Positions 1-64,000 of a DNA stretch of 64,000 bases are shown one piece after another. Position 1 is the stretch's first letter. Each line of letters opens with the position of its first letter. The notes beneath the pieces are model-generated. The model saw only the letters and a program-made list of their open reading frames with translations. It made no database searches and was not told the origin of the DNA. The position numbers were made by a program, and so were the translations under genes. The stretch is from a virus: positions 12,094 to 76,093 of the IMG/VR virus record IMGVR_UViG_3300023082_000002; one strand, written 5' to 3'.

Positions 1-686
1 CTGACGAGTACATGGAGCAGCTTCGAAAGGAAATTGCCGATAAGTGGGTCAAGCCACTTATGAGTGGATACTCGATCGGCGGCGGCATCGGATCGTATGC
101 TGGTCACAACGGCAGAGACTTCCCTGTAGCGAAGGGTACGTCTGTTCACGCAATCAGTGGTGGTACTGTTACAGCGTCACGAGACATTGCAGCAAATGGT
201 GGAAAGTATAACGGCGGCGGCTATGGCTCGTACGGTCGTATGATCGAGATTGCCCACAAGAACGGCATCAAGTCGCTGTACGCACACAACAGTCAGCGTC
301 TGGTTAGTGCTGGCGATACCGTTATGCCGAATGATGTCATTGCGAAGTCTGGCTCGACTGGTAACTCGTCTGGTCCTCACCTTCACCTGTCGATGTGGCA
401 GAATGGCTCACTCACAGAGCCGCTGGACTTCCTGCGAACACATGGAGTTAAGCTGGCGAAGGGTGCGATAGTTCGGTCGCGTAGCGGCGGAGTGGATGCT
501 ACAATCGGCGAAGGCAATCGTGACGAGGCAGTCTTGCCTCTCCCGAGGGGCTGGCGTGGAGATGATCCGTTCAGGGGTGGAGACACTAACATTACGGTGA
601 CAGGTGATCTCGTCTTCCCGAACGTCGAGAATGGCGATGACGCAGAAGACTTCATTAACAACCTCGTTTCAGTAGTGAAGGAATAA
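1..686 (+). CDS. Tape measure protein C-terminus with M23 peptidase domain (5' truncated)
   Basis: HNGRD (HxxxD) and GPHLH M23 motifs; GEGNRDEAVLPL tape-measure tail motif; frame open to the window edge; precedes minor tail genes. Confidence 0.85.
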   Translation, partial: DEYMEQLRKEIADKWVKPLMSGYSIGGGIGSYAGHNGRDFPVAKGTSVHAISGGTVTASRDIAANGGKYNGGGYGSYGRMIEIAHKNGIKSLYAHNSQRLVSAGDTVMPNDVIAKSGSTGNSSGPHLHLSMWQNGSLTEPLDFLRTHGVKLAKGAIVRSRSGGVDATIGEGNRDEAVLPLPRGWRGDDPFRGGDTNITVTGDLVFPNVENGDDAEDFINNLVSVVKE

Positions 687-687
687 C

Positions 688-3600
688 ATGAGCAGCCTTA
701 CGACCTCGCAGGCCAGTTTCACTTCACGGGGTGGCGGAACCAAGTACAACGGTGGCGTACTTGCTTCTGGAAAAGTTGTCAGAGTTGTTCCGACCAGTGC
801 AACAACTTTTGTGGTTCTCGAGAACCCAGCTGACGGAAGCATGAGTGTCACTACGGTTGCCACGATCACGATCACGACCCTCAAGTTCACTCCTCGCTGG
901 CAGGCTGTTGTTGGGCACGATGGAACCTACGTCGTTCTGGCTTACATTTGCTCTGATAATACTGTTCGCAGTAGGATCATTCGTTACACTGCTGGTACTG
1001 GAGTTTCGTACGTCAGTACGGATGCAGAGCAAACTGCGGCACCTGCAGTTTCAGGCGCTGAGCCCGATATCATGGACATCGACGTCAGCGTCGGTGGTGC
1101 GGTTGCTCTGACTTATCTTTTTTCTCAGTCCGTCAGTCCTTTCATCGGCTACGTGACTCGTATTCGTACGACTGCCGGAACCTGGGTTGCTGGAGAAACA
1201 TTCTCACTTGAGACCGCAGCGTACCCGTGGCGTGCTTGGAACACCGGTATTAATGTCTCGTGGTCTCAGGGCGGCGGCGCGGCGGCGCGGCGCTTTGACG
1301 TCATGGCAAGTTACGGAGGCAACTCTTCAGACAAGGGAACAGTCTGGAGGCACTGTTCGATTAACGAAACGACTGGCGCTTCGTTTAGCGCACAGAGTAA
1401 AGGACTGCTTCCGTACGGTAGTCTAAACTACTACTCGAACAGTTATGCATTCAGTAACAGGCCTCGTGTCGTCCGAGGTTACGCACTGCCTGATGGTCTC
1501 AACACAGTCATTGCCCTTGCAGCTATTGTAACTGTCATTCACCCAAACGACATCATAGGTGACAAGTCCACAGAGTTTGTTCCTCGTAAGTGGGTGGGAG
1601 TCTTGAAGACAACTACCCTCGGTGCAAACGCTGCTGCAGACGTCGTTGATGTGACAATGAAGTTTGTCGACACGGGAAGCTATTCCAACCGGAAGTATAA
1701 TTACTCTGGAACAACGGCTATCGGGTTTAACACTCACCCTGACGGAAGCTTTATTGTCAACTTCATCGAGCCGCTATACAGGCCGGCTGCATACTCTACT
1801 GGAGATGTAGCTGGATACGATGGTGTACTGAATGTCGCTAAGATCATTGATCCTGCCGGGAGTTTTACTCTCAATGGAGCTGATGTAGCGTCAGGAAGAA
1901 TGAATGGAACCATCGAGCCGCAGGTGCGTCCGGGTCGCGCTAGTGGTGATCAGCTAGGTGACTTCTGGACGACCACACAGTCGCCTGCTTCGGGTTACCC
2001 GTCAAGGCGCCAGGACTGGATGTCGGTAGAGCTTGCCAGTGGTAACAACAAGGTAGTTTTTGGTAACGCTCTTATTACAGTCACCTCGAGTGATCTACAG
2101 CCCCTTGCTTCTTCTGTAGTGACCACGTCGCTGCCGAAGGTCAACGTGTTTGCAAAGAACAGTACTCTTCAGTACAGCCCTCCCGTCGTGCGTCCGATTT
2201 ATCGGATTGCAGACAACGTAGACCTTACGCTAAATGCGATTGAATTTACTGACACGTTCTGGGAGCTGAGGTCGCTTAGTTTTCAGAGCTGGGAGCGCAC
2301 TTGGAAGTCGGCCTGGGTGCCTGCTGGAGTCAGGTATATTGGCGTAAAGTTCGAGGACCCGTACGGCAACCAGTACACCCACCCCTCTGTCAATACTTTC
2401 ACGGTCTCGCACCCGTCTGGTGTCTATGTTGTCGTGCCTGGATATTCTACTACTGATCCCGGTCCTGTTTTTTACTCAGACCCCAATGCTTTGGGTTACT
2501 CTGTACACGACATAAGCTGGGCAATCAGTGATGCGTTCAGTGAGGACTATCAGACAGCGTATCGACTTTTGGTGACTGATCCACTTGGAAGCACTGTCTA
2601 CGATACTGGCAAGGTTATTTCACAGGCAGTCAACTCGGGTACCGGCAAGATTCGTATTCCGTTCGCGAACCGCAACCAGAACCTGACTGTTACCGTTTAC
2701 ACTTGGGACGTCTACGACACCAGTGCAACGCCAGGCAGTAATGCTCGTGGCTCGATTATTGCCTATGCTGGTCCGAATGTTACTGCCGTAACAGCAAGCC
2801 CACTGAATGCTTCAGATTTGACTGCGGCAAACCCGACGATCACAGTTACTCATACACCAGGTTTCCGTCCGTCGACAGCTCTAGATGTAATCATCAGCAA
2901 GGCCGGAGTTACGCTAAAGACAATTCATGTCGACAACCCAACAAACACACAGGCCGTTACTTTCCCGTCGTTCCTCGATAACAATACGAATTACACTGTT
3001 ACGGCTGTGGTCACTGACCAGGGTGGACTGTCTCATAGTCTTGCGACCAACATTCACACCCTATGGACGCCTCCGGGTGCTCCGATTGGCGTAACGGTTT
3101 CAGCTGCTAACTACAACACTCCCAATCAGAATTCAATTGACATCTCATGGAGTACTAACCTTTTGAGTGGGGGTGACCAGGAGGATGCTATTACGCCTGG
3201 TCCCTACGGTGCTGGAACATTAACTTGGGATACGGTGGAGTCACATTCGCCTACACATTCCGCAAAGGTTGTTACGCATGGTGCTGTTGAGGGTGCAGTC
3301 TTCTATACCCCAACCCTCCTGAGTGCAAATCAAAAGGTCGTTAGCTCTGTATGGATCAAGGGTCCTGCTGGAACAACTGTAGGTATTGCCGGTCGAGTCG
3401 GTAGCGTTTCTGGTGCTTATCTCGGTGAAGGTGCCGGTGCTAGAAACTTTGTTCTTACAGGAGCTTGGCAACGGATTTATACTGACCCTTGGACATATGC
3501 AACCAGTGAGTTTCAGCCTTGGTTCCAGGTGACAACTTCAGCTGCTGTAACATTTTGGCTTGACGATGCTCAGAGTGAGACTGGTACCGTCCTGACACCC

Positions 3601-4257
3601 TGGGCGCCTGGCAAGGATGCGAACTGGATCGAGTGGACAATCTATCGACAGATTAATCAGATCAATCCAGAAACTGGCGCGGTTCTCGCTTACGGCGATT
3701 TGACCTACATCGGGTCATCGCAGAGTAACGCTCCTATCGTCAGCTATAGCGACAGGACAGCACCTTCGGGTGTGCAGGTCGGATATGTCATCCGGCAAAA
3801 AGTGAATCGTTCAGGGTCGTTGATCGAGTCAGTTAACAACACGCCTGTAGTCGTAAACACCGTCTCGGAAGGCTATTGGCTGGTGGACCCAGACCCAATC
3901 GACCCGCTGTTTGGATCATTCCAGCTTTACAATGTCACTTCAGATAACTACTCACAGAAGTACGAGTCGGAGACGATGCATCTCATCGGACGTGGCAACC
4001 ATGAAGACCAGGGCGACTACCTCGGCGTCGAGGGTTCTCTGGTGGCAAAGTTCCGCAACAGTGGCGGAACAACTGCACGACAGAAGAAGCTTCGTATCGA
4101 GGCTATTCGCAGCGAGGCGCGTCCACTGATCATGCGTACTCCGTTTGGAGATATGTTCTACGTGTCAATTCGAGATATCGAAGTGGATCGAATTGCAGGC
4201 CAAGGTCTCAATGAGTTCTGTGATGTAACCATTCCGTACAGCGAGGTGTATCGCTGA
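688..4257 (+). CDS. Large minor tail protein with Ig-like/FnIII-like segments and a CBM-like insert
   Basis: 1189 aa, T/S/G/V-rich, directly after the tape measure; WQRIY...FWLDDAQSETG..TPW CBM-like segment. Confidence 0.75.
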   Translation: MSSLTTSQASFTSRGGGTKYNGGVLASGKVVRVVPTSATTFVVLENPADGSMSVTTVATITITTLKFTPRWQAVVGHDGTYVVLAYICSDNTVRSRIIRYTAGTGVSYVSTDAEQTAAPAVSGAEPDIMDIDVSVGGAVALTYLFSQSVSPFIGYVTRIRTTAGTWVAGETFSLETAAYPWRAWNTGINVSWSQGGGAAARRFDVMASYGGNSSDKGTVWRHCSINETTGASFSAQSKGLLPYGSLNYYSNSYAFSNRPRVVRGYALPDGLNTVIALAAIVTVIHPNDIIGDKSTEFVPRKWVGVLKTTTLGANAAADVVDVTMKFVDTGSYSNRKYNYSGTTAIGFNTHPDGSFIVNFIEPLYRPAAYSTGDVAGYDGVLNVAKIIDPAGSFTLNGADVASGRMNGTIEPQVRPGRASGDQLGDFWTTTQSPASGYPSRRQDWMSVELASGNNKVVFGNALITVTSSDLQPLASSVVTTSLPKVNVFAKNSTLQYSPPVVRPIYRIADNVDLTLNAIEFTDTFWELRSLSFQSWERTWKSAWVPAGVRYIGVKFEDPYGNQYTHPSVNTFTVSHPSGVYVVVPGYSTTDPGPVFYSDPNALGYSVHDISWAISDAFSEDYQTAYRLLVTDPLGSTVYDTGKVISQAVNSGTGKIRIPFANRNQNLTVTVYTWDVYDTSATPGSNARGSIIAYAGPNVTAVTASPLNASDLTAANPTITVTHTPGFRPSTALDVIISKAGVTLKTIHVDNPTNTQAVTFPSFLDNNTNYTVTAVVTDQGGLSHSLATNIHTLWTPPGAPIGVTVSAANYNTPNQNSIDISWSTNLLSGGDQEDAITPGPYGAGTLTWDTVESHSPTHSAKVVTHGAVEGAVFYTPTLLSANQKVVSSVWIKGPAGTTVGIAGRVGSVSGAYLGEGAGARNFVLTGAWQRIYTDPWTYATSEFQPWFQVTTSAAVTFWLDDAQSETGTVLTPWAPGKDANWIEWTIYRQINQINPETGAVLAYGDLTYIGSSQSNAPIVSYSDRTAPSGVQVGYVIRQKVNRSGSLIESVNNTPVVVNTVSEGYWLVDPDPIDPLFGSFQLYNVTSDNYSQKYESETMHLIGRGNHEDQGDYLGVEGSLVAKFRNSGGTTARQKKLRIEAIRSEARPLIMRTPFGDMFYVSIRDIEVDRIAGQGLNEFCDVTIPYSEVYR

Positions 4258-5993
4258 TGGTTATGCCAAGTCAGGATGTCGTCAATGCGATCGAGGCGGG
4301 CATTACTCGTGTCACTCGTCGCGTAGAGCTGTATGAAGCGGATGGAGTGACTCCATTCTACCCTAATGGATCAGTTGAAGACCAATTTCGACTGATTGGT
4401 GGAAACGTAAGCGTTGACTCTACACGCGATGAGCGGCGGGCGATTGATATAACGCTCGACAACAAAGACGGCAAGCTTAAGCCGAACGCAAACGGCGGTT
4501 TGTGGTATGACAAGATCATTAAGCCTTATCGCGGGGTTCGGTTCCCAATGAGTCAAACCAAGCCGAAGATTCTCATCATTGAATCGCCGACTCAGCTTAC
4601 TGCTACCATTCTGCGCTCTGCTTTTGCAGCAATGGGATTCACTGACGTTACAATCGACCTTACCGTGACGACGCTTTCACAGCTCTCGGGATATACCATC
4701 ATTGTATCTGATGTCGCTGGAAATACGCCGACAGCAAAGGCCACCCTTCTTCAAGCCGCATTTAATGCCGGATACAAGATTTTCACGAAGGGTCCATATA
4801 ACGGAGTGAACGAGCTTCCGTGGGTTATCGCTGAGACTGCGACGACAAACGCGGCAGGGTTCTTCATTACTCCGTACAACAAGGACACCCCGATTACGGG
4901 TGGCTGGTCGTCGGAACAAGAGGGGTCAATCTCCTCGATGGCTCATACGACGATCAGTCCAAAGGCTATCACCGTCGCATACAGCGTAAACAACTCAATT
5001 ACGCATCCCACTGCGACCATTTACGAGGTGGGCGCGGGTCGATGGTTTGACTACAAGCCAATCACTTATGGCACCCAGGCGAAAGCGCTAATGGCTCGCG
5101 CACTTTACTGGCTCTGGAATTACCAGCCGTATGTCGAGTGGGAAACGCCGCTCGGCGTGTTCATGATCGACAACTTCAAGACTTCAAACTTTCCTCACAC
5201 TGTCCCTTTGTCCGGAAGAGACTTTACGAAAAAGGCTTTGCTTGCAAAGATTCGCAAGGCAATGGATTTCGATTCCGGCACTAAGATCGTAGACTTCATC
5301 ACGGCACTAGGTGCCAATGCAGGCATAACAAAGTTTCGCTTTGATCCGACCATGACGACAACGATCGGTAGTTCCTTCTCGGCGACAAGAGGTGATCCTC
5401 GTTGGTCACTTATGAGCAAGGCAGCGAACATTGCAGACAACAATCTGTATTTTGATCTTGACGGGACACTTACTATGTCTCCGTACCCTGACCCAACACT
5501 GGGCTCTCCGCTTGCATCCTTTCGTACTGGAGCAGAAGGTGGCAACCTTGCTTCTTATGAAAAGTCTGCAAACGATTCGTTCATCTACAATATGATCGTA
5601 GTAACAGGCACGCCCTCGTCTGATACTTCTGATGTCGTGTCGCTAGGCTTTTACGGCGAGGCTTCGAATACGCGAGAGTCTTCGCCCACTCGCATCTCTC
5701 GTATCGGTGAGCGTACGATGTTTTATGAAAGTCCCTTCTTTACAAGTGACGCGCAGTGCGTGAATTACGCAAACAGTCTGCTTAAGATTCATGCCAACGA
5801 GCAGTATGACTTGAACTTGAGTGGTATCGTTTACCCCTGGATCGAAGCCGGGATTGTTGTAGATTTCAAAGACCCCGAGGATAGTGAAGGTCTTGATCCT
5901 GTGCGATTCGTCGGACAGTCTTTCGGTGTGCCTCTTGACCTTACTCCAATGACCGCCTCGGCGAAGCGCCTCGTCATTATTGCAGGGAGTTGA
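4257..5993 (+). CDS. Minor tail protein (DUF5047-like hub protein with inserted domain)
   Basis: GGNVSVD..RDERR, ETPLGVF and IYNMIVVTG segments typical of actinophage minor tail proteins; TGATG coupling. Confidence 0.75.
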   Translation: MVMPSQDVVNAIEAGITRVTRRVELYEADGVTPFYPNGSVEDQFRLIGGNVSVDSTRDERRAIDITLDNKDGKLKPNANGGLWYDKIIKPYRGVRFPMSQTKPKILIIESPTQLTATILRSAFAAMGFTDVTIDLTVTTLSQLSGYTIIVSDVAGNTPTAKATLLQAAFNAGYKIFTKGPYNGVNELPWVIAETATTNAAGFFITPYNKDTPITGGWSSEQEGSISSMAHTTISPKAITVAYSVNNSITHPTATIYEVGAGRWFDYKPITYGTQAKALMARALYWLWNYQPYVEWETPLGVFMIDNFKTSNFPHTVPLSGRDFTKKALLAKIRKAMDFDSGTKIVDFITALGANAGITKFRFDPTMTTTIGSSFSATRGDPRWSLMSKAANIADNNLYFDLDGTLTMSPYPDPTLGSPLASFRTGAEGGNLASYEKSANDSFIYNMIVVTGTPSSDTSDVVSLGFYGEASNTRESSPTRISRIGERTMFYESPFFTSDAQCVNYANSLLKIHANEQYDLNLSGIVYPWIEAGIVVDFKDPEDSEGLDPVRFVGQSFGVPLDLTPMTASAKRLVIIAGS

Positions 5994-5994
5994 C

Positions 5995-6822
5995 ATGTCT
6001 AAACTGTTTAAAGATATGGCAACGGCGCTTGCGTTCCGGGATGTCATGGAACGCGTTGCTACTGGTGTAGTGAATCGTCTTCGGCCAGCTTCGTTCGTCG
6101 GCGAAGTCACAACAGTCAATATACTGACTCGTACTGCTACGGTTCGCAGGGCGGGACAAGAAGAAGACGAGCCGGACACTAGGGTTAACTATCTGCCACA
6201 CCTTGCCCCGAACCAAATCCTTGTCCAGGACGTCCAGAGGGGTAACATTGTAGAGGTCTCCGGTACCTCGGGTGATCTTTATATTACCAAGATATACTCT
6301 GGTCTTTACACCGACGAGATTGCAACACCAGCAGGTATGCGTGCGGACTTCGATCTTCCAGCCCCACCGATCGGCTGGGCACTAGAGAACGGACAGGCAC
6401 TAAGTCGCACCGTTGCGTTCCGATTGTTTGCAGCTATCGGAACTACTCATGGAGTCGGCAACGGCACAACAACCTTCAATGTCGATAACACCATGGGTCG
6501 AAGCTCGGTCGGCTGGGACCCGCTTCAGACAGAGTTTGACAATCTGACCGACAAGGGTGGCACGAAAACTAAGTCGCTGTCTTCGGACGAGGGTCCGGTT
6601 CACGCTCACGACTTCGAAGGTCAGACGTTTTCCTGGGGAGCCAATAACGGAAACGTCTATGCAAACGTAGACGCAGTGGGAGGCGCTTCCCCCAGCGGCA
6701 CGAACAGGCTGTTTACTTTTCAGAACGTGGGCGGATGGACTACTACTTATAACGCTGGTAGTGGCAATGCGTTCAGTCTACTTTCGCCTTACTATGTCTC
6801 ACTGAAATGCATTAAGTTGTGA
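5995..6822 (+). CDS. Tail fibre/tail collar domain protein
   Basis: PPIGWALENGQALSR...LFAAIGTTHGVGNGTTTFNV tail-collar motif; SD GGGAG before ATG 5995. Confidence 0.8.
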   Translation: MSKLFKDMATALAFRDVMERVATGVVNRLRPASFVGEVTTVNILTRTATVRRAGQEEDEPDTRVNYLPHLAPNQILVQDVQRGNIVEVSGTSGDLYITKIYSGLYTDEIATPAGMRADFDLPAPPIGWALENGQALSRTVAFRLFAAIGTTHGVGNGTTTFNVDNTMGRSSVGWDPLQTEFDNLTDKGGTKTKSLSSDEGPVHAHDFEGQTFSWGANNGNVYANVDAVGGASPSGTNRLFTFQNVGGWTTTYNAGSGNAFSLLSPYYVSLKCIKL

Positions 6823-6867
6823 CTACTCAAATAGGGACGTTTGACCCTAGACAGGATGGGGTATCCT

Positions 6868-6896
6868 TGACTACGAACGTCCTACGAATTACTCTG
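6868..6896 (+). promoter_or_regulatory. Putative sigma70-type promoter for the lysis cassette
   Basis: TTGACT-17-TACTCT upstream of the AGGAG SD and the GTG at 6943. Confidence 0.5.
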
Positions 6897-6942
6897 TGTC
6901 AAGATGCGACGAGGCATCCTGTCAATTTGGTAGGAGTAAAAG

Positions 6943-7152
6943 GTGCCTAGCAGCCAGAAGTTTTGGGAGAGGCTGGCCGTAGGCATTCTGGTTATCATTC
7001 TTATTGCCCTTGCGGTTGGTGTGTATCGAGACAAAGTCGATTACACACAGGTTATCGTTGCGGCAATTGGACTTATTGGTTTGCTTAGGGGAGCAGACTC
7101 TTTTAAGAAGATGACCGATAAGGATGACGACAGCGACAAGAGCTCGACATGA
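6943..7152 (+). CDS. Small 2-TM membrane protein (holin-like)
   Basis: Two hydrophobic helices, charged tail, strong SD. Confidence 0.7.
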   Translation: MPSSQKFWERLAVGILVIILIALAVGVYRDKVDYTQVIVAAIGLIGLLRGADSFKKMTDKDDDSDKSST

Positions 7153-7277
7153 GTATGAGCACAGAAACCTTGGGTCTTGTGAGCAGCGTTGTTTACGCCG
7201 TTGGCATGTTCTCGGGAGCTGCGCTCGAGCGATTCATTCTTGCACCACGCCGTAAACGACTCGATAAGGAATCCTGA
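7149..7277 (+). CDS. 42-aa single-TM membrane protein (not in ORF track)
   Basis: MSMSTETLGLVSSVVYAVGMFSGAALERFILAPRRKRLDKES; ATGA and TGATG overlaps at both ends. Confidence 0.65.
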   Translation: MSMSTETLGLVSSVVYAVGMFSGAALERFILAPRRKRLDKES

Positions 7278-7723
7278 TGGTCGTACAGTTTCTGCACAAC
7301 CGCCTCCCTGAAAAGGTTAGGCAGAAGTGGCCGATCAATCGACTGATCAACGATGTCCTCATTCTCCTGATCGTTCTTCTCGGGTGGCTCGTTGTTGATC
7401 AGCGGAAGAACCTTGGCGATACTCAGGATTGCATTCGCGAGTATCTCGTTAGCCAGTCAGCAGCGCAGCAGCCGCGCAACCAGGCGAACATCGAGACCGA
7501 TAATGCCTTAGCCGCGGCTATCAGTACCATCCCCCCACTCCTTCAAACGATCCTCTCAGCTGCCGCTGACTCGAACAACCTCCAGCTTCAGCAGCAGTCC
7601 CTGGACGCCGTTCGTAACACCAACAGAGCTTTCAGTGACTTCAATGTGAACTTTGCCGAGCTCAAAAAGGCTCGCGCAAACTTCCCCATCCCTCCGGCCC
7701 CTGAGAACCTTTGCAAGGACTGA
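7277..7723 (+). CDS. Membrane-anchored coiled-coil protein (lysis accessory)
   Basis: One TM, helical ectodomain with two Cys, ends PPAPENLCKD. Confidence 0.65.
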   Translation: MVVQFLHNRLPEKVRQKWPINRLINDVLILLIVLLGWLVVDQRKNLGDTQDCIREYLVSQSAAQQPRNQANIETDNALAAAISTIPPLLQTILSAAADSNNLQLQQQSLDAVRNTNRAFSDFNVNFAELKKARANFPIPPAPENLCKD

Positions 7724-7724
7724 T

Positions 7725-8075
7725 ATGGAATTGGATTACGCGGAGTTCTTCCGCACGCTCGTTGGCACTGTGTTACTAGTAGCATGGTACGTCATTAGCC
7801 GACGCACGCGAGGACGATGGGCACACATGACCCGAGTCGGAAAGCGTCTATGGATCGGCTACTACATTCTTTTGTTCGCCGTCATATGGGCGACAATTGA
7901 TTCTCTCAACGCTGATTCACCAATCACCAGCAAGAATTACGTCCTCGCTTTTGCGGCGGCGTTCCTGGCGATTGGTGGGCTGTTGAGGCTAGAGGGTGAC
8001 GAGAGCACCGAACCCGTTTACTGGGTAAACCTGAAAGGAAGGCCGAGCACATGGCGAATTATCAAGCTGAGGTAG
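7725..8075 (+). CDS. 3-TM membrane protein
   Basis: MELDYAEFF...; three hydrophobic segments; SD AAGGA. Confidence 0.65.
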   Translation: MELDYAEFFRTLVGTVLLVAWYVISRRTRGRWAHMTRVGKRLWIGYYILLFAVIWATIDSLNADSPITSKNYVLAFAAAFLAIGGLLRLEGDESTEPVYWVNLKGRPSTWRIIKLR

Positions 8076-8078
8076 GGG

Positions 8079-9650
8079 GTGGCACCCATGGGAGCTAACA
8101 CGCTGATTCGTACCAGTAGCGGAGCTCGCATCCCCGACGAGTTGCTCGAGATGAATCGAGCAGTCGAGAAGATCATGAAGTGGGGCAAGGACTCCATGAC
8201 AGTCACACAGGGCTCACGCTCTGTGGCTGTTGGTGCTTCCGGGAACACACACGGAGGCGACGATGCGGAAGACCTCACTGCCAATGAGGCTGCTGCGAAG
8301 GAGAAGTACTTTCGCCTCCAAGGTGGCATGTTCTACGAGCGTGCACCGATCAAGGGTGTCTGGTCTCGCCATGTTCACGGCGGGCGTGACTACTCGACTG
8401 TCGGCTCGAAGGCGTACGCGCAGCAGCTTGTGCAGTACCACAAGCGCAACAACGCGCTTGCGAACTTCGGCCCTGACACTGGCTACCGGATGCTTGTCTT
8501 CCCCAAGCACGTCTACAAGGGATACATCGGGTATGTGCAGGCACGAGGCGCCACGAACGCTTACGAGCAGCCGACCGGCAAGTCCAAGAAGATCACGCCG
8601 ATCAAGCGCAAGCAGGTTACGTACGTCGTAGCCGAGATGGAAGTTGCCGGCTCGCGCTGGTATCTCACGCTGACCGGCAAGTGCATCAAGGCTTCTCGAT
8701 TCAACAAGATCGCCAAGCCGAAGACTGTCGCTTCGACTCGTCCCGCTCCTGTGGTTGCCACACCTGCTCCGACTCCGAGTGCACCCGCATCGAAGCCGAC
8801 GTCGACGATTCTGAACATTGGTACTCGAAACGTCATCGTCAATCGTCTGACATCGTCGGGCAAGAACGGACGCTTTACCAATGTGAAGAAGGGTCTGTCG
8901 TGGCACGAGCGCAAGCCGCTTCTTGCCAAGGATGCGGCCCAGGCAAACCTGGACCTTCTCGGCACCCAAGAGGCTGGAGAGCGGTCAGACATGGCAGAGT
9001 TCGCGACCAACCTTGAGCTCGCCACGAAGCACGACTGGGACTTTGTCTACGGTGGTGACAACTTCGACATCAGCCAAGCGAACCTGTGGGATCGTTCGAC
9101 GCTCGGAGAGCTGGAGTCTGGTGTTGTTGATCTTGAAGGCAGCGATCACGACAAGCTCGTGTGGTCCCGTCACCGAGTGAAGGCTACTGGCGGTTCGCTG
9201 TTGATTGGCAACCTGCACTCCGAATGGCGCGAGGGAGGCAAGTCGGCGAAGGGCAACCAGTACGACAGGCTTCGCGAGCGTCAGTCCAAGAAGGCCATGG
9301 CATGGCTGATCGCAAAGGCCGAAGGTACTGACGACGTTGTCGTTCTTCTTGGCGATTTCAACTCCACCGCACAGAATCCGTACGATGGTCCCGGCAAGGC
9401 TGCCGCCGCTACAGGATTCCGTGACTGCGAGTCGGCAGCGAAGTCACAGGTTCGCACCGAGTGGAACAGTTACCACGGCTTTGAAAGCCCGAAGGCTGAT
9501 AAGCAGTTTGATCGGTTCTTCGTTCTGCAGTCGCAGATCGACTCCGGTCAGCTGGAGGTCACGCACTTCGCGGTCGATCCGAACGCCGCAACCAAGGCTG
9601 GCAGTGACCACTACCAGACCCGCATCCGTATCATCGTCCGAGTCAAGTAA
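8079..9650 (+). CDS. Endolysin: M15-like Zn peptidase, P/T linker and C-terminal EEP (endonuclease/exonuclease/phosphatase) domain
   Basis: N-term TQGS..SGNTHGGDDAED (H-x6-D)...HVH; C-term GTRN, LGTQE, NLH, LGDFN, FDRFF, SDH; flanked by membrane genes. Confidence 0.75.
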   Translation: MAPMGANTLIRTSSGARIPDELLEMNRAVEKIMKWGKDSMTVTQGSRSVAVGASGNTHGGDDAEDLTANEAAAKEKYFRLQGGMFYERAPIKGVWSRHVHGGRDYSTVGSKAYAQQLVQYHKRNNALANFGPDTGYRMLVFPKHVYKGYIGYVQARGATNAYEQPTGKSKKITPIKRKQVTYVVAEMEVAGSRWYLTLTGKCIKASRFNKIAKPKTVASTRPAPVVATPAPTPSAPASKPTSTILNIGTRNVIVNRLTSSGKNGRFTNVKKGLSWHERKPLLAKDAAQANLDLLGTQEAGERSDMAEFATNLELATKHDWDFVYGGDNFDISQANLWDRSTLGELESGVVDLEGSDHDKLVWSRHRVKATGGSLLIGNLHSEWREGGKSAKGNQYDRLRERQSKKAMAWLIAKAEGTDDVVVLLGDFNSTAQNPYDGPGKAAAATGFRDCESAAKSQVRTEWNSYHGFESPKADKQFDRFFVLQSQIDSGQLEVTHFAVDPNAATKAGSDHYQTRIRIIVRVK

Positions 9651-9658
9651 GGAAGACC

Positions 9659-10123
9659 ATGTTTATCATTGAACAGCTGGCGCTCGCCGAGCCCGGCGCA
9701 CTCGACACCAAGGGGATCGAGGTGTCGATCAGCACTGTCTGGTACACCTTCATCCTCGCCACTCTCGCCCCGCTCATCGTGGGTCTCATCACGAAGCGGT
9801 TCGTTGAGTCACGAACCAAGACACTCCTCCTGGTTGCCGTCACGGTGCTCATTCAGGTACTCACCGAGCTTGGCTCGACGTTCAATCTGTGGGAGTTTCT
9901 CACGAAGGCGTTCATGGCTTTTGTCCTCGCGGTCGGCATCCACTACCAGTTCCTGAAGAAGGCCGGCATCACTTCCCAGGATGGAGCTGTCAATAAGTTC
10001 TTGCCCGACATCGGCATCGGCCACGACTACGGCGGCGATGACCTGCTGCCCGACCCGGAGCTGATTCGCAAGACCAACGAGGCGAACGGCATCACGGCGG
10101 AAGACTACCCAAGCGAAAAGTAG
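9659..10123 (+). CDS. Holin
   Basis: Multiple TM helices, directly after the endolysin. Confidence 0.75.
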   Translation: MFIIEQLALAEPGALDTKGIEVSISTVWYTFILATLAPLIVGLITKRFVESRTKTLLLVAVTVLIQVLTELGSTFNLWEFLTKAFMAFVLAVGIHYQFLKKAGITSQDGAVNKFLPDIGIGHDYGGDDLLPDPELIRKTNEANGITAEDYPSEK

Positions 10124-10132
10124 TCCCCACAA

Positions 10133-10179
10133 GCGCAAACCCCCCGCAGATACGCTCTGCGGGGGGTTTGCTTTCTTCT
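10133..10179. terminator. Rho-independent terminator between convergent operons
   Basis: GCAAACCCCCCGCAGA-tacgc-TCTGCGGGGGGTTTGC followed by TTTCTTCT. Confidence 0.85.
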
Positions 10180-10470
10180 ATTACTCCATGTACTCCGACG
10201 GGTCGGGCTCATCTTCAGGCCATGTGTTGTCACGCTCGAAGGCTGCAGCGCTTTGCTCGTCGCGGGACTCGAGGTCCTCGGCACCAGAATGAAAAGCGTT
10301 CGGCCCACTCACAGGTCGATTCCGATCGACTCGTTCACGTTGTTGATGTCAGTCGCGCAGCAGGCGCACGTCTTGACCAGGGCGGGCCTGTGCATGTGTC
10401 CACACCGATCACAAGCTGTCCTTGATTCGACGGGCGTCTTTACGCTAGATGATTCGTCCATCATGTCCCC

Positions 10471-10677
10471 TTAAAAGGTTGTGGCGTTGTTGCGCGGATG
10501 ACCCGGAGGGGTGGCGCTGCGGTGTGGCCGCACCCCGGCGCTGTGGTTCACGGTCGGGTCCGGCGACGCGGCGTCCGCGCAGTTCTGAGAACAGTAACCT
10601 GTCCCGACCTGAGCCATGACTTTGATGTCACCCTTGCATGTCCTGCACTTTGTCAGTGCAGACTTAATCCTTGCCAT
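10471..10677 (-). CDS. Small Zn-finger protein
   Basis: CRTC...YCSQNC. Confidence 0.55.
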   Translation of the reverse strand: MARIKSALTKCRTCKGDIKVMAQVGTGYCSQNCADAASPDPTVNHSAGVRPHRSATPPGHPRNNATTF

Positions 10678-11158
10678 TTTCTGAATTCCCTTCGATCGAA
10701 CGGTCGATACCGGACTCCATAAGCTTGTAAGCTTCTGATCCTCCGGCTGCTGCTGCCTTCATGATCTCGCCGACGACGCAGCCAGCAAACTCCCAGTCCA
10801 TAATGAAGTTCGCTTCTACAGTCGACTCGGCCTTGTTGATCTTTCCACGCAGTCCCATGACGGCGAGTCCTCGATCATCACCGAGCATTGCGACTGTGTG
10901 AACGGATGCTGTCAGGATCGCGTCGGTTGTGTCGACGATCGCGTCAGTGCGTCCTGGTGCCTCGCCAAGTTCGAAGCCACTGTCGATGAGGGTGCCGAAC
11001 TGATAGTGGCTGGTCAGGGCTGCCACGGCTTCTAGTCCAGCACGGGTGCGATCACCTGACTCGCCCTGGTAGGGCGTGCCAAGGTCATCCAGCATCTCAG
11101 CATTCTTCGCCTCCCACGCCGACTTGAACGCGTCGACCTGCGCTTGTGTGACCTTCAT
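10664..11158 (-). CDS. Hypothetical protein
   Basis: 164-aa ORF overlapping its neighbours. Confidence 0.6.
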   Translation of the reverse strand: MKVTQAQVDAFKSAWEAKNAEMLDDLGTPYQGESGDRTRAGLEAVAALTSHYQFGTLIDSGFELGEAPGRTDAIVDTTDAILTASVHTVAMLGDDRGLAVMGLRGKINKAESTVEANFIMDWEFAGCVVGEIMKAAAAGGSEAYKLMESGIDRSIEGNSENGKD

Positions 11159-11388
11159 CCTTTAGTCGCCTCCGGGTCATTGCCGTAGGAGTTCTTCTCG
11201 ACAATGACTCCCTTGCGGTTCTTGATGATGAGTTCACAGCGCATAATCAGTGCCATGCCGATACCGACACTGATTGCCTGATGCTTCATGCGAGAACGAC
11301 GCTGGACCTTGGTTGCGCCTTGGAAGGCCGTGCTGAACCAGCCACCATCTCCGTCCGGCCCGACCTCGACCGAGTTTGTGTTTGCCAT
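11155..11388 (-). CDS. DUF2188-like protein
   Basis: ELIIKNRKGVIVEKNSYGNDP..KG signature; SD GGAGG. Confidence 0.7.
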   Translation of the reverse strand: MANTNSVEVGPDGDGGWFSTAFQGATKVQRRSRMKHQAISVGIGMALIMRCELIIKNRKGVIVEKNSYGNDPEATKG

Positions 11389-11400
11389 ACCGTCCTCCTA

Positions 11401-12564
11401 CTAGATGATAGGTTTGCTAGAGACCTTTGGCGAAGGGTCTCCGTACCCTTGGGTAATCATCGACTCGATCTGCAAAGCAAGTTCGTCGCTGATTTCGCCA
11501 GACTTGAGTAGCGCATCAATCTGTCCGAGAGTCAGATTTGCGTAACGGTCCTTGACTTCTTCGGGCAAGATGCGAAGGATGCCCTGAATGTCAGGGGTCC
11601 TCTTCTTGGATGCCGTGATCTTCACTTCGATGTCTCCGACGCGCCATTTGAAGGTGTCGTCGGCCTGGGACTTGGCGAGGATGATGCCGTCCAGTTCGTC
11701 GTTGAGAGAGCGCAGTGCCTTGAGTGCGGACTGAACCTTGTACTTCAGTTCGACCGCCTGGTCTGGAGTCTTTCCGAACACGCCGCCACCTGCAGCGTGC
11801 TTGATAAGTGTCTCACACTCAGATTTACGAACACAGTACATGCACTCATTGTTGAGAGTCTCGGGCAACCGGGCAGTCTCGTCAGCCGCGATTATCTTCT
11901 CGACCTCTTCGATAATGCGATACCAGGTCGCGGCGTTGTCTTCGCGAGTGAAGATAGTACTCGGGTTGCGAGTGTCATGACGAACCATGTCAAACTCGAC
12001 GTGAATTTCTTGGGCATCAGGCTGCACGATTTGGACGGCCAGGGCATAGGCACGAGCCTGAATCTTCGACCGAAGGTCTTCGCTGCTAATGAAAGCTCGA
12101 ATCGACTTGTAGTCGACTACTCGATAGATGCCAGGTCCGATGCGATCGAGCCGGTCGATAATGAAGGTGAACGGGATAGACCCGACCGAGGTAGCAACCT
12201 CGAACTCCTGGCGCAATTCCAAGCTGACGACCTCGACATGCGGCTCACGAACGTCGGTCCGGTTGAACCAGCGCCACGTCATCTCGCGAACGTCTTTCCA
12301 CTGCTCGCTATCTAGGTCGGAGATGTCGAATGTCTCCTTGAAGGAGACCATGAGCATCGCTTCAAGAATCTCCCACTCCCAGTCCAGGGATTTTTCGACA
12401 ACAGCCTTGCGGACAAAGACTTCCAATGCCCCGTGCACCGTGGACCCACGCAAGGCCGCGTCGCCGGATGGAGTGGGTGTGCGCTGGAACTTCTCGGCAT
12501 GATAGCGGGCCATACAAGTCATAGCCGTGTCGAGCGCCGTGGCCGAGAGTGATTTCGGGATCAC
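11401..12564 (-). CDS. Cas4/RecB-like PD-(D/E)XK exonuclease
   Basis: IDRLD, VVDYKS and QARAY motifs; N-term Cys plus CMYC-x5-C Fe-S staple. Confidence 0.85.
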   Translation of the reverse strand: MIPKSLSATALDTAMTCMARYHAEKFQRTPTPSGDAALRGSTVHGALEVFVRKAVVEKSLDWEWEILEAMLMVSFKETFDISDLDSEQWKDVREMTWRWFNRTDVREPHVEVVSLELRQEFEVATSVGSIPFTFIIDRLDRIGPGIYRVVDYKSIRAFISSEDLRSKIQARAYALAVQIVQPDAQEIHVEFDMVRHDTRNPSTIFTREDNAATWYRIIEEVEKIIAADETARLPETLNNECMYCVRKSECETLIKHAAGGGVFGKTPDQAVELKYKVQSALKALRSLNDELDGIILAKSQADDTFKWRVGDIEVKITASKKRTPDIQGILRILPEEVKDRYANLTLGQIDALLKSGEISDELALQIESMITQGYGDPSPKVSSKPII

Positions 12565-12698
12565 CGCTTACCTCTGGAGTTTCGATTCGCAGTAGCGACA
12601 AGATCGCGACGCTGTTTTTCTTCTCGAATGTAGTCGATCGTGTCCTTCTTCTCGGGCCACACGGTCTCGACCAACCTGTACCAGGATTCATCTTGCAT
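12561..12698 (-). CDS. 45-aa hypothetical protein (not in ORF track)
   Basis: MQDESWYRLVETVWPEKK...; TAATG and GTGA overlaps. Confidence 0.55.
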   Translation of the reverse strand: MQDESWYRLVETVWPEKKDTIDYIREEKQRRDLVATANRNSRGKR

Positions 12699-12940
12699 TA
12701 CTTGTCATCCTTCTTGAGAATTTCCCCGCCCCACATACCTTCACGGGAGCCTGTCTTGTCGCGGTACGCTTTGCATTCCTTGCGAACCGTGCATGAGATA
12801 CAAATCCGCTTTGCCGGATCGGTTGGCTCACCCCTCTCGGGAAAAAAGATGTCGGGAGATAGATTCCCGTCTTCATCACGAGTTGGAGCAGACCCTCCGC
12901 AAGCGGCGTCCTTCATCCAGTGGTCGTCTTCACTGTACAA
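12698..12940 (-). CDS. whiB: WhiB family transcription factor (start uncertain)
   Basis: W...AAC, FFPERG, AKRICISCTVRKEC, GMWGG. Confidence 0.9.
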   Translation of the reverse strand: MYSEDDHWMKDAACGGSAPTRDEDGNLSPDIFFPERGEPTDPAKRICISCTVRKECKAYRDKTGSREGMWGGEILKKDDK

Positions 12941-12990
12941 AAACTTCGCTAGAAGGTTTCGTTCAGTTTTTTTCTCGCGTGTCCACTCGC

Positions 12991-13305
12991 CTAACTTGCA
13001 GGCAGCTGGACACCCGTCATTAACTTGGGCAGCCCGGTGTTCAGCGTCACGTCCGGCGACGACGCAGACGCCGGTACAGAGACGTCTCCATCTTTTCCCA
13101 GCTCATCCAGCACCTCCCCTACCGTTTGTACGTCGTCGGGAAGTTCGGGCTCGTCGGGATCACCCGCGATCGGCCTGAAGTCCAGATAGGTCGGAGCGTT
13201 GTCGAATCGAACAGGAAAGATTTCTCGAACGCCGTCGTCAAACACCTCCGGAGTCGGCTCGATCTCATCACTGGTCTGGTTCGTCAAGTCTGGATCGGTG
13301 CTCAT
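12991..13305 (-). CDS. Acidic hypothetical protein
   Basis: SD AAGGAG; 104 aa. Confidence 0.6.
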   Translation of the reverse strand: MSTDPDLTNQTSDEIEPTPEVFDDGVREIFPVRFDNAPTYLDFRPIAGDPDEPELPDDVQTVGEVLDELGKDGDVSVPASASSPDVTLNTGLPKLMTGVQLPAS

Positions 13306-13390
13306 TTTGCTCCTTGTTCGTGGGTGGTCCTTGACATACTAGCCGATGCGGACGACCCGGCATAGCGCTTCGCCCCATCCCACCTATCGG

Positions 13391-13624
13391 CTACTTCTCA
13401 TTGGGAAAGAGGTGAGGGTATCCCCACGGTTCTTGAGTGAGCACCAGGACTGCGCCCCCGCCGATGCGACGGAAGTCCTTGCTGTGCTCCATGTCGTACG
13501 GCCCGATGACAGAGCGACGACCCCCCGGAGGTGTGATTCGGGGAACCGAGTCCGGCACCTCCCATTCTTCCTCCGTGTAGTACTTGCCGGACTCCTTGAA
13601 CAGGATGACCTGCGCCTTAGCCAT
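13391..13624 (-). CDS. Hypothetical protein
   Basis: MAKAQVILFKESGKYYT...PWGYPHL. Confidence 0.6.
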   Translation of the reverse strand: MAKAQVILFKESGKYYTEEEWEVPDSVPRITPPGGRRSVIGPYDMEHSKDFRRIGGGAVLVLTQEPWGYPHLFPNEK

Positions 13625-13783
13625 TGCGACCAACTTCCTTCCAGTACCACCGAACATCTTCAGTGGAGAATGACGGGATGAGTGCTAGAACTGCATGACA
13701 GTGTCGACACACACGCAAAGTCCAGCGAAACCTGCGACGCGGCTGAGGCATTCCATTATGGAAGCAGTGGACCGGAGGTCTAG

Positions 13784-14503
13784 TCATCCGAAGAGTCCTT
13801 CCTCTCGTGAGTTGAAACGATCCGTTGCGAGCTTCCAGTTTGTCTCGTCGTACTCGATGCAGACTGCGGGACGATCAAGGGTCCGAGCCGCGATCGCTAG
13901 AGACCCCGACCCACCGAAGGGATCGACAACGGACTCACCCTCGTTGGTGCTGGTCTTGAGAAGCAGTTCCAGGAGCCATTGGGGTTTCTCGTGTGGATGG
14001 ATAAGATCAGAGGGTCGCACTTGCGGACCTCTGATAACAGCATTGCGACGCTTCGCAGACTTGGGTCGTCGACCCTTCTGGAAGAAGAGAATGAACTCGC
14101 TTCCCATTCCCCACGGGCATTCAAGGTCGCCCATACCCGGACCGTCTTTTTCCCATACAAGTACAGCCTTGCGCTTGAAACCGTACCCAGCAAGAAATTC
14201 ATCTGTCATTACCATCCAGTCAGCCAGGACCTGATACGACGTGAAGATATAGAGGTCGCAGTCAGGCGTTGTCTTTGGTAGAAGGCTGTTCATAACATTC
14301 TTGAACACCTCAATTGCAATTTCGGGAGACTCGTCGTTCGCAATCTTGCGTGCGTACTTCTTGCCGGCCTCGGTCTTCGCCATGTTCGACTGGTTGTCGA
14401 CGCCGAACGGTGGGTCAGTGATTATGCAGTTGACTGATGATTCGTTGAAGAGCTTTGTCATCTCCACCGAATCCCCAAGCCATATCTGCTGGGATGCCGT
14501 CAA
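13784..14503 (-). CDS. DNA N4-C/N6-A methyltransferase (beta class)
   Basis: ITDPPFG, HPHEKP and DPFGGSGS motifs. Confidence 0.9.
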   Translation of the reverse strand: MTASQQIWLGDSVEMTKLFNESSVNCIITDPPFGVDNQSNMAKTEAGKKYARKIANDESPEIAIEVFKNVMNSLLPKTTPDCDLYIFTSYQVLADWMVMTDEFLAGYGFKRKAVLVWEKDGPGMGDLECPWGMGSEFILFFQKGRRPKSAKRRNAVIRGPQVRPSDLIHPHEKPQWLLELLLKTSTNEGESVVDPFGGSGSLAIAARTLDRPAVCIEYDETNWKLATDRFNSREEGLFG

Positions 14504-14756
14504 GGTCCATCTCCTCCTCTGTGAGTTGTTCTAGTACAAGCTTGAGTAGTGCTAGTGAGTTGTATTTCTTGCGCCGGAATCCACTGACTACTCGCAGATA
14601 ACGAGCGACCGAGTTACCATGATCTACTGCAATCTTGGCTGTGTAACTACCAACCTCGGGGTCGCCCTCCATCGTGTTCTCTATCCGCAAGACCGCCAAG
14701 GTCTTCTCGCGGAGTGGCCCGCTCGGAGGCTTGACCTTGATTGTTATCTCGATCAT
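14415..14756 (-). CDS. Hypothetical protein
   Basis: 113-aa ORF coupled to the RusA stop. Confidence 0.55.
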   Translation of the reverse strand: MIEITIKVKPPSGPLREKTLAVLRIENTMEGDPEVGSYTAKIAVDHGNSVARYLRVVSGFRRKKYNSLALLKLVLEQLTEEEMDLDGIPADMAWGFGGDDKALQRIISQLHNH

Positions 14757-15286
14757 CAGAAGCTAGGCGTGTTGTCGTCGTTCGGGCCGCGCCAGATTTG
14801 GAGCTGTGGCTCGGGTGCCTCAGTGCACTCATCGAGCTTGTCCCAGACAAATTGAGGCAGCTCATCAGGATTGAAGCCAACCCAAACAGAAGCACGAATA
14901 GCAATCCGGGGAGTGACATCTGCGTGTTGTTCCACAACGACAGTGCGAACGTCGCGTACGCTCCGATCATTGCCAAAAAGCACACCCTGAAGAGCATCTT
15001 CGAGCCCCTTCTGGATATTGGTTGCGTCGACCTGTGACTTCTTGACCTTCTTGCGGGTACCCTCATAGGTGTCGCGACTCCTCCAGATGTAGAAGGTGAG
15101 TGAATACTCACCGGGTGGTAGTGGCTCGACGTCCAAAAGCGCTTCGCGTACGGCCTCCTGGAAGGCGACGAGCTGTAGGTTAGGGCCGATCCTTGGGAAC
15201 ACACCACCGTTCTTGCGACCGATGTCAAGCGGACCAATTGCCCACTGCTCAGCATTGAGTCCAAGAGTAAACCAGCGATCAGTCAT
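14756..15286 (-). CDS. rusA: RusA-like Holliday junction resolvase
   Basis: DATNIQKGLEDALQGVLFGND matches the RusA DxDNxxKxxxDAL...D motif. Confidence 0.8.
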   Translation of the reverse strand: MTDRWFTLGLNAEQWAIGPLDIGRKNGGVFPRIGPNLQLVAFQEAVREALLDVEPLPPGEYSLTFYIWRSRDTYEGTRKKVKKSQVDATNIQKGLEDALQGVLFGNDRSVRDVRTVVVEQHADVTPRIAIRASVWVGFNPDELPQFVWDKLDECTEAPEPQLQIWRGPNDDNTPSF

Positions 15287-15672
15287 GACGGTTCCTTGAT
15301 CTCGCCCATGATGAGAACGGTAATGCCTGCCTTGCGTGCTCGCTTTATGCAGTCCCATGTTCCACTAGACTCGGCGTCAGGAAACGCGACACACAGGTCA
15401 GCCCCGGCATCCACCATCTCCTGATTGCGGATCGGACCAGCGCCCTTGCCGTAGGTCTTCCAGAGTGCTTCGTGCGGCTCGGTCGGAAGTCCTTTGGATT
15501 CCCAGATGCGCTTAGCCTGAATGTCGATACCCGGCGCTGCGCCGTGAACTAGAGTGACCGGCTGCCCCGGGGTGCCAGGATTGAGTACAGAATATGCAGC
15601 GAACAGTCCGGCCTCGACCAGCTTCTCATCGGGCCAGCCGCGTCGAGTACCTGTGACAATAAGGCGCTTCAT
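15283..15672 (-). CDS. YspA/SLOG-family (DUF2493) protein
   Basis: VTGTR, VHGAAPGID, AGPIRNQEM and SSGT motifs. Confidence 0.8.
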   Translation of the reverse strand: MKRLIVTGTRRGWPDEKLVEAGLFAAYSVLNPGTPGQPVTLVHGAAPGIDIQAKRIWESKGLPTEPHEALWKTYGKGAGPIRNQEMVDAGADLCVAFPDAESSGTWDCIKRARKAGITVLIMGEIKEPS

Positions 15673-15914
15673 TGCTTACGCTTCTCTCGCTCGATGTATT
15701 CGAGTGCGGCAGCCAAGGTTGCCGCAGCCTTCTCAAGGTTACGCTCTGTTGCACGGGCGTCGGGCGAGCGCACCCCCTTGTCGATATAGAACTTGCTCAC
15801 CTCGGTCAGATGTGCAAGCCCTTGGGCGTCGTCGTGACTGACGGGGTATCGCTTCTCCTGCTCGTTACGCGCCTTCCAGATTCGGAGAATGACACCCGGC
15901 GTGTGGCGGCTCAT
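15669..15914 (-). CDS. Hypothetical protein
   Basis: 81 aa; ATGA overlaps. Confidence 0.55.
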   Translation of the reverse strand: MSRHTPGVILRIWKARNEQEKRYPVSHDDAQGLAHLTEVSKFYIDKGVRSPDARATERNLEKAAATLAAALEYIEREKRKQ

Positions 15915-16297
15915 GCGAGCCGTCCCTCATAGAACAGCTCGAAGTCATCAAGGGGCGCAAGCAGCCTGTTGCTTAGCATCTCTGGGGCGTATCGCAAGAG
16001 TCTGTAACCGAGAGCGTTGGCAAGGTGAAGCTCTATAAGAGCACCTTTGCTTAGCGTCCAACCAGGAAGCATGACGATGACGTTGCACTCCATCTCCATC
16101 TTGATTGCGTGCTTCATATACCATTGCCAGCCCATATTGTCTTCGGGCTTAATGTCCTGCTCGAGATCAATCTCGTGAGGCGAACGAACCTTCATCCCAA
16201 GCTCTCGGAGCTGGTTTGTCACTCGTTCGAAGGTATCGTAGTTGAACTTGGGCAGCCCTGTCATCGGGCCAGACAAGTAGTAGATTGACTCTTCCAT
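15911..16297 (-). CDS. DUF4406 / nucleoside 2-deoxyribosyltransferase-like protein
   Basis: YLSGPMTG..FN and LPGW..SKGA..E. Confidence 0.8.
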   Translation of the reverse strand: MEESIYYLSGPMTGLPKFNYDTFERVTNQLRELGMKVRSPHEIDLEQDIKPEDNMGWQWYMKHAIKMEMECNVIVMLPGWTLSKGALIELHLANALGYRLLRYAPEMLSNRLLAPLDDFELFYEGRLA

Positions 16298-17421
16298 TAT
16301 CGTCCTTCGTCGGTAGCGGTTGGTGATTCCTTCTGCTCTGCATTCGATCGGGCAGCAATCCAGACTTCGTAACCCGATCCTCCATCGACGTGAAGAATTG
16401 TTCGAGGCTTAGTTGGATCGTACCCGATAGTCACATGTTCATTGGGGCTGTGGCGCAGCGCGCTCAAGATGTTTTGCGGAGTGAATTCAAGCATGGCGCG
16501 AGGATGAAGACAGGAACCCGGAACTTCCAGGACGTCACCAAGAGTGTTCTGGTCCTGGTCCTTCATGAAGACCGCAACCTCCTCTTCGCCGATGTAAAGT
16601 TCCAGAAGTGGGGTTCGATTGTCACCCGAGAACACCATCGCACGCTCGATGACTTCAATCATCTCGGTCTTTGTTACCTTGACATGTTCTGCATGGTCAC
16701 GCTTCATGATCTTCTGTACGGCAGGATATGCGCCACCGTACGTAATGACCTTGATTTGAGTCGTATCGTCGGGCATCAAGAGCATGTGACCACCCTCGAC
16801 AGCGACGTTCGTCTCCTTGAGATGAGACGTAAGCGACGCAAAGGCAGACTTCGGAACCATGATCGGGTCGTCAATGTCAGGCGCAAGACAGGGTGCGACG
16901 GCCAGACAGATGCGATTCGTTGCCATGACATGAGTGCCGTCGAGATAGATAGCATTCAGTGGAGGGTTCGGGTCGGTAGTGGCTGCCCATGAGACCATGT
17001 TGATTCGCTCACCGAGGTTGGTGATTGGAGACATGTCCTCTACATCGAACGGCTCCCATACCGGGTAGTATGTTGGATCGAGCATGCGGAACGATGCACG
17101 CGTGCGTCCCGACTTTGCCATGATCTTAGAGCCTTCATCTTCGAGTGTGATCTGCTTGCCTGAGCCAATGTTGAGCTTAGCCATGAACTCACCAAATAAG
17201 ACAGAGGGGATGCGCCACTCGCCGTCACCCTCGATCTCCACCGCATCCACAATCTCGTGATAAAAGACCAGGTTGTCAGCTGCACGCAGATTCACCTGTC
17301 CATCTTCGACAGTTACAAGAAGGCCAGCAGCCTTGTCAAAGGCTTCGCCACGGGTGGGTGCCACCTTTGCGGCTTTGCTGACGGCGTCCTGGATGGTAGC
17401 GTTCTCGAACGTCAACTTCAC
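16297..17421 (-). CDS. dnaN: DNA polymerase III beta sliding clamp
   Basis: 374 aa, three-domain pattern; ATNR..LA, GAYP and FTPQNIL..L segments. Confidence 0.85.
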   Translation of the reverse strand: MKLTFENATIQDAVSKAAKVAPTRGEAFDKAAGLLVTVEDGQVNLRAADNLVFYHEIVDAVEIEGDGEWRIPSVLFGEFMAKLNIGSGKQITLEDEGSKIMAKSGRTRASFRMLDPTYYPVWEPFDVEDMSPITNLGERINMVSWAATTDPNPPLNAIYLDGTHVMATNRICLAVAPCLAPDIDDPIMVPKSAFASLTSHLKETNVAVEGGHMLLMPDDTTQIKVITYGGAYPAVQKIMKRDHAEHVKVTKTEMIEVIERAMVFSGDNRTPLLELYIGEEEVAVFMKDQDQNTLGDVLEVPGSCLHPRAMLEFTPQNILSALRHSPNEHVTIGYDPTKPRTILHVDGGSGYEVWIAARSNAEQKESPTATDEGR

Positions 17422-17864
17422 TGCAGTTTCACCTTTACTTGGAATGGGTCTACATACCAGAACACTTCCATACTGCGCTCCTTGACCTCTGTGAACTCAT
17501 AGGCATCCATGGTGACCTGACCGCCTTGCTGGAATACAATGACTCGCAGAAGCAGCTCGAGCTCATCGCGTCGCATCATGCCAAGAGTGGAGTTATTTAC
17601 AGACGGTAGCTGGTTGGGCTCTTGTGGGGTCTTGAATCTGCCTGCAATGATCCTAGCATCCCCACCCTGTGCTGATACACTCACACCCTCCATTCGCATC
17701 TCTTCGTCGCCGAGTCCTTTGGGGACAACAGTGGACTTCGCTTCGATGTTCATGAACTCCCCAGTAGGAATCCACAGGTCTCCGCAGCGTGCGACTTCGA
17801 CTGTCGTACCGTCGATGACACCCCCCGAACGAGGGGTCGGGGTTTCTATGATGATCTGTCCCAT
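17418..17864 (-). CDS. Hypothetical protein
   Basis: MGQIIIE...; overlaps the dnaN start. Confidence 0.55.
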   Translation of the reverse strand: MGQIIIETPTPRSGGVIDGTTVEVARCGDLWIPTGEFMNIEAKSTVVPKGLGDEEMRMEGVSVSAQGGDARIIAGRFKTPQEPNQLPSVNNSTLGMMRRDELELLLRVIVFQQGGQVTMDAYEFTEVKERSMEVFWYVDPFQVKVKLQ

Positions 17865-18032
17865 ATCAGAGATGCTTCTGACGCTCGTACTCGGTAAGCT
17901 CTTCGAGGGACCGAGCGATCGAGACAAGTGTACGTGTCTGGATGCTGCGACTGATTTGATCACTCATCGTGCCCCGAGCGGGAAGTTGCGCCATGGCCTC
18001 TTCAAGCTCCTTGCTGTATGCGCCCTTTGCCA

Positions 18033-18650
18033 TTACGCGATCATTCCTGTCGAGATGTAGAACTTGTACTCCTCGATGGACCACAAGATGTCCTCCATGG
18101 CACGGTGAGGCTTATCGCCCTTCGCGTCACAGATTTGATCCCAGGCCTTGGCGATGTCAGGATGACGGCGACGCACGAGCTCCTTCGTCGAGCTCATGTC
18201 GATCGTACGATGACCGAACTGCGAGCGGAACTGCGGCAAGCGGTTGTCGCACATGCGCTGATCGAAGTTGACCGTGTTCCCGCACATAGGCGCTCGGCCT
18301 AGATCATCAAGCGGAACTTCCGTGTAGGTGAGAAACGTCATGAGCTGCTCGTCAACCGACTCGTAGGAGTTTGTCGAGGCAAGCACCTCATCCCACAGGC
18401 CAGAGGCCTTGTGCATACGGTAGACGAGCTGGTGGCCCGGATCGTCTGAGATTGCATACCAGTCCATCAGGTCTCGAACGGCGCTATGAGTCGTCGGCAT
18501 CATGACACGCTCAAAGCTGTCGAGCAACTCGCCTTCGAGGTCGGTAATGCCGATTGCGATCTCCAGGAGATTGTCACGAGTTGTGTTGAGACCAGTCGTC
18601 TCCGTGTCAATCCAGATCAAAGCTTCAGCTGCCGGCTTGTGTGTGCTCAC
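18033..18650 (-). CDS. orn: Oligoribonuclease (DEDDh)
   Basis: WIDTETTGL, MHKASGL, CGNTVNFD, HRTIDMSS, HRAMEDI. Confidence 0.85.
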   Translation of the reverse strand: MSTHKPAAEALIWIDTETTGLNTTRDNLLEIAIGITDLEGELLDSFERVMMPTTHSAVRDLMDWYAISDDPGHQLVYRMHKASGLWDEVLASTNSYESVDEQLMTFLTYTEVPLDDLGRAPMCGNTVNFDQRMCDNRLPQFRSQFGHRTIDMSSTKELVRRRHPDIAKAWDQICDAKGDKPHRAMEDILWSIEEYKFYISTGMIA

Positions 18651-19336
18651 AAGTTCTTCCCATCGTGTCGGTAACTACGGGTCTGGTTGTACTTCATCTT
18701 TGCTTCGTACTCCTCGACAATGTTGATATCGAAGTGGTGGCAGACCGAGATGATCTCGTTCATGATATCCCAGTAGGCTTCACTGAGAATCGAGGTCCAT
18801 GCATTACTTTCGTAGAGGTAAGCATACTGCTTACGCAGTGCCCATACGCGGGCGATCTTGTGATGCAGTGCCGACGCTGCATCACCCCAGTTTTCATAGG
18901 GATTGGAGCCGGTCCGATCAGGCTCAATTTCAGGTGCGCCAAGACCGTATTGAGCGTAGTTGTCCAGCAAGCGAATCAGTGTGTCGATGACTTCCGACGC
19001 GACACCCTCTGGCTTGTTGTCACCGTAATCAAAGGACTCCGAATCGAGAATTGTAATTACGCGTTCTGATCCGTCACCCGGATAAGTGACGATCCAGCGA
19101 TCTAGCATGTGCAGACGATACGCCTCGGTCGCCTCGGCCACCTCGGTATGCAGGAGAGCAACCTCCTCGCCCATGGTCCGCTCGTCTACACCATTCTCAC
19201 GCCACCCCTTCTCGACGGTCCAGGCACGAACTTCCTTCTGCCGATCGACCATCGTCTTGTTCTCTGGCAAGATTGGTTCAGGCTCTTCGGTCGGGGGGTC
19301 AGCGGGGAAGATTGGCTCTTCTGGAAATGATGTCAT
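18647..19336 (-). CDS. MazG-like NTP pyrophosphohydrolase
   Basis: LLHTEVAEATEAYR, EVIDTLIRLLD, KMKYNQTR. Confidence 0.75.
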   Translation of the reverse strand: MTSFPEEPIFPADPPTEEPEPILPENKTMVDRQKEVRAWTVEKGWRENGVDERTMGEEVALLHTEVAEATEAYRLHMLDRWIVTYPGDGSERVITILDSESFDYGDNKPEGVASEVIDTLIRLLDNYAQYGLGAPEIEPDRTGSNPYENWGDAASALHHKIARVWALRKQYAYLYESNAWTSILSEAYWDIMNEIISVCHHFDINIVEEYEAKMKYNQTRSYRHDGKNL

Positions 19337-19533
19337 CCGATTCTCTCCTGTAGTATGCGGTTTAGTTCTGACTGTGTGACGCGCCAGTGCTTGCCTTCGC
19401 CGATCTTAACCCCGTTAATCGTCTCGTCTCGTAGCCAGCGGCGAACGGTGTAGATATGCACTCCAAGGATTTCTGACACTTCCTTCGGGGAGTATGTCTT
19501 GTCCCGGGGTGGGGTGGGCTGCGAGGTAGTCAT
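19333..19533 (-). CDS. Excisionase/MerR-like HTH protein
   Basis: YSPKEVSEILGVHIYTVRRWLRD...G..WRV. Confidence 0.8.
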   Translation of the reverse strand: MTTSQPTPPRDKTYSPKEVSEILGVHIYTVRRWLRDETINGVKIGEGKHWRVTQSELNRILQERIG

Positions 19534-19783
19534 CGGTCGCCTCCTGGTGGGCGATATCGGCCTGGATTGATGCCGTCCATGCATCCCTTGACATGCGGTC
19601 GTGAACGCCGCACATGTGGATAAAGACCGTGGCTCCCGATCTTCCGTGCAGCTCGGAGCGGTAGTATTCCCACATGGGATAGCGAGCGATTTGACCAGTG
19701 CGCGGATCGCTGTCGACGCGACGCCGTGGCCAGTTGTAAAGTAATTCGGGCACCCAGGAGCAGTTCGTGTCGATTGAACACAC

Positions 19784-19948
19784 TCATTCCTCCAGCTGCA
19801 GGGCGCGATCAATCTTGGCACGGGCCTCGTCAAGCAGCTCTATGAGCTTCGCTCGGTTGTCCTCGAGATTCCAGATCTCCATGGACTTCTCCTCGACGTC
19901 GATGTCTCCGAGTGTCGAGCTGTTAACCGTGATCTTGACTTCAATCAT
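19784..19948 (-). CDS. 54-aa hypothetical protein (not in ORF track)
   Basis: MIEVKITVNSSTLGDIDVEE...; SD AGGAG. Confidence 0.5.
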   Translation of the reverse strand: MIEVKITVNSSTLGDIDVEEKSMEIWNLEDNRAKLIELLDEARAKIDRALQLEE

Positions 19949-20022
19949 CGTCGTTACTCCTAGGCCAGAACAGGTGATCGTTCTCGCGGCAGTTGGGGTT
20001 TCCGCATGGGCAGATGTCGGGG

Positions 20023-21600
20023 TCAGTCATCAATCTCATCCTCTGCTTCTTCGGCCAGCAATGCAGCGATGAGTCGCTTCTTGAACGACCCGTCGTCGTT
20101 GATGATCGAGTTAAAGGTCTTGGTCTTGGTAGCCAGAATCTGCTCGACGCGGTTCTCGATGGTCTTGCGTACAATGTACTCGAAGACCTGGACGGGCTGT
20201 GACTCTGAGGCGCCGATGCGGTGGAGTCGGTCAATTGCCTGCTGATTAAGACCAGGCACGAACAACTTGTCGATGAAGAATGCGTGACGAGATGCGGTCA
20301 TGTTGAGTCCAACACCTGCGACCTGCAGCATGCAAACGATCGCGCCAGCCTTAGGCTGACCCTTCTCGTTTACATTGTTACTCCACTGGTGTACGATGGG
20401 CTGGCGCGTTTCAGACTTGATGTCACCGTGCAGTTCCCAGATATCAAAGTCCTCGTCCTTGTGCTTCTTGCCGTGCGCTTCGAGTCGCTGACAGAAGGCT
20501 TCTAGGACTGGCCTGAACTGAGTGAACACGACGATCTTGTGTCCCTCCTTCATGACAGCGATAGCGTCCTCGATCGCAAGGTCGAGTTTCGTGGAGATAT
20601 CCTCGCCAGTGAAGGGAAGGGTAGTGCCACAGATTTGCTTGAGACGCAGGAACTTCGTGAGAGCGTTCTCGATCTCCGTCTCGTTATCATCACCGTGCAT
20701 GGTGATCTTGAGGTTGTCCTTAGCCTCGTCGTAAAGCTTCTTCTGTTCAGGCGACAGGTCAACCTTGCGCTGGACAATCTGAACGTCGGGAAGATCGAGG
20801 ACCTCGGACTTGAGACGACGAATCATGTAGTTCTGGAGTCTTGACATCAACTCCTTTTCGTTCTTGACGCCGACGATAGCCTTGTCCTTGAAGCCACCGA
20901 AGACGCAGTAGCGGTTGATGAAACGCCAGTAATCAGGGAACGCGACCGGGTCCATCTTGTTCAGCAGTGACCACAGCTCGTTAACCTGGTTAAGGAGTGG
21001 GGTGCCAGTCAGCAGCATGGTGCGCTTGGTCTTGAGCATGTGCGCCGCGTGAGCCCTGGCTGCCCCCTTGGGCTTACCCTTGGCATCCACGCCCTGGTAG
21101 TTCTTGATGTAATGCGCCTCGTCGAAGATCGCTACATCAAAGCCAATGCGGTTCATTTCTTTGACATGCGGAATGAGTTGCTCGTAGTTGCAGACAAGCA
21201 TTTTTGGCCCGGTCCACTCCTTGAACTCGGCCAGTTGAGCCTCGCGAGCTTTTGGACCAAGCTTCTTCTTGCTTCCGTCGTCCTTGATCTCTTCACCAAA
21301 CATCATGAAGCGAATCGGTTCTGCTGTGACAGTGCTTCCGCCCGTGAACTTCTCGATCTCGTCAGCCCAGTTGCCGCGCAGTGTAACTGGGGCAACGATG
21401 ATGACCTTGCTGATCCAGTTGCGGTAGAAGTCGATCGCACAGACGGTGAGTGCCTGCAAGGACTTACCAAGACCCATGTCGTCAGCGCAAAGGAAGTTCG
21501 TCATGTAAGCCATTTGACGAACGCCAGTAATCTGGTGCTCGTAGTATTTGACTGAGTCCTTAATGAACGGCTCAAGGCTGCCGCGTGGCTCAGTGGTCAA
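20023..21600 (-). CDS. SNF2-family DNA helicase
   Basis: DDMGLGKS, DEAH, LTGTP, GVGLNMT, QAIDRLHRIG. Confidence 0.92.
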   Translation of the reverse strand: MTTEPRGSLEPFIKDSVKYYEHQITGVRQMAYMTNFLCADDMGLGKSLQALTVCAIDFYRNWISKVIIVAPVTLRGNWADEIEKFTGGSTVTAEPIRFMMFGEEIKDDGSKKKLGPKAREAQLAEFKEWTGPKMLVCNYEQLIPHVKEMNRIGFDVAIFDEAHYIKNYQGVDAKGKPKGAARAHAAHMLKTKRTMLLTGTPLLNQVNELWSLLNKMDPVAFPDYWRFINRYCVFGGFKDKAIVGVKNEKELMSRLQNYMIRRLKSEVLDLPDVQIVQRKVDLSPEQKKLYDEAKDNLKITMHGDDNETEIENALTKFLRLKQICGTTLPFTGEDISTKLDLAIEDAIAVMKEGHKIVVFTQFRPVLEAFCQRLEAHGKKHKDEDFDIWELHGDIKSETRQPIVHQWSNNVNEKGQPKAGAIVCMLQVAGVGLNMTASRHAFFIDKLFVPGLNQQAIDRLHRIGASESQPVQVFEYIVRKTIENRVEQILATKTKTFNSIINDDGSFKKRLIAALLAEEAEDEIDD

Positions 21601-21850
21601 GACTCTTCACCTCCTTGCCGTCAAACTCGAACTGCATGAAGTGGTACTTGGTTTCGCCGGCTTCGCGCTTCTCGATGAAGACTACTCTTTCATCCTTCAT
21701 CCAATCCTGGACGAGGTTGAAGTAGTGTAGCGCCTGGGTGTCGTTACTAGGCGCAGACGTCGTGTGAAGAACTTCAAGGTCTGCGTTCCGATACCTGTAC
21801 GCCGGTCCGGGCTCGGTAACGATAGGGGCTGGGCCAAGGTCGAGTGTCAT
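21590..21850 (-). CDS. Hypothetical protein
   Basis: MTLDLGPAP...; TAATG coupling. Confidence 0.5.
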   Translation of the reverse strand: MTLDLGPAPIVTEPGPAYRYRNADLEVLHTTSAPSNDTQALHYFNLVQDWMKDERVVFIEKREAGETKYHFMQFEFDGKEVKSLDH

Positions 21851-22044
21851 TAGAAGAGCTTCTCCTGATCGGGTGCCTGACCATCCTTGAGTAGAACGAT
21901 GCAGGCTTGATGTGCAACTTTGCCAGTACGAGATCGCGCCGTAGCGCCGTCTTGCTTGGGACCATGGACCCACACTCTGACTTCGTAGTAGTTGGTCGGA
22001 TCATCCGAGACTACAGAATCTCCACAAAGTTCACACGTTGCCAT
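21850..22044 (-). CDS. Small Cys/His protein
   Basis: CELC...HQAC; SD GGGGAG. Confidence 0.5.
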   Translation of the reverse strand: MATCELCGDSVVSDDPTNYYEVRVWVHGPKQDGATARSRTGKVAHQACIVLLKDGQAPDQEKLF

Positions 22045-22192
22045 GATGCTCCCCCTTTGTGCAGCGACAGAGTGTCGGTCCATTGATACCAAGCCGCGCA
22101 CGCACAGCGTCCATGCAGTCCTTGCATTCGTGTTCTTTGCACCTGGTGCAGACGAATCGGTTGACTTGAGGACGCTGTGCGTGGCGAGCCAT
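22031..22192 (-). CDS. Small Cys-rich protein
   Basis: CTRC..H.C.DC...CRC; SD AGGAG. Confidence 0.5.
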   Translation of the reverse strand: MARHAQRPQVNRFVCTRCKEHECKDCMDAVRARLGINGPTLCRCTKGEHHGNV

Positions 22193-22199
22193 GGTACTC

Positions 22200-22544
22200 C
22201 TACTTCTTGCCGATGTTGCCGAGCTGTGCGGCCTGTGCGGCATTCGGGATGACGAGCTTCGGCTTACTGGCAGCCGCAGCCTGCTCGTCGTAATCCTTCC
22301 TCATCGCAATGAGCTGGTCCTGGATCGTCTCCGCAAACTTGATCTCGAAGTCAAGCTTCTGATCTTCTGTGATGATACCCCACTCGACCAGGTGGATGAT
22401 GAATGTATTGAGCCGCAGCTCAACAGTATTCATCGCCGTGCCGGGTGGGAGCGCTGCTTTCAGAAAGTTCCAGCGCTCGTCGCAATCCTTGAATAGCGAC
22501 TGAAGGTACTCGATCTTCTCTTCTGGTGTCTTGTTCTTGGTCAT
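22200..22544 (-). CDS. Hypothetical protein
   Basis: MTKNKTPEE...; ATGA overlap. Confidence 0.55.
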   Translation of the reverse strand: MTKNKTPEEKIEYLQSLFKDCDERWNFLKAALPPGTAMNTVELRLNTFIIHLVEWGIITEDQKLDFEIKFAETIQDQLIAMRKDYDEQAAAASKPKLVIPNAAQAAQLGNIGKK

Positions 22545-23110
22545 CCGAACATCGCCTTCTGCTGGCAGCCGTCGCAACCCTTGACGCCGGGCTCCTTGAC
22601 CATTCTGTCCTTGAGTGAAACGTATGGCTTCGTGCAGTTCGAGCACCTCACAGAAGGGTACTGATACTCGATAAAATCGAGACCATACTCATCCATGAGC
22701 TGCTGCTCTTCAGCAGGAACATTGGCAAGAAGCTCTTCGCCAGACATCTTCTCGAAGGACGGCTGGTAGTCAGTCCCCATCGGCGTTCCCGAGCCGGGGT
22801 TGTCGTACACCAGACCCTCGTGCGAACTCTCCTTGCCGAGTAGAACGCTCGGATCAAGCTCGGCGTGATCCTTGCCGCACGCAGGACAGATGTTGAACTT
22901 GTGGTACAGCATCGCTGCTGCAATCCCTGACAGATAGGACGCCGAGGGGTGCTCGTCATAGTTGAACAGCAAGGCGCGAAGCATTCGAAGCCCCTGCGCG
23001 TCCATGCTTTCAACCCACTCATGCATGTCGTGACGATGCGCCTCAGCATTGAGACGATGCTCCTCCATGTGAGCTTCGTACTCTTCGGGGGTCATACCAA
23101 AAGCAAACAT
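22541..23110 (-). CDS. Hypothetical Zn-binding protein
   Basis: CPAC, CSNC and CDGC motifs. Confidence 0.6.
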   Translation of the reverse strand: MFAFGMTPEEYEAHMEEHRLNAEAHRHDMHEWVESMDAQGLRMLRALLFNYDEHPSASYLSGIAAAMLYHKFNICPACGKDHAELDPSVLLGKESSHEGLVYDNPGSGTPMGTDYQPSFEKMSGEELLANVPAEEQQLMDEYGLDFIEYQYPSVRCSNCTKPYVSLKDRMVKEPGVKGCDGCQQKAMFG

Positions 23111-23130
23111 AATTCTCATTTCGTAGTAGA

Positions 23131-23167
23131 TAAAGAGAAGCCCCGGCACTCTCCACTATGCCGGGGC
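23131..23167 (-). terminator. Rho-independent terminator
   Basis: GCCCCGGCA/TGCCGGGGC stem followed by TTCTCTTTA on the minus strand. Confidence 0.7.
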
Positions 23168-23175
23168 GTCTCAGA

Positions 23176-24588
23176 TCAGAACGGCAGCGGCTTGCCTGCG
23201 CCAGGTGCGGACTGCTGGACGGGCTGCTGCTGAGCGACAGGCTGCTCAACAGCGGGCTGCTCGACCGGGGCGGGGGTCGGTTCGGGCTCAGCGGGTGCCG
23301 CATCCTCCGGGGCCGCTCCGACCTGCGCGGACCATCCGCCGACGAATGCCGGAGCGTCCGTCACGGGGGCAGCAGCGGCCTCCTGTGCTACCGGCTCGGG
23401 GGTCGGGTTGACCTCGAACGGCGGCGCGGCGGGCTGCTGCTGTGCCACGGGCTGCTGAGGCAGCTGCTCCTGTGGTGCAGCCTGCACGACGGGCGCCTGC
23501 TGAACCGGCTGCTGAGCAGGCGGCTGGTACTGCTGCTCAGCGGGGGTGCCCACGCTCGGTGCGGGTGCCTGCTGCTGGATCGGCTGAACCGGGGGCTGCT
23601 GAACCGGAGGCTGTTGGAACTGTGGCTGCTGCTGAACCGGCTGCTGCACGGGAGCGGGCGGCTGCTGCGCCACGGGCTGCTGATTGACCTGACCCTGGAT
23701 CGGCTGCTGATCCCACTGGGGCTGTCCCGGCGCCTGCTGTCCACCCCACGGGTTGTCCTGGGTAGGAGCCTGCTGTCCGCCCCACTGGTTGTTCGAGGGC
23801 TGCGGTGCGACAGCCTTCTCCTCTTCCTTGCGCGGCGGGACGATCAGGAAGTTGGACATCGAACGCCAGTGATCAGCGTACGAACGCCACTCGTTCGGAT
23901 CGGACTGCGGACCCATCGAGAAGAGCGGCACGCTGTACGGCGACTGCGTGTTGGCGTTCTCGATCTTGAGCGACACCTGCGTGACGACCTGGAACGGCGG
24001 CGTGCCCTGACGCTGGAACGACGACAGGTAGGAGCGCAGCGGCTTGAGCTGTGTCTTCTGGAAGGAGATGAGGGCGGGCACATACTCGCCCGTGCTCATC
24101 GGGTCATACATCACGGGCAGCGTGAACATCTCCGCACAGAAGGGCTTGTTGCCGTCGGGGTGGCTGCCCCACTCCTTGAGCTCGCACGAATCGCACGGCA
24201 GGGTCAGGCGTCCATCCGGGTCGAGCGTCAGCGTGCTCGGGTCGAAGTTGCTCTTGCCCCACGGGAACTGCTTGTCGGCGGGCTTGTCGCGGAGAGCGAG
24301 GTTGACGAAGCCGGTCTTGTGGTCGTTGCTCTTGCAGATCGGCATGTCGCCCGTGGTCTGACGCTCGGGCCACAGGATGCGCTGCTTGACCAGACCGAGC
24401 ACGATGAGGTTCAGGCTCTGGTAGGTCTGGTTGGTGAGGCTGTCCTGAAACAGACCTTCGCGGTGAAGAATCTTCAGGCGAGGCGTGACAAGGTCGGACG
24501 AATCGAACGACGCGAGGCCGTCGTATCCGTCGTAGTTGTCAGACGGGTTCATCGGAACCTGCGTGGGCTCTTGGGGGCTGATTGTCAT
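23176..24588 (-). CDS. Putative ssDNA-binding/recombination protein with long Q/P-rich tail
   Basis: PRLKI, PICKSND and PCDSCE..WG N-domain typical of phage SSB-like proteins; ends KPLPF; very high GC3. Confidence 0.55.
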   Translation of the reverse strand: MTISPQEPTQVPMNPSDNYDGYDGLASFDSSDLVTPRLKILHREGLFQDSLTNQTYQSLNLIVLGLVKQRILWPERQTTGDMPICKSNDHKTGFVNLALRDKPADKQFPWGKSNFDPSTLTLDPDGRLTLPCDSCELKEWGSHPDGNKPFCAEMFTLPVMYDPMSTGEYVPALISFQKTQLKPLRSYLSSFQRQGTPPFQVVTQVSLKIENANTQSPYSVPLFSMGPQSDPNEWRSYADHWRSMSNFLIVPPRKEEEKAVAPQPSNNQWGGQQAPTQDNPWGGQQAPGQPQWDQQPIQGQVNQQPVAQQPPAPVQQPVQQQPQFQQPPVQQPPVQPIQQQAPAPSVGTPAEQQYQPPAQQPVQQAPVVQAAPQEQLPQQPVAQQQPAAPPFEVNPTPEPVAQEAAAAPVTDAPAFVGGWSAQVGAAPEDAAPAEPEPTPAPVEQPAVEQPVAQQQPVQQSAPGAGKPLPF

Positions 24589-24606
24589 GCTTCTCCTGGC
24601 TTCGTG

Positions 24607-25050
24607 TTAGCGAGTTGGCGTTGTGTTGGCGTTGTTTTCTGCATTCTTGCATGCAGCCAGGAAGGTTAGATACCCACCCAGCTGGTTCATCCTCGCGGTA
24701 TATGCGTTGAGCAGGAATTCCTGCACCTTCGCATCTGCCTCGAGCCCTGCGATCTCCCCATTGAGGGAATTGAGCTCACGCTTAACACGCATGATCTCAG
24801 GGTCGTTGTGGCGTGCTTCCTTCTGGTAGTCGTTGACCGCAGTCTTCGACCAGTCAGGATGCATCTGCCGAGTAGCGACAAGCTTGGCAACCTCGCGGGT
24901 CTCCAACTCGAGGTCCAGGTTGCGACGCTTGTCCGTGCACCTGTCGAGGTCGGAGATAATCGCGTCGTACTCTTTATGCGCGGCTAGAGCATCTTCGTAC
25001 ACCTTGTGCACACCGAGGTTCTGCTCGGCGTAATCTACTGGTGACGGCAT
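24607..25050 (-). CDS. Coiled-coil hypothetical protein
   Basis: 147 aa, helical; own promoter. Confidence 0.6.
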   Translation of the reverse strand: MPSPVDYAEQNLGVHKVYEDALAAHKEYDAIISDLDRCTDKRRNLDLELETREVAKLVATRQMHPDWSKTAVNDYQKEARHNDPEIMRVKRELNSLNGEIAGLEADAKVQEFLLNAYTARMNQLGGYLTFLAACKNAENNANTTPTR

Positions 25051-25154
25051 GAGTCTGATCCTCGGTTCGGCGTGAATCGGTCGGCGTGGTCCATCGTAAC
25101 CTATCGTGACCGTATTAGGGTAGGCTAATTAGTGGGCTGCGCTATCGGTCTGAC

Positions 25155-25559
25155 TTACCGATAGCCTGGAGTGTGGAAGCGAATACCCTTGAAGCGTAGG
25201 TACTGAATGAAGTGTCGATCCAGTACTCGCCACTCGGGCGTCTGTCCTTCAGGGGCAAGATTGGTAGCAACCAGCTTACCCTTTGATGCTACACCAGTTG
25301 ATCGGCCCATGTAAAACAGCATCCGCGAAAGTCCGGTCTCGGATATCTGAAGCATGGTTGCCACCTGCTCGATGGTAAAGAAGAAGGGTGTAGGAGGCAG
25401 GCCGACCTTCTCGGCGTCGCGATGTGACATAGAGTCTTGACCTTCCTTGAATCCAGCAGCGAAAGCTTCGCTCCAGACCGTACGCTTTCCGTCACCCATT
25501 ACTGAGTGCTTGGCCGCTTCGGATGCACGCCAGTGTCGATCTTCGAGCGAAGCACTCAC
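25155..25559 (-). CDS. HTH DNA-binding protein
   Basis: FTIEQVATMLQISE...EWRV. Confidence 0.65.
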   Translation of the reverse strand: MSASLEDRHWRASEAAKHSVMGDGKRTVWSEAFAAGFKEGQDSMSHRDAEKVGLPPTPFFFTIEQVATMLQISETGLSRMLFYMGRSTGVASKGKLVATNLAPEGQTPEWRVLDRHFIQYLRFKGIRFHTPGYR

Positions 25560-25945
25560 GACTTTGCCTCAATGTCGCGCACGTGCTCAAGCTTGATGAA
25601 ACCACGCTCCCGCTCGCTGACATAACGCGGCACAGCGTCCATCGTCTGTTCGTCGCGAGTCTGGGTGTGGGTCGTAGTGTGAGTACGCCAGTGCTGAATC
25701 CACGGCACGACATCGGCCTCGAGCTCGACCTTATCGAGGGCTGTAGCGACTTCAACTGCCGAACTTGTCGACACCTTCCACGCCTCCTCCTCGGTGCGAC
25801 AATACTCCTTGACCATTACGGGAGTCTTCTGGTCGACCTGATATCCGGCCCTCCAGTACTCTTCCCACGATGTCGAACGCTCACGCTCTGCGGCGTTCGG
25901 CTTGTCCCAGTACTTCGGATCATACGGCTTGCGTTCGCGAACCAT
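25556..25945 (-). CDS. Hypothetical protein
   Basis: Translationally coupled ORF. Confidence 0.55.
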   Translation of the reverse strand: MVRERKPYDPKYWDKPNAAERERSTSWEEYWRAGYQVDQKTPVMVKEYCRTEEEAWKVSTSSAVEVATALDKVELEADVVPWIQHWRTHTTTHTQTRDEQTMDAVPRYVSERERGFIKLEHVRDIEAKS

Positions 25946-26151
25946 TACATCTCCTCGATCATGAGCCAGAACGTCGGGCCGGTCGAGGTTGCATTACCCT
26001 CGCCGTCGTCCGATGTCGGCTCGTACTCCAGAGGAGCGAGCAGGGTATACATCTTTCCTGTCGCTATATCTTTGGCGATGACCGGCGTGTCGGTCTGGTT
26101 GGTCGACTGCATCTGGTGCTTGACCTGACGGTGTAATCCGAAGATGTCCAT
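25945..26151 (-). CDS. Hypothetical protein
   Basis: TAATG coupling on both sides. Confidence 0.5.
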   Translation of the reverse strand: MDIFGLHRQVKHQMQSTNQTDTPVIAKDIATGKMYTLLAPLEYEPTSDDGEGNATSTGPTFWLMIEEM

Positions 26152-26954
26152 TACTTCCTCCTGATTGCTCGGCGCGCTTCACCCTGTGCGGAGCGAGTGC
26201 TGTTCTTGAACTTACGCTTAGCCTCTTCGAGGTCAGCGATAGTCTGGTTTTTCTTGGCCGTATAGTCGACGAATCGCACGGGCTTAGTAGCAGTCTCTGC
26301 GAACCCCATCTGCACCCAGCGCTTCCAGACAGCGTCAATCGCGCCGGTCGAGGGCTCCTGGCCGCCCTGCTTTCCGCCGATATACTTAGCGATCTCCTTG
26401 GGAGTGACCAGCACCTCGTCGGGCCAGATATCCATAGCCTTGTTGCACGCCTCAAGTACTTGATACTCGAGCTGCCCCTTGGTTCGTCGACCAGAGTCGG
26501 TCTCATGGAAGACGTGACCCTTAAGAATGCTGTCGGGAGTTAGTTCCTCACCAACGATAGCCTTCTTGTCGATCGGACCCTGACGCTTGGACGGTCCACC
26601 GAAGTCAGTATGCGCGGTCGGGTCGGGGCGCAAGTAGCTTCCCATGTCGGGGCGATACTCGGGATTTTCTACAAGCCTGCGCTCCTCGCCAAGCATTGCA
26701 AAGATTTCATCTTGCTCGATGTGGCAGACACATGTGCACGTAGTCCAGAAGGCACAGGTCTTGAGTGACTTGCCTTCGAAGTTGCGAGGACGGGTACCTT
26801 CGCAGTGGCCGTTTCCGCAGAACCCTGTGAAGTGAGTCCGATCGGGGTGGTCTTTCTGCTTCTTCTTGATGCGGGTCTTGAGCCATGCCCCGCGATCGAA
26901 GGTCTTAGTCTTTGTCTTCGTTGGCACGACGAGTCTCCTCCATGTAAAGATCAA
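26151..26954 (-). CDS. Zn-binding plus winged-helix protein (PSTGAI family; start may be GTG ~26927)
   Basis: GFC..GHC, CTCVCH; VTPKEIA...PSTGAIDAVW. Confidence 0.65.
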   Translation of the reverse strand: MIFTWRRLVVPTKTKTKTFDRGAWLKTRIKKKQKDHPDRTHFTGFCGNGHCEGTRPRNFEGKSLKTCAFWTTCTCVCHIEQDEIFAMLGEERRLVENPEYRPDMGSYLRPDPTAHTDFGGPSKRQGPIDKKAIVGEELTPDSILKGHVFHETDSGRRTKGQLEYQVLEACNKAMDIWPDEVLVTPKEIAKYIGGKQGGQEPSTGAIDAVWKRWVQMGFAETATKPVRFVDYTAKKNQTIADLEEAKRKFKNSTRSAQGEARRAIRRK

Positions 26955-27144
26955 TCTCGGCTACGTGAAGCTCGGCATGACCCGTGACGAATGCGTAGTG
27001 CTGCTCTGGCTTCTCGTCGGTAGTCAGAACCATCTGCTCTACGACAACGTACCCAGCGCGTGACAGATTTGCAATCACTGATCGCACGGCGTCTAGAGTG
27101 TCGTCGTGGTCCGTGTCCATCTCGATGATAACTTTTCGAGTCAT
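26905..27144 (-). CDS. Hypothetical protein
   Basis: MTRKVIIEM... Confidence 0.5.
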   Translation of the reverse strand: MTRKVIIEMDTDHDDTLDAVRSVIANLSRAGYVVVEQMVLTTDEKPEQHYAFVTGHAELHVAEIDLYMEETRRANEDKD

Positions 27145-27350
27145 TCTTTCTGTGCCCACTTTCCAAGCGCAAAGACTCCGTAGCCGAGCAGTCCGACCGG
27201 CCATGCGATGACCGTGGCAAGAACCAAAAAAGCTGCCTCTATCTCGCTTACGCTACCGGAGTAGAAGGTGCTATTCTCTCGCAGCCCGAAAACTATGAAC
27301 ACACCAGCGATCACCCACAGGATAGCGGCTGGCACAAATAGCCAGATCAT
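27141..27350 (-). CDS. Small 2-TM membrane protein
   Basis: Two hydrophobic helices; WP motif. Confidence 0.6.
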   Translation of the reverse strand: MIWLFVPAAILWVIAGVFIVFGLRENSTFYSGSVSEIEAAFLVLATVIAWPVGLLGYGVFALGKWAQKE

Positions 27351-27562
27351 CGCAGCGGCCTCGGCTTCCTGGTGATCTCATCGACATTGAGACCCAGGTT
27401 TGTGCGCCGACACTTGGGGCACCAAGGCGGACGGGCATCGCGATGCTGGCGAACCTCGTGCGGACCGACGCACGACTCGGCCACCGCCTTTGCCAACTCG
27501 TCCTGCGCCTTGAGGTACTTCTTTCTCAGACGATCGACCTCGGTCTGCTGTTCGACAGTCAT
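27347..27562 (-). CDS. Hypothetical protein
   Basis: QHRDARPPWCPKC. Confidence 0.55.
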   Translation of the reverse strand: MTVEQQTEVDRLRKKYLKAQDELAKAVAESCVGPHEVRQHRDARPPWCPKCRRTNLGLNVDEITRKPRPLR

Positions 27563-27720
27563 GCGTCCACCGCCATTGCCAGAGCATCAAGGTCGACACG
27601 TCCGTCTATGACTGCATGACACTTGTCGTCATCGAATGCCAGCCAACCAAGGCCCAGGCCCCGATGATTCTCGTCATACTGACGTTCAAGTTCTGCGACG
27701 ATCTTCTCGAGGGTTTTCAT
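27559..27720 (-). CDS. 53-aa hypothetical protein (not in ORF track)
   Basis: MKTLEKIVAELERQYD...; ATGA overlaps. Confidence 0.5.
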   Translation of the reverse strand: MKTLEKIVAELERQYDENHRGLGLGWLAFDDDKCHAVIDGRVDLDALAMAVDA

Positions 27721-27878
27721 GAGAATGTCACGTAATCTGACGTGTCGATCCCGATGACATTCGACCCCTTGCGGCCTGCAAACTCCTTGTCGAACTCGGC
27801 CTTGTCGGTCGTGTCCGTCATGAGAATCCAGCTCCCGTCATCGGGATTCTGAACAAGCATCAGGTAGTGGGTTTCCAT
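27717..27878 (-). CDS. 53-aa hypothetical protein (not in ORF track)
   Basis: METHYLMLVQNPDDGSW...; TAATG and ATGA overlaps. Confidence 0.5.
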   Translation of the reverse strand: METHYLMLVQNPDDGSWILMTDTTDKAEFDKEFAGRKGSNVIGIDTSDYVTFS

Positions 27879-28714
27879 TAGAACTGAACCGCCTCTCGCA
27901 GCGCCGCTTCATTGACGCCTGTGTAGATTTCTGTCGTGGTGACGTTGCCGTGACCCAGGAGCTCCTGGACCAGTCGAATGTTGCGCGTTCTCTCAAACAC
28001 CAGGGTGGCGAATGTGTGACGCATGTCGTGTGATGCGATCGGTCGTGACAGCTTTGCACGCTCGCCCAGTGCTGTGATGACCCGACGGGCTGGTCGATCA
28101 GAGTAGGTAATGAGACAGGAGTCATTACCTCTAAGGATCGCCTCGGCGTAGCACTCCGAGATAGCGGCCCATGCTTCATCGGACACAGGTACGATGCGGG
28201 TCTTGTCACCCTTGCCGCGAATCGAAACGGTCATATCGTGCAGATTGAACCACGAAGGACGAGTGTCACGTGCCTCACTGATGCGGCATCCGATAAGTCC
28301 GGTCAGGCTAACAAGGGCCTTTTGCTCGGGGTTGGACGCCGCATCAATCATACGAAGCAAACCATCCTTGCCCTCGCTGATCGGGTGTGCGATGCCACGA
28401 GCGGTGTGCGGCGGCATGTAGTCATCGAGGATCAGCGGGTCACCCGCCCACTTCGCCCACACCTTGACCGAAGTGAGGCGGCGTCCAGTTGTCTTGGGCG
28501 AGAGGAGGGGTCGACTCAGGTTCAGCCACTTCTGTGCTGCTTCCTCCAGGGACTCCATCGGAATCGCCGTCTTCCCCGACTCCGCTAGAAGAATCAGAAG
28601 GTCCGACCGATACGCCTTGCATGTATGCTTCGACAGCCCCCTTCCTAAACACCACGCGTGGAACTGCTCGATAGACTCTGTCGAAAGAGTCGTCGCCCGC
28701 TGCAAACGCTTCAT
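27878..28714 (-). CDS. XerC/D-like tyrosine recombinase
   Basis: GCRISE (R), RGKGDK (K), HDMRH, VQELLGH, TTEIY (Y); 278 aa with no arm-binding domain. Confidence 0.9.
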   Translation of the reverse strand: MKRLQRATTLSTESIEQFHAWCLGRGLSKHTCKAYRSDLLILLAESGKTAIPMESLEEAAQKWLNLSRPLLSPKTTGRRLTSVKVWAKWAGDPLILDDYMPPHTARGIAHPISEGKDGLLRMIDAASNPEQKALVSLTGLIGCRISEARDTRPSWFNLHDMTVSIRGKGDKTRIVPVSDEAWAAISECYAEAILRGNDSCLITYSDRPARRVITALGERAKLSRPIASHDMRHTFATLVFERTRNIRLVQELLGHGNVTTTEIYTGVNEAALREAVQF

Positions 28715-29009
28715 CTGCTATCTCGTCTCTCCGTCGTGCGACGGGTAAGGCCAACTCGAATGCGTGGTCGATAACCTGCTTGATTGCAAGCAGCTCTGCT
28801 TCAGTCATTGTCGTAAGGTTGAGCATCGACCCACCAACCCTGCCCATTTGACCTGTTCCGAGGATCAGGTCATCGTTCACTTCCTTGGTGCTCGCCTGGG
28901 CAATAATCGTAACCTTGCCAGACTCAACCGTACACCATGCGATATTGTCTGCGGGCGTGCGGTCAGCGTTTGCTCCGTACTTTCGTCCACCGACGCGAGG
29001 CTTAGCCAT
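28440..29009 (-). CDS. Hypothetical protein overlapping the recombinase 5' end
   Basis: 189 aa; SD GGGAG; 275-bp overlap. Confidence 0.55.
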   Translation of the reverse strand: MAKPRVGGRKYGANADRTPADNIAWCTVESGKVTIIAQASTKEVNDDLILGTGQMGRVGGSMLNLTTMTEAELLAIKQVIDHAFELALPVARRRDEIADEAFAAGDDSFDRVYRAVPRVVFRKGAVEAYMQGVSVGPSDSSSGVGEDGDSDGVPGGSSTEVAEPESTPPLAQDNWTPPHFGQGVGEVGG

Positions 29010-29010
29010 G

Positions 29011-29847
29011 TCAGCGCTCCCACGGAGGAGGGGCCGGAGTGTTACCGGCTGGTGATTTTCCAGGTCCAGCCGCCGGGGATGCAGCGGGCGCAGTCGCAGG
29101 TCGCTGGGTGGCCGGACGCGTGGAAGGTAGTGTTGATGGAAACAGTGGCTGCTGAGGTGGTGGTCCAGACCGGCGCGGCCTGCTGCCCTGCGCTACCCCA
29201 GCCATTCCGAAATTTCCGCTCGTCACGTCCTGGCCCATTGTCTGCTTGTAGCAGATAGTGCAGCACCCTTCGAGAACCACGCACGCAATCTCTGCGTTTA
29301 GAGTCTCTCGTTCAGAGCAGTGACTGACAAATAGAACCTTGTCAGCCTGATCCAACCTTTCATGAATTCTGTTGGGGCATCGAAAGCCGCCACTGTCTGC
29401 GGTAGGTTGACGCTTGAGAAGCTCGACTGTCAACCAATCCCATACCATCCCACGAATTACTTCTCGTCTATCTTCTGGCATGATAGTTCCGATGACAGCT
29501 TTCGTGTTCGAGTAAAAGTCGGACTCGTAAGCCAACTGTACCTCCATCATGTCGCCAAGATCGGCCTGGTGGGTGCCAAGATTTACCTCGATCCACAGCG
29601 ACCAGGGGTCGAGGCAAAGAAATGAACCGACCGGCGAGAGATTGAACTTGTAAACCTGACCGCCGTTGAGTGACGGATCACTGTAGTCCATGATCTCGGT
29701 CTCGATGTGATAGCAGGACTTGTTCCAGCTCATCGCAAACAGACGTTCGACAGGGGCCGAATAGTTCGGCTTGTCCGGGCACTCATCACAGACAAGAACG
29801 CGTGCACCCTCAAGGATTTTTTCAGTCACTGCCATTACACAAGCCAC
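29011..29847 (-). CDS. Hypothetical protein with Cys motifs and Pro-rich tail
   Basis: 278-aa ORF. Confidence 0.6.
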   Translation of the reverse strand: MACVMAVTEKILEGARVLVCDECPDKPNYSAPVERLFAMSWNKSCYHIETEIMDYSDPSLNGGQVYKFNLSPVGSFLCLDPWSLWIEVNLGTHQADLGDMMEVQLAYESDFYSNTKAVIGTIMPEDRREVIRGMVWDWLTVELLKRQPTADSGGFRCPNRIHERLDQADKVLFVSHCSERETLNAEIACVVLEGCCTICYKQTMGQDVTSGNFGMAGVAQGSRPRRSGPPPQQPLFPSTLPSTRPATQRPATAPAASPAAGPGKSPAGNTPAPPPWER

Positions 29848-30122
29848 CTAGCATCTTCCGGGGATAGGCCGTGTTTCACGGCTTGCTTCTCGAGCCACTT
29901 CATGTCACGCCTCAACCTAGCATATCGACGTGGGTCACTGGCGCTGATTGCGGAAATGATCGCGCCCCTAGTCTTGGGGGGTTGGCGACGAGTCGCTCCA
30001 CGATTCCACTCTTCACGATCTTCGTGTGATAGGTCTCGTGGCGGTGCGCCGAACGCTCTCGCATCTCGAACCTGATCGTTGAACCTGCCGAGCTTGCGTT
30101 CGACATCATCAAGCCAGCCCAT
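29835..30122 (-). CDS. Hypothetical basic protein
   Basis: MGWLDDVERK... Confidence 0.5.
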   Translation of the reverse strand: MGWLDDVERKLGRFNDQVRDARAFGAPPRDLSHEDREEWNRGATRRQPPKTRGAIISAISASDPRRYARLRRDMKWLEKQAVKHGLSPEDARWLV

Positions 30123-30405
30123 TGCGAACCTTCCATGCCTGCATTTCCGACTGGGCATCGGCGTCCAGTCCAGGGCGGATGATGTGCAGGTTCTCCTGAT
30201 AGTCTTCGGGTCGCAGCATGCCAGCGTTACCGAGGTTGCGGATCGCGAACTCGATACCGAAGTCGCGCTGGCCAGCGCGTGCCTGGAATGTCGGGCGACT
30301 GGGCTGTACTGCTTGTGCGGCGACCGGCGCACTCGCTGCGCGGCGACGTGGCTTGTGCTTCTTTACTTGCGGCACCTCGTCCGCGTCCCACAATGACTCG
30401 CTCAC
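30109..30405 (-). CDS. Hypothetical protein
   Basis: 98 aa; TACTAT -10 candidate upstream (~30454-30459). Confidence 0.55.
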   Translation of the reverse strand: MSESLWDADEVPQVKKHKPRRRAASAPVAAQAVQPSRPTFQARAGQRDFGIEFAIRNLGNAGMLRPEDYQENLHIIRPGLDADAQSEMQAWKVRNGLA

Positions 30406-30478
30406 GATGTCCCCAATTCTCGTACGGTCTGCACGGTGACTGTCCCTATAACCATAGTACGCTATCTCGCATCTAGAG

Positions 30479-31228
30479 TCAAGACTTATCTGCGAGGGCT
30501 TTTACGTACGCAACGTCAACCTTGAACGAGACAGCAATATCTTCGGGTTCAAAGAATCCAGTCGCCAAGGCGTTGATGATCTTCTGGTCAACCTCAACTC
30601 CGAGTGAGACCATAGAAGCGACAGGAGTTTTTGCGACACGCTGCTTCGGAGCCCTAGTGGTCTTCTCGGGATCGAAGTTCGACGACCCCTGCTTGTTGGC
30701 CTTCTCGTACTCCCTGGAGCCAGGCAGGGGTGGGTTGTACTTGTACCCTGGCGTAGGCTCGAACTCGCGCTCACCCTTGCGAATCGCGGCACGCTTCATC
30801 TCCTCAACAACAACCTCGTCGGCTGTAATGAAGTAATGAGACGACATCATCTGAATGCTTTCAGCGATGCCTCGCATGCGACCCTTGTAGTACTCGAGCT
30901 CCATCTGATCGCGCTTTGTTTGGAACTCATCGAACGAGGAATCAAGACTGTCCCACAGCTTTTCAAGTAGCGACTTGCCGACACGCAGCATGGTGTACCT
31001 CTGTCCTCGTTCGTCTCGTTCTTCCATGAATTCATTTGACTTACCCTCGTCAGGGCAGCGCGTGAGATGCTCGTCCCATGCGTACTGCGCCATAGTCACA
31101 GAGGCGTGCGCGGTGCTGTAGAAGCAGTCGAAGCGGGGGCACTTGAGACTGAACGGATGGGTGCCGCGAGTCATTGTGAGGTTGGGCTCGATCGGCGCCT
31201 CTGTCGGTGCGTGTGCCACGTAACTCAT
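30479..31228 (-). CDS. Hypothetical protein (N-term C2H-like motif, C-term HTH-like)
   Basis: CPRFDC...H; C-term PEDIAVSFKVDVAYV. Confidence 0.6.
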   Translation of the reverse strand: MSYVAHAPTEAPIEPNLTMTRGTHPFSLKCPRFDCFYSTAHASVTMAQYAWDEHLTRCPDEGKSNEFMEERDERGQRYTMLRVGKSLLEKLWDSLDSSFDEFQTKRDQMELEYYKGRMRGIAESIQMMSSHYFITADEVVVEEMKRAAIRKGEREFEPTPGYKYNPPLPGSREYEKANKQGSSNFDPEKTTRAPKQRVAKTPVASMVSLGVEVDQKIINALATGFFEPEDIAVSFKVDVAYVKALADKS

Positions 31229-31482
31229 TCCTTCACTTCCGATTCAAACACAAGGAATGATTCGTGCTCTGAGTACTTGCGTGTCCATGTCTTTTTCTTT
31301 TCGACAGAAAGATTGTAGCCAGCATCTTCTACCCACGGTTCGCCTTCGAGCTTTTTTTCAGACGGCGTACGCTTGAGGCACTCTTTGTCGAGCTCGGTCT
31401 TTGCTACCTCCAGGGTTACATAGACCTCATAGAAGTGTCGACCATCCCAGCCCATATCTACGACTGCAACATAGACCTTCAT
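31225..31482 (-). CDS. Hypothetical protein
   Basis: MKVYVAVVD...; SD AAGGGA. Confidence 0.55.
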   Translation of the reverse strand: MKVYVAVVDMGWDGRHFYEVYVTLEVAKTELDKECLKRTPSEKKLEGEPWVEDAGYNLSVEKKKTWTRKYSEHESFLVFESEVKE

Positions 31483-31514
31483 GCTGGCGCTTCCCTTCTT
31501 GTCATTGTCTAGGT

Positions 31515-31879
31515 AGAGCTTCACCCCCGGCCAAGGACTAGCCGGGGGTGAAGCGGTGAGGGGTTTGGAGTACAGGTTGTCTTGCTGCCAGCTCCTGGTT
31601 AGCCTTACCCGCACGCCGGTGATCAGGACACCGGGGGTCACATGCAGAGCAATCGCTGGCCCCTCTGTTAACGAGGCAGGGACTCGGGCCTCGAACGGTT
31701 ACCTAGTTAAGCGGGTACGAGTCGCCCCTAGTTCTCGTACCCTGTTGGCACGCACCCGATGATGAGCACGTATTGACTGACTGCGCAAGCTCTTCCCAAG
31801 CACAGGCAGTCAAGCGAGACACACTTTCAGTGGGTCATGACTCCACTGGTTACCACGGCAGTGTCTCGCTCGCTTGGGA
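31515..31879 (-). ncRNA. Putative ~360-nt structured non-coding RNA
   Basis: Intergenic region almost fully covered by stems, with a likely pseudoknot and a 14-bp terminal hairpin (31518-31554). Confidence 0.5.
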
Positions 31880-32368
31880 TCAGTACTCGGCGGGCTCGGG
31901 AGCGTCGCCGCCGAAGCCGTCCTCGTCCGCACCAGGCTGGGGTGCCTCGCCGGCGGCCTCACCCACGGGCTCGGCGTCTTCCTTGAGGTGGTTGTGACCG
32001 AGGTCCGAGTGGTCGATCTTGCCGTGCAGCTCCGCGGCCTGGTCGGGCGACATCGCGTTGACCTGCGAGAGGGGCGCACCGTGCCGGTCGATCAGGTGCT
32101 TCTTCACGCGGGTTGCGTCGACCGGCTTCATCTTGACCTGCTTGAGCTTGACGTCCGGGACCGGAGCCTCCTCCAGCTCGAGGACATCATCGAGCTCCAG
32201 GAGGTCCATCTCGCGACGACCTCGCGGCTTGAAGCCGACGCCCGCAGTGGACGCGACCTCGATCTTGCCCTGGACCTGCTCGGTCGAACCGTCCTCGCGC
32301 TTGACGGTGAGGAGAACGACGTCCCCGGACTTGGCCTTCTCCTGCAGTGTTTCGATTGCGACGGTCAT
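31880..32368 (-). CDS. Highly expressed protein with possible Sm/SH3-like N-domain and His-rich C-domain
   Basis: Very high GC3, own promoter, SD AGGAG; pattern V.L....G....G.I...LL.LDDV. Confidence 0.6.
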   Translation of the reverse strand: MTVAIETLQEKAKSGDVVLLTVKREDGSTEQVQGKIEVASTAGVGFKPRGRREMDLLELDDVLELEEAPVPDVKLKQVKMKPVDATRVKKHLIDRHGAPLSQVNAMSPDQAAELHGKIDHSDLGHNHLKEDAEPVGEAAGEAPQPGADEDGFGGDAPEPAEY

Positions 32369-32461
32369 TTGATGCTCCTGGTTGATGTGTACCTGTTGGC
32401 GGGTCGGGTCGACCGTATCACGGATGGACGTCCCCTGTACAGCCCTTGTTCAACGATTCCG

Positions 32462-35380
32462 TTATCGGTCCGTCAATTTTTTCTCAAGGTGATGAATGAC
32501 CTTGACCAGGTCTTCGTCTCCGTCGACTCGAACGGTATCCATCCCGAACTCTTCAGGCGAACTGGTTCGGATACCGACGCCCATGAGGGTGATGTTCTGC
32601 TGCCTACACTTGGCGATCTGAGTCTGAAGAACTTCGAGCTCCTCGTCATAGTTTGCCGCAGGCATTGCGCCGTCAGTGTAGTACAGAATGATCTTGTCGG
32701 TTGCCGGAGTCCGCTCAACAGCCTTGCGATAGTACTCTAGCGTATGACCGTCGACGTTCGCCTGAAGTGGTCCAATGTTCTTCAGAGATTCGCGAGCACG
32801 GTCATCCCATTGATCCTGAAATGACTTGATCTCATATATTTCCATGCTGAGATTCTCGTACGTACCATCTCCACTGTCGAGTGCACTATGTGCATACACA
32901 GCGAAGTCAATACCAACTCGTGAACACAGTTCGGCCTGAGCCGTGACCGCCCGTTTCGCGAGCTTCATATTGCGAGCACCAGTGAATGACATGCTGGCCG
33001 AGATATCAACCCCGATGACGACGGCGTACGACTTCTTGCCGGGCAAGATAGTCTTCTTGAACATGCGTGGATCGTTGAATGGAGCGCGCTTGGCGAGCGA
33101 CCCACCCCGAATCTTTCCCGACTTCAAGTTCTTCTGATGACGAGCACGCTTGTTATCATCGAAGACACGACGCGTAACCTGCAATGCTTCACCTAGCAAA
33201 GACTCATCAGGCTCAAAGTCACCACGCAAGCCGATGTTGCGAAGGGACTTTTCGCTGTAAAGAACCTTGTCCCCATTAGTGCCACGCCATGCGTTGTCAG
33301 AGTCAGGGACATCGGTGTATCGGTGAACATTGACACCGACAATGTTCACAGGAGCTGTATCAAAGTACAGGCCTTGCTCGATCGCAACTTCCATTGCGGC
33401 CTCTGCGGTACCATCGTCCACTGATTCGCCAAGCGAATACTCCGCAGACTCCTCGGCGTGATGGTCGCCGTGATGACCAGTCACTGCCTCCACGTACTGC
33501 GGAACAGAATCAGCGGAGCCATAATCTATTTCCGCTTCCAATTCCTGGCCCCAAGGATCGCTGCCTGTGTCGGATGAGCTATCCTCCATGTCATTCGGCT
33601 TGTCGGTGCCGAGCTCATTACTTCGTGTCTCAGATGCTGGGTCAGCATCGTCAGACCGATCCGCCTCCAGGGAATCCTCGCCGCCGACTGCTCCCTGATC
33701 TTCGGGCGCCTCGTCAGTGGCGAGTCCACTATCTGTGTCAGTGTCACCCCCAGACCCGTCGGGCTCTCGTGGATCACCGTAACCACTTTCAGTCTGGAAC
33801 TCTTGTGAATCATCCCCACTGCTACGACTGTCTTCGTCATCTAGTCCTCCTTCTTCCTCCGAGCTGTCTGTCTCGCCAGTTCCTGATCCGCCGGACTCAT
33901 CTTCGATACCTTCTGGATCGACCTCCGCTGCTGACTCTTCGGTCGACGAATCTTCCTCAGTCGCGTCACTGGTTACTCCCCTGTTAGCTTCCGCTGTGTC
34001 TCCAGGTACGCTCTCGCCTGCTCCCTCTGGATTCGGTGACGATCCTCCGTTGTCAGGTTGATCGTCACCGGACTCGCTGTCGTCTTCGGGTACTCCTGTG
34101 CTGTCGCCGGAGCCAGAGGGAGAACCGTCATCATCTGTGTCAGGCTGTTCGTCCGTCTCGCCTGCGCCGCTGTCAACATTCGACGCATCGCTCGGAGTGT
34201 CGTTCTCTGGAAAGGCCTCCTCAGTCTCAGGGGAATCCTCGGCATCATCAGACTGAGCATCCGATAAATCTGAATGGTCAGACGATCCAGAATCGCCTGC
34301 CACCTCCCCTGTATCCTCGCCCTTGCCAGCGCCTTGGTCATCGTCAGCTTCATCCTCGGTATCTCCTTGTTCTTGGTCGGAAGATTCTTCCGATGATTCG
34401 TCATTGTCCTGACTATCGGACTCTTTGTCCGGTTCAGTTCTATCCTGCTTATCTTCGGACTCCTGGTCCTGCGGCTCAGGCTGCGGCTCGTCATCCTCTG
34501 TAATGTCGTCGGCCTCAGCAAAGAAGCCGAGCTCTTTGCCGCGCATCAAGGCATCGAAGGACAGGTTGAACACGTCACTCACCGAGCGTGCAGTCTTGGC
34601 ACCTTCGGCAGTAGCAGTAAGCTCCGAGTCATAGCATGCCGCGACCACCTCGGGTGCAAAGAAGTCGTTGACCTCCCAGCGGGACGCTACTGCATACAGA
34701 GCAACAATCAGTTGAGCATTGAGGGGCGCGTCGATCCATCGCGCAACCGAGCCGTCTGCCTGCTCGACACCCTCGGTAAAAGCTCGGCGTGCTCTGACCT
34801 CTCGCATCTTGCGTGTACCCTTGCGAGCCAAGAACATGCGCTCGTCGATGCGAACGTCCTCAAGAATGTTCATGATCTGACCCAGGTACTCTGAAATAGA
34901 GTTAGCCAGTAGTATGAACGAATCGCCACCCTGCTTCCCCTGGTACTTCTCCATGCGCCTGTTCATCTTAGCAACAAAGTCGTCACCCTTGAATGCGACA
35001 GCAGCGGAGAGGGCCTTTGCTCGATCCTTGTCTGTGAAGGGAGCGAACGAGTGGTAAGCAATGTGTGCGATCTCGTGATAGATGCCAGAGAGAATATCTT
35101 CACGCACTCTACACGCAGGGCATAGCTGCTGAAGGGTGACGTCATCTCTCTTGTCACACACGCTGCGGTCATGCTTTGTGTCGTCGGCTAGTGACAACGG
35201 GGGACGGTAGAAGATCGTCGTGCCGTCCGTGTGGGGAAACCCTGCGGTCACCTGGATGCGGACGGCGGGCTCCCCCGTAACGGCGCGAGCGTAGGAGGTG
35301 AGGCCGGGCTGCATCGTGCGAAAAGCTGCCAGAGCTTTTTGGGCTCTAGCAACATGGTCGCGGTCAACTGTCTGACTCAT
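32462..35380 (-). CDS. VWA (CobT-like) protein with HEXXH domain and long acidic linker
   Basis: YHEIAH, NILEDVRI, MIDAS DISAS, TDG; ~330-aa D/E/S-rich segment. Confidence 0.85.
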   Translation of the reverse strand: MSQTVDRDHVARAQKALAAFRTMQPGLTSYARAVTGEPAVRIQVTAGFPHTDGTTIFYRPPLSLADDTKHDRSVCDKRDDVTLQQLCPACRVREDILSGIYHEIAHIAYHSFAPFTDKDRAKALSAAVAFKGDDFVAKMNRRMEKYQGKQGGDSFILLANSISEYLGQIMNILEDVRIDERMFLARKGTRKMREVRARRAFTEGVEQADGSVARWIDAPLNAQLIVALYAVASRWEVNDFFAPEVVAACYDSELTATAEGAKTARSVSDVFNLSFDALMRGKELGFFAEADDITEDDEPQPEPQDQESEDKQDRTEPDKESDSQDNDESSEESSDQEQGDTEDEADDDQGAGKGEDTGEVAGDSGSSDHSDLSDAQSDDAEDSPETEEAFPENDTPSDASNVDSGAGETDEQPDTDDDGSPSGSGDSTGVPEDDSESGDDQPDNGGSSPNPEGAGESVPGDTAEANRGVTSDATEEDSSTEESAAEVDPEGIEDESGGSGTGETDSSEEEGGLDDEDSRSSGDDSQEFQTESGYGDPREPDGSGGDTDTDSGLATDEAPEDQGAVGGEDSLEADRSDDADPASETRSNELGTDKPNDMEDSSSDTGSDPWGQELEAEIDYGSADSVPQYVEAVTGHHGDHHAEESAEYSLGESVDDGTAEAAMEVAIEQGLYFDTAPVNIVGVNVHRYTDVPDSDNAWRGTNGDKVLYSEKSLRNIGLRGDFEPDESLLGEALQVTRRVFDDNKRARHQKNLKSGKIRGGSLAKRAPFNDPRMFKKTILPGKKSYAVVIGVDISASMSFTGARNMKLAKRAVTAQAELCSRVGIDFAVYAHSALDSGDGTYENLSMEIYEIKSFQDQWDDRARESLKNIGPLQANVDGHTLEYYRKAVERTPATDKIILYYTDGAMPAANYDEELEVLQTQIAKCRQQNITLMGVGIRTSSPEEFGMDTVRVDGDEDLVKVIHHLEKKLTDR

Positions 35381-35573
35381 CCGACCTCACTCCTCTCAGC
35401 AGCATCTCTAGTCCGGGCATGTATCTCTGTCGACTCATTGCCAACTGGTAGCAGGTCGGATCATCGTCAGTGTCGTGACAATACCACTTCTCACCTGACG
35501 AATCTGTGATCGAAGCAAACCCAGCAGCCGGGTCACGATCACAGTCAGCACAGGGCTCTGGTGCGACGGACAC
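35364..35573 (-). CDS. Small Cys-containing protein
   Basis: CADC...WYCH...PTCY. Confidence 0.5.
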   Translation of the reverse strand: MSVAPEPCADCDRDPAAGFASITDSSGEKWYCHDTDDDPTCYQLAMSRQRYMPGLEMLLRGVRSDESDS

Positions 35574-36580
35574 TAGTCGTTCTTCCAGAACGGATTCGGG
35601 ATGGTCTCAGTTGGCTGCTCGTCCAGCGGTGCGACAGCCTCGTCGAGGGCGGTCTTCTCAATCTCGGTCTCTTCGGCTTCTTCCTGCTGGGCCGCACTCA
35701 TGCGACGATGCAGCTCTTTACGACTGATTCCTTCGACACGCATGATCTCCTGCTCGTTGAGCTCGATGACCTCCTCCCAGTCCTTGAAATTCGAGTGGAC
35801 GCCGAACATCGGAGCGTCGGGATTACCCTCCTCGTCGGCAGCAACCTCGACCTGAATCACGCCGGTCTCAACGCCGACCTGGATCGCCTCACTGATGTCC
35901 ACGAGTGAAGGCTGCGGCTCCTCGTCGGCATCTTGCATGCTGTACGAAGGGACGTGGTACATCTTGATGGGGGACGCCTCGTACATATCACGAGCTTTGT
36001 CGAGAACGATCTGCGGCGTGAGCTCGGACTGACTGTAGTTCTCCACGTCCTTGAGGTCTTCGATCGCCTGAGACATGAGGTCCTTGAGCTGAAACTCGTT
36101 AAGCTCGTCGAAGGTTTTCACCCTGGGCGCGTCGCCGAAGATTACGTCCATGACAGTGTCGAGTGCCTTGTTGCTCTTCGGGGCAGCCATGAGGGCCATT
36201 GCCTTGGCGATCGTCTGACGCTCGGGCTCGGTGTGACGACCCTCGTACCACTCGTCGGGCTGGTCCTCGGGAAGGATGACCATGCTGCGGTTGCGGAGCG
36301 CATCGAGTACACCCTCGATCGCGGTGGTCTTGAGGCTCTCGCTGTGACCCAGCCACGGTGCCAGCTGCTCAGCACCGACGTCTGCGGAGCGGTGGTAAAT
36401 CATCCACTCCTTCATGAACGACGTGTCGAAGTCGTTGAACTCGGGGAGCGGCTCACCCGTGAAGTCGTGACCGTCATCGTTCATCCAGACGACGGTGAAC
36501 AGGTCGAAGCCTTCACGCTCCTTGAACTCGCGTGCGACCGTGTCGAAGATGGGTGTGGCTGTAGGTCCGTACATTGTCAT
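35573..36580 (-). CDS. Acidic hypothetical protein
   Basis: 335 aa, high GC3, SD AAGGAG. Confidence 0.7.
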   Translation of the reverse strand: MTMYGPTATPIFDTVAREFKEREGFDLFTVVWMNDDGHDFTGEPLPEFNDFDTSFMKEWMIYHRSADVGAEQLAPWLGHSESLKTTAIEGVLDALRNRSMVILPEDQPDEWYEGRHTEPERQTIAKAMALMAAPKSNKALDTVMDVIFGDAPRVKTFDELNEFQLKDLMSQAIEDLKDVENYSQSELTPQIVLDKARDMYEASPIKMYHVPSYSMQDADEEPQPSLVDISEAIQVGVETGVIQVEVAADEEGNPDAPMFGVHSNFKDWEEVIELNEQEIMRVEGISRKELHRRMSAAQQEEAEETEIEKTALDEAVAPLDEQPTETIPNPFWKND

Positions 36581-36592
36581 TGTCTCCTTGGT

Positions 36593-36916
36593 TTAAGGGT
36601 GTACCCATGACTCGCCGATGAGCCATGCTGCGAGAAATCTGATCTTGCTTGGCGGGTCGCCCGCTTCTTCTTCCTCGACCTGATAGAAGATGTCAATCGA
36701 CTCAACCATCTTAGATACGAGGGTGTCATAATCAGGATACACCGCCTGTGTCGAGACTGCAAGGGCTTGGGCAAGGCAATTATTGCCACAGTAATGAGTC
36801 GTTACGCCGGACCTTGTAAGGGTAAGCCATGGTACGATACTCGTGCTTGGTGTAAGCGCCGAAAGCATGAGCTGATTCTCACAGCCCGGACCATCGCATC
36901 GCAAGTGCTGACTCAT
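36593..36916 (-). CDS. Zn-finger protein
   Basis: CDGPGC...HYCGNNCL. Confidence 0.55.
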   Translation of the reverse strand: MSQHLRCDGPGCENQLMLSALTPSTSIVPWLTLTRSGVTTHYCGNNCLAQALAVSTQAVYPDYDTLVSKMVESIDIFYQVEEEEAGDPPSKIRFLAAWLIGESWVHP

Positions 36917-37230
36917 CGGACTACCTTGACCCCCTGCTTCGGCACGCACGTGTCAACCATGCCGTAGTACCCGACCTCGCGAAGCAGCTCAAACAGCCAC
37001 TGAGGCACGGGTCGATACTGCTCATAGCCGTACAGCTTGAACGTAGCCGAAGTCGAACCGGGCACTAGTCTGCCGTAGTTGCGACCGAACAACTGAACCT
37101 TGCCTCGATTCCCGAAGTCCGTAATCTCAGCCTTGTATGGCTCGAATTCTGGGCCGAGCGACGATATCACCCTGGGTGCCCCTTTGATTGAGAATACGGT
37201 TACAGTCTTGCGTGCTGATACCTCAATCAT
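36913..37230 (-). CDS. Hypothetical protein
   Basis: MIEVSARK...VPQWL. Confidence 0.5.
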   Translation of the reverse strand: MIEVSARKTVTVFSIKGAPRVISSLGPEFEPYKAEITDFGNRGKVQLFGRNYGRLVPGSTSATFKLYGYEQYRPVPQWLFELLREVGYYGMVDTCVPKQGVKVVR

Positions 37231-37520
37231 ACCTGCACCTCCACTACTAGAGTCCCAGCTACTGTCATGGTCGCATGGACGAATGCAAAGGCGGCAACGT
37301 CGTACGGAACTGGTCCCCATCTGCGCTCGTACTCCTTAATCAGAGCCATCTCCAGCATGCGATGTGCCTGCTGGCGCTCGATACGCATGCGGCGCTCGAA
37401 GGTCTTGACTCGACCGTGATTGGCCGGACGCAACGCTGCTGACATGGTGACCGCACGCTCGCGCTTGAGTCCACTGCTGTACGTGTAGTCCTCGTGTCCC
37501 GGCTTGTCTAGGATTGGCAT
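37227..37520 (-). CDS. Hypothetical protein
   Basis: MPILDK...; SD GGAGG. Confidence 0.5.
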   Translation of the reverse strand: MPILDKPGHEDYTYSSGLKRERAVTMSAALRPANHGRVKTFERRMRIERQQAHRMLEMALIKEYERRWGPVPYDVAAFAFVHATMTVAGTLVVEVQV

Positions 37521-37522
37521 GG

Positions 37523-37711
37523 TTAATCCTCCGGCTTCGGAAAGGGTGTCTTCTTCTTCCACTCTTCATACCAGTCAGGTATGTGTTCGGGACACCACGA
37601 ATCACCATTCTTTTGAAAGAACCAGCCAGACTTGATGTGTGAAAACTTGTTAGAGGGGATAGTCTCCTCGCAGTCAGGATTGCTGCAACGAGTATCTACT
37701 CCGTACGACAT
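37523..37711 (-). CDS. Small Zn-binding protein
   Basis: CSNPDC...GW...WCPEH. Confidence 0.55.
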   Translation of the reverse strand: MSYGVDTRCSNPDCEETIPSNKFSHIKSGWFFQKNGDSWCPEHIPDWYEEWKKKTPFPKPED

Positions 37712-37872
37712 GTCACTCAGCCCTCTTTGTCACTGTGACCGGACCCGCCAGCTCTTCGGCACGTCGATCAAGCGCCTCGGCCTCAGCCTTCTTGCGCTTG
37801 CGATACTCGGGATCACGGTAACGATTTGCCTGGGTGTCCTTGTTGCGACCTGAGTCAGGGTTGCCAGCCATG

Positions 37873-39408
37873 TCACAGCTCCACGTTCGATCGAACGATG
37901 TCAAGGACCTGGTCAGCCTGCTTCGGCTCGAGGTAGTCAGCGGCAGCCATGCGATACGCGGTGAGGAAGTCGAACCATCGCAACGCTCTTGCGACCTTGA
38001 TCTGCGGGCGGATAGCCCAACTGATCTGCAGACTGCCTGACTGAATGTTGGTTCTGATGTCATCAGCAATCGCCATGAGTGCATCCATCTTGTCACGCGG
38101 AATATCCCAGCCGTCGTGCTTGCAGCGGGTCTCGATGATCTCACGCTCCAGCTTATCGTCGGGCAGTCCGACACTGAAGTGCATGAGACGGTTGGCATCG
38201 GCGTCACCGATCATCTGAGTACCGATGTTGTTCATATCCCAGGCAGGGTTCATCGCGAGACCTAGGTACGCGTCACTGTGGCGTGTGATCCGCTGACCCT
38301 TTGCCATGTCGAGAACCAGCTGCTTGCTGTTATCGGTGAGCGGGCGGATGAACTGCCACACGTCAGCGGGTGCAGTGTTGGGCTCGTCGAGGATGATGAC
38401 ACACGGCTTACCCCAGGCACGAGGGAGGCGACCGAACTCGAACACGGTCTCGCCATTCTCATACAGCCACTTGCCAGCGATGTCATCGAGCTCGGTCGAT
38501 CCGGTGAACGACAGACGCTCGAATGGCAGGCACATCAGCCATGCCATGAACCTGAAGAACTCGGTCTTGCCCGTACCGGCCTGACCCCAAAACGCTGGGG
38601 TCTCGTCGAGCTCTGTCCATAGCACGACCACCTTGTAGAGATAGAAGGCGTGATCGACATAGTCCTCGGGGTGCTCGTCGTCGCCGGTCCGTGGAATCTT
38701 GGCCTGCTCCTCGGGCGAGAAGTGATTCAGGTCATAGATGGGAAGCCAGACCGAGTTGTCGGACATCGGGTCTTTGATCTCCCGCCATGCCCTGATGCCG
38801 TGAGCGGCGTCCTCGGCAGACACTTCCTTATCCGTCTCGTACTCGGTCGGATCAACAAAGTTAGCCTTGGCCTTGGCGTGAGCTGCGACCGGATCACCAG
38901 CAACGGTGAAGTTCTCAGCGTACTCGGGAATGAAAGTCATGCCCGCCATGTCGGGGCGAGGCGTACCGAACGAACGGTAATCGCAGTTACGAGCCTCGAG
39001 TGTGGTGCGATTACCGAGGATCAACTTACCCTGCGCAGCACACATGCCTGCACCCCAGCCCGGACCCTTAACAACAACTTCGAGGTCGATGTAGTTACTG
39101 CAGTTGAGGCAGGTACGAACAGCCTCGGGCATGTTACCAGCACCGGGCAGTGTAGACTGGGGGTCGGGCAGCATCACCTGAAAGTCTGCGGTCTTCCAGT
39201 CGGGCGTGATAGGAGCAGGCTTGCCATACGAATCACAGTTCTTCGCGAACGTCTTCGATATCTCGGTAACCTCCGGAAGAGAAGACTTGATGCGACCGAG
39301 GGGCTTACCGAACCGAGCACAGACTGGAACACCGATGCTCTTGTTAAAGAACTTTGTTGCCTGCTGGGTCGTGAGCATCGAGGGGCAGTCTAGGCATGAC
39401 TGAGACAT
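37873..39408 (-). CDS. MoxR/CbbQ/CobS-type AAA+ ATPase with Cys-rich N-terminus
   Basis: GQAGTGKT, IILDE, AMNP, NRL; two CxxC...C repeats in the N-terminus. Confidence 0.85.
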   Translation of the reverse strand: MSQSCLDCPSMLTTQQATKFFNKSIGVPVCARFGKPLGRIKSSLPEVTEISKTFAKNCDSYGKPAPITPDWKTADFQVMLPDPQSTLPGAGNMPEAVRTCLNCSNYIDLEVVVKGPGWGAGMCAAQGKLILGNRTTLEARNCDYRSFGTPRPDMAGMTFIPEYAENFTVAGDPVAAHAKAKANFVDPTEYETDKEVSAEDAAHGIRAWREIKDPMSDNSVWLPIYDLNHFSPEEQAKIPRTGDDEHPEDYVDHAFYLYKVVVLWTELDETPAFWGQAGTGKTEFFRFMAWLMCLPFERLSFTGSTELDDIAGKWLYENGETVFEFGRLPRAWGKPCVIILDEPNTAPADVWQFIRPLTDNSKQLVLDMAKGQRITRHSDAYLGLAMNPAWDMNNIGTQMIGDADANRLMHFSVGLPDDKLEREIIETRCKHDGWDIPRDKMDALMAIADDIRTNIQSGSLQISWAIRPQIKVARALRWFDFLTAYRMAAADYLEPKQADQVLDIVRSNVEL

Positions 39409-39426
39409 ATCTCTCCTGTCGGGAGG

Positions 39427-40038
39427 TTAGTTGGTGCGGGTACGTCGGCTGTAAGATGACGCGTTAAACGCCTTGAAATGTACTGGGCAGAACCAGTAGT
39501 CGATCCCGCTGAGTGTGGTGTGCTCGATCGCCTGCTCGGTGCAGGTGTACGGAGTGTCCGAGAAGGATGCAGCACATGTGTGCTTGTTCTCGAGTGGCAC
39601 CCATGCCGTCCGCCCGTGGGTGCCCTCGTAATCACTCATCGACAGACGCCACGACAGGTCATGCTTCTTCATGAGGTTGCGAGCGCGACGAAGCTGCATT
39701 CCCCAGTAACCCTCTAGGGTTTCGAGGTCGTCGCCCTGCCAGAGGATGACACGCACGTCTACTAGTGGTGCAAAGCCGTCAGCAAAGACGGTGTTGAAGT
39801 GTGCTGCAGGCGATAGCTCGCCGTAGAGCCAGTCGTCTCCGGTCAGCATGCTCTCGGCAGTGAACTCGATGAGCGGACCATACTTGGCCGTTGTCCACCG
39901 CAGTTCGTCGACGTCGCGCTTGACGACGGGCTCGCTACTGACGGGCACAGCGTCGACGTAGACGGACAGGATAGGCCGCTGTGGCGGGTCCAGTAGCCGA
40001 AGGTCGGAAACCTTCGCGTCGACAATGTTGACATTCAC
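39427..40038 (-). CDS. Hypothetical protein
   Basis: 203 aa; C-term C..C..CPVH. Confidence 0.6.
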   Translation of the reverse strand: MNVNIVDAKVSDLRLLDPPQRPILSVYVDAVPVSSEPVVKRDVDELRWTTAKYGPLIEFTAESMLTGDDWLYGELSPAAHFNTVFADGFAPLVDVRVILWQGDDLETLEGYWGMQLRRARNLMKKHDLSWRLSMSDYEGTHGRTAWVPLENKHTCAASFSDTPYTCTEQAIEHTTLSGIDYWFCPVHFKAFNASSYSRRTRTN

Positions 40039-40063
40039 GGGTGCGTGCTCGATTCTTGAGTAG

Positions 40064-40540
40064 TTACTTGAGGTCAGAGTTGCACTGCATAGCAGCCTTA
40101 TCGAGGTTGCGCTCGACAGTAAGGATGGTGTCTACTGTCTCGTCATAAGCCTCAGAGATGTCGTTGAGTTTGTTAGACCCAGCGATCATACCATTGTTGT
40201 CGTCGCGGGCGTCGGCCTTGCGAATGTCTGAGACGATCACCTGCACATCGTCGGGAGCGGATGCGAGGTCACGCGCAAGGTTAGACAGTACCTCTGTAAG
40301 CTGCGTCATCTGCACGCACGAATCAGGGTAATCAACCTTGGTCTTTGTGACCACCTTTGTCTCGACCTTGGGTGCCGAGGTAGTAGGTCCCTGGTTAATC
40401 GGCTTAACCTTCTCCTCTTCGGGAGAATTGAGCGAGCCAAGGATATAGAGAGCGACCATGACTCCGACTACCCACGCGATGATCTTGTGGGACCGCTTAG
40501 CGTTGTACCACTTCTTGAAGTTAGCTCGGTGCTTGCTCAT
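40064..40540 (-). CDS. Membrane-anchored exported protein
   Basis: Basic N-terminus, one TM, helical ectodomain with two Cys. Confidence 0.6.
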   Translation of the reverse strand: MSKHRANFKKWYNAKRSHKIIAWVVGVMVALYILGSLNSPEEEKVKPINQGPTTSAPKVETKVVTKTKVDYPDSCVQMTQLTEVLSNLARDLASAPDDVQVIVSDIRKADARDDNNGMIAGSNKLNDISEAYDETVDTILTVERNLDKAAMQCNSDLK

Positions 40541-40986
40541 CCTTCGTACGGCCCCTCGGTCTCGTCGATCGTGGCAACGTACTCGTCGTCCTTCTTCTCG
40601 CACTCCGGGCCGATGCCGTAATAGCGCGAACGAGGATCGGTCAGCTCCTTGCCGCACGAGCAGCAACGACCGATGACGTTGGCGTACTCCCGCTGATACT
40701 TCACGGGGTTCAGGGCAGCCATGAGGAGGGCGGGCTCGGCGAGGAGGTTGAACCAGTACATCTGCCCGTCAGGGTAGACGATGAACGCGATACGGTACTC
40801 TTCACCGTGCTGGGTCTGCACCTTGAGGCAGTCCTTGAACCGTCCGTAGGTGGGTCGCGTCACCCGAATGAAGACATAGTCCTCGTCATCACTGTCCCGG
40901 CAGGCGAAGCGTGCGCTCGGGATGGTGTCGAGAATCATGGCTGGAATCATGGTCCGCGTACGGTTGGCAGGCAGTTCAGTATTCAT
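40537..40986 (-). CDS. DUF6011 Zn-finger protein
   Basis: GRCCSCGKELTDPRSRYYGIGPEC. Confidence 0.75.
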   Translation of the reverse strand: MNTELPANRTRTMIPAMILDTIPSARFACRDSDDEDYVFIRVTRPTYGRFKDCLKVQTQHGEEYRIAFIVYPDGQMYWFNLLAEPALLMAALNPVKYQREYANVIGRCCSCGKELTDPRSRYYGIGPECEKKDDEYVATIDETEGPYEG

Positions 40987-41016
40987 ATTCTTCTCCTCGG
41001 TGTAGAGGGTTAGGGT

Positions 41017-41237
41017 GTCGGCTCGTGTACTTCCCATACACGAGCCGACGCAACGGCGTTCAGTCCATTGCACAGAGCAGCCTATGTCTGCTGCTCATGA
41101 CTCGGCACACAGGTTCTCGGAGCCATGATTCTGGCGAGGGACAATGACGAACCTCGCTACATGACCAGCGCGCCAGCGCTCCCGTGTGCCGAGACATGAG
41201 CCCCGGTCCAGCTGAAACGTAGACAGCTGGACCGGGG
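41017..41237 (-). ncRNA. Putative structured RNA element (multi-way junction flanked by hairpins)
   Basis: 14-bp hairpin 41201-41237; ~17-bp closing stem 41093-41110/41184-41201 with three inner hairpins; 13-bp hairpin 41017-41049. Confidence 0.45.
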
Positions 41238-41263
41238 TGACATGCGACCTAGCTGAGACTAGA

Positions 41264-42160
41264 TCAGGCCTTGCGAGCGCCTCGCGACTTGCCGTCCGGG
41301 TGCTCCTCCGCCTTGACGGCGACGATGCCCTCGATTGCCGTCGGGCTGTTGAAGAGGCGGGCGCTGATCGCACCAGAGCTCGGCTTGTCGTCGCCGTACT
41401 CCTCGCTCTTCTTGTTCGCGATCTCGTTGACGGTGAGGAAGTCACCGGACTGCAGGTCCGCGAACGCGCTCAGGATGTGCTTCTCGGTGGACCGACGCGG
41501 GCCGCTGTACGAGGGGCCACCCGAGCTTGCGACCGTGCGACCGGCGGCGAGCTTGGCGACCTTCTTCGCGTCAGCGGTGATCGACTCGGGCACGTCGACG
41601 CCGTCCTCGAGGGCGATGAGCTGGTTGGCCTGCTCGACCAGCTGGGGGACCAGGTCGTTGACCTGCTCGACCCAGTTCTCACCGACACCCTCGGGGACCT
41701 TGGCCGACGCGACCGACTGCGCCGCGACGAGCGTCGCGATCTTGCTGACGAACGCCTCGGTCGGGTCGGTCGGCTTGGCCGGAGCCTTGGTCGTGCCAGC
41801 CGACAGCGACTTGCGGATGAGGACGTACGACTTGCCGAGCGGGCCGTTGTCGTTCATCAGAGCCTCGCGCATGGCGGTCTCGATGCTGTCACGAGCTGCG
41901 TTCTTGTTCTTCTGACCGTCGAGCGCACGGTACGCCTCGGTGGTCTTGGCGAGCGCCTCGACGCTCAGATCGCCGGTCGTGGTGTCGGCCTCGGGAAGGA
42001 TCGAGTCGACCACAGCGGTGAAGGACGAGATGTCGACCGGAACCTCCGGCTTGGCCTCGGCAGCAGGTGCCTCGGTCGAGGGCGTGTCGGTCGGAACAGC
42101 CTCGTTCGACTCGACGGGAGCGGACTCGGAGGCCGTGGCCTCGGGATTGCGACGTGCCAT
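41264..42160 (-). CDS. Highly expressed protein with C-terminal winged helix (PSSGAI family)
   Basis: FLTVNEIA...PSSGAISARL; high GC3; SD AGGAG. Confidence 0.7.
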   Translation of the reverse strand: MARRNPEATASESAPVESNEAVPTDTPSTEAPAAEAKPEVPVDISSFTAVVDSILPEADTTTGDLSVEALAKTTEAYRALDGQKNKNAARDSIETAMREALMNDNGPLGKSYVLIRKSLSAGTTKAPAKPTDPTEAFVSKIATLVAAQSVASAKVPEGVGENWVEQVNDLVPQLVEQANQLIALEDGVDVPESITADAKKVAKLAAGRTVASSGGPSYSGPRRSTEKHILSAFADLQSGDFLTVNEIANKKSEEYGDDKPSSGAISARLFNSPTAIEGIVAVKAEEHPDGKSRGARKA

Positions 42161-42232
42161 GATGATTCTCCTGTGTGTGAAGGGTGGCGCACTAGGCAAG
42201 GTGCCTCGTGATCGGGTGGGTTGGCGTTCCCA

Positions 42233-42270
42233 CCTAGAACCACAGTAGCGGTGCTGGTTCTAGGTTGCAA
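42233..42270 (-). promoter_or_regulatory. Promoter TTGCAA-17-TACTGT overlapped by inverted repeat CCTAGAACCA/TGGTTCTAGG
   Basis: Canonical spacing; 10-bp arms cover the spacer and the start site. Confidence 0.65.
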
Positions 42271-42387
42271 GGGGATTGGGAAGCTTTTTTCTTAGGTCGT
42301 TATCGGTCCCAAAAATTTGACTGAAAACAACCTGACATCCCATCACCGCACCCAGGCATTCTTCAATACCAGGGTGCGGCAAAAGAA

Positions 42388-43689
42388 CTACAGGTTGCGC
42401 TTCGCGTTGACCTTGCTCGTAGCAGCTCCGATCAAAGCCAGACCAACCAAAAGCAGTAGACTGCCGATGATGATGATAGCGATGCTCGGACCACCCGTTG
42501 CAGGAAGAACAGCAGATTGGTCTGTGTACGACCTTTCTGTTTCCTCGCTGATCGGCGTAGCGATCTCACCCTTGTCCTTGGGCGCGTCCACCTTCGGAGG
42601 CGTGACAACGACTGGAGGCGTGACAACCGGAGGAACTGGAGGAGTGACGACTGGAGGCGTAACGACCGGAGGAACCGGGGGCGTAACGACCTCTTCACAC
42701 TCGGCATCGGCCAACTCTTCTGGAGTAGCAGGCCGCGTGCCGGTAGGTGCCGTAGTCAGAACCTCTTCACCTTCCACCCACTGGTTGCCAATCGGCTCGT
42801 AGACAAAAGGCGTAGTCCAGGTGTACGTGTAGTACTCGACCAGCTTCGTGTCGCAGACGAGGTCTTCGTCAACTTCTGTACGCACAAGCGCCGGGGGCTG
42901 GGGCGGAACTACGGGCGGAGGGCAGGTCTTGAGCTCTGCGTCTGTCGCCCATCGGTCCGACTTGACTTCGCGTGTCGAGGTGCTCTCGATCCACTCGTTC
43001 TTGTCCTTGTCGAGAGTGTAGTCGTACGTCGTGTACGTAGTGACGATGTTGACCTTTTCGGTATCACAGACCAGAGTCTCCTTGACCTCTGTTGTCTGAT
43101 CCTTGTGAGGCTTCGGCGGCACAACAACCGGCTTCTTGCAATCATCGTACTGCAGCAGGGATGTATCACCCTTCGCGGCGACGGTCTGGGTGTCACCCTT
43201 CTTGGTGTACGTGAAGCCTTCGTAGATGTCGCCTGAGTGGTCGACATGTCCCGAGTTGAAGAACGCTGCAACACTCACAGTGATCTTGGTGAAGGGGTTC
43301 GACTCGCTACCAGTCGCGTGACAGAGAGTGACCTTCTTGCTCTCTGTGTCATCAGCCGGCTCGCCACAGGGCCCGACCGAACCGGACTTTGACTGCTTGA
43401 AGCCACCGTCCTCGGCTTGGATCGTAGCGGACCAGCTGGTTGTCTTCCCGTTTTGCGGAACGGGAATGACCTTGTTCAGCGAACTGCCAAACGTACCGGA
43501 GTCGGTCTTGCCGTCGACCGTGACGGTCCACTTGTTTGACTTGTTGCCTTCATACGAGTCCGCCTTGAGAACGACACCCTGGCACGAAGCGCTGATGTCT
43601 GGCGTATGCGCCGGTGCAGGGCTGGCGAGAACCGTGGCTGGCGCCAGAATTCCAATCAGCATCGCGACGGCGATGAGTGTGCGTTTCAT
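42388..43689 (-). CDS. Sortase-anchored (LPXTG) cell-surface protein
   Basis: Sec signal ending APA; KVTLCHATGS..NPF domain; two Cys-containing repeats; PPVVT stalk; LPATG, TM and basic tail. Confidence 0.85.
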   Translation of the reverse strand: MKRTLIAVAMLIGILAPATVLASPAPAHTPDISASCQGVVLKADSYEGNKSNKWTVTVDGKTDSGTFGSSLNKVIPVPQNGKTTSWSATIQAEDGGFKQSKSGSVGPCGEPADDTESKKVTLCHATGSESNPFTKITVSVAAFFNSGHVDHSGDIYEGFTYTKKGDTQTVAAKGDTSLLQYDDCKKPVVVPPKPHKDQTTEVKETLVCDTEKVNIVTTYTTYDYTLDKDKNEWIESTSTREVKSDRWATDAELKTCPPPVVPPQPPALVRTEVDEDLVCDTKLVEYYTYTWTTPFVYEPIGNQWVEGEEVLTTAPTGTRPATPEELADAECEEVVTPPVPPVVTPPVVTPPVPPVVTPPVVVTPPKVDAPKDKGEIATPISEETERSYTDQSAVLPATGGPSIAIIIIGSLLLLVGLALIGAATSKVNAKRNL

Positions 43690-43745
43690 GAACTGTCTCC
43701 TGTTTTGCGGTTGACTGGCCGGTTGACTAGTCAAGAATGTGAGTG

Positions 43746-43940
43746 TTACAACTCTCGAAGCTGCAACTTGGTATCGCCCTCAAGCTTTCCAGCGAGGGTA
43801 ATACGATGACTGTCCTTCACGGCCATGACCAGGTAGTTACCTGCGATCCGTGGATCGCCGTCACGAGCTTTCTTGATTGCTGACACGAGCGCATCGAGTG
43901 CTTCGACCGGCCCGTCGATCGTGAGTGTGACTCTAGCCAT
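43746..43940 (-). CDS. Hypothetical protein
   Basis: SD GGAGG; 64 aa. Confidence 0.55.
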   Translation of the reverse strand: MARVTLTIDGPVEALDALVSAIKKARDGDPRIAGNYLVMAVKDSHRITLAGKLEGDTKLQLREL

Positions 43941-44024
43941 GCTTCCTCCTGCAATCGACGCACACTAACACACATGACGTCTCGCCTGTGTGAATGATCT
44001 TGACGTGACCTCCGCAGTCGCATG

Positions 44025-44339
44025 TCATCCGTCGACCTCGCGATCACTCATGTGCGGGTCGTCCGAGCGAGTCCCGACAATGACAGCCTGCGCGAAGGCG
44101 CGAGCCTGAGCCAGCTTGTCGGCGTCAGCCTTCTTGCGGGCCTGACGCTCACGCTTCTCCTTGGCCTTGGCCTTGTACTCTTCGCTGTTCCTGCGCTTCT
44201 CTTCGAGGGCCTCGTGCTCCTTCTCGGCGGCACGCTTGATGCGAGACTGCTCGAGTAGTCGAGCGTTACGCTCGGCCTCGGCTGCTTCAAACTCAGCACG
44301 CTTCGCTGCTGCCTGCTCGCGCTTCTGCTTCTTGTTCAC
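44025..44339 (-). CDS. Charged coiled-coil protein
   Basis: E/K/R/A-rich; SD AGGAG. Confidence 0.6.
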   Translation of the reverse strand: MNKKQKREQAAAKRAEFEAAEAERNARLLEQSRIKRAAEKEHEALEEKRRNSEEYKAKAKEKRERQARKKADADKLAQARAFAQAVIVGTRSDDPHMSDREVDG

Positions 44340-44575
44340 TTGACACTCCTGAGATGACGTTTCGGTTTGACTGGTCGATAGACCTCTCGAAGGTGAGAGG
44401 AAAGCATGGCGTCTAGGGCTCGGTCGCGGGATTCGAGCACTACTGGGATCAAGGCACTGTTCTCTAGGAATGCGGCCCTGTCGCCGTCCAGGAGCGCCTG
44501 TGCCTGGCGCGCAACCAGGTCACGGTACTGGGTGCGGGTCTCGTCGTGCGCGGGCCGCATATCGCGATTAAGCAT
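44336..44575 (-). CDS. Hypothetical protein
   Basis: MLNRDMRPAH... Confidence 0.45.
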   Translation of the reverse strand: MLNRDMRPAHDETRTQYRDLVARQAQALLDGDRAAFLENSALIPVVLESRDRALDAMLSSHLREVYRPVKPKRHLRSVK

Positions 44576-45107
44576 CGTGACCAGACCAGACACACTCGGT
44601 GGTGTCGGGAGTGCAGTGACACTTCGCCTCACACGCAGGGCAGTCGATGAGGTGGCCAGGGTGATGCGGGTAGTCGACGTGCTCGAACTGATCGTGCCCG
44701 GGAGCTCCCTTGTCCGCTTGACCACACGAACATCCCTCGACCTGGCGATCGTTCTCCCACGACTCGTAAGCCTTCTCGAATCGAGCGTAAGCAGCACGCG
44801 CTGCTTCCTCGGCAAGGGTGCCCGTGCCGTAGTAGGTGAACACGAACACGAAGCCAGCCGAGTCGCGCACGTCGATGTACCAACCAGCATCAGGCTTGTT
44901 GATCGCTTCCGTGCGATCCTCGGCGAGGAAGTCATCACTCACGAAGCGGAGGTAGGCGTAGCCGTGCGTGAAGTCGTTCTGGTCGCCGGTCGAATCGACC
45001 TCGGTCTGCTCGCTGTCGTGCCACCTGAACCAGTGATCGTACTTCTGGTTCATCAGGTCGACCTTCTCGCCCTGGGGCAGGCCCATGATGTCGATAAGCG
45101 AAGTCAT
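44568..45107 (-). CDS. Early hypothetical protein with Cys/His-rich C-terminus
   Basis: YPHHPGHLIDCPACEAKCHC; SD AGGAG. Confidence 0.65.
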   Translation of the reverse strand: MTSLIDIMGLPQGEKVDLMNQKYDHWFRWHDSEQTEVDSTGDQNDFTHGYAYLRFVSDDFLAEDRTEAINKPDAGWYIDVRDSAGFVFVFTYYGTGTLAEEAARAAYARFEKAYESWENDRQVEGCSCGQADKGAPGHDQFEHVDYPHHPGHLIDCPACEAKCHCTPDTTECVWSGHDA

Positions 45108-45165
45108 CTCATTCTCCTAAGTGTGTAGGGTGTTAGTCGAGTCTAGCGTGACTGGGAACGTCTGT

Positions 45166-45345
45166 CTATGGTTTGCGTGAGGGAATGTCGTCGTCACTCC
45201 ACATGAGGCAGATGACTAGACACCACACCGAGCCGATCGCGAAGATAGCTCCGACAACTACTGGTGTCCACTCGTATGTGACTGCCAGTATCCAGAACAC
45301 AAACGACACCGCGAAGATGATGCGCAGGAGAATAATGGTTCTCAT
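45166..45345 (-). CDS. Small 2-TM membrane protein
   Basis: MRTIILL...; SD GGAG. Confidence 0.5.
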   Translation of the reverse strand: MRTIILLRIIFAVSFVFWILAVTYEWTPVVVGAIFAIGSVWCLVICLMWSDDDIPSRKP

Positions 45346-45487
45346 CGGAACTTCATCTCCGAAATGCGCTTGTTGGAAGCGTCGATCTCGCGCTGCATGC
45401 GCCTGATCTCGGCAATTTTCTCTGCCGTTGTCATCTCGGATGCAGACTTGACTGGGGTAGGCAGTTCTTGGTGGCAGGTGTGACACT

Positions 45488-46033
45488 TCATGACTGGTAC
45501 TCCCAGGTCTCGTAGAAGTTGGCTGGCATTGCGTTGCGCGTGGACTTGAGGTGACTGTTCACGTACTCGTCGGCGTTAAACTCCTGGTCACGCCACTCGA
45601 TGCGCTCGCTAGGGAGGAGGCGCGATGTCGTCCGGTCAAACGAGAGCAGGCGGACTGTGGCACGACGCTGCTCTAGGCGGCGAACAAAGTCCGTTCCACG
45701 CTCTACCTCGGTAATGACTCGCATCACGACATAGACTCGCGTGGCTGTTACGTCTACACGGATCATCTCGTGGCATGCAGCGATTGCGAACGGACGGCCT
45801 AGGGACACGCGCAGCGACCTACGGAGGGCCAGCTGGGGGTCGAGGTCATCGTCGGCCACCGTGGCGTCCGCGTGGCCGTAGACGTCGCTGAAACGTGCCA
45901 TGCCACCCTCGTAGTGCGTCTCGATCATGGCAGCGAGTTGGTCAGTACGCATGGCGTCAATGATCGAGGCGATGTCGGGCATGATGCGGTTGAGCCACCA
46001 GCGCATGTCGGCACGCAGACTCAGTGTACTCAT
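45488..46033 (-). CDS. Early hypothetical protein
   Basis: 181 aa; ATGA overlap. Confidence 0.6.
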   Translation of the reverse strand: MSTLSLRADMRWWLNRIMPDIASIIDAMRTDQLAAMIETHYEGGMARFSDVYGHADATVADDDLDPQLALRRSLRVSLGRPFAIAACHEMIRVDVTATRVYVVMRVITEVERGTDFVRRLEQRRATVRLLSFDRTTSRLLPSERIEWRDQEFNADEYVNSHLKSTRNAMPANFYETWEYQS

Positions 46034-46227
46034 TCTCCCACCAACGTCTCGAACAGGACCTCGTCGCCGTCAATGAGTTGGATAGTTACGCCCCCGTCGA
46101 CTGAATCGGACTGACGATACTTCGCGACAGTCGAGGTGAAGTGCGCCTCGGCGATGTTCCTATAGTCGGCGTGATCAGTTACCTCAAGAATCTCGCTCTC
46201 CCAGAAAACTCGCACACTCAAACTCAT
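46030..46227 (-). CDS. Early hypothetical protein
   Basis: MSLSVRVFWE... Confidence 0.5.
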   Translation of the reverse strand: MSLSVRVFWESEILEVTDHADYRNIAEAHFTSTVAKYRQSDSVDGGVTIQLIDGDEVLFETLVGE

Positions 46228-46538
46228 GACGTCCACCCCCAATCAGCGACGTATCCTGGAACGCTGTTGATCGAGATGTGACCGACATCGGTAACTACCC
46301 TGATCCAGTAGTCGAGCGCCCACTCGCCGATACACTCGTCACACATGGTGAACCCGTGCGGCTCCAGGTCGGCTCCCGGTGCCTCGTCGCATGTTCGGAC
46401 CATCTGCCAGTCGGTGGTTGAACCGAGATACATCATCTGATCTAGTGTGTACGAGCCGTCCTTGATCAGGACCTCGATGTGCTGGACGGTCGGCTCGTTG
46501 ACTAGCCGGGTCACGGCGTCGGACGGAAACTCAGGCAT
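46224..46538 (-). CDS. Early hypothetical protein
   Basis: MPEFPSD...; SD GAGG. Confidence 0.5.
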   Translation of the reverse strand: MPEFPSDAVTRLVNEPTVQHIEVLIKDGSYTLDQMMYLGSTTDWQMVRTCDEAPGADLEPHGFTMCDECIGEWALDYWIRVVTDVGHISINSVPGYVADWGWTS

Positions 46539-46539
46539 G

Positions 46540-46932
46540 TCAGATCCTCTCGATCGTGACACGGGCGTACGGCTCGCCACCGAGCTCGAACGTCACGGCA
46601 CCGTCGGACTCGGGGGTGACGTGCCACGATCCCGAGTTGTCCTGGATGCGACGCGCAATATCCAGGGCCAGATCGGCTGTGTACTGGGGGACTAGTTGGT
46701 GTGCATGAGCCAGACTCATGGGCTCGGACTGTTCGATAATCTCGCCGTCGATAAACCAGCGCTGGATTGTGTACTGGTCATCGTCGTTGGTCTCGATGAT
46801 GATGTCATCTCGATTGACGCCTCCGAGGGTGCGGATGACTCGACGCACGACGTCCTCGGTCACGACAAACTCGGTGCGGGGTCCGGCGAACCCATCGCGC
46901 TCGATGGTAATTCGATTGTCAGTCATTGTCAT
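46540..46932 (-). CDS. Early hypothetical protein
   Basis: 130 aa, first gene behind the duplicated promoter. Confidence 0.6.
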   Translation of the reverse strand: MTMTDNRITIERDGFAGPRTEFVVTEDVVRRVIRTLGGVNRDDIIIETNDDDQYTIQRWFIDGEIIEQSEPMSLAHAHQLVPQYTADLALDIARRIQDNSGSWHVTPESDGAVTFELGGEPYARVTIERI

Positions 46933-46969
46933 GTGTCCAATCTAGTAACCAGGCCGAGATGCCTGGCTG

Positions 46970-47007
46970 GGTCCGTGTGACCCGATATAGATAGTCAATC
47001 ACGGCTC
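46970..47007 (-). promoter_or_regulatory. Duplicated early promoter/leader module, copy 1
   Basis: GGTCCGTGTGACCCGATATAGA is 20/22 identical to 48704-48725. Confidence 0.55.
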
Positions 47008-47350
47008 GTGCGGGGCTGTCTATAGGTTTCCCTAGCCAATTTTAGAAATGTTGTGATGCGCGTTAGACGAACGAGAACGCGCCCTAACGGACGCACGTAG
47101 CGCGATGGAACTAGGGTGCCGATCAGTCATGTGCGGCCCGTAGCGGGCAACGTGGCGCGGCTGGGGGTGATGGGGGGTCGTGGCGTGGTGCTAGATGGTA
47201 GCTGATCGGGCCACGGTGGGGCGTCGCTGGGATTAGGCGCGTGTGGGCCGTCCGATTGCCCGGACGACATAGAGCGGGGTCGTGCGGGGCGAGGCGACTG
47301 GTTGTTGTTTGTATCACGCAACTAATACAATGGCTGGTACAAACTAGGAG

Positions 47351-47398
47351 CCCAACCAGCCTAGGCTACCCTAACTAGGGCAGCCTAGGCTGGTTGGG
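47351..47398 (-). terminator. Long hairpin after the 47412 gene
   Basis: CCCAACCAGCCTAGGCT...AGCCTAGGCTGGTTGGG, 17-bp arms. Confidence 0.6.
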
Positions 47399-47411
47399 TC
47401 GTGCGGGACTA

Positions 47412-48029
47412 TCAGGCGATGCGGAACGCCGCCGTGCCCTTTCCGCCCTCGCCGTTGCGACCGGCCTCGACGCCGTCGACGACGAATCCCTTCGAGACCA
47501 TCTTCGCGTAGACGGCACCGATTGCGCCGGTCGACGGGGCGTCGACCTCACCACGGGCCAGGTCGGACGCGGTGTGCCACCCGGACCCGAGGGCCGCGAC
47601 ACGCTCGGAGATGAACGTCGGGACGTCGCGCTGTCCGGCGATGCGGACCGACGCCAGGCGGATCGACTCGTCGCGGGTACGGTCGTCCGGCTCGGGCAGG
47701 TCGGTCAGGTCGACATCGGCGGGCGTCCCGGACGGGCGGACGTCGCCGGACTCGAGGGCGTCGGCGGCGCGGCGCAGGGCGTCGATCCGGTTGGACACCA
47801 GCTGGCGCCAGTCGATGACGACCGTCGATCCCGTGGACTTGGTGGACTTGGCCGCGTCGACGGCCTGGGCGTAGACCTTCGCGGTGTCGATGTCGCCGGA
47901 CATGGCGGCATCCATTCCGGCCTTCATCCACGAGTCGCGGAGGGTGCGACGCTTCGCGCCCGGCGTCGCCTCGTGCTCGGCGATCAGGTCGGCGATGGTC
48001 AGGACGGGGGTTGCGGTGTTCTTCGACAT
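47412..48029 (-). CDS. Early protein with C-terminal winged helix (PSTGAI family)
   Basis: HTASDLA...PSTGAIGAVY; same GAGAATCATCATG start context as the gene at 42160. Confidence 0.7.
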   Translation of the reverse strand: MSKNTATPVLTIADLIAEHEATPGAKRRTLRDSWMKAGMDAAMSGDIDTAKVYAQAVDAAKSTKSTGSTVVIDWRQLVSNRIDALRRAADALESGDVRPSGTPADVDLTDLPEPDDRTRDESIRLASVRIAGQRDVPTFISERVAALGSGWHTASDLARGEVDAPSTGAIGAVYAKMVSKGFVVDGVEAGRNGEGGKGTAAFRIA

Positions 48030-48161
48030 GATGATTCTCGATTCTGCCCGGTGTAGGGCGTAGGTTGCAACTATCCGAGTCGGATGTGTTGCGGTCGGTC
48101 CGACTATCGGGCCGTGACACGAGCCTAGCAGACTAGGCTCGATCATGGTGCGATAGGTGGG

Positions 48162-48177
48162 TGTGATCTAGGTCACA
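48162..48177. promoter_or_regulatory. CRP/GlxR-type site
   Basis: TGTGA-TCTAGG-TCACA. Confidence 0.7.
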
Positions 48178-48399
48178 CTAATCAATGACGGGACTGAACG
48201 TCACATCGCCGTCCGGGGTCGTGATGACATATGTCACATCACTCAGGTCTGCGTGTGACGTGATGACCCGGACGGGCGTTTCGCACATTTCGCCGTCATC
48301 GAACTGAGCCGCCACGCGCAATTCGTGGATGAATTCAGCATGGTCAACTATCGTGGGCAGGTGCTCGAAAGATGCCGAACGAACGTATTTGGTGAACAC
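48178..48399 (-). CDS. Early hypothetical protein
   Basis: SD AGGAG; 73 aa. Confidence 0.6.
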   Translation of the reverse strand: MFTKYVRSASFEHLPTIVDHAEFIHELRVAAQFDDGEMCETPVRVITSHADLSDVTYVITTPDGDVTFSPVID

Positions 48400-48503
48400 G
48401 ACGTCTCCTAGGTGTGTAGGGATGGGACTAACTATGGACTAGGTAGCCTAGGCGAGACTCTACTGGGTAGAGTCCACCTGGGTCAACTAGGCGGGTTGTG
48501 GGA

Positions 48504-48677
48504 CTAGTTACCGAGTCGGTGCCCGTTGGTTGCCCGGTAGTCGTGCATAAATGCGGCCCGGTTGACTTCGGCCATGACTTCATCCGGCGTCATATCCGAC
48601 GTGTCCGTCATGGTAGCACGAATCGAGTCGTTATCGGCGTTGAATGCGGCCCATGCGCGATCGTAATCTAGTGCCAT
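48504..48677 (-). CDS. 57-aa early protein (not in ORF track)
   Basis: MALDYDRAWAAFNADND...; first gene behind promoter copy 2. Confidence 0.55.
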   Translation of the reverse strand: MALDYDRAWAAFNADNDSIRATMTDTSDMTPDEVMAEVNRAAFMHDYRATNGHRLGN

Positions 48678-48703
48678 GATATTGAGTCCGTTCTAGTTTT
48701 CTA

Positions 48704-48754
48704 GGTCCGTTTGACCCGATGTAGAAACAATAGCACGGTTCTAGTCGTTTGCAC
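48704..48754 (-). promoter_or_regulatory. Duplicated early promoter/leader module, copy 2
   Basis: Repeat of 46970; -10 candidate TATTGT. Confidence 0.55.
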
Positions 48755-48778
48755 CCATCGAACACCCGATTATTTCGA

Positions 48779-48794
48779 TGTGATCCACGTCACA
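48779..48794. promoter_or_regulatory. CRP/GlxR-type site
   Basis: TGTGA-TCCACG-TCACA inside a longer palindrome. Confidence 0.7.
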
Positions 48795-49061
48795 TCGGAT
48801 CGAGTCGTCGCGTGATTAGACACCCATCGGTCGGCATGTGTCAACCGGTATGGGCAAACCAGTTCTAGATATCTCACGTATCACGATCACACGATGTGAT
48901 GTCTAGTCAAATTCAGTAGTCCAGTATGTGGGATTCGCGTCTAACGGACGAACGGCACCGAGTCGATAGGGATAGTCCGTCGTGGTGCTAGTAGGCCGTT
49001 AGATCGCAATTTCGGGCATCCAGGTGTGGGGGTTGTTGTCAATACGTTTGATGGATTGATG

Positions 49062-49105
49062 TTGTCCACAGCTTTATACACAGCTGTGCATAGACATGTG
49101 GATAG
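49062..49105. promoter_or_regulatory. Cluster of four DnaA boxes
   Basis: TTGTCCACA (+), TTATACACA (+), CTATGCACA (-), CTATCCACA (-), spaced 3/2/3 bp. Confidence 0.75.
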
Positions 49106-49182
49106 AGATGGTACATACGTTGGTACATAGCAGTCATAGTGAGACATTGTGTATGTGACATCGTGAGTGTCACATGGATGTA

Positions 49183-49235
49183 GACATGTCGATATGTCGA
49201 CAAATGGATTTAACGACATGTCGATTTGTCGACAA
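49183..49235. repeat. Direct repeat GACATGTCGATwTGTCGACAA x2
   Basis: 49183-49203 and 49215-49235, 20/21 identical. Confidence 0.8.
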
Positions 49236-49459
49236 TTGGCCTATGTTACACCATCAATGGCTCATACGAGATGTTACATCGTTGATGACACATGCATGGT
49301 GTCACATGGTCGTTTCTGGTTGTACCAAGCATTGTAGTGCTCGAGACAAATCGCCCAAACCTAGTTGGATGAAAACTCGTTTTGTCAATCGGAATCGCGA
49401 ATTAGAAATTTTTCTATATCACACGTCAAAACCGACTCGTTTGACTGGATATGTGGTAT

Positions 49460-49487
49460 AGGTCCGATAGGTGCCATTATCGGACCG
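49460..49487. other. Symmetric dif-like recombination site (11-6-11)
   Basis: AGGTCCGATAG-GTGCCA-TTATCGGACCG. Confidence 0.45.
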
Positions 49488-49503
49488 GCATGTCTAGCCG
49501 TAA

Positions 49504-49519
49504 TCGAACACGTGTTCGA
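49504..49519. promoter_or_regulatory. LexA SOS box (actinobacterial)
   Basis: TCGAAC-ACGT-GTTCGA, perfect consensus. Confidence 0.75.
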
Positions 49520-49665
49520 TACCCCTACCCCCGAAAAAAATCCGAGCCCCCCCGTCAGTTCGCAGCTACTTCCATCTCCGAGTGCACAGAACTTTTTTAC
49601 CAGTCTCATATGATATTCGGGTCAGATAGTACTGACATGGCACCCATCGGGCGAAAATGTCATCT

Positions 49666-50212
49666 ATGGCAGAAATACACAATAAATAACCATATATTTG
49701 ACAGTAATTAATTCATTGGAATCGTAGGCTTTTCTTACCGTTCTAGCATTTTCAGCCTTTTTTGCCATGACCTTCTGGCCTTCGGCGGAATGGATGCCCT
49801 GGACTCTGCGCTACGCTGGCCGGGTGTGTGTAGCTGACAAGATTCCATCAGATTTTCTGCCATAACATTTCATGTATCCCTGAGCCAGGGTCGATGAACA
49901 CCCTGTAGACCCCCCTCTGCCCCCTCTCCCCATGGCAAAAAAGGCAGAAATACAGAAAATACGATTTTCGTTGGAATCACGGCGTTTTAATATTGCCTGA
50001 ATATTTGCCTGGCCATGGCGGAAAATAGGCGAACGGTGTGTTTTTCACCAGAGTTGGGTCCACTTCAGATTTTCTGTCAAACATTTGGCAATAATTCCTG
50101 ACCGTCCCAAATCGGTGTCGATTTGTCATGGCAGAAAATCTGAAGCGGTACTTGCGGGGTGAATATTGCGTATGTCACAGGGGTTTGGCAGAAAATCTGA
50201 CAAAAAATCTGA
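49666..50212. repeat. Iteron-like repeats (A/T)TGGCAGAAAATCTGA in an AT-rich region; putative replication origin
   Basis: Full copies at 49848 (-), 50065 (-), 50128 and 50185; partial copies at 49666, 49759, 49932, 50015 and 50201. Confidence 0.6.
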
Positions 50213-50242
50213 TAGAGGTAGAAGTAGTACGGTTTTACACAA

Positions 50243-50279
50243 AGAAACACCCCGCTCGGCCAAAGAACAGGGTGTTTCT
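50243..50279 (-). terminator. Putative terminator of the primase operon
   Basis: AGAAACACCC/GGGTGTTTCT stem with a T-rich tail on the minus strand. Confidence 0.55.
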
Positions 50280-50298
50280 ACCTAGAAGTTGAGCACTT

Positions 50299-50694
50299 TT
50301 AAGGGCTTGTATAGAGCGGCAAACGCTCTGCTGCGGCCACTTCTGCGCGACCAGCTTCGAGCATTTTGGCCCAATTCTCGGCCTCTAGGCGGCGTAGCGC
50401 CGCCGCCCTCTGTTCGAGGATGGTACCGAACCAGACAAGAACTGGCTCACAGCGCGCCCAGTATTCGCTGGCCTGGGCGCCCGTTCTCTCTCGCGCCTTG
50501 ATGCGATGTGCCGCCATGCACAGGGGTCCGCGGCATCCGTCCATGTAAGTCGCCTCGCTACCGTGCTTGCGGCGACCGAAGTCCTCATGCTCGTACTCGG
50601 CAATACAGGCGTTGATCTTCAGCAAGCAATCGTCTACGAATGCGACTTTGTCGTCGTAGAACTCGAACTCGGGTATGAGGTGTAAGGGGATCAT
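50299..50694 (-). CDS. Hypothetical protein with HG-x3-Y-x2-GCR-x3-C motif
   Basis: KHGSEATYMDGCRGPLC; ATGA coupling. Confidence 0.6.
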   Translation of the reverse strand: MIPLHLIPEFEFYDDKVAFVDDCLLKINACIAEYEHEDFGRRKHGSEATYMDGCRGPLCMAAHRIKARERTGAQASEYWARCEPVLVWFGTILEQRAAALRRLEAENWAKMLEAGRAEVAAAERLPLYTSP

Positions 50695-52853
50695 GATGCC
50701 ACCTTTCGGAAGCGTTTTGCCGGTCGACCGCGTCCCGGCTGCGGGTCTTCAACCTCAAGCATATCCAATGCTACGAGGAAGTCGATCGTCTGCTTCAGCG
50801 CTCCCGGTGCTGGATTCTTGCCCCGCAGGTAGCGGCTCAACTCTGACGATGTGGCTCCGCGTCCGGTCTTTGCAAGGTGCTTTTCGGCGTAGTGCATAAC
50901 GTCATCTGCAAGCTCGTGCTGTGCAGTGACCCCGATACTGGCGGAAACAAGGCCGTAGCAGTAAACAAGATAGTCCACGATCGGCATAGCACGCTCATGG
51001 ACTTCCAAGTCGATCTTCGTTTTCTTCTGATTGATCGCAATGAGCAGCATAACTTTCTTGTAGATAAGGTTGAGACGTTGCAACATCTCAGTGTCATCCT
51101 TGTCCATCATGGGCTCGATCTTGGTCTTGAAGAAGCTGTAGATCGTCGGCATAGCGGCGTCGTCAATCATGAGAAGACGCTTGGTGTTGCCACCCCAGCC
51201 TTTGATCTTCAGCAGCTCGTCCTTGGCTCGAGCCATGTCGACCTTGACCTCGCTGTGGTCTCCGCCGAAGACTTCACGCTCCTTGCGCGGTCCGCCCGCG
51301 AAGACCCAGCGATTCAGGAAGCCGTTGACCTGATCGTTCTTGCTCAGGATCGCACGAAGTGCTCGCGGCTGCGTAGATGCCGTGATAGAGCAGAAGGGTT
51401 CGAAGGCGAGTTGATCGCCGTTGGTCTTCGAGCCCGTCGTGATCTCTGGATGACAGTCAGCAAACTTCATGATTGTCTGCTGAAGTGTTGATCCGATGTT
51501 CTTCGACTTCGAGATCATACCCGAGAACTCGTCCCAGTCCACTATTCCGTTGACCGGAGCAAACTGTCCATTCGGCTTTCCGGTGATCGGATCGCGCTGA
51601 TGGTACTCGAACTGCCCGATCAGGTGCTCGCCAGAACCTGGAATCGTGAGCGCTTTAACTCCCACGGTGCGATCCGGCTCGGCTTTAAAAGGGACTACCT
51701 CACGCAGAAGCGTGTCCAGATAACGACGTGACTTCGACTTGCCGAATCCCGTACCACCCAGCAAGCACAGCATGAGGTTGGCGTTCACGGGAGGTCCGTC
51801 GTTAATCTGTACGTTCTTGCCGACCGTGTGTCCCAGTGCCAGCATAGCATGCCAGAAGTGGTATTCTTCCGGGCTGTCATCGCGCGATGTCGCTACCATG
51901 TACTCGTACAGAAAAGTGTCGGGAGCGCAGATTGCCTTCCAGTCCAGCGTCGGGTACACGATGACATCAGCTGGTGCGTCATCCTTGTAGTCGATGGGCA
52001 CGACACCCAGCTGTGTAACGGTCCCTATACTTGGCTCGGGCGCTTCGACGGGGTTGGTCTCAGCCTGTGTAGCCTGAATGTTGAAGTAGTCCGCAGCGTT
52101 CATACCGGGCGTGCCGGTCACTTCGCCTTCAGGGTCCTGCTGCACCGGGGTCTCCGACGGGACCGTAGTTGTGGCGTCAGTAGAGGCCGGTGCAGCAGGG
52201 GCTGGGGCCTGTACAGACCGAGAAGCCACCTGCGGGGGAGGTGCAGCCTGTACAGGAGCTTGTGAGGGTGTCGGCTCTTCGGGAAACCAGACGACAGCGC
52301 GCTCGCCAGGCTTGCGGACCATGTTCAGTCCGAATGAAGATGCCATGTCTTCTTTGAGACGATGGAACTCCGCGCCGACGACGTTCTTCGCTTTAGGTCC
52401 GCGACCAAAGCCGATCGAGCCCAAGTCCATGACGTCGCCACCAACCTGGCAGCCTCCACAGTACCAAGCACCCGAGACGGTGTTGATCCATGCCGAGGGA
52501 TGCTCGTCGCGGTGGTCGGGTAGCGGACATGAGATGTAGATTTCATCACCACCCGCCGAGCCCCCGATTGTCTTGCCGATGAATTTAGCGTACGCCTTGA
52601 GTGGGTTGGCCTTGATCTGGTTTAGAGTCTGCTCGATAGCACGTTCGGATCGTGCCTGCTCGTCGCTGACGTCATAGACCTGTGGGATCAGGTCAGCATT
52701 TTCTTCGTTGACGGGAACCAGATTCGGTCGCTCTACTTTGTCGGTCTTTTTGTAGGTCTCAGGCGTGATTCCCTTTTCAGCCTGAATCTTGGCGAGCCGT
52801 TCCTTGAAGGACGGCAGTTCGGAAGTCACAGGATGCCCACCTTTTCCAGCCAC
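50691..52853 (-). CDS. Primase-type CHC2 Zn finger fused to a DUF3987-like P-loop helicase with C-terminal winged helix
   Basis: CPLPDHRDEHPS...WYCGGC..GGD; GGTGFGKS; WDEF; GFLNRW; GRPA. Confidence 0.8.
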   Translation of the reverse strand: MAGKGGHPVTSELPSFKERLAKIQAEKGITPETYKKTDKVERPNLVPVNEENADLIPQVYDVSDEQARSERAIEQTLNQIKANPLKAYAKFIGKTIGGSAGGDEIYISCPLPDHRDEHPSAWINTVSGAWYCGGCQVGGDVMDLGSIGFGRGPKAKNVVGAEFHRLKEDMASSFGLNMVRKPGERAVVWFPEEPTPSQAPVQAAPPPQVASRSVQAPAPAAPASTDATTTVPSETPVQQDPEGEVTGTPGMNAADYFNIQATQAETNPVEAPEPSIGTVTQLGVVPIDYKDDAPADVIVYPTLDWKAICAPDTFLYEYMVATSRDDSPEEYHFWHAMLALGHTVGKNVQINDGPPVNANLMLCLLGGTGFGKSKSRRYLDTLLREVVPFKAEPDRTVGVKALTIPGSGEHLIGQFEYHQRDPITGKPNGQFAPVNGIVDWDEFSGMISKSKNIGSTLQQTIMKFADCHPEITTGSKTNGDQLAFEPFCSITASTQPRALRAILSKNDQVNGFLNRWVFAGGPRKEREVFGGDHSEVKVDMARAKDELLKIKGWGGNTKRLLMIDDAAMPTIYSFFKTKIEPMMDKDDTEMLQRLNLIYKKVMLLIAINQKKTKIDLEVHERAMPIVDYLVYCYGLVSASIGVTAQHELADDVMHYAEKHLAKTGRGATSSELSRYLRGKNPAPGALKQTIDFLVALDMLEVEDPQPGRGRPAKRFRKVAS

Positions 52854-53200
52854 TTCTCGATGCGGCGCTGCAGTCCGAGATTCTGTGTCAGCTTAGCATG
52901 ATTGCAAGCCTCGATCAGAAGCTCCTTGGCATCGCTCTCATTTTGAATCATCTCTGCGAGTCGCTTGTCTAGGTGGCGCCAGCGTGATGTCCCTAGAGGT
53001 GCTTCCGCGAGAAGCTGATCAGTGGGGGTTGGCGGTGGAGCAACAGTTTCGCGATTGATCTGATTGACGCTGAGCTGCTGCTGAATGCGTCGGTTCTGGC
53101 TATCTTCCCACCCTGGCGTACCCTCGCCATGCTCGGGGCAGTTGGCAAAAGGCCACGAGTCGAATCGGCAGATTCCACAGGAGAGCAGTTCATCACTCAC
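52826..53200 (-). CDS. Hypothetical protein
   Basis: CGIC...CPEH. Confidence 0.55.
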   Translation of the reverse strand: MSDELLSCGICRFDSWPFANCPEHGEGTPGWEDSQNRRIQQQLSVNQINRETVAPPPTPTDQLLAEAPLGTSRWRHLDKRLAEMIQNESDAKELLIEACNHAKLTQNLGLQRRIEKWLEKVGIL

Positions 53201-53394
53201 GGCTTCACCAGAACAAACTTGTCCCCGTCATGCTGCAGAACGATCTCCGCGTTCTCGCCCTCGATGAAGTGCTCGTACAGCTCTGGAATCATGTCCATAA
53301 CCTGCTTGCCAAAAGACATCATCTGCGACGCCTTCTTGAAGATTTCTGTAATCTCTTCCATGCTTGGCTCTTTGGACTCAGGCATACGGGTCAC
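53197..53394 (-). CDS. Hypothetical protein
   Basis: 65 aa; overlaps its neighbours. Confidence 0.5.
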   Translation of the reverse strand: MTRMPESKEPSMEEITEIFKKASQMMSFGKQVMDMIPELYEHFIEGENAEIVLQHDGDKFVLVKP

Positions 53395-54259
53395 CGCTTT
53401 CGAGTAGTGCTGCCGGGTTAGGGTGAGGGCGCATAACAGCTGCAGGCGCCTTCAGGTCTAGGAAAAACGTGGGGTCCTGGCTCTTCTGGTTGCGACCGAG
53501 CGGTAGGCGCATCAGGTTGCCCATCTTCTTGTCCTCGAGGTCAACCTGCTTCGGAAAGACCTCGACGTCGAAGTTACGGAAGCCGGTGATCGGGCTCATG
53601 TCCTTGTGGCGAAAGAAATGCTTGCCCTTGAGTGGCTCGAACTCATCCAGCGTCGCCATGACGATGTCGGCGGCGGCACGGACCTCCTCGCCCGGCATCT
53701 CGCCGGTAAACCCGTACACGTGGACGCCCTTGCCGCCCGAGTATGCGGCTGCACACGGGAGACCGAGGTCTCGGATACCTCCAGCAAAGCGGTGCACGAG
53801 GCCCATCATCTGCTGCTTCCACCACTCTCGAGCGGCGGGTATTGCTGTTGCTGGGTTGCGGTCGAGCCAGATTGTGCGAGGATTGAGGTGCTCAAAGATT
53901 TGATACTGCTCATCAAACTGCTGGTTCGTGATGCTCGGGTCGAACTTAAACGGCCCAGGCGGGATTGCGTAGGTCCCGTTCTCCTTGACAAGGTCAATGT
54001 CGAAAGCGAACATGCGAGCGTTTGAGTTGGAATCGAGCAGGTAGTGACCATAGGTCTGCTGCCCTGTCAGGTGCGCTGTCAGATGATCCATTGTAAACCC
54101 GAGACCGTGACGACTGGTCTCGGGACTTCCGCCATGCTCGGGCATGGTATCCTTCATTCGGAAGTCGGGTACATAGTCGCCATTACTGAACTGAATGGCT
54201 TTCACGTCCCGATTTTGGATCATTCGCTTGGCGAATAGGGCAGCGATATCTTCGTACAA
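53378..54259 (-). CDS. Archaeo-eukaryotic primase-polymerase (AEP, TOTE-primase-like)
   Basis: FDID, YSGGKGVHVY, EVFPKQ, GNLMRLPLG. Confidence 0.85.
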   Translation of the reverse strand: MYEDIAALFAKRMIQNRDVKAIQFSNGDYVPDFRMKDTMPEHGGSPETSRHGLGFTMDHLTAHLTGQQTYGHYLLDSNSNARMFAFDIDLVKENGTYAIPPGPFKFDPSITNQQFDEQYQIFEHLNPRTIWLDRNPATAIPAAREWWKQQMMGLVHRFAGGIRDLGLPCAAAYSGGKGVHVYGFTGEMPGEEVRAAADIVMATLDEFEPLKGKHFFRHKDMSPITGFRNFDVEVFPKQVDLEDKKMGNLMRLPLGRNQKSQDPTFFLDLKAPAAVMRPHPNPAALLESGDPYA

Positions 54260-54563
54260 GGCAGGCTCCGATATGCGTGGTCGGCGGGATGGGGTCGGCC
54301 CAATGTAACCTACACCCGGCCACGGGCGATGTCGAGGACCATGGTCCGTGACGTCCCCGCGTGTCGCGTGCTACCTTGGAGGTGGTACGTGTCCCCGGCA
54401 GGGCAGCTGGTTCGCCAGTCGTACCGTCCTCGGTGTGTTCGGCGCACACGGTCGGAGGCCCTCCGCTTGTCAGGCAGGCTCGCGGAGGGCCTTTCCGCTC
54501 CATAGGCGATTGCGTGACGATGACCCGCATGTATGATGGTGTGCTAAGCCGACCGGAGGACCA

Positions 54564-55916
54564 ATGGGTACAACCGAGATTTTCTTTCGCAACCCCCACA
54601 ACTACATTAAAGAGCTGGCTGCGGTACCGTTGGCTCGCAAGGTAGCATGGGATCGCGGAATGCTGATGAAGCGAGCGATTGATCCTGTCAAGCACGCCAA
54701 GCTGTGGTTTGCCAACGAGCCATTTCAGTTGCTTATCATTGGCGAGCAGGGAACTGCCCATCTCGACAACACGCACGACATGGACAACCCTATCGCTGTG
54801 TACCCCACCTGGTCATATGCTGATGACGACTTCGGTGACCTCGAGGAAATGATCTTCAACCCAATCGGTGAAGATCAGAAAGCCTGCAATAGCCCCGGAG
54901 TACCGGCTGACGAGTTGCCGGTATACGGTCAGGAGCACCGCGTCGTTCTGGTTGACATGCCACCTGCCACAACAGGTATTTTCAAGAACCTCATGCGCTC
55001 GATCCTTGATACAGCCGACGAGTTCGAGGGCACCGTCAAGTTGCACTTGCACAACAGCTACTCGTACCCCAGCATGTTCGGGCGCGGAATGGCCTCGGCG
55101 GACTACGATCCGCGAACCAATGCTGCCAATGGTAAGATTCATCTACCGAACGGTAAGCTGATTCCGACAACACAGATTCAGCGCGCATCGCACTGGGTTG
55201 CTCAGTTGAACATGACGCCCGGTGAGCTTTCGGACCCGAAGAATCGTTGCATCTTCAACATCAAGTCCGCTATGTGGGCTGCCGACAACTACGAGCGTGA
55301 TCTGAAGTTCACCAAGAAGGGTGATGTTAACCTTGATCCAAGCGCCAAGCAAGTTCAGTCTCATCCAGGAGCTCGGACCGTTCTTAACGGCGCTAAGCCG
55401 CAGCCCGGTGATAAAGTCACATGTAACTCTTGCTCTCTACAGAACGACTGCCAGTATTACAGGCCCGACAACGTCTGTACTCTACCTGACTCTGAGACAT
55501 CGGCACTGGCGAACTACCTCCAGTCACGTAATGCTGACCGACTCATTGACGCGATGGGTACCATGCTCGGAGCTCAGGCGCGTCGTCTAGAGAAGGCTGT
55601 CAAGGAGGAGGAAGAGTTCGGTGAGTACTCTCCCGAGGTCACGAAGATGATTAACAGCCTGTTCGCGAACACGCTGAAGCTCACCAAGGTGATCGACCCC
55701 AGTCTCACGAAGGCTCAGGTGCAGGTGACCGTGGGTGCCGGAGTCGTCGGTGTCGCGCAGGCCGCCTCTCCCCAGCAGCTCGTGGCGAAGGCTATGCAGG
55801 CTCTGGAGGATCAGGGCTATTCGCGTGAAGAGATGGACCAGGAGCTTGTTCGCAACATGGTGATTCAGATGAGCGCACCCCAGCAGCCCGCTATCCAGGG
55901 ACAGGTGGGACCGTAA
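54564..55916 (+). CDS. Divergent TGT/DpdA-like TIM-barrel protein with Zn-binding and helical C-terminus (possible small terminase role)
   Basis: WDRG, YPTW, KLHLH..SAD and R..FNI pattern; CNSC-x5-C-x8-C; just upstream of TerL. Confidence 0.5.
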   Translation: MGTTEIFFRNPHNYIKELAAVPLARKVAWDRGMLMKRAIDPVKHAKLWFANEPFQLLIIGEQGTAHLDNTHDMDNPIAVYPTWSYADDDFGDLEEMIFNPIGEDQKACNSPGVPADELPVYGQEHRVVLVDMPPATTGIFKNLMRSILDTADEFEGTVKLHLHNSYSYPSMFGRGMASADYDPRTNAANGKIHLPNGKLIPTTQIQRASHWVAQLNMTPGELSDPKNRCIFNIKSAMWAADNYERDLKFTKKGDVNLDPSAKQVQSHPGARTVLNGAKPQPGDKVTCNSCSLQNDCQYYRPDNVCTLPDSETSALANYLQSRNADRLIDAMGTMLGAQARRLEKAVKEEEEFGEYSPEVTKMINSLFANTLKLTKVIDPSLTKAQVQVTVGAGVVGVAQAASPQQLVAKAMQALEDQGYSREEMDQELVRNMVIQMSAPQQPAIQGQVGP

Positions 55917-56095
55917 TGGCAAAGCACAAAAAGGACTCGATGTGCCCTGGGTGTTACCCCGAGCGTGACTTTACTGGCATTAAGCGGGCTGCAGATCGCA
56001 GGCGGGGAGGCTATGCGCCCCTCCCTCGCTGTCCTGCTCACCGCATGAAGATGCCCATGGTTCCACCCGGCCCAGCTCTAGGAATGAAGCGATGA
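55916..56095 (+). CDS. 59-aa Cys/His protein (not in ORF track)
   Basis: MAKHKKDSMCPGC...CPAH; TAATG and ATGA overlaps. Confidence 0.5.
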   Translation: MAKHKKDSMCPGCYPERDFTGIKRAADRRRGGYAPLPRCPAHRMKMPMVPPGPALGMKR

Positions 56096-57993
56096 CCGAG
56101 CCTGACCCGAATGACGCACTACTCAATGAGTTCTATTGGCTTCAGAAGCATCCGCACTTCAACGAGCGGCCCGCTTCGGTAGATCAGTTCCTCGGCGAGG
56201 GTTACCTGAACATCGCAGCCCTCGTGCGTCCGGGTCTGCGTCAAGCGCTGATCGACATGTTCGGCGAGGAGGTCAATCCGACTCGTATTGCGATCTTCCA
56301 GAAGGCCATGTTCACTGGCGCTATCGGTGTCGGCAAGACAACCATGGCTTCTATTGTCATTTCGTACATGTGCCACTGGACGCTGTGCTTGAAGGACCCG
56401 CAGGCGTATTACAACTTGCTTCCAGGCTCGCGTATTGCTTTCATGCAGATGTCGACCAGCGAAGATCAGGCTGTCGAGACGGTCTTTGGTGACATCAAGG
56501 CGCGCATCGAGAACAGCAAGTGGTTCGTGGAGAACTTCCCCTTCGACCCCAAGTTCACCAAGCAGATCAGGTTTGACAAGAACATTTGGGTACTACCTGG
56601 CTCGTCGCTAGAGACATCGTTTGAGGGTTACAACATTCTTGGCGGCATTCTCGATGAGGCAGATTCACACAAGCAGACCAAGGACAAGGATTACGCAGAC
56701 GTCGGTCGGGATACGATCGAGAACCGCATCAAGTCACGTTACAAGGATCGCGGCTTCTTTCTTGTGATTGGACAGATGAAGAAGGCAGGCGGCTTCGCAG
56801 CTAAGACCTTCAAAGAGTTCCAGACGGATGAACGAGCTTACGCGATCCGAATGACCCTATGGGAGTCGTTCGGCTGGGATCAGTACCTCAAGGACGACGG
56901 TACACGCGATTCGTTCTGGTACGACGTGAAGCGTAAGAATGTCATCACGGCGCAGGCAGCGTATATGATCCGCAGCGAGAAGCCGGACGTTCAGATCATT
57001 GAGGTTCCGAACGAGTTCCTGATCGACTTCACAACCAAGCCCGAGAAGGCACTTAAGGACCTAGCTGGTATTCCGCCGAATGCAGGCGATGCCTTCATTT
57101 CCTTGTCGTACAAGATCGACGAGGCTGTCGAGCGCTGGAAGGAGGGTCACCCCGGCATGCCGTCGCCAGTTACGCCCGATCCGATCAGCCCGCAGTTCCT
57201 CGATTGGTTCCGAGCACAGACCCCGCTCAAGCGACACCTGCACATTGACTTCGCGTACAGTCCAGATGGTGATGCTCTAGGTATGGCGATGGGTCACGTC
57301 AAGCACATCATTACTGACGATGAAGGCGAGATGAAGCCGTACGTGTCGTTTGATTTCTTGATGCGAGTCAAGGCCGCGCCAGGGTCGGAGATTATGTTCA
57401 GCGGTATTCGCTCGATGGTCTACGATCTCAAGCGCGAGCGTGCATTCCGTATTCGTCAGGCCACCCTCGATGGATTCCAGTCTACAGATACGCGTCAGCA
57501 GTTCCGCAAGAATCGTATCCCAACCGAGATGCTCTCGGTGGATAAGAGTAAGCTTGCGTACGAGGATTTGCGTGATGCGCTCTATGAGAATCGCATTGAG
57601 TTTCCGCCGTACATGACGAAGCTCGAGATGAACTCTACCGAAGAGGTTATGATTGCGGTCAAGGAACTGATGGAGCTCGAGGAGAATGACAAGAAGATTG
57701 ACCACCCTGTGTCAGGCAGCAAAGACGTTGCGGATTGTATTGCAGCGGTTACGTCGTCCTTGATGGGTGACAGGGCATACCACAGGGGTATACGCTCCAA
57801 CCCGAACGACACAGCGGCGGAAAGCAACGGTGATTCCCCGCCCCCAATCAGTTACTCGCAGAGCGGTAACCGACTCCAGCATTTGATGCCGACTGGTCTG
57901 CAAGCACCAGCCCCGCCGTCGTCTATTCCTGGCTTCGGGAGCATCCCCACTGTCGGAGTACCACCAGGGCTTATGCCGGGAAGAGACAGGTAG
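56092..57993 (+). CDS. terL: Terminase large subunit
   Basis: GAIGVGKT, ILDE, HIDFA, KIDHP..GSKDVAD. Confidence 0.92.
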   Translation: MTEPDPNDALLNEFYWLQKHPHFNERPASVDQFLGEGYLNIAALVRPGLRQALIDMFGEEVNPTRIAIFQKAMFTGAIGVGKTTMASIVISYMCHWTLCLKDPQAYYNLLPGSRIAFMQMSTSEDQAVETVFGDIKARIENSKWFVENFPFDPKFTKQIRFDKNIWVLPGSSLETSFEGYNILGGILDEADSHKQTKDKDYADVGRDTIENRIKSRYKDRGFFLVIGQMKKAGGFAAKTFKEFQTDERAYAIRMTLWESFGWDQYLKDDGTRDSFWYDVKRKNVITAQAAYMIRSEKPDVQIIEVPNEFLIDFTTKPEKALKDLAGIPPNAGDAFISLSYKIDEAVERWKEGHPGMPSPVTPDPISPQFLDWFRAQTPLKRHLHIDFAYSPDGDALGMAMGHVKHIITDDEGEMKPYVSFDFLMRVKAAPGSEIMFSGIRSMVYDLKRERAFRIRQATLDGFQSTDTRQQFRKNRIPTEMLSVDKSKLAYEDLRDALYENRIEFPPYMTKLEMNSTEEVMIAVKELMELEENDKKIDHPVSGSKDVADCIAAVTSSLMGDRAYHRGIRSNPNDTAAESNGDSPPPISYSQSGNRLQHLMPTGLQAPAPPSSIPGFGSIPTVGVPPGLMPGRDR

Positions 57994-57996
57994 CAA

Positions 57997-59706
57997 GTGA
58001 GCAAGCAGCTACTCGGACCGAACGGACAGCCGATTAGTTCGGCGTCTTTCAAGAAGGCGACACCGCCCCCAACGGGCGAGAAGTTCGGTAACTGGTCGGG
58101 CGATGCGGTCGATGTCATGCGACTCCCCGGCGGAGGTCTGCTTGGATTCAATCTCGATGATCTTACTCTCGATGATTTCCGGCAGATGAAGGATCACTAC
58201 CAGATCAACTCTTCGCTGTCGATCCTCACCTTTATGCTGCACCAGATGGAGTACCGGATCGAGTGCGAGGACAAGAAGCTCCAGGCGCAGGCCGAGGAGA
58301 TGCTTGAGGCGGTGTGGGGTAGACTTGTTCGCTCCATGAGTCAGGCATTCTGGGCCGGCTTCTCGCCCAACGTCCTCGAGTGGGAGAACGACGTACAGGG
58401 CAAGGCGATTGTTCTCGACAAGATTAAGGACCTGCGTCCTGAAGAGTGCAGGGTCAACTGGAAGAAGGTTGACGGCGCAAAGGTCCCGTTGGCCCAGGAG
58501 ATTACAGGTTCGATCTTCCCGCCGAATGGTTCCGGTAGCATCAAGGTGTATGACGGGATCAATCAGATCGGTTGGCCGGGTCCGATCCCAGTCGACAACA
58601 CTTTCTGGTATCCGCTCCTTATGGACCACGGCAACTACTACGGCAAGAAGCTGCTGCGACCTGCATTCCAGTCATGGTTCTTCTCGATTCTCATGCACTT
58701 GTTCGCGAACCGCTATTACGAGCGCTTTGGCGAGCCCACCCCGGTCGGTCGCGCCCCCTTCGATGACGAGCTCGACATGGGTGGCGACAAGCCGGTTCGC
58801 GGCAACAAGGCTATGGAGATGATTCTCACACAGCTTCGGTCGCGTGGCACGGTCGTTCTCCCCAATGACAAGCAGAACGCCGGACCCGGCGAGACAAACC
58901 CTGACTTTGACTACACTATCGAGTATCTTGAGTCTCAGATGCGCGGCGCAGACTTCGAGCGCTACATGACACGACTCGACGAGGAGATGTCGCTGGCTTT
59001 GTTTACACCGATCCTTCTCATGCGGACCGCCGATGTCGGTTCATACTCGCTTGGCGAGGGGCACATGCAGATGTATATGCTGATGCTCAACGCAATCAGC
59101 AGCGACTGGGCACAGTACATCAATCGTTACATCTTGGCTCCCATTGCTCGTTTCAACAGTTCACGCGGTTCCACCAATCCGCCGAAGCTCACGATCAAGT
59201 TCCGCCAGCTCGGCAAGGAAAATCAGGACATCGTGCGCGACGCGATCCGTAACGGTATCTCCGAGGGTCGTCTCGAGATTGACGTGAAGGACCTCAGCGA
59301 GAACGCCGGCCTGGACATTAAGAAGATTCAGCAGCTCACCGAGACCGATGATCAGCTTGCTGCTAACGACGAAGCGGACACTGGCAACAAGGAGCAGCCC
59401 AACCAGGGCGACAAGGTCCAGTCAACGGCGGCTCGCTTGGTGGACCGAGTGGCCCCACAGGCACAGAAAGCCTACAGGCAGGGTTTGCCTTTGGATAGGA
59501 CGACCGTGTCCCTCGGTTTCCAAAAGGCAATGACACAGGCTTTCCGTGAAGCTGGATATTCGGACCCAGTGGCATCGTCTACGTGGCTTTATGAGTACAT
59601 GAAGGTCTGGATTGATGACGCTAGTAACACCTTTGATTCTTCGGAGGAATACATGCGCGGCTTCAACCTTGCACTTCAGGCACAGCTTAAGGAGCTGAAG
59701 AAGTGA
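57997..59706 (+). CDS. Portal protein (DUF935/Mu gp29-like)
   Basis: YGKKLLRP, ERFGEP, GSYSLGEGH; follows TerL. Confidence 0.88.
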   Translation: MSKQLLGPNGQPISSASFKKATPPPTGEKFGNWSGDAVDVMRLPGGGLLGFNLDDLTLDDFRQMKDHYQINSSLSILTFMLHQMEYRIECEDKKLQAQAEEMLEAVWGRLVRSMSQAFWAGFSPNVLEWENDVQGKAIVLDKIKDLRPEECRVNWKKVDGAKVPLAQEITGSIFPPNGSGSIKVYDGINQIGWPGPIPVDNTFWYPLLMDHGNYYGKKLLRPAFQSWFFSILMHLFANRYYERFGEPTPVGRAPFDDELDMGGDKPVRGNKAMEMILTQLRSRGTVVLPNDKQNAGPGETNPDFDYTIEYLESQMRGADFERYMTRLDEEMSLALFTPILLMRTADVGSYSLGEGHMQMYMLMLNAISSDWAQYINRYILAPIARFNSSRGSTNPPKLTIKFRQLGKENQDIVRDAIRNGISEGRLEIDVKDLSENAGLDIKKIQQLTETDDQLAANDEADTGNKEQPNQGDKVQSTAARLVDRVAPQAQKAYRQGLPLDRTTVSLGFQKAMTQAFREAGYSDPVASSTWLYEYMKVWIDDASNTFDSSEEYMRGFNLALQAQLKELKK

Positions 59707-60092
59707 CACCGTTCATTCAGGACTTGAGCATTTATCAGGGAGATCGCTTCGAACTCTTTTTCAGACTTTACAATATGGTTTGGGATGAGGGTACGGAGAC
59801 CTTTATTAAGGGTCCGTATGTAAACCTGACCGGCCATACCGTAACTGGTAGCATCAAGGCTAGGCGTGGCGCTTCGGAGGCGGTTGTTGCAACTTGGTCT
59901 TGCACACTGTCTGATCAGAGTGACGAGGATAGTGTCGGTGGAATCCTCTGTGTTTTACTTCCATCAGAGAGTGTAAAGCTTTCAGACAGCAGCTATGTCT
60001 ACGACATTCAGACCAGCCTAGATGCAGATCACGTAAGCACGTGGCTTACGGGTTCCATTTCCACGACACTGGAGGTGACTGGAAATGGCTAG
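59703..60092 (+). CDS. Ig-like virion accessory protein
   Basis: IYQGD...YVYDIQ...TWLTG...EVT pattern. Confidence 0.65.
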   Translation: MTPFIQDLSIYQGDRFELFFRLYNMVWDEGTETFIKGPYVNLTGHTVTGSIKARRGASEAVVATWSCTLSDQSDEDSVGGILCVLLPSESVKLSDSSYVYDIQTSLDADHVSTWLTGSISTTLEVTGNG

Positions 60093-60297
60093 TAAGTACG
60101 GCATTGAAGTCATCGCCGGGTCAGAGGTGAGCGAGGGGACCTCGTTCGTGGGGGGTATGGAGCTAGAAATTGGCACCACCAACTCTGCAAAGGTTTCCGG
60201 TGTAGGAATTTCTACGATCCAGGGAATTACCCAGGAAGACTTTGATGCACTGGTCGTCAAAGACCCGAACACTTTTTACGTCATCACAACGGCTTAA
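60085..60297 (+). CDS. Short fibre-associated protein
   Basis: ITQEDFDALVVKDPNTFYVI motif common in phage fibres. Confidence 0.6.
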   Translation: MASKYGIEVIAGSEVSEGTSFVGGMELEIGTTNSAKVSGVGISTIQGITQEDFDALVVKDPNTFYVITTA

Positions 60298-60306
60298 GGA
60301 GCCAAC

Positions 60307-60840
60307 ATGGCTATTGCAGCATCAGACATTGTTGTTCGGCTTACTACAAAGACGGGCGCAGCGGGCGACACCAACGCCGGAACGCCAACTGGTTCGCTTG
60401 GCGGCTTCACGTCGCAGACAGCTGCCGGAACAGGTCTCAACGATCTTTTTGATGATGTGACCGGTGCCGAGAACGCTGCTTCCGAGGCAGAGTATCGAGC
60501 GGTCGACATCTTGAACAACCACGCAACACTCACTGCAACATCGGTCGGCATCTGGTTGACTTCAGATGTCACTGGTGGTGCTGTCCCTGCAATCGGAGTC
60601 GACCCAGCGGCGGCAACGGCAAAGGGCGGGACTGGGCAGGGTGCCTCGATCGCTACAGAAGATGTCGCTCCAGCGGGTGTCGTCTTTTCGGCTCCGACCA
60701 CGATCGGGACCATGCTTTCTGTCGGTACCCTCGCGCCAGGTCAGGTTCGTCGTATCTGGATTCGCCGCACCGCAGCCAATACTGCAGCTCTCAACGCCGA
60801 TGGTGCGACTCTTCAGATCAGCTTCGATACACCTGCATAA
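60307..60840 (+). CDS. Virion structural protein
   Basis: SLGG...LFDDVTG.E...YR...IWIRR. Confidence 0.65.
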   Translation: MAIAASDIVVRLTTKTGAAGDTNAGTPTGSLGGFTSQTAAGTGLNDLFDDVTGAENAASEAEYRAVDILNNHATLTATSVGIWLTSDVTGGAVPAIGVDPAAATAKGGTGQGASIATEDVAPAGVVFSAPTTIGTMLSVGTLAPGQVRRIWIRRTAANTAALNADGATLQISFDTPA

Positions 60841-62915
60841 TGTCTGCGCTAAAAGGCTGGCTTACAGCTGCGTACACGCCGGGCCCTGGAACTTCCTACA
60901 CTATCAACATGAGTGCAGGCATTACTGGTGCCGCAATTGCTGACGGCGATTTTGTGTTTGTCTTTGCCGAGGCAGCTGGTTCTGTGGCAAACAGTAAGGT
61001 GCCTTCGGCGCCTGCTGGTTTTACAACCCTTATTCCTTTTGGAGCAATGGGCACTTCAGCCACTTCTGCTTGGGGTTTGTATGTAAAGAAAAGAACCTCA
61101 GGGGATGGAAACTACACTGGAGCTCTTGATAGTACTGGCTCTCATACTATTAACTCAAACTTTAAAATCTTCTGGATAGAAGGATCTTATCGTTCAGATA
61201 TTCCAGGTTGGGTTATAGGTTCGCGTGGAACTCGTGCAAGTTCTGGTGGAACTGTCAACAATATTGCGCCTTCAGTTACGGTGACAGGTGCAGCCAGTGT
61301 GATGGGTGTTTCTACAGAGCGCACGGCTGCTAGCGAAGTCGAAACTGATTCTACAGTCTCTGGTACTGGTTGGACTAAAGAAAAGACTTTTCTTGGTGTA
61401 ACTGCTGCTTCTTCGACGATAACTCTTGCCACTAAAGAAATGACAGCGGCAGGTGCTACGGGAGATGTTACAACAACTTACATAAACACTCAGGCTGCAA
61501 ATGGCGAGGCATTTCAGATAGCAATCCCGTCAGCTTTGGTTACCGTCACCAAGTCATTTCCGATGTCTTGGGATGTAGCCGCAGACGTTGCATTGACTAC
61601 AGTCACAAAGTCATTTGATATGGTTTGGAGTATTCGCTCGCGGCTTACGAAGTCGCATTCAATGTCTTGGAATTATCTTTCTACTCGAACCAAGCGCCAT
61701 ACTTCCACTACAGTTTCCGAGTGGCTTTCTCGTACTCCATTCTACGGAGCGCATCGAGGGGGATCGGTATCATATCCCGAGATGAGTAAGTATGCCTACG
61801 ACGAAGCTGTAAGTCTCGGATATCCGATGCTAGAACTCAGTCTTGCGCGCACTTCGGATGGAGTGTGGTTTGGTCTACATGACGCAAGCTTGGATAGAAC
61901 AAGTCTTCAGACAGGTGGCGGGTCGGGGACAACCCTTGTTGCATCTTCTATGACCTGGGCGCAGGTTCAGGCGTATCAGATTACCGCCTGGCAGACTACG
62001 CAAACGTCACAGCAGTCACAGCCATATATGCGCTGGGAAGAAATTATCGCCGCGTACTATAAGACGCATGTAATCTTTGTCGACCCAAAGGCGGCGTATT
62101 CTTTTAGGGCTGAGCTTCTTGACATGATGGACGCCTGTGGTGCTGATTCAACTGAGCATTTTATCGGAAAGTATTTCGGAGTAGTGGGTGCTTCGAATAA
62201 CTCTTCAGGCTGGGCGAAAGATTTGGAGAATCGAGGATATCAGCGCTGGGGCTATTTCTACGAGGGGGACGTTTCCAATCTTCCTACATACGCCCCACGT
62301 TGGACATTGCTCGGGATGGATTATAATGCATCTCAGGCAGCTTGGGATGCGATTCTTGCATACGGAAAGCCTGTTATTGCTCACATCTGTCCTAACGAGG
62401 CGGCGGTTACAACAGGCCTTTCTAGGGGCGCTTCTGGATTTATGGTTTCTGCGACCAGGATTGTTTCGCCGACTCTTTCGAAGTCCGGTATGTCCTGGAA
62501 TGTACTGCAGCAGGCAACTCGATCGCATGAAATTTCGTGGAACGTATTGCAGCGTCTTACTAAGTCTTTGACATTTTCGTCAAATGTCAAAGAGACGATA
62601 ACCAAGGCACTTGCGATGTCTTGGAATGTAAGATCACAGCTTACAAAGTCTCATGCGATGTCTTGGAATGTTTTTCAGCGTTTGACAAAGTCGCATGCAT
62701 TTAGTTTTAACATTCGCTCTAGGGTAACTAAGCCTCAAGATATGTCTTGGAATGTTCGCGAAAGAATTACAGAGTCGTTTGAGATGTCTTGGAACGTGCT
62801 GGAGGATGTCGCAAGTATTTCTTTTGCGGTTGGTGCAAAGACGGTCGCAGCTTTTAAGGTTGGAACTAGATCGGTAAGTAAAATCTTCAAGGGCAATGAT
62901 CAGCTATGGCCGTAG
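60840..62915 (+). CDS. Fibre-like virion protein with 14-aa repeats and embedded glycerophosphodiester phosphodiesterase (GDPD)
   Basis: GAHRGG..YPE, LELSL..TSDG...LHD.SLDRT; MSWNV....TKSH repeats with 42-bp period. Confidence 0.8.
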   Translation: MSALKGWLTAAYTPGPGTSYTINMSAGITGAAIADGDFVFVFAEAAGSVANSKVPSAPAGFTTLIPFGAMGTSATSAWGLYVKKRTSGDGNYTGALDSTGSHTINSNFKIFWIEGSYRSDIPGWVIGSRGTRASSGGTVNNIAPSVTVTGAASVMGVSTERTAASEVETDSTVSGTGWTKEKTFLGVTAASSTITLATKEMTAAGATGDVTTTYINTQAANGEAFQIAIPSALVTVTKSFPMSWDVAADVALTTVTKSFDMVWSIRSRLTKSHSMSWNYLSTRTKRHTSTTVSEWLSRTPFYGAHRGGSVSYPEMSKYAYDEAVSLGYPMLELSLARTSDGVWFGLHDASLDRTSLQTGGGSGTTLVASSMTWAQVQAYQITAWQTTQTSQQSQPYMRWEEIIAAYYKTHVIFVDPKAAYSFRAELLDMMDACGADSTEHFIGKYFGVVGASNNSSGWAKDLENRGYQRWGYFYEGDVSNLPTYAPRWTLLGMDYNASQAAWDAILAYGKPVIAHICPNEAAVTTGLSRGASGFMVSATRIVSPTLSKSGMSWNVLQQATRSHEISWNVLQRLTKSLTFSSNVKETITKALAMSWNVRSQLTKSHAMSWNVFQRLTKSHAFSFNIRSRVTKPQDMSWNVRERITESFEMSWNVLEDVASISFAVGAKTVAAFKVGTRSVSKIFKGNDQLWP

Positions 62916-63184
62916 AAGGTGAATCACAGGATGACGGCGAGATTCGCTGTCCACTGTGTGACCGGTCTCCCATTCTCGCAACCTACGGATTTGACGAGCG
63001 TGGGAGATTGTTTATTCACGTCAAGGTCTGGAAGGGCTCTGAGGTGAAGGCTGACGTTTACGTAACAGGCGGCGAGGTTACTCTCAAGTGCTACCGATGC
63101 TTGCGATTCAACACGGTTAGAATTCACGGAGTTTTACCATCGCTAAGTAAAGCAAGACGCCCGAACATTAACGACGGGTGGTAA
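62906..63184 (+). CDS. Com-like Zn-ribbon protein
   Basis: IRCPLC...LKCYRC. Confidence 0.55.
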   Translation: MAVEGESQDDGEIRCPLCDRSPILATYGFDERGRLFIHVKVWKGSEVKADVYVTGGEVTLKCYRCLRFNTVRIHGVLPSLSKARRPNINDGW

Positions 63185-63198
63185 CCCTCGGATAGTCC

Positions 63199-63228
63199 TT
63201 GCCTTCATGGCATGGCTACCTCTACCGT
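63199..63228 (+). promoter_or_regulatory. Putative late promoter
   Basis: TTGCCT-18-TACCGT. Confidence 0.4.
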
Positions 63229-63239
63229 AAGGACCCATC

Positions 63240-64000
63240 ATGACGATCACACTCGCACCCGACGCACGTCGCTCGGTAGGACTCTTTTCTACGGGTCTCG
63301 GGATCATCGACCACAAGCCGAAGATCGCATTCGCCAAGGGGACCAAGTCAGACCGTATGGTCTTGACGGTGACCGACATGCCCGTCTTCCGATCGGGAAC
63401 CTTCCGTGACTCGATGGGCTACCAGCACACCTGGGAGTCCATTCACATCGACCAGATGGTGATGCACTACTCCCACCTGGCATCGAACGGCATCTTTTCA
63501 GATGTTCCGGTTCGCAAGGGTCACGGCTCGTTCCTTGGTGATCCCATGGATTCGTTGATCGGTTGGCACACGGGTCTGCGTGCCGAGACAATGACCTCCA
63601 CGCACGATGGAAATGAGTACAGCTACCTTCTTGCCTCGTACGAGATTTTTGACGAGGAAGCAGCGGCCCGTGTCGAGGGTGGTGATTGGCGAAACCGTTC
63701 GTCCGAGGTAGGGTTCTACTTGACGAACGCGGAGGCAGAGTACTGGCCCGTCTATCAGGGGTTCGCTTACGTGGACATTCCTGCAGTCGAAGGTCTGAAT
63801 GGCTTCTCCAAGGCAGTCAAGTCCCGCAGCAACTTTTCAATGATGATGGAAGAGGAGACAGCCGATATGGCCGAGACACCCGAAGAGAAGGCAGCCCGCG
63901 AAGCTGCCGAGGCTGCAGCGGCCACTCCGCCCGCAGCCGCCGCGCCCCCCGCTGAGCAGGCCGCGCCCCCCGCCGAGCAGCCCCCCGCCGAGCAGCCCCC
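63240..64000 (+). CDS. Capsid maturation protease (Mu gpI-like) with nested scaffold; 3' truncated, not in ORF track
   Basis: MTITLAP...VFRSGTF...GH...IGW...RNRSSE...AYVDIPAVEGL; then A/P/E-rich PPAEQ repeats. Confidence 0.8.
   Translation, partial: MTITLAPDARRSVGLFSTGLGIIDHKPKIAFAKGTKSDRMVLTVTDMPVFRSGTFRDSMGYQHTWESIHIDQMVMHYSHLASNGIFSDVPVRKGHGSFLGDPMDSLIGWHTGLRAETMTSTHDGNEYSYLLASYEIFDEEAAARVEGGDWRNRSSEVGFYLTNAEAEYWPVYQGFAYVDIPAVEGLNGFSKAVKSRSNFSMMMEEETADMAETPEEKAAREAAEAAAATPPAAAAPPAEQAAPPAEQPPAEQP

Follow-up and report, generated by a model that had tools for sequence, protein, structure and literature searches.

A palindrome-rich, gene-free stretch with a lox-like, candidate recombinase site as the probable control region at the genome end of an uncultured soil phage

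In the uncultured phage IMGVR_UViG_3300023082_000002, about 800 bp upstream of the leftward early genes carry no credible ORF and are instead tiled with palindromes, repeats and motifs that resemble the binding sites of host proteins. Why would a phage keep such a stretch? An earlier note, made by reading the letters of the window (the 64,000-nucleotide stretch from positions 12,094 to 76,093 of the record, in whose coordinates all positions are given here), recognized this array at 48760-49555 and proposed that it might soak up several host regulators like a sponge, coat the DNA with host proteins, or form a ratchet or stop for DNA injection. Our analysis points elsewhere. This stretch without genes is probably the control region at the genome end of a soil phage. 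We lean toward an explanation in which the array is the early-gene side of a non-coding genome-end (concatemer-junction) region, made up of locally acting cis elements and a recombinase site, and is not a decoy. The array sits in the following gap.

48678..50298, no strand: the whole non-coding gap of 1.6 kb, flanked by the first leftward early ORF (start 48677) and by a 131-aa ORF with the helicase-primase operon, from the ORF map

The array forms the early-gene-proximal half of this gap, and both its position upstream of the leftward early genes and its lack of a credible ORF were borne out. Codon log-odds are negative for every ORF in the gap, GC3 ranges from 0.38 to 0.53 vs 0.64 in genes, and no gap ORF has a PHROG match; on these grounds we rejected the small gap ORFs as genes. 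The GC content of the gap is 0.45 vs ~0.56. A search of the stretch against Rfam returned only a miRNA match that is not meaningful (E=0.29), and a blastn search of 50,697 phage records with the gap as query found no match. The order of helicase operon, gap and leftward early genes is common to the phages Orchid and Jumbo and to relatives in IMG/VR, which we found by querying with a helicase alignment; a scan of IMG/VR with the single helicase protein gave none. The lineage considered here is uncultured. Its helicase is only 25-46% identical to those of the relatives used for the homology argument on genome ends (25-30% to that of Jumbo) and 51-55% identical to those of its closest relatives, P0002-P0004 from Logan/ENA.

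All of the operator-like motifs that had been listed for the array are present, and their density is far from what base composition would produce by chance. Palindromes with exact 6-bp arms number 21 in 48760-49555 vs 3.5±2.3 in 500 dinucleotide shuffles, none of which reaches 21. The average over windows across the genome is 4.2 (sd 3.1), a count of 21 is not attained in any non-overlapping window, and the array is the most palindrome-rich stretch of the 76-kb phage genome. DnaA-like boxes number six vs 0.65 in shuffles (0/500 reach six), while the SOS, CRP and dif-like patterns are reached in 4/500, 2/500 and 1/500 shuffles, respectively. Enrichment over shuffled sequence, for which the earlier note had proposed a check with PWMs, is real for these patterns. 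The ACAT/ATGT count is likewise 28 vs 5 expected. The repeats and promoter-like matter of the array include these elements:

48886..48900, no strand: palindrome ATCACA-N3-TGTGAT
49109..49129, plus strand: direct repeat TGGTACATA in two copies (49109, 49121), the sole two perfect copies in the genome
49144..49309, no strand: sub-array A, delimited by repeat families and k-mer enrichment
49401..49445, minus strand: promoter-like element TTGACG, 17 nt, TCTAAT (-35 at 49429-49424, -10 at 49406-49401), a consensus match only

Sub-array A comprises 34-nt units (49144-49177 and 49276-49309) that bear ATGTGACA-N7-TGTCACAT (49153) and TGACAC-N7-GTGTCA (49286), a pair of 25-nt repeats (49183-49207 and 49215-49239, 92% alike) with TGTCGACA palindromes, and ATGTTACA, which is present twice. 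A half-site, ATGTGAC, and a word, TAGACAT, are common across it. TAGACA-type words are also an enriched repeat in the gaps of the IMG/VR relatives G002/L005, L007 and L008, and ATGTGAC flanks a trio of DnaA boxes in relative G001. Most repeats are lineage-specific, with different words in each relative, which is more in keeping with promoters or phage-protein binding sites than with a collection of host operators.

A possible, if rather unlikely, alternative is that the array is a field of early promoters and operators, in which CRP, LexA and phage regulators act on the leftward early promoters and the genome end plays no part. Bearing on this are two palindromes upstream of early ORFs, which match the consensus and are putative CRP/GlxR-type binding sites:

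48779..48795, no strand: CRP/GlxR-consensus palindrome TGTGA-N6-TCACA, ~100 bp upstream of the first early ORF
48162..48177, no strand: second perfect CRP-like palindrome TGTGATC..GTCACA, beyond 48760-49555, upstream of a 244-aa early ORF

The placement of this pair, one before the first early ORF and its twin before the next early gene, suits an operator field, as do the recurring half-site ATGTGAC and the promoter-like TTGACG-17-TCTAAT, which is embedded in the palindromes TAGAAA-N2-TTTCTA (49403) and GTCAAA-N9-TTTGAC (49425). However, most sites lie 300-800 bp from any ORF. Promoter-like matches do not rise above shuffles (4 vs 3.2±1.5) in a promoter scan that requires A at -10 position 2 and hence omits TTGACG-17-TCTAAT, and the dif-like site of the array tracks a recombinase gene and the short direct terminal repeat (DTR) of relatives, not promoters. 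That site and its proposed enzyme are central to the genome-end explanation:

49460..49487, no strand: recombinase core-site candidate ('dif-like'), with inverted 11-nt arms AGGTCCGATAG and TTATCGGACCG and an asymmetric 6-bp spacer, GTGCCA
27878..28714, minus strand: 278-aa Xer-like tyrosine recombinase (PF00589, E=1e-22), the proposed enzyme for 49460-49487

The 11-6-11 architecture of 49460-49487 is present in all site-bearing relatives. Members of this site family have conserved arms, CCGATAR, and a 6-bp spacer that differs in nearly every genome. CCGATA-N8-TATCGG occurs once here and once in each of the homologous gaps of G001, G002, G004 and G005, and a reversed control of the pattern has 0 matches in the same genomes. 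With the looser core CGATA-N8-TATCG, one copy is found in 8/9 further near-complete IMG/VR relatives, all nine of which encode the recombinase, and one copy each in ReqiDocB7, Perlina and GordTnk2. In Orchid, Jumbo and Camerico the looser core lies solely within the two DTR copies (3/3 phages with mapped ends). Overall, the site is present once per genome in 19 of 21 recombinase-encoding genomes. The perfect site is absent from recombinase-positive Reynauld and G036, and from 4/4 recombinase-less relatives (Luker, GTE7, TIN2 and Austin). It is likely, going by these sequence comparisons, that 49460-49487 is the target of the phage's own small Xer-like recombinase. The earlier note had counted the dif-like site among host-protein sites and had not linked it to this enzyme, which would explain it instead.

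The recombinase itself is not an XerC or XerD orthologue, as its scores fall far below the NCBIfam cut-offs. Its best matches there are XerC, XerA and XerD, all under cut-off (119.6 bits for XerC, cut-off 335; 105.7 for XerD, cut-off 329.6). Its best solved homologues are the archaeal XerA structures 5HXY and 4A8E, with which the R, K, HxxR, H and Y motifs align. Identity is 41-51% in relatives and 30-40% in cultured phages. For these integrase-like genes, it was reported that attP 'could not be identified' (PMC5559632).

The arms of the site could be taken to mean that it is used by host XerC/XerD, or that it serves as an attP through which a cryptically temperate phage with a LexA switch would integrate or maintain itself as a plasmid prophage. 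Bacterial dif sites, which we sampled directly, widely read CCGATAA-N6-TTATGTNAA, and the phage arms thus copy the XerC-type arm of bacterial dif; moreover, a LexA box, DnaA boxes, iterons and a resolvase-type recombinase together resemble a plasmid maintenance region. We nevertheless judge this reading very unlikely. Both arms are XerC-type and there is no XerD arm (TTATGTNAA) in 49460-49487, and the site is missing wherever the phage recombinase is missing. Since spacers differ between phages, they leave no common attB. The homologue gp72 has been described as XerC-like, and attempts to obtain lysogens of GordTnk2-type phages failed (PMC4563357).

The terminal position of the gap is suggested by relatives whose ends have been mapped. 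In the cultured Gordonia phages Orchid, Jumbo and Camerico, the homologous gap contains the DTR, and the exact repeats that we recomputed (249 bp in Orchid, 370 bp in Jumbo and 316 bp in Camerico) agree with Pope 2017 (PMC5559632). The record ends of Orchid and Jumbo also fall within the homologous gap. Because the genome ends of mapped relatives lie in the gap, a terminal position here is plausible, and we infer by homology that the gap of this phage contains a DTR. Counting against a DTR, GordTnk2-type relatives were described as pac-type phages whose permutation is limited (PMC4563357). Logan contigs of the source run, a leaf-litter metagenome, gave one 76,078-bp contig without ends, joints or variants, and the assembly is circular via a 25-bp overlap elsewhere than the gap. 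In Orchid, Jumbo and Camerico, the DTR boundary lies exactly 30 nt past a run of six or seven T followed by G-rich DNA. We rejected this rule for placing the boundary in the present phage, where the T-run/G-rich motif is on the opposite strand relative to the helicase, which makes its homology doubtful in this lineage. Just beyond the SOS box of the array is a further element of note:

49524..49603, no strand: conserved block of ~75 nt, with C-rich, A7 and C7 tracts then GTGCAC...TTTTTT, aligning in 7 genomes

The block aligns across this genome, G001, G002, G004, G005, ReqiDocB7 and Perlina, and is visible in L007. Its G-run and C-run swap strand between genomes, suggesting a DNA signal rather than an RNA signal, and it is a candidate terminase or DTR-boundary signal.

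Taken together with the genome-end explanation, the 28-bp palindrome 49460-49487 would be the core site of the phage Xer-like recombinase 27878-28714. If it lies inside a short DTR, virion DNA would have two directly repeated copies, and recombination between them would circularize the injected genome, as Cre/loxP does in P1; the single copy left in the circle could then resolve multimers. The site is 21 kb away from the recombinase gene, which is not among the very first genes, so circularization upon entry would need either early expression or a virion-carried protein. We infer the action of the recombinase on 49460-49487, the outcome of recombination and, as discussed below, the nature of the proteins that bind sub-array A.

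The proposed system has clear counterparts. As in Cre/loxP of P1, a simple tyrosine recombinase of the phage would act on a single short site with inverted arms and an asymmetric spacer, and direct copies at both virion DNA ends would give a circle. In P1, headful packaging means that only some virions have two lox sites, whereas the short exact DTR of the relatives would provide two in every virion. The enzyme here is instead Xer-like, the site is 11-6-11 rather than 13-8-13, the phages appear virulent, and activity is proposed. The 28-bp 11-6-11 site is shared with the single-recombinase systems archaeal XerA/dif, XerS/difSL and XerH/difH and with bacterial XerC/XerD-dif. The arms are identical to the common XerC-type arm of bacterial dif, ending CCGATAA, and the enzyme matches XerC, XerA and XerD best. 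Unlike those systems, this one is phage-encoded, has two XerC-type arms and lies at genome ends, not at a chromosome terminus. The lox-like site of Jumbo belongs to the same palindrome and recombinase families, with the same proposed mechanism; the present phage has SOS, DnaA and CRP-type sites in addition.

Several of these neighboring host-protein sites look real. Besides the CRP-like palindromes they are:

49504..49519, no strand: perfect SOS (LexA) box of the actinobacterial type, TCGAAC-ACGT-GTTCGA, the only one in the genome and 17 bp away from the recombinase site
49062..49105, no strand: DnaA-box cluster, two forward and two reverse, with start-to-start spacing of 12, 11 and 12 nt

The SOS box has a 20/21-nt match, flanks included, in the gap of L007. 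SOS-like boxes (<=1 mismatch) lie <=100 bp from the recombinase site in this genome, G004, ReqiDocB7 and Perlina, that is, in 4/11 genomes vs 0.046 expected (background 0.021 per kb). Sequence reading and the promoter scan gave no convincing promoter overlapping the box. The DnaA cluster had been described as four DnaA boxes; the cluster is there, but only one box is perfect (TTGTCCACA at 49062), with one mismatch in those at 49074 and 49097 (minus strand) and two in that at ~49085. Relative G001 (L012) has a trio, TTATCCACA, TTATACACA and TTATCCACA, at spacing 12/12. At least three DnaA boxes within 60 bp occur solely in this genome and G001 in the ~600 kb scanned, both times in the homologous gap. 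The G001/L012 gap contains a CRP-like 17-mer identical to that at 48779 and oriented alike with respect to the helicase gene, and the trio and the 17-mer are conserved and colinear there. This one relative is the only one in which the DnaA cluster and the CRP-like site recur. Under the genome-end explanation, the SOS box and the CRP-like site would serve host regulators that act on promoters, terminal or early, or that influence recombination, while the DnaA cluster and array A would be sub-terminal sites for DnaA and for phage proteins, which may be the terminase small subunit, a replication initiator or early regulators.

Could these sites instead act on the host proteins themselves, as the sponge, protective coat or T5-like DnaA-mediated injection stop of the earlier note would have it? 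Host-type sites in or near a probable terminal region are what such a model calls for, and the left terminal repeat of T5 has a comparable untranslated region with 8 DnaA boxes ('iss'), for which a DnaA-dependent injection stop has been proposed only (Davison, bioRxiv 10.1101/866236). Like this gap, the T5 region is associated with a genome end and is packed with repeats, inverted repeats, palindromes and conserved DnaA boxes. The two differ in that the T5 repeat spans 10 kb and its DNA is injected in two steps with A1 and A2, whereas here a repeat would probably measure a few hundred bp, only one relative shares the DnaA boxes and a recombinase site is present. We regard the model as highly improbable. 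Each genome has a single LexA box, with one or two boxes for CRP and three or four for DnaA, and one to four sites per regulator would titrate abundant regulators only at a very high copy number; the set is also not conserved across relatives. Relatives retain the recombinase site without retaining the same host sites, most of their repeats are lineage-specific words, and no two-step injection genes were recognized. Nothing in these results indicates a sponge, a protective coat or an injection ratchet.

The DnaA cluster, together with the iteron-like repeats of array A, may also be read as a DnaA-assisted replication origin beside the helicase-primase genes. This is a possible reading, if an unlikely one, and is compatible with the genome-end explanation. 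The relevant features lie on the helicase side of the gap:

49650-50212, no strand: array B, beyond 48760-49555, from repeat and k-mer analysis, with iteron copies listed at 49848..50212
50243..50279, minus strand: terminator-like hairpin after the 131-aa ORF, an inverted repeat
50691..52853, minus strand: 720-aa helicase-primase (PHROG 5311, E=2.5e-110)

Four close DnaA-type boxes far above shuffles, with a trio conserved in G001, are in keeping with an origin, as are the low GC and the adjacent AEP primase and helicase-primase genes. The helicase-primase has a DnaG-type zinc ribbon and, at its C-terminus, a winged helix with the potential to bind iterons, and the helicase of relatives is DUF3987-type. 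A PDB search with the helicase profile matched only the primase zinc ribbon. The C-terminal 125 aa were modeled at pLDDT 85, and the best folds are the winged helices of PadR, Fur, MarR and Orc1/Cdc6, with high Foldseek probabilities but E only ~7e-3 and TM-scores of 0.35-0.5. In the P4 alpha primase-helicase, a C-terminal winged helix binds the iteron origin ori/crr. The arrangement here is similar, with a primase-helicase of this type and short lineage-specific repeat arrays near its gene, although we obtained no sequence or fold match to P4 alpha. Set against an origin at the DnaA cluster, such clusters are absent around the site from the other 9 relatives examined, and cumulative GC skew shows no feature or origin signal at the gap. 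Array B is the better candidate. The DnaA-cluster region has a GC content of 47%, and the AT-richest DNA is 500 bp off, in array B, which also has the cleanest iterons (five copies of the 15-nt TGGCAGAAAATCTGA, in both orientations) and adjoins the end of the helicase operon. Relatives bear their own iterons at this place (GGGAGACA in L012, GTCAACA in L006 and L007). Array B is accordingly a candidate origin or terminase-binding array.

A more far-reaching version of the genome-end explanation would make the genome end of these seemingly virulent actinophages a module that senses the state of the host, in which the lox-like site and docked LexA, DnaA and CRP gate circularization, first replication and early transcription by SOS, replication and cAMP status, possibly with a transient plasmid-like carrier state. 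We consider this quite unlikely.

Gordonia, Rhodococcus and related soil phages (clusters CX and DF, ReqiDocB7-like phages and many uncultured ones) carry a small 'integrase' without a known site or lysogeny. A conserved, single-copy lox-like site in the terminal repeat gives this 'integrase' a concrete and testable target, and suggests a route by which phages with short terminal repeats may circularize without host recombination. The pair would also be a compact new recombinase and site for the genetics of Mycobacteriales. The recurrent LexA box by the site, and the DnaA boxes in two lineages, would extend the pattern seen in T5, in which the ends of lytic phage genomes may dock host chromosome-maintenance proteins.

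The motif-packed, non-coding array at 48760-49555 is confirmed. All motifs listed in the earlier note were found in place, the sole weak one being the fourth 'DnaA box' with 2 mismatches. Enrichment over shuffled sequence was also observed: the stretch holds 21 exact palindromes (6-bp arms, spacer of at most 12), a count that 0/500 dinucleotide shuffles reach (3.5±2.3) and that compares with 4.2 (sd 3.1) for the genome on average. It also contains 6 DnaA-like boxes vs 0.65 expected, and for each of its SOS, CRP and dif-like patterns no more than 4/500 shuffles did as well. ACAT/ATGT is 5.6-fold over expectation, and TAGACAT occurs in 4 copies vs 0.03 expected. As claimed earlier, there is no credible ORF. 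Codon log-odds are negative for every ORF of the surrounding gap, where GC3 is 0.38-0.53 vs 0.64 for genes, and searches of the gap gave no PHROG match and no meaningful Rfam match. Two further ATGTGAC half-sites (48200, 48233) fall within a 73-aa ORF at 48178-48399 with a weak coding score (0.087), which may be partly regulatory DNA. The surrounding features are as follows.

48678-50298: ORF-poor gap of 1.6 kb, containing the stretch
Left of the gap, minus strand: gene block about 38 kb long, starting at 48677
Right of the gap, minus strand: 131-aa ORF, 720-aa helicase-primase (PHROG 5311, E=2.5e-110), AEP primase
After the AEP primase, plus strand: TerS, TerL
27878-28714: tyrosine recombinase, 278 aa (PF00589, E=1e-22)
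49460-49487: dif-like palindrome, the candidate recombinase site, arms ending CCGATAR around a 6-bp spacer GTGCCA
49504-49519: SOS box, single copy in the genome
49524-49603: non-coding conserved block of ~75 nt, aligned across seven genomes
49848-50212: array B, five copies of the 15-nt iteron TGGCAGAAAATCTGA in both orientations, outside the stretch

The leftward block also encodes a 972-aa protein whose C-terminal domain is CobT/VWA-like, together with a MoxR-type AAA_5 ATPase (32462-35380 and 37873-39408), a pair likewise drawn on published GordTnk2-type phage maps.

The window is the final 64 kb of one 76,093-bp contig from a leaf-litter metagenome assembly, which closes on itself via a 25-bp overlap within a 15-nt coding tandem repeat (window 63965-64000 plus genome 1-40). 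Because this overlap lies in a coding repeat, the start point of the contig is arbitrary, and the IMG/VR label 'direct terminal repeats' here denotes an assembly overlap, not a mapped direct terminal repeat (DTR). The cultured relatives are distant siphophages of Gordonia, Rhodococcus and Tsukamurella (helicase identity 25-31%). Two of them, the Gordonia phages Orchid and Jumbo, share the gene order seen here, and their records end inside the equivalent gap. We recomputed exact DTRs of 249 bp for Orchid, 370 bp for Jumbo and 316 bp for Camerico; published values for Orchid and Jumbo agree (PMC5559632). In IMG/VR relatives, retrieved by a helicase alignment query, a low-GC, repeat-rich gap of at least 1 kb lies downstream of the helicase module, with enriched words that vary by lineage: TAGACA-type (loci L005, L007, L008), GTCAACA (L006, L007) and ACTAGTC (L015). 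In 17/38 related loci (L005-L039) the contig stops no more than 4 kb downstream of the helicase gene; a physical genome end there across the family would fit this clustering, as would a repeat that is hard to assemble.

In 3/3 phages with mapped ends (Orchid, Jumbo and Camerico; L001, L003, L060), a T6-7 run that leads into G-rich DNA, TTTTTT(T)-G(G)AARGGG..., precedes the helicase-side DTR boundary by exactly 30 nt, a fixed spacing that suggests a signal for terminase recognition and cutting. The ~75-nt block is kept in this window and six relatives (L047-L050, L057, L058) though proteins of these genomes are only 30-50% identical, and its homopolymer G-run/C-run changes strand from genome to genome. 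This block is a possible signal for the terminase or the boundary.

Among protein families, the recombinase scores best against XerC, XerA and XerD, in each case far under the cut-off; archaeal XerA proteins are its best solved homologues, with every catalytic motif aligned. It is 41-51% identical to proteins of uncultured relatives and 30-40% to those of ReqiDocB7, Perlina, Jumbo, Orchid, Camerico, GordTnk2 and others. The GordTnk2 homologue has been named XerC-like, and lysogens of GordTnk2-type phages were not obtainable (PMC4563357). This genome has exactly one CCGATA-N8-TATCGG and the relatives G001, G002, G004 and G005 have one each, in every case within the gap on the downstream side of the helicase; a reversed control pattern gave 0 matches. 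The looser core CGATA-N8-TATCG is present in exactly one copy in 8/9 further near-complete relatives, 9/9 of which encode the recombinase, and in one copy apiece in ReqiDocB7, Perlina and GordTnk2. Orchid, Jumbo and Camerico have only two copies genome-wide, both inside the DTRs. No perfect site was found in Luker, GTE7, TIN2 and Austin, which have the helicase and lack the recombinase, giving a tally of 19/21 recombinase-positive genomes vs 0/4 recombinase-negative ones. The arms are conserved and the spacer differs in nearly each genome, the sequence signature that would be expected of a tyrosine-recombinase crossover site. Since a common form among sampled bacterial dif sites is CCGATAA-N6-TTATGTNAA, the phage site resembles two XerC-type arms. 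Literature searches found no paper describing this site.

TAGACAT is found repeatedly in the gap (48899, 49091, 49181, 49490). A copy directly adjoins the recombinase site here, and G002 (L048 ~1480-1540) has the word on both sides of its own site. In three other relatives, words of the TAGACA type head the enriched repeats. TAGACAT may be recognised by an accessory protein.

Linear DNA that carries a directly repeated, asymmetric core site at its two ends would be a substrate for excisive recombination, which would release a unit-length circle, keeping one hybrid repeat, plus a small linear fragment. We infer that this could be a circularisation mechanism; Cre/loxP can cyclise P1 DNA by the same route.

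The SOS box and its flanks match at 20/21 nt in the L007 gap. This phage, G004, ReqiDocB7 and Perlina each have an SOS-like box no more than 100 bp from the recombinase site (0.046 expected). In a scan of ~600 kb, at least three DnaA boxes within 60 bp were seen in this genome and G001 alone, both clusters lying in the homologous gap with a common 12-nt spacing and TTATACACA variant. The CRP-like 17-mer has an identical copy in G001 in the same orientation, and the next early gene has a twin of the site on its upstream side. Both phages share the order iteron array, G-rich tract, recombinase site, DnaA boxes and 17-mer; DnaA and CRP-like sites were absent in the other nine relatives examined.

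Array B, in AT-rich DNA adjoining the end of the helicase operon, is likely an origin or terminase-binding array and is a better origin candidate than the stretch itself. Relatives carry iterons of different words in its place. The helicase-primase is predicted to have a C-terminal winged helix (modelled at pLDDT 85), whose best matches, the winged helices of PadR, Fur and Orc1, have weak E-values (~7e-3).

Among described systems, the T5 iss region comes closest to the array taken whole, and this analogy is the only backing for the earlier proposal of a DNA decoy, protein coat or injection ratchet. The stretch is real, is non-random and is probably terminal. Its best reading is a composite region whose cis elements serve the genome end, recombination and early control.
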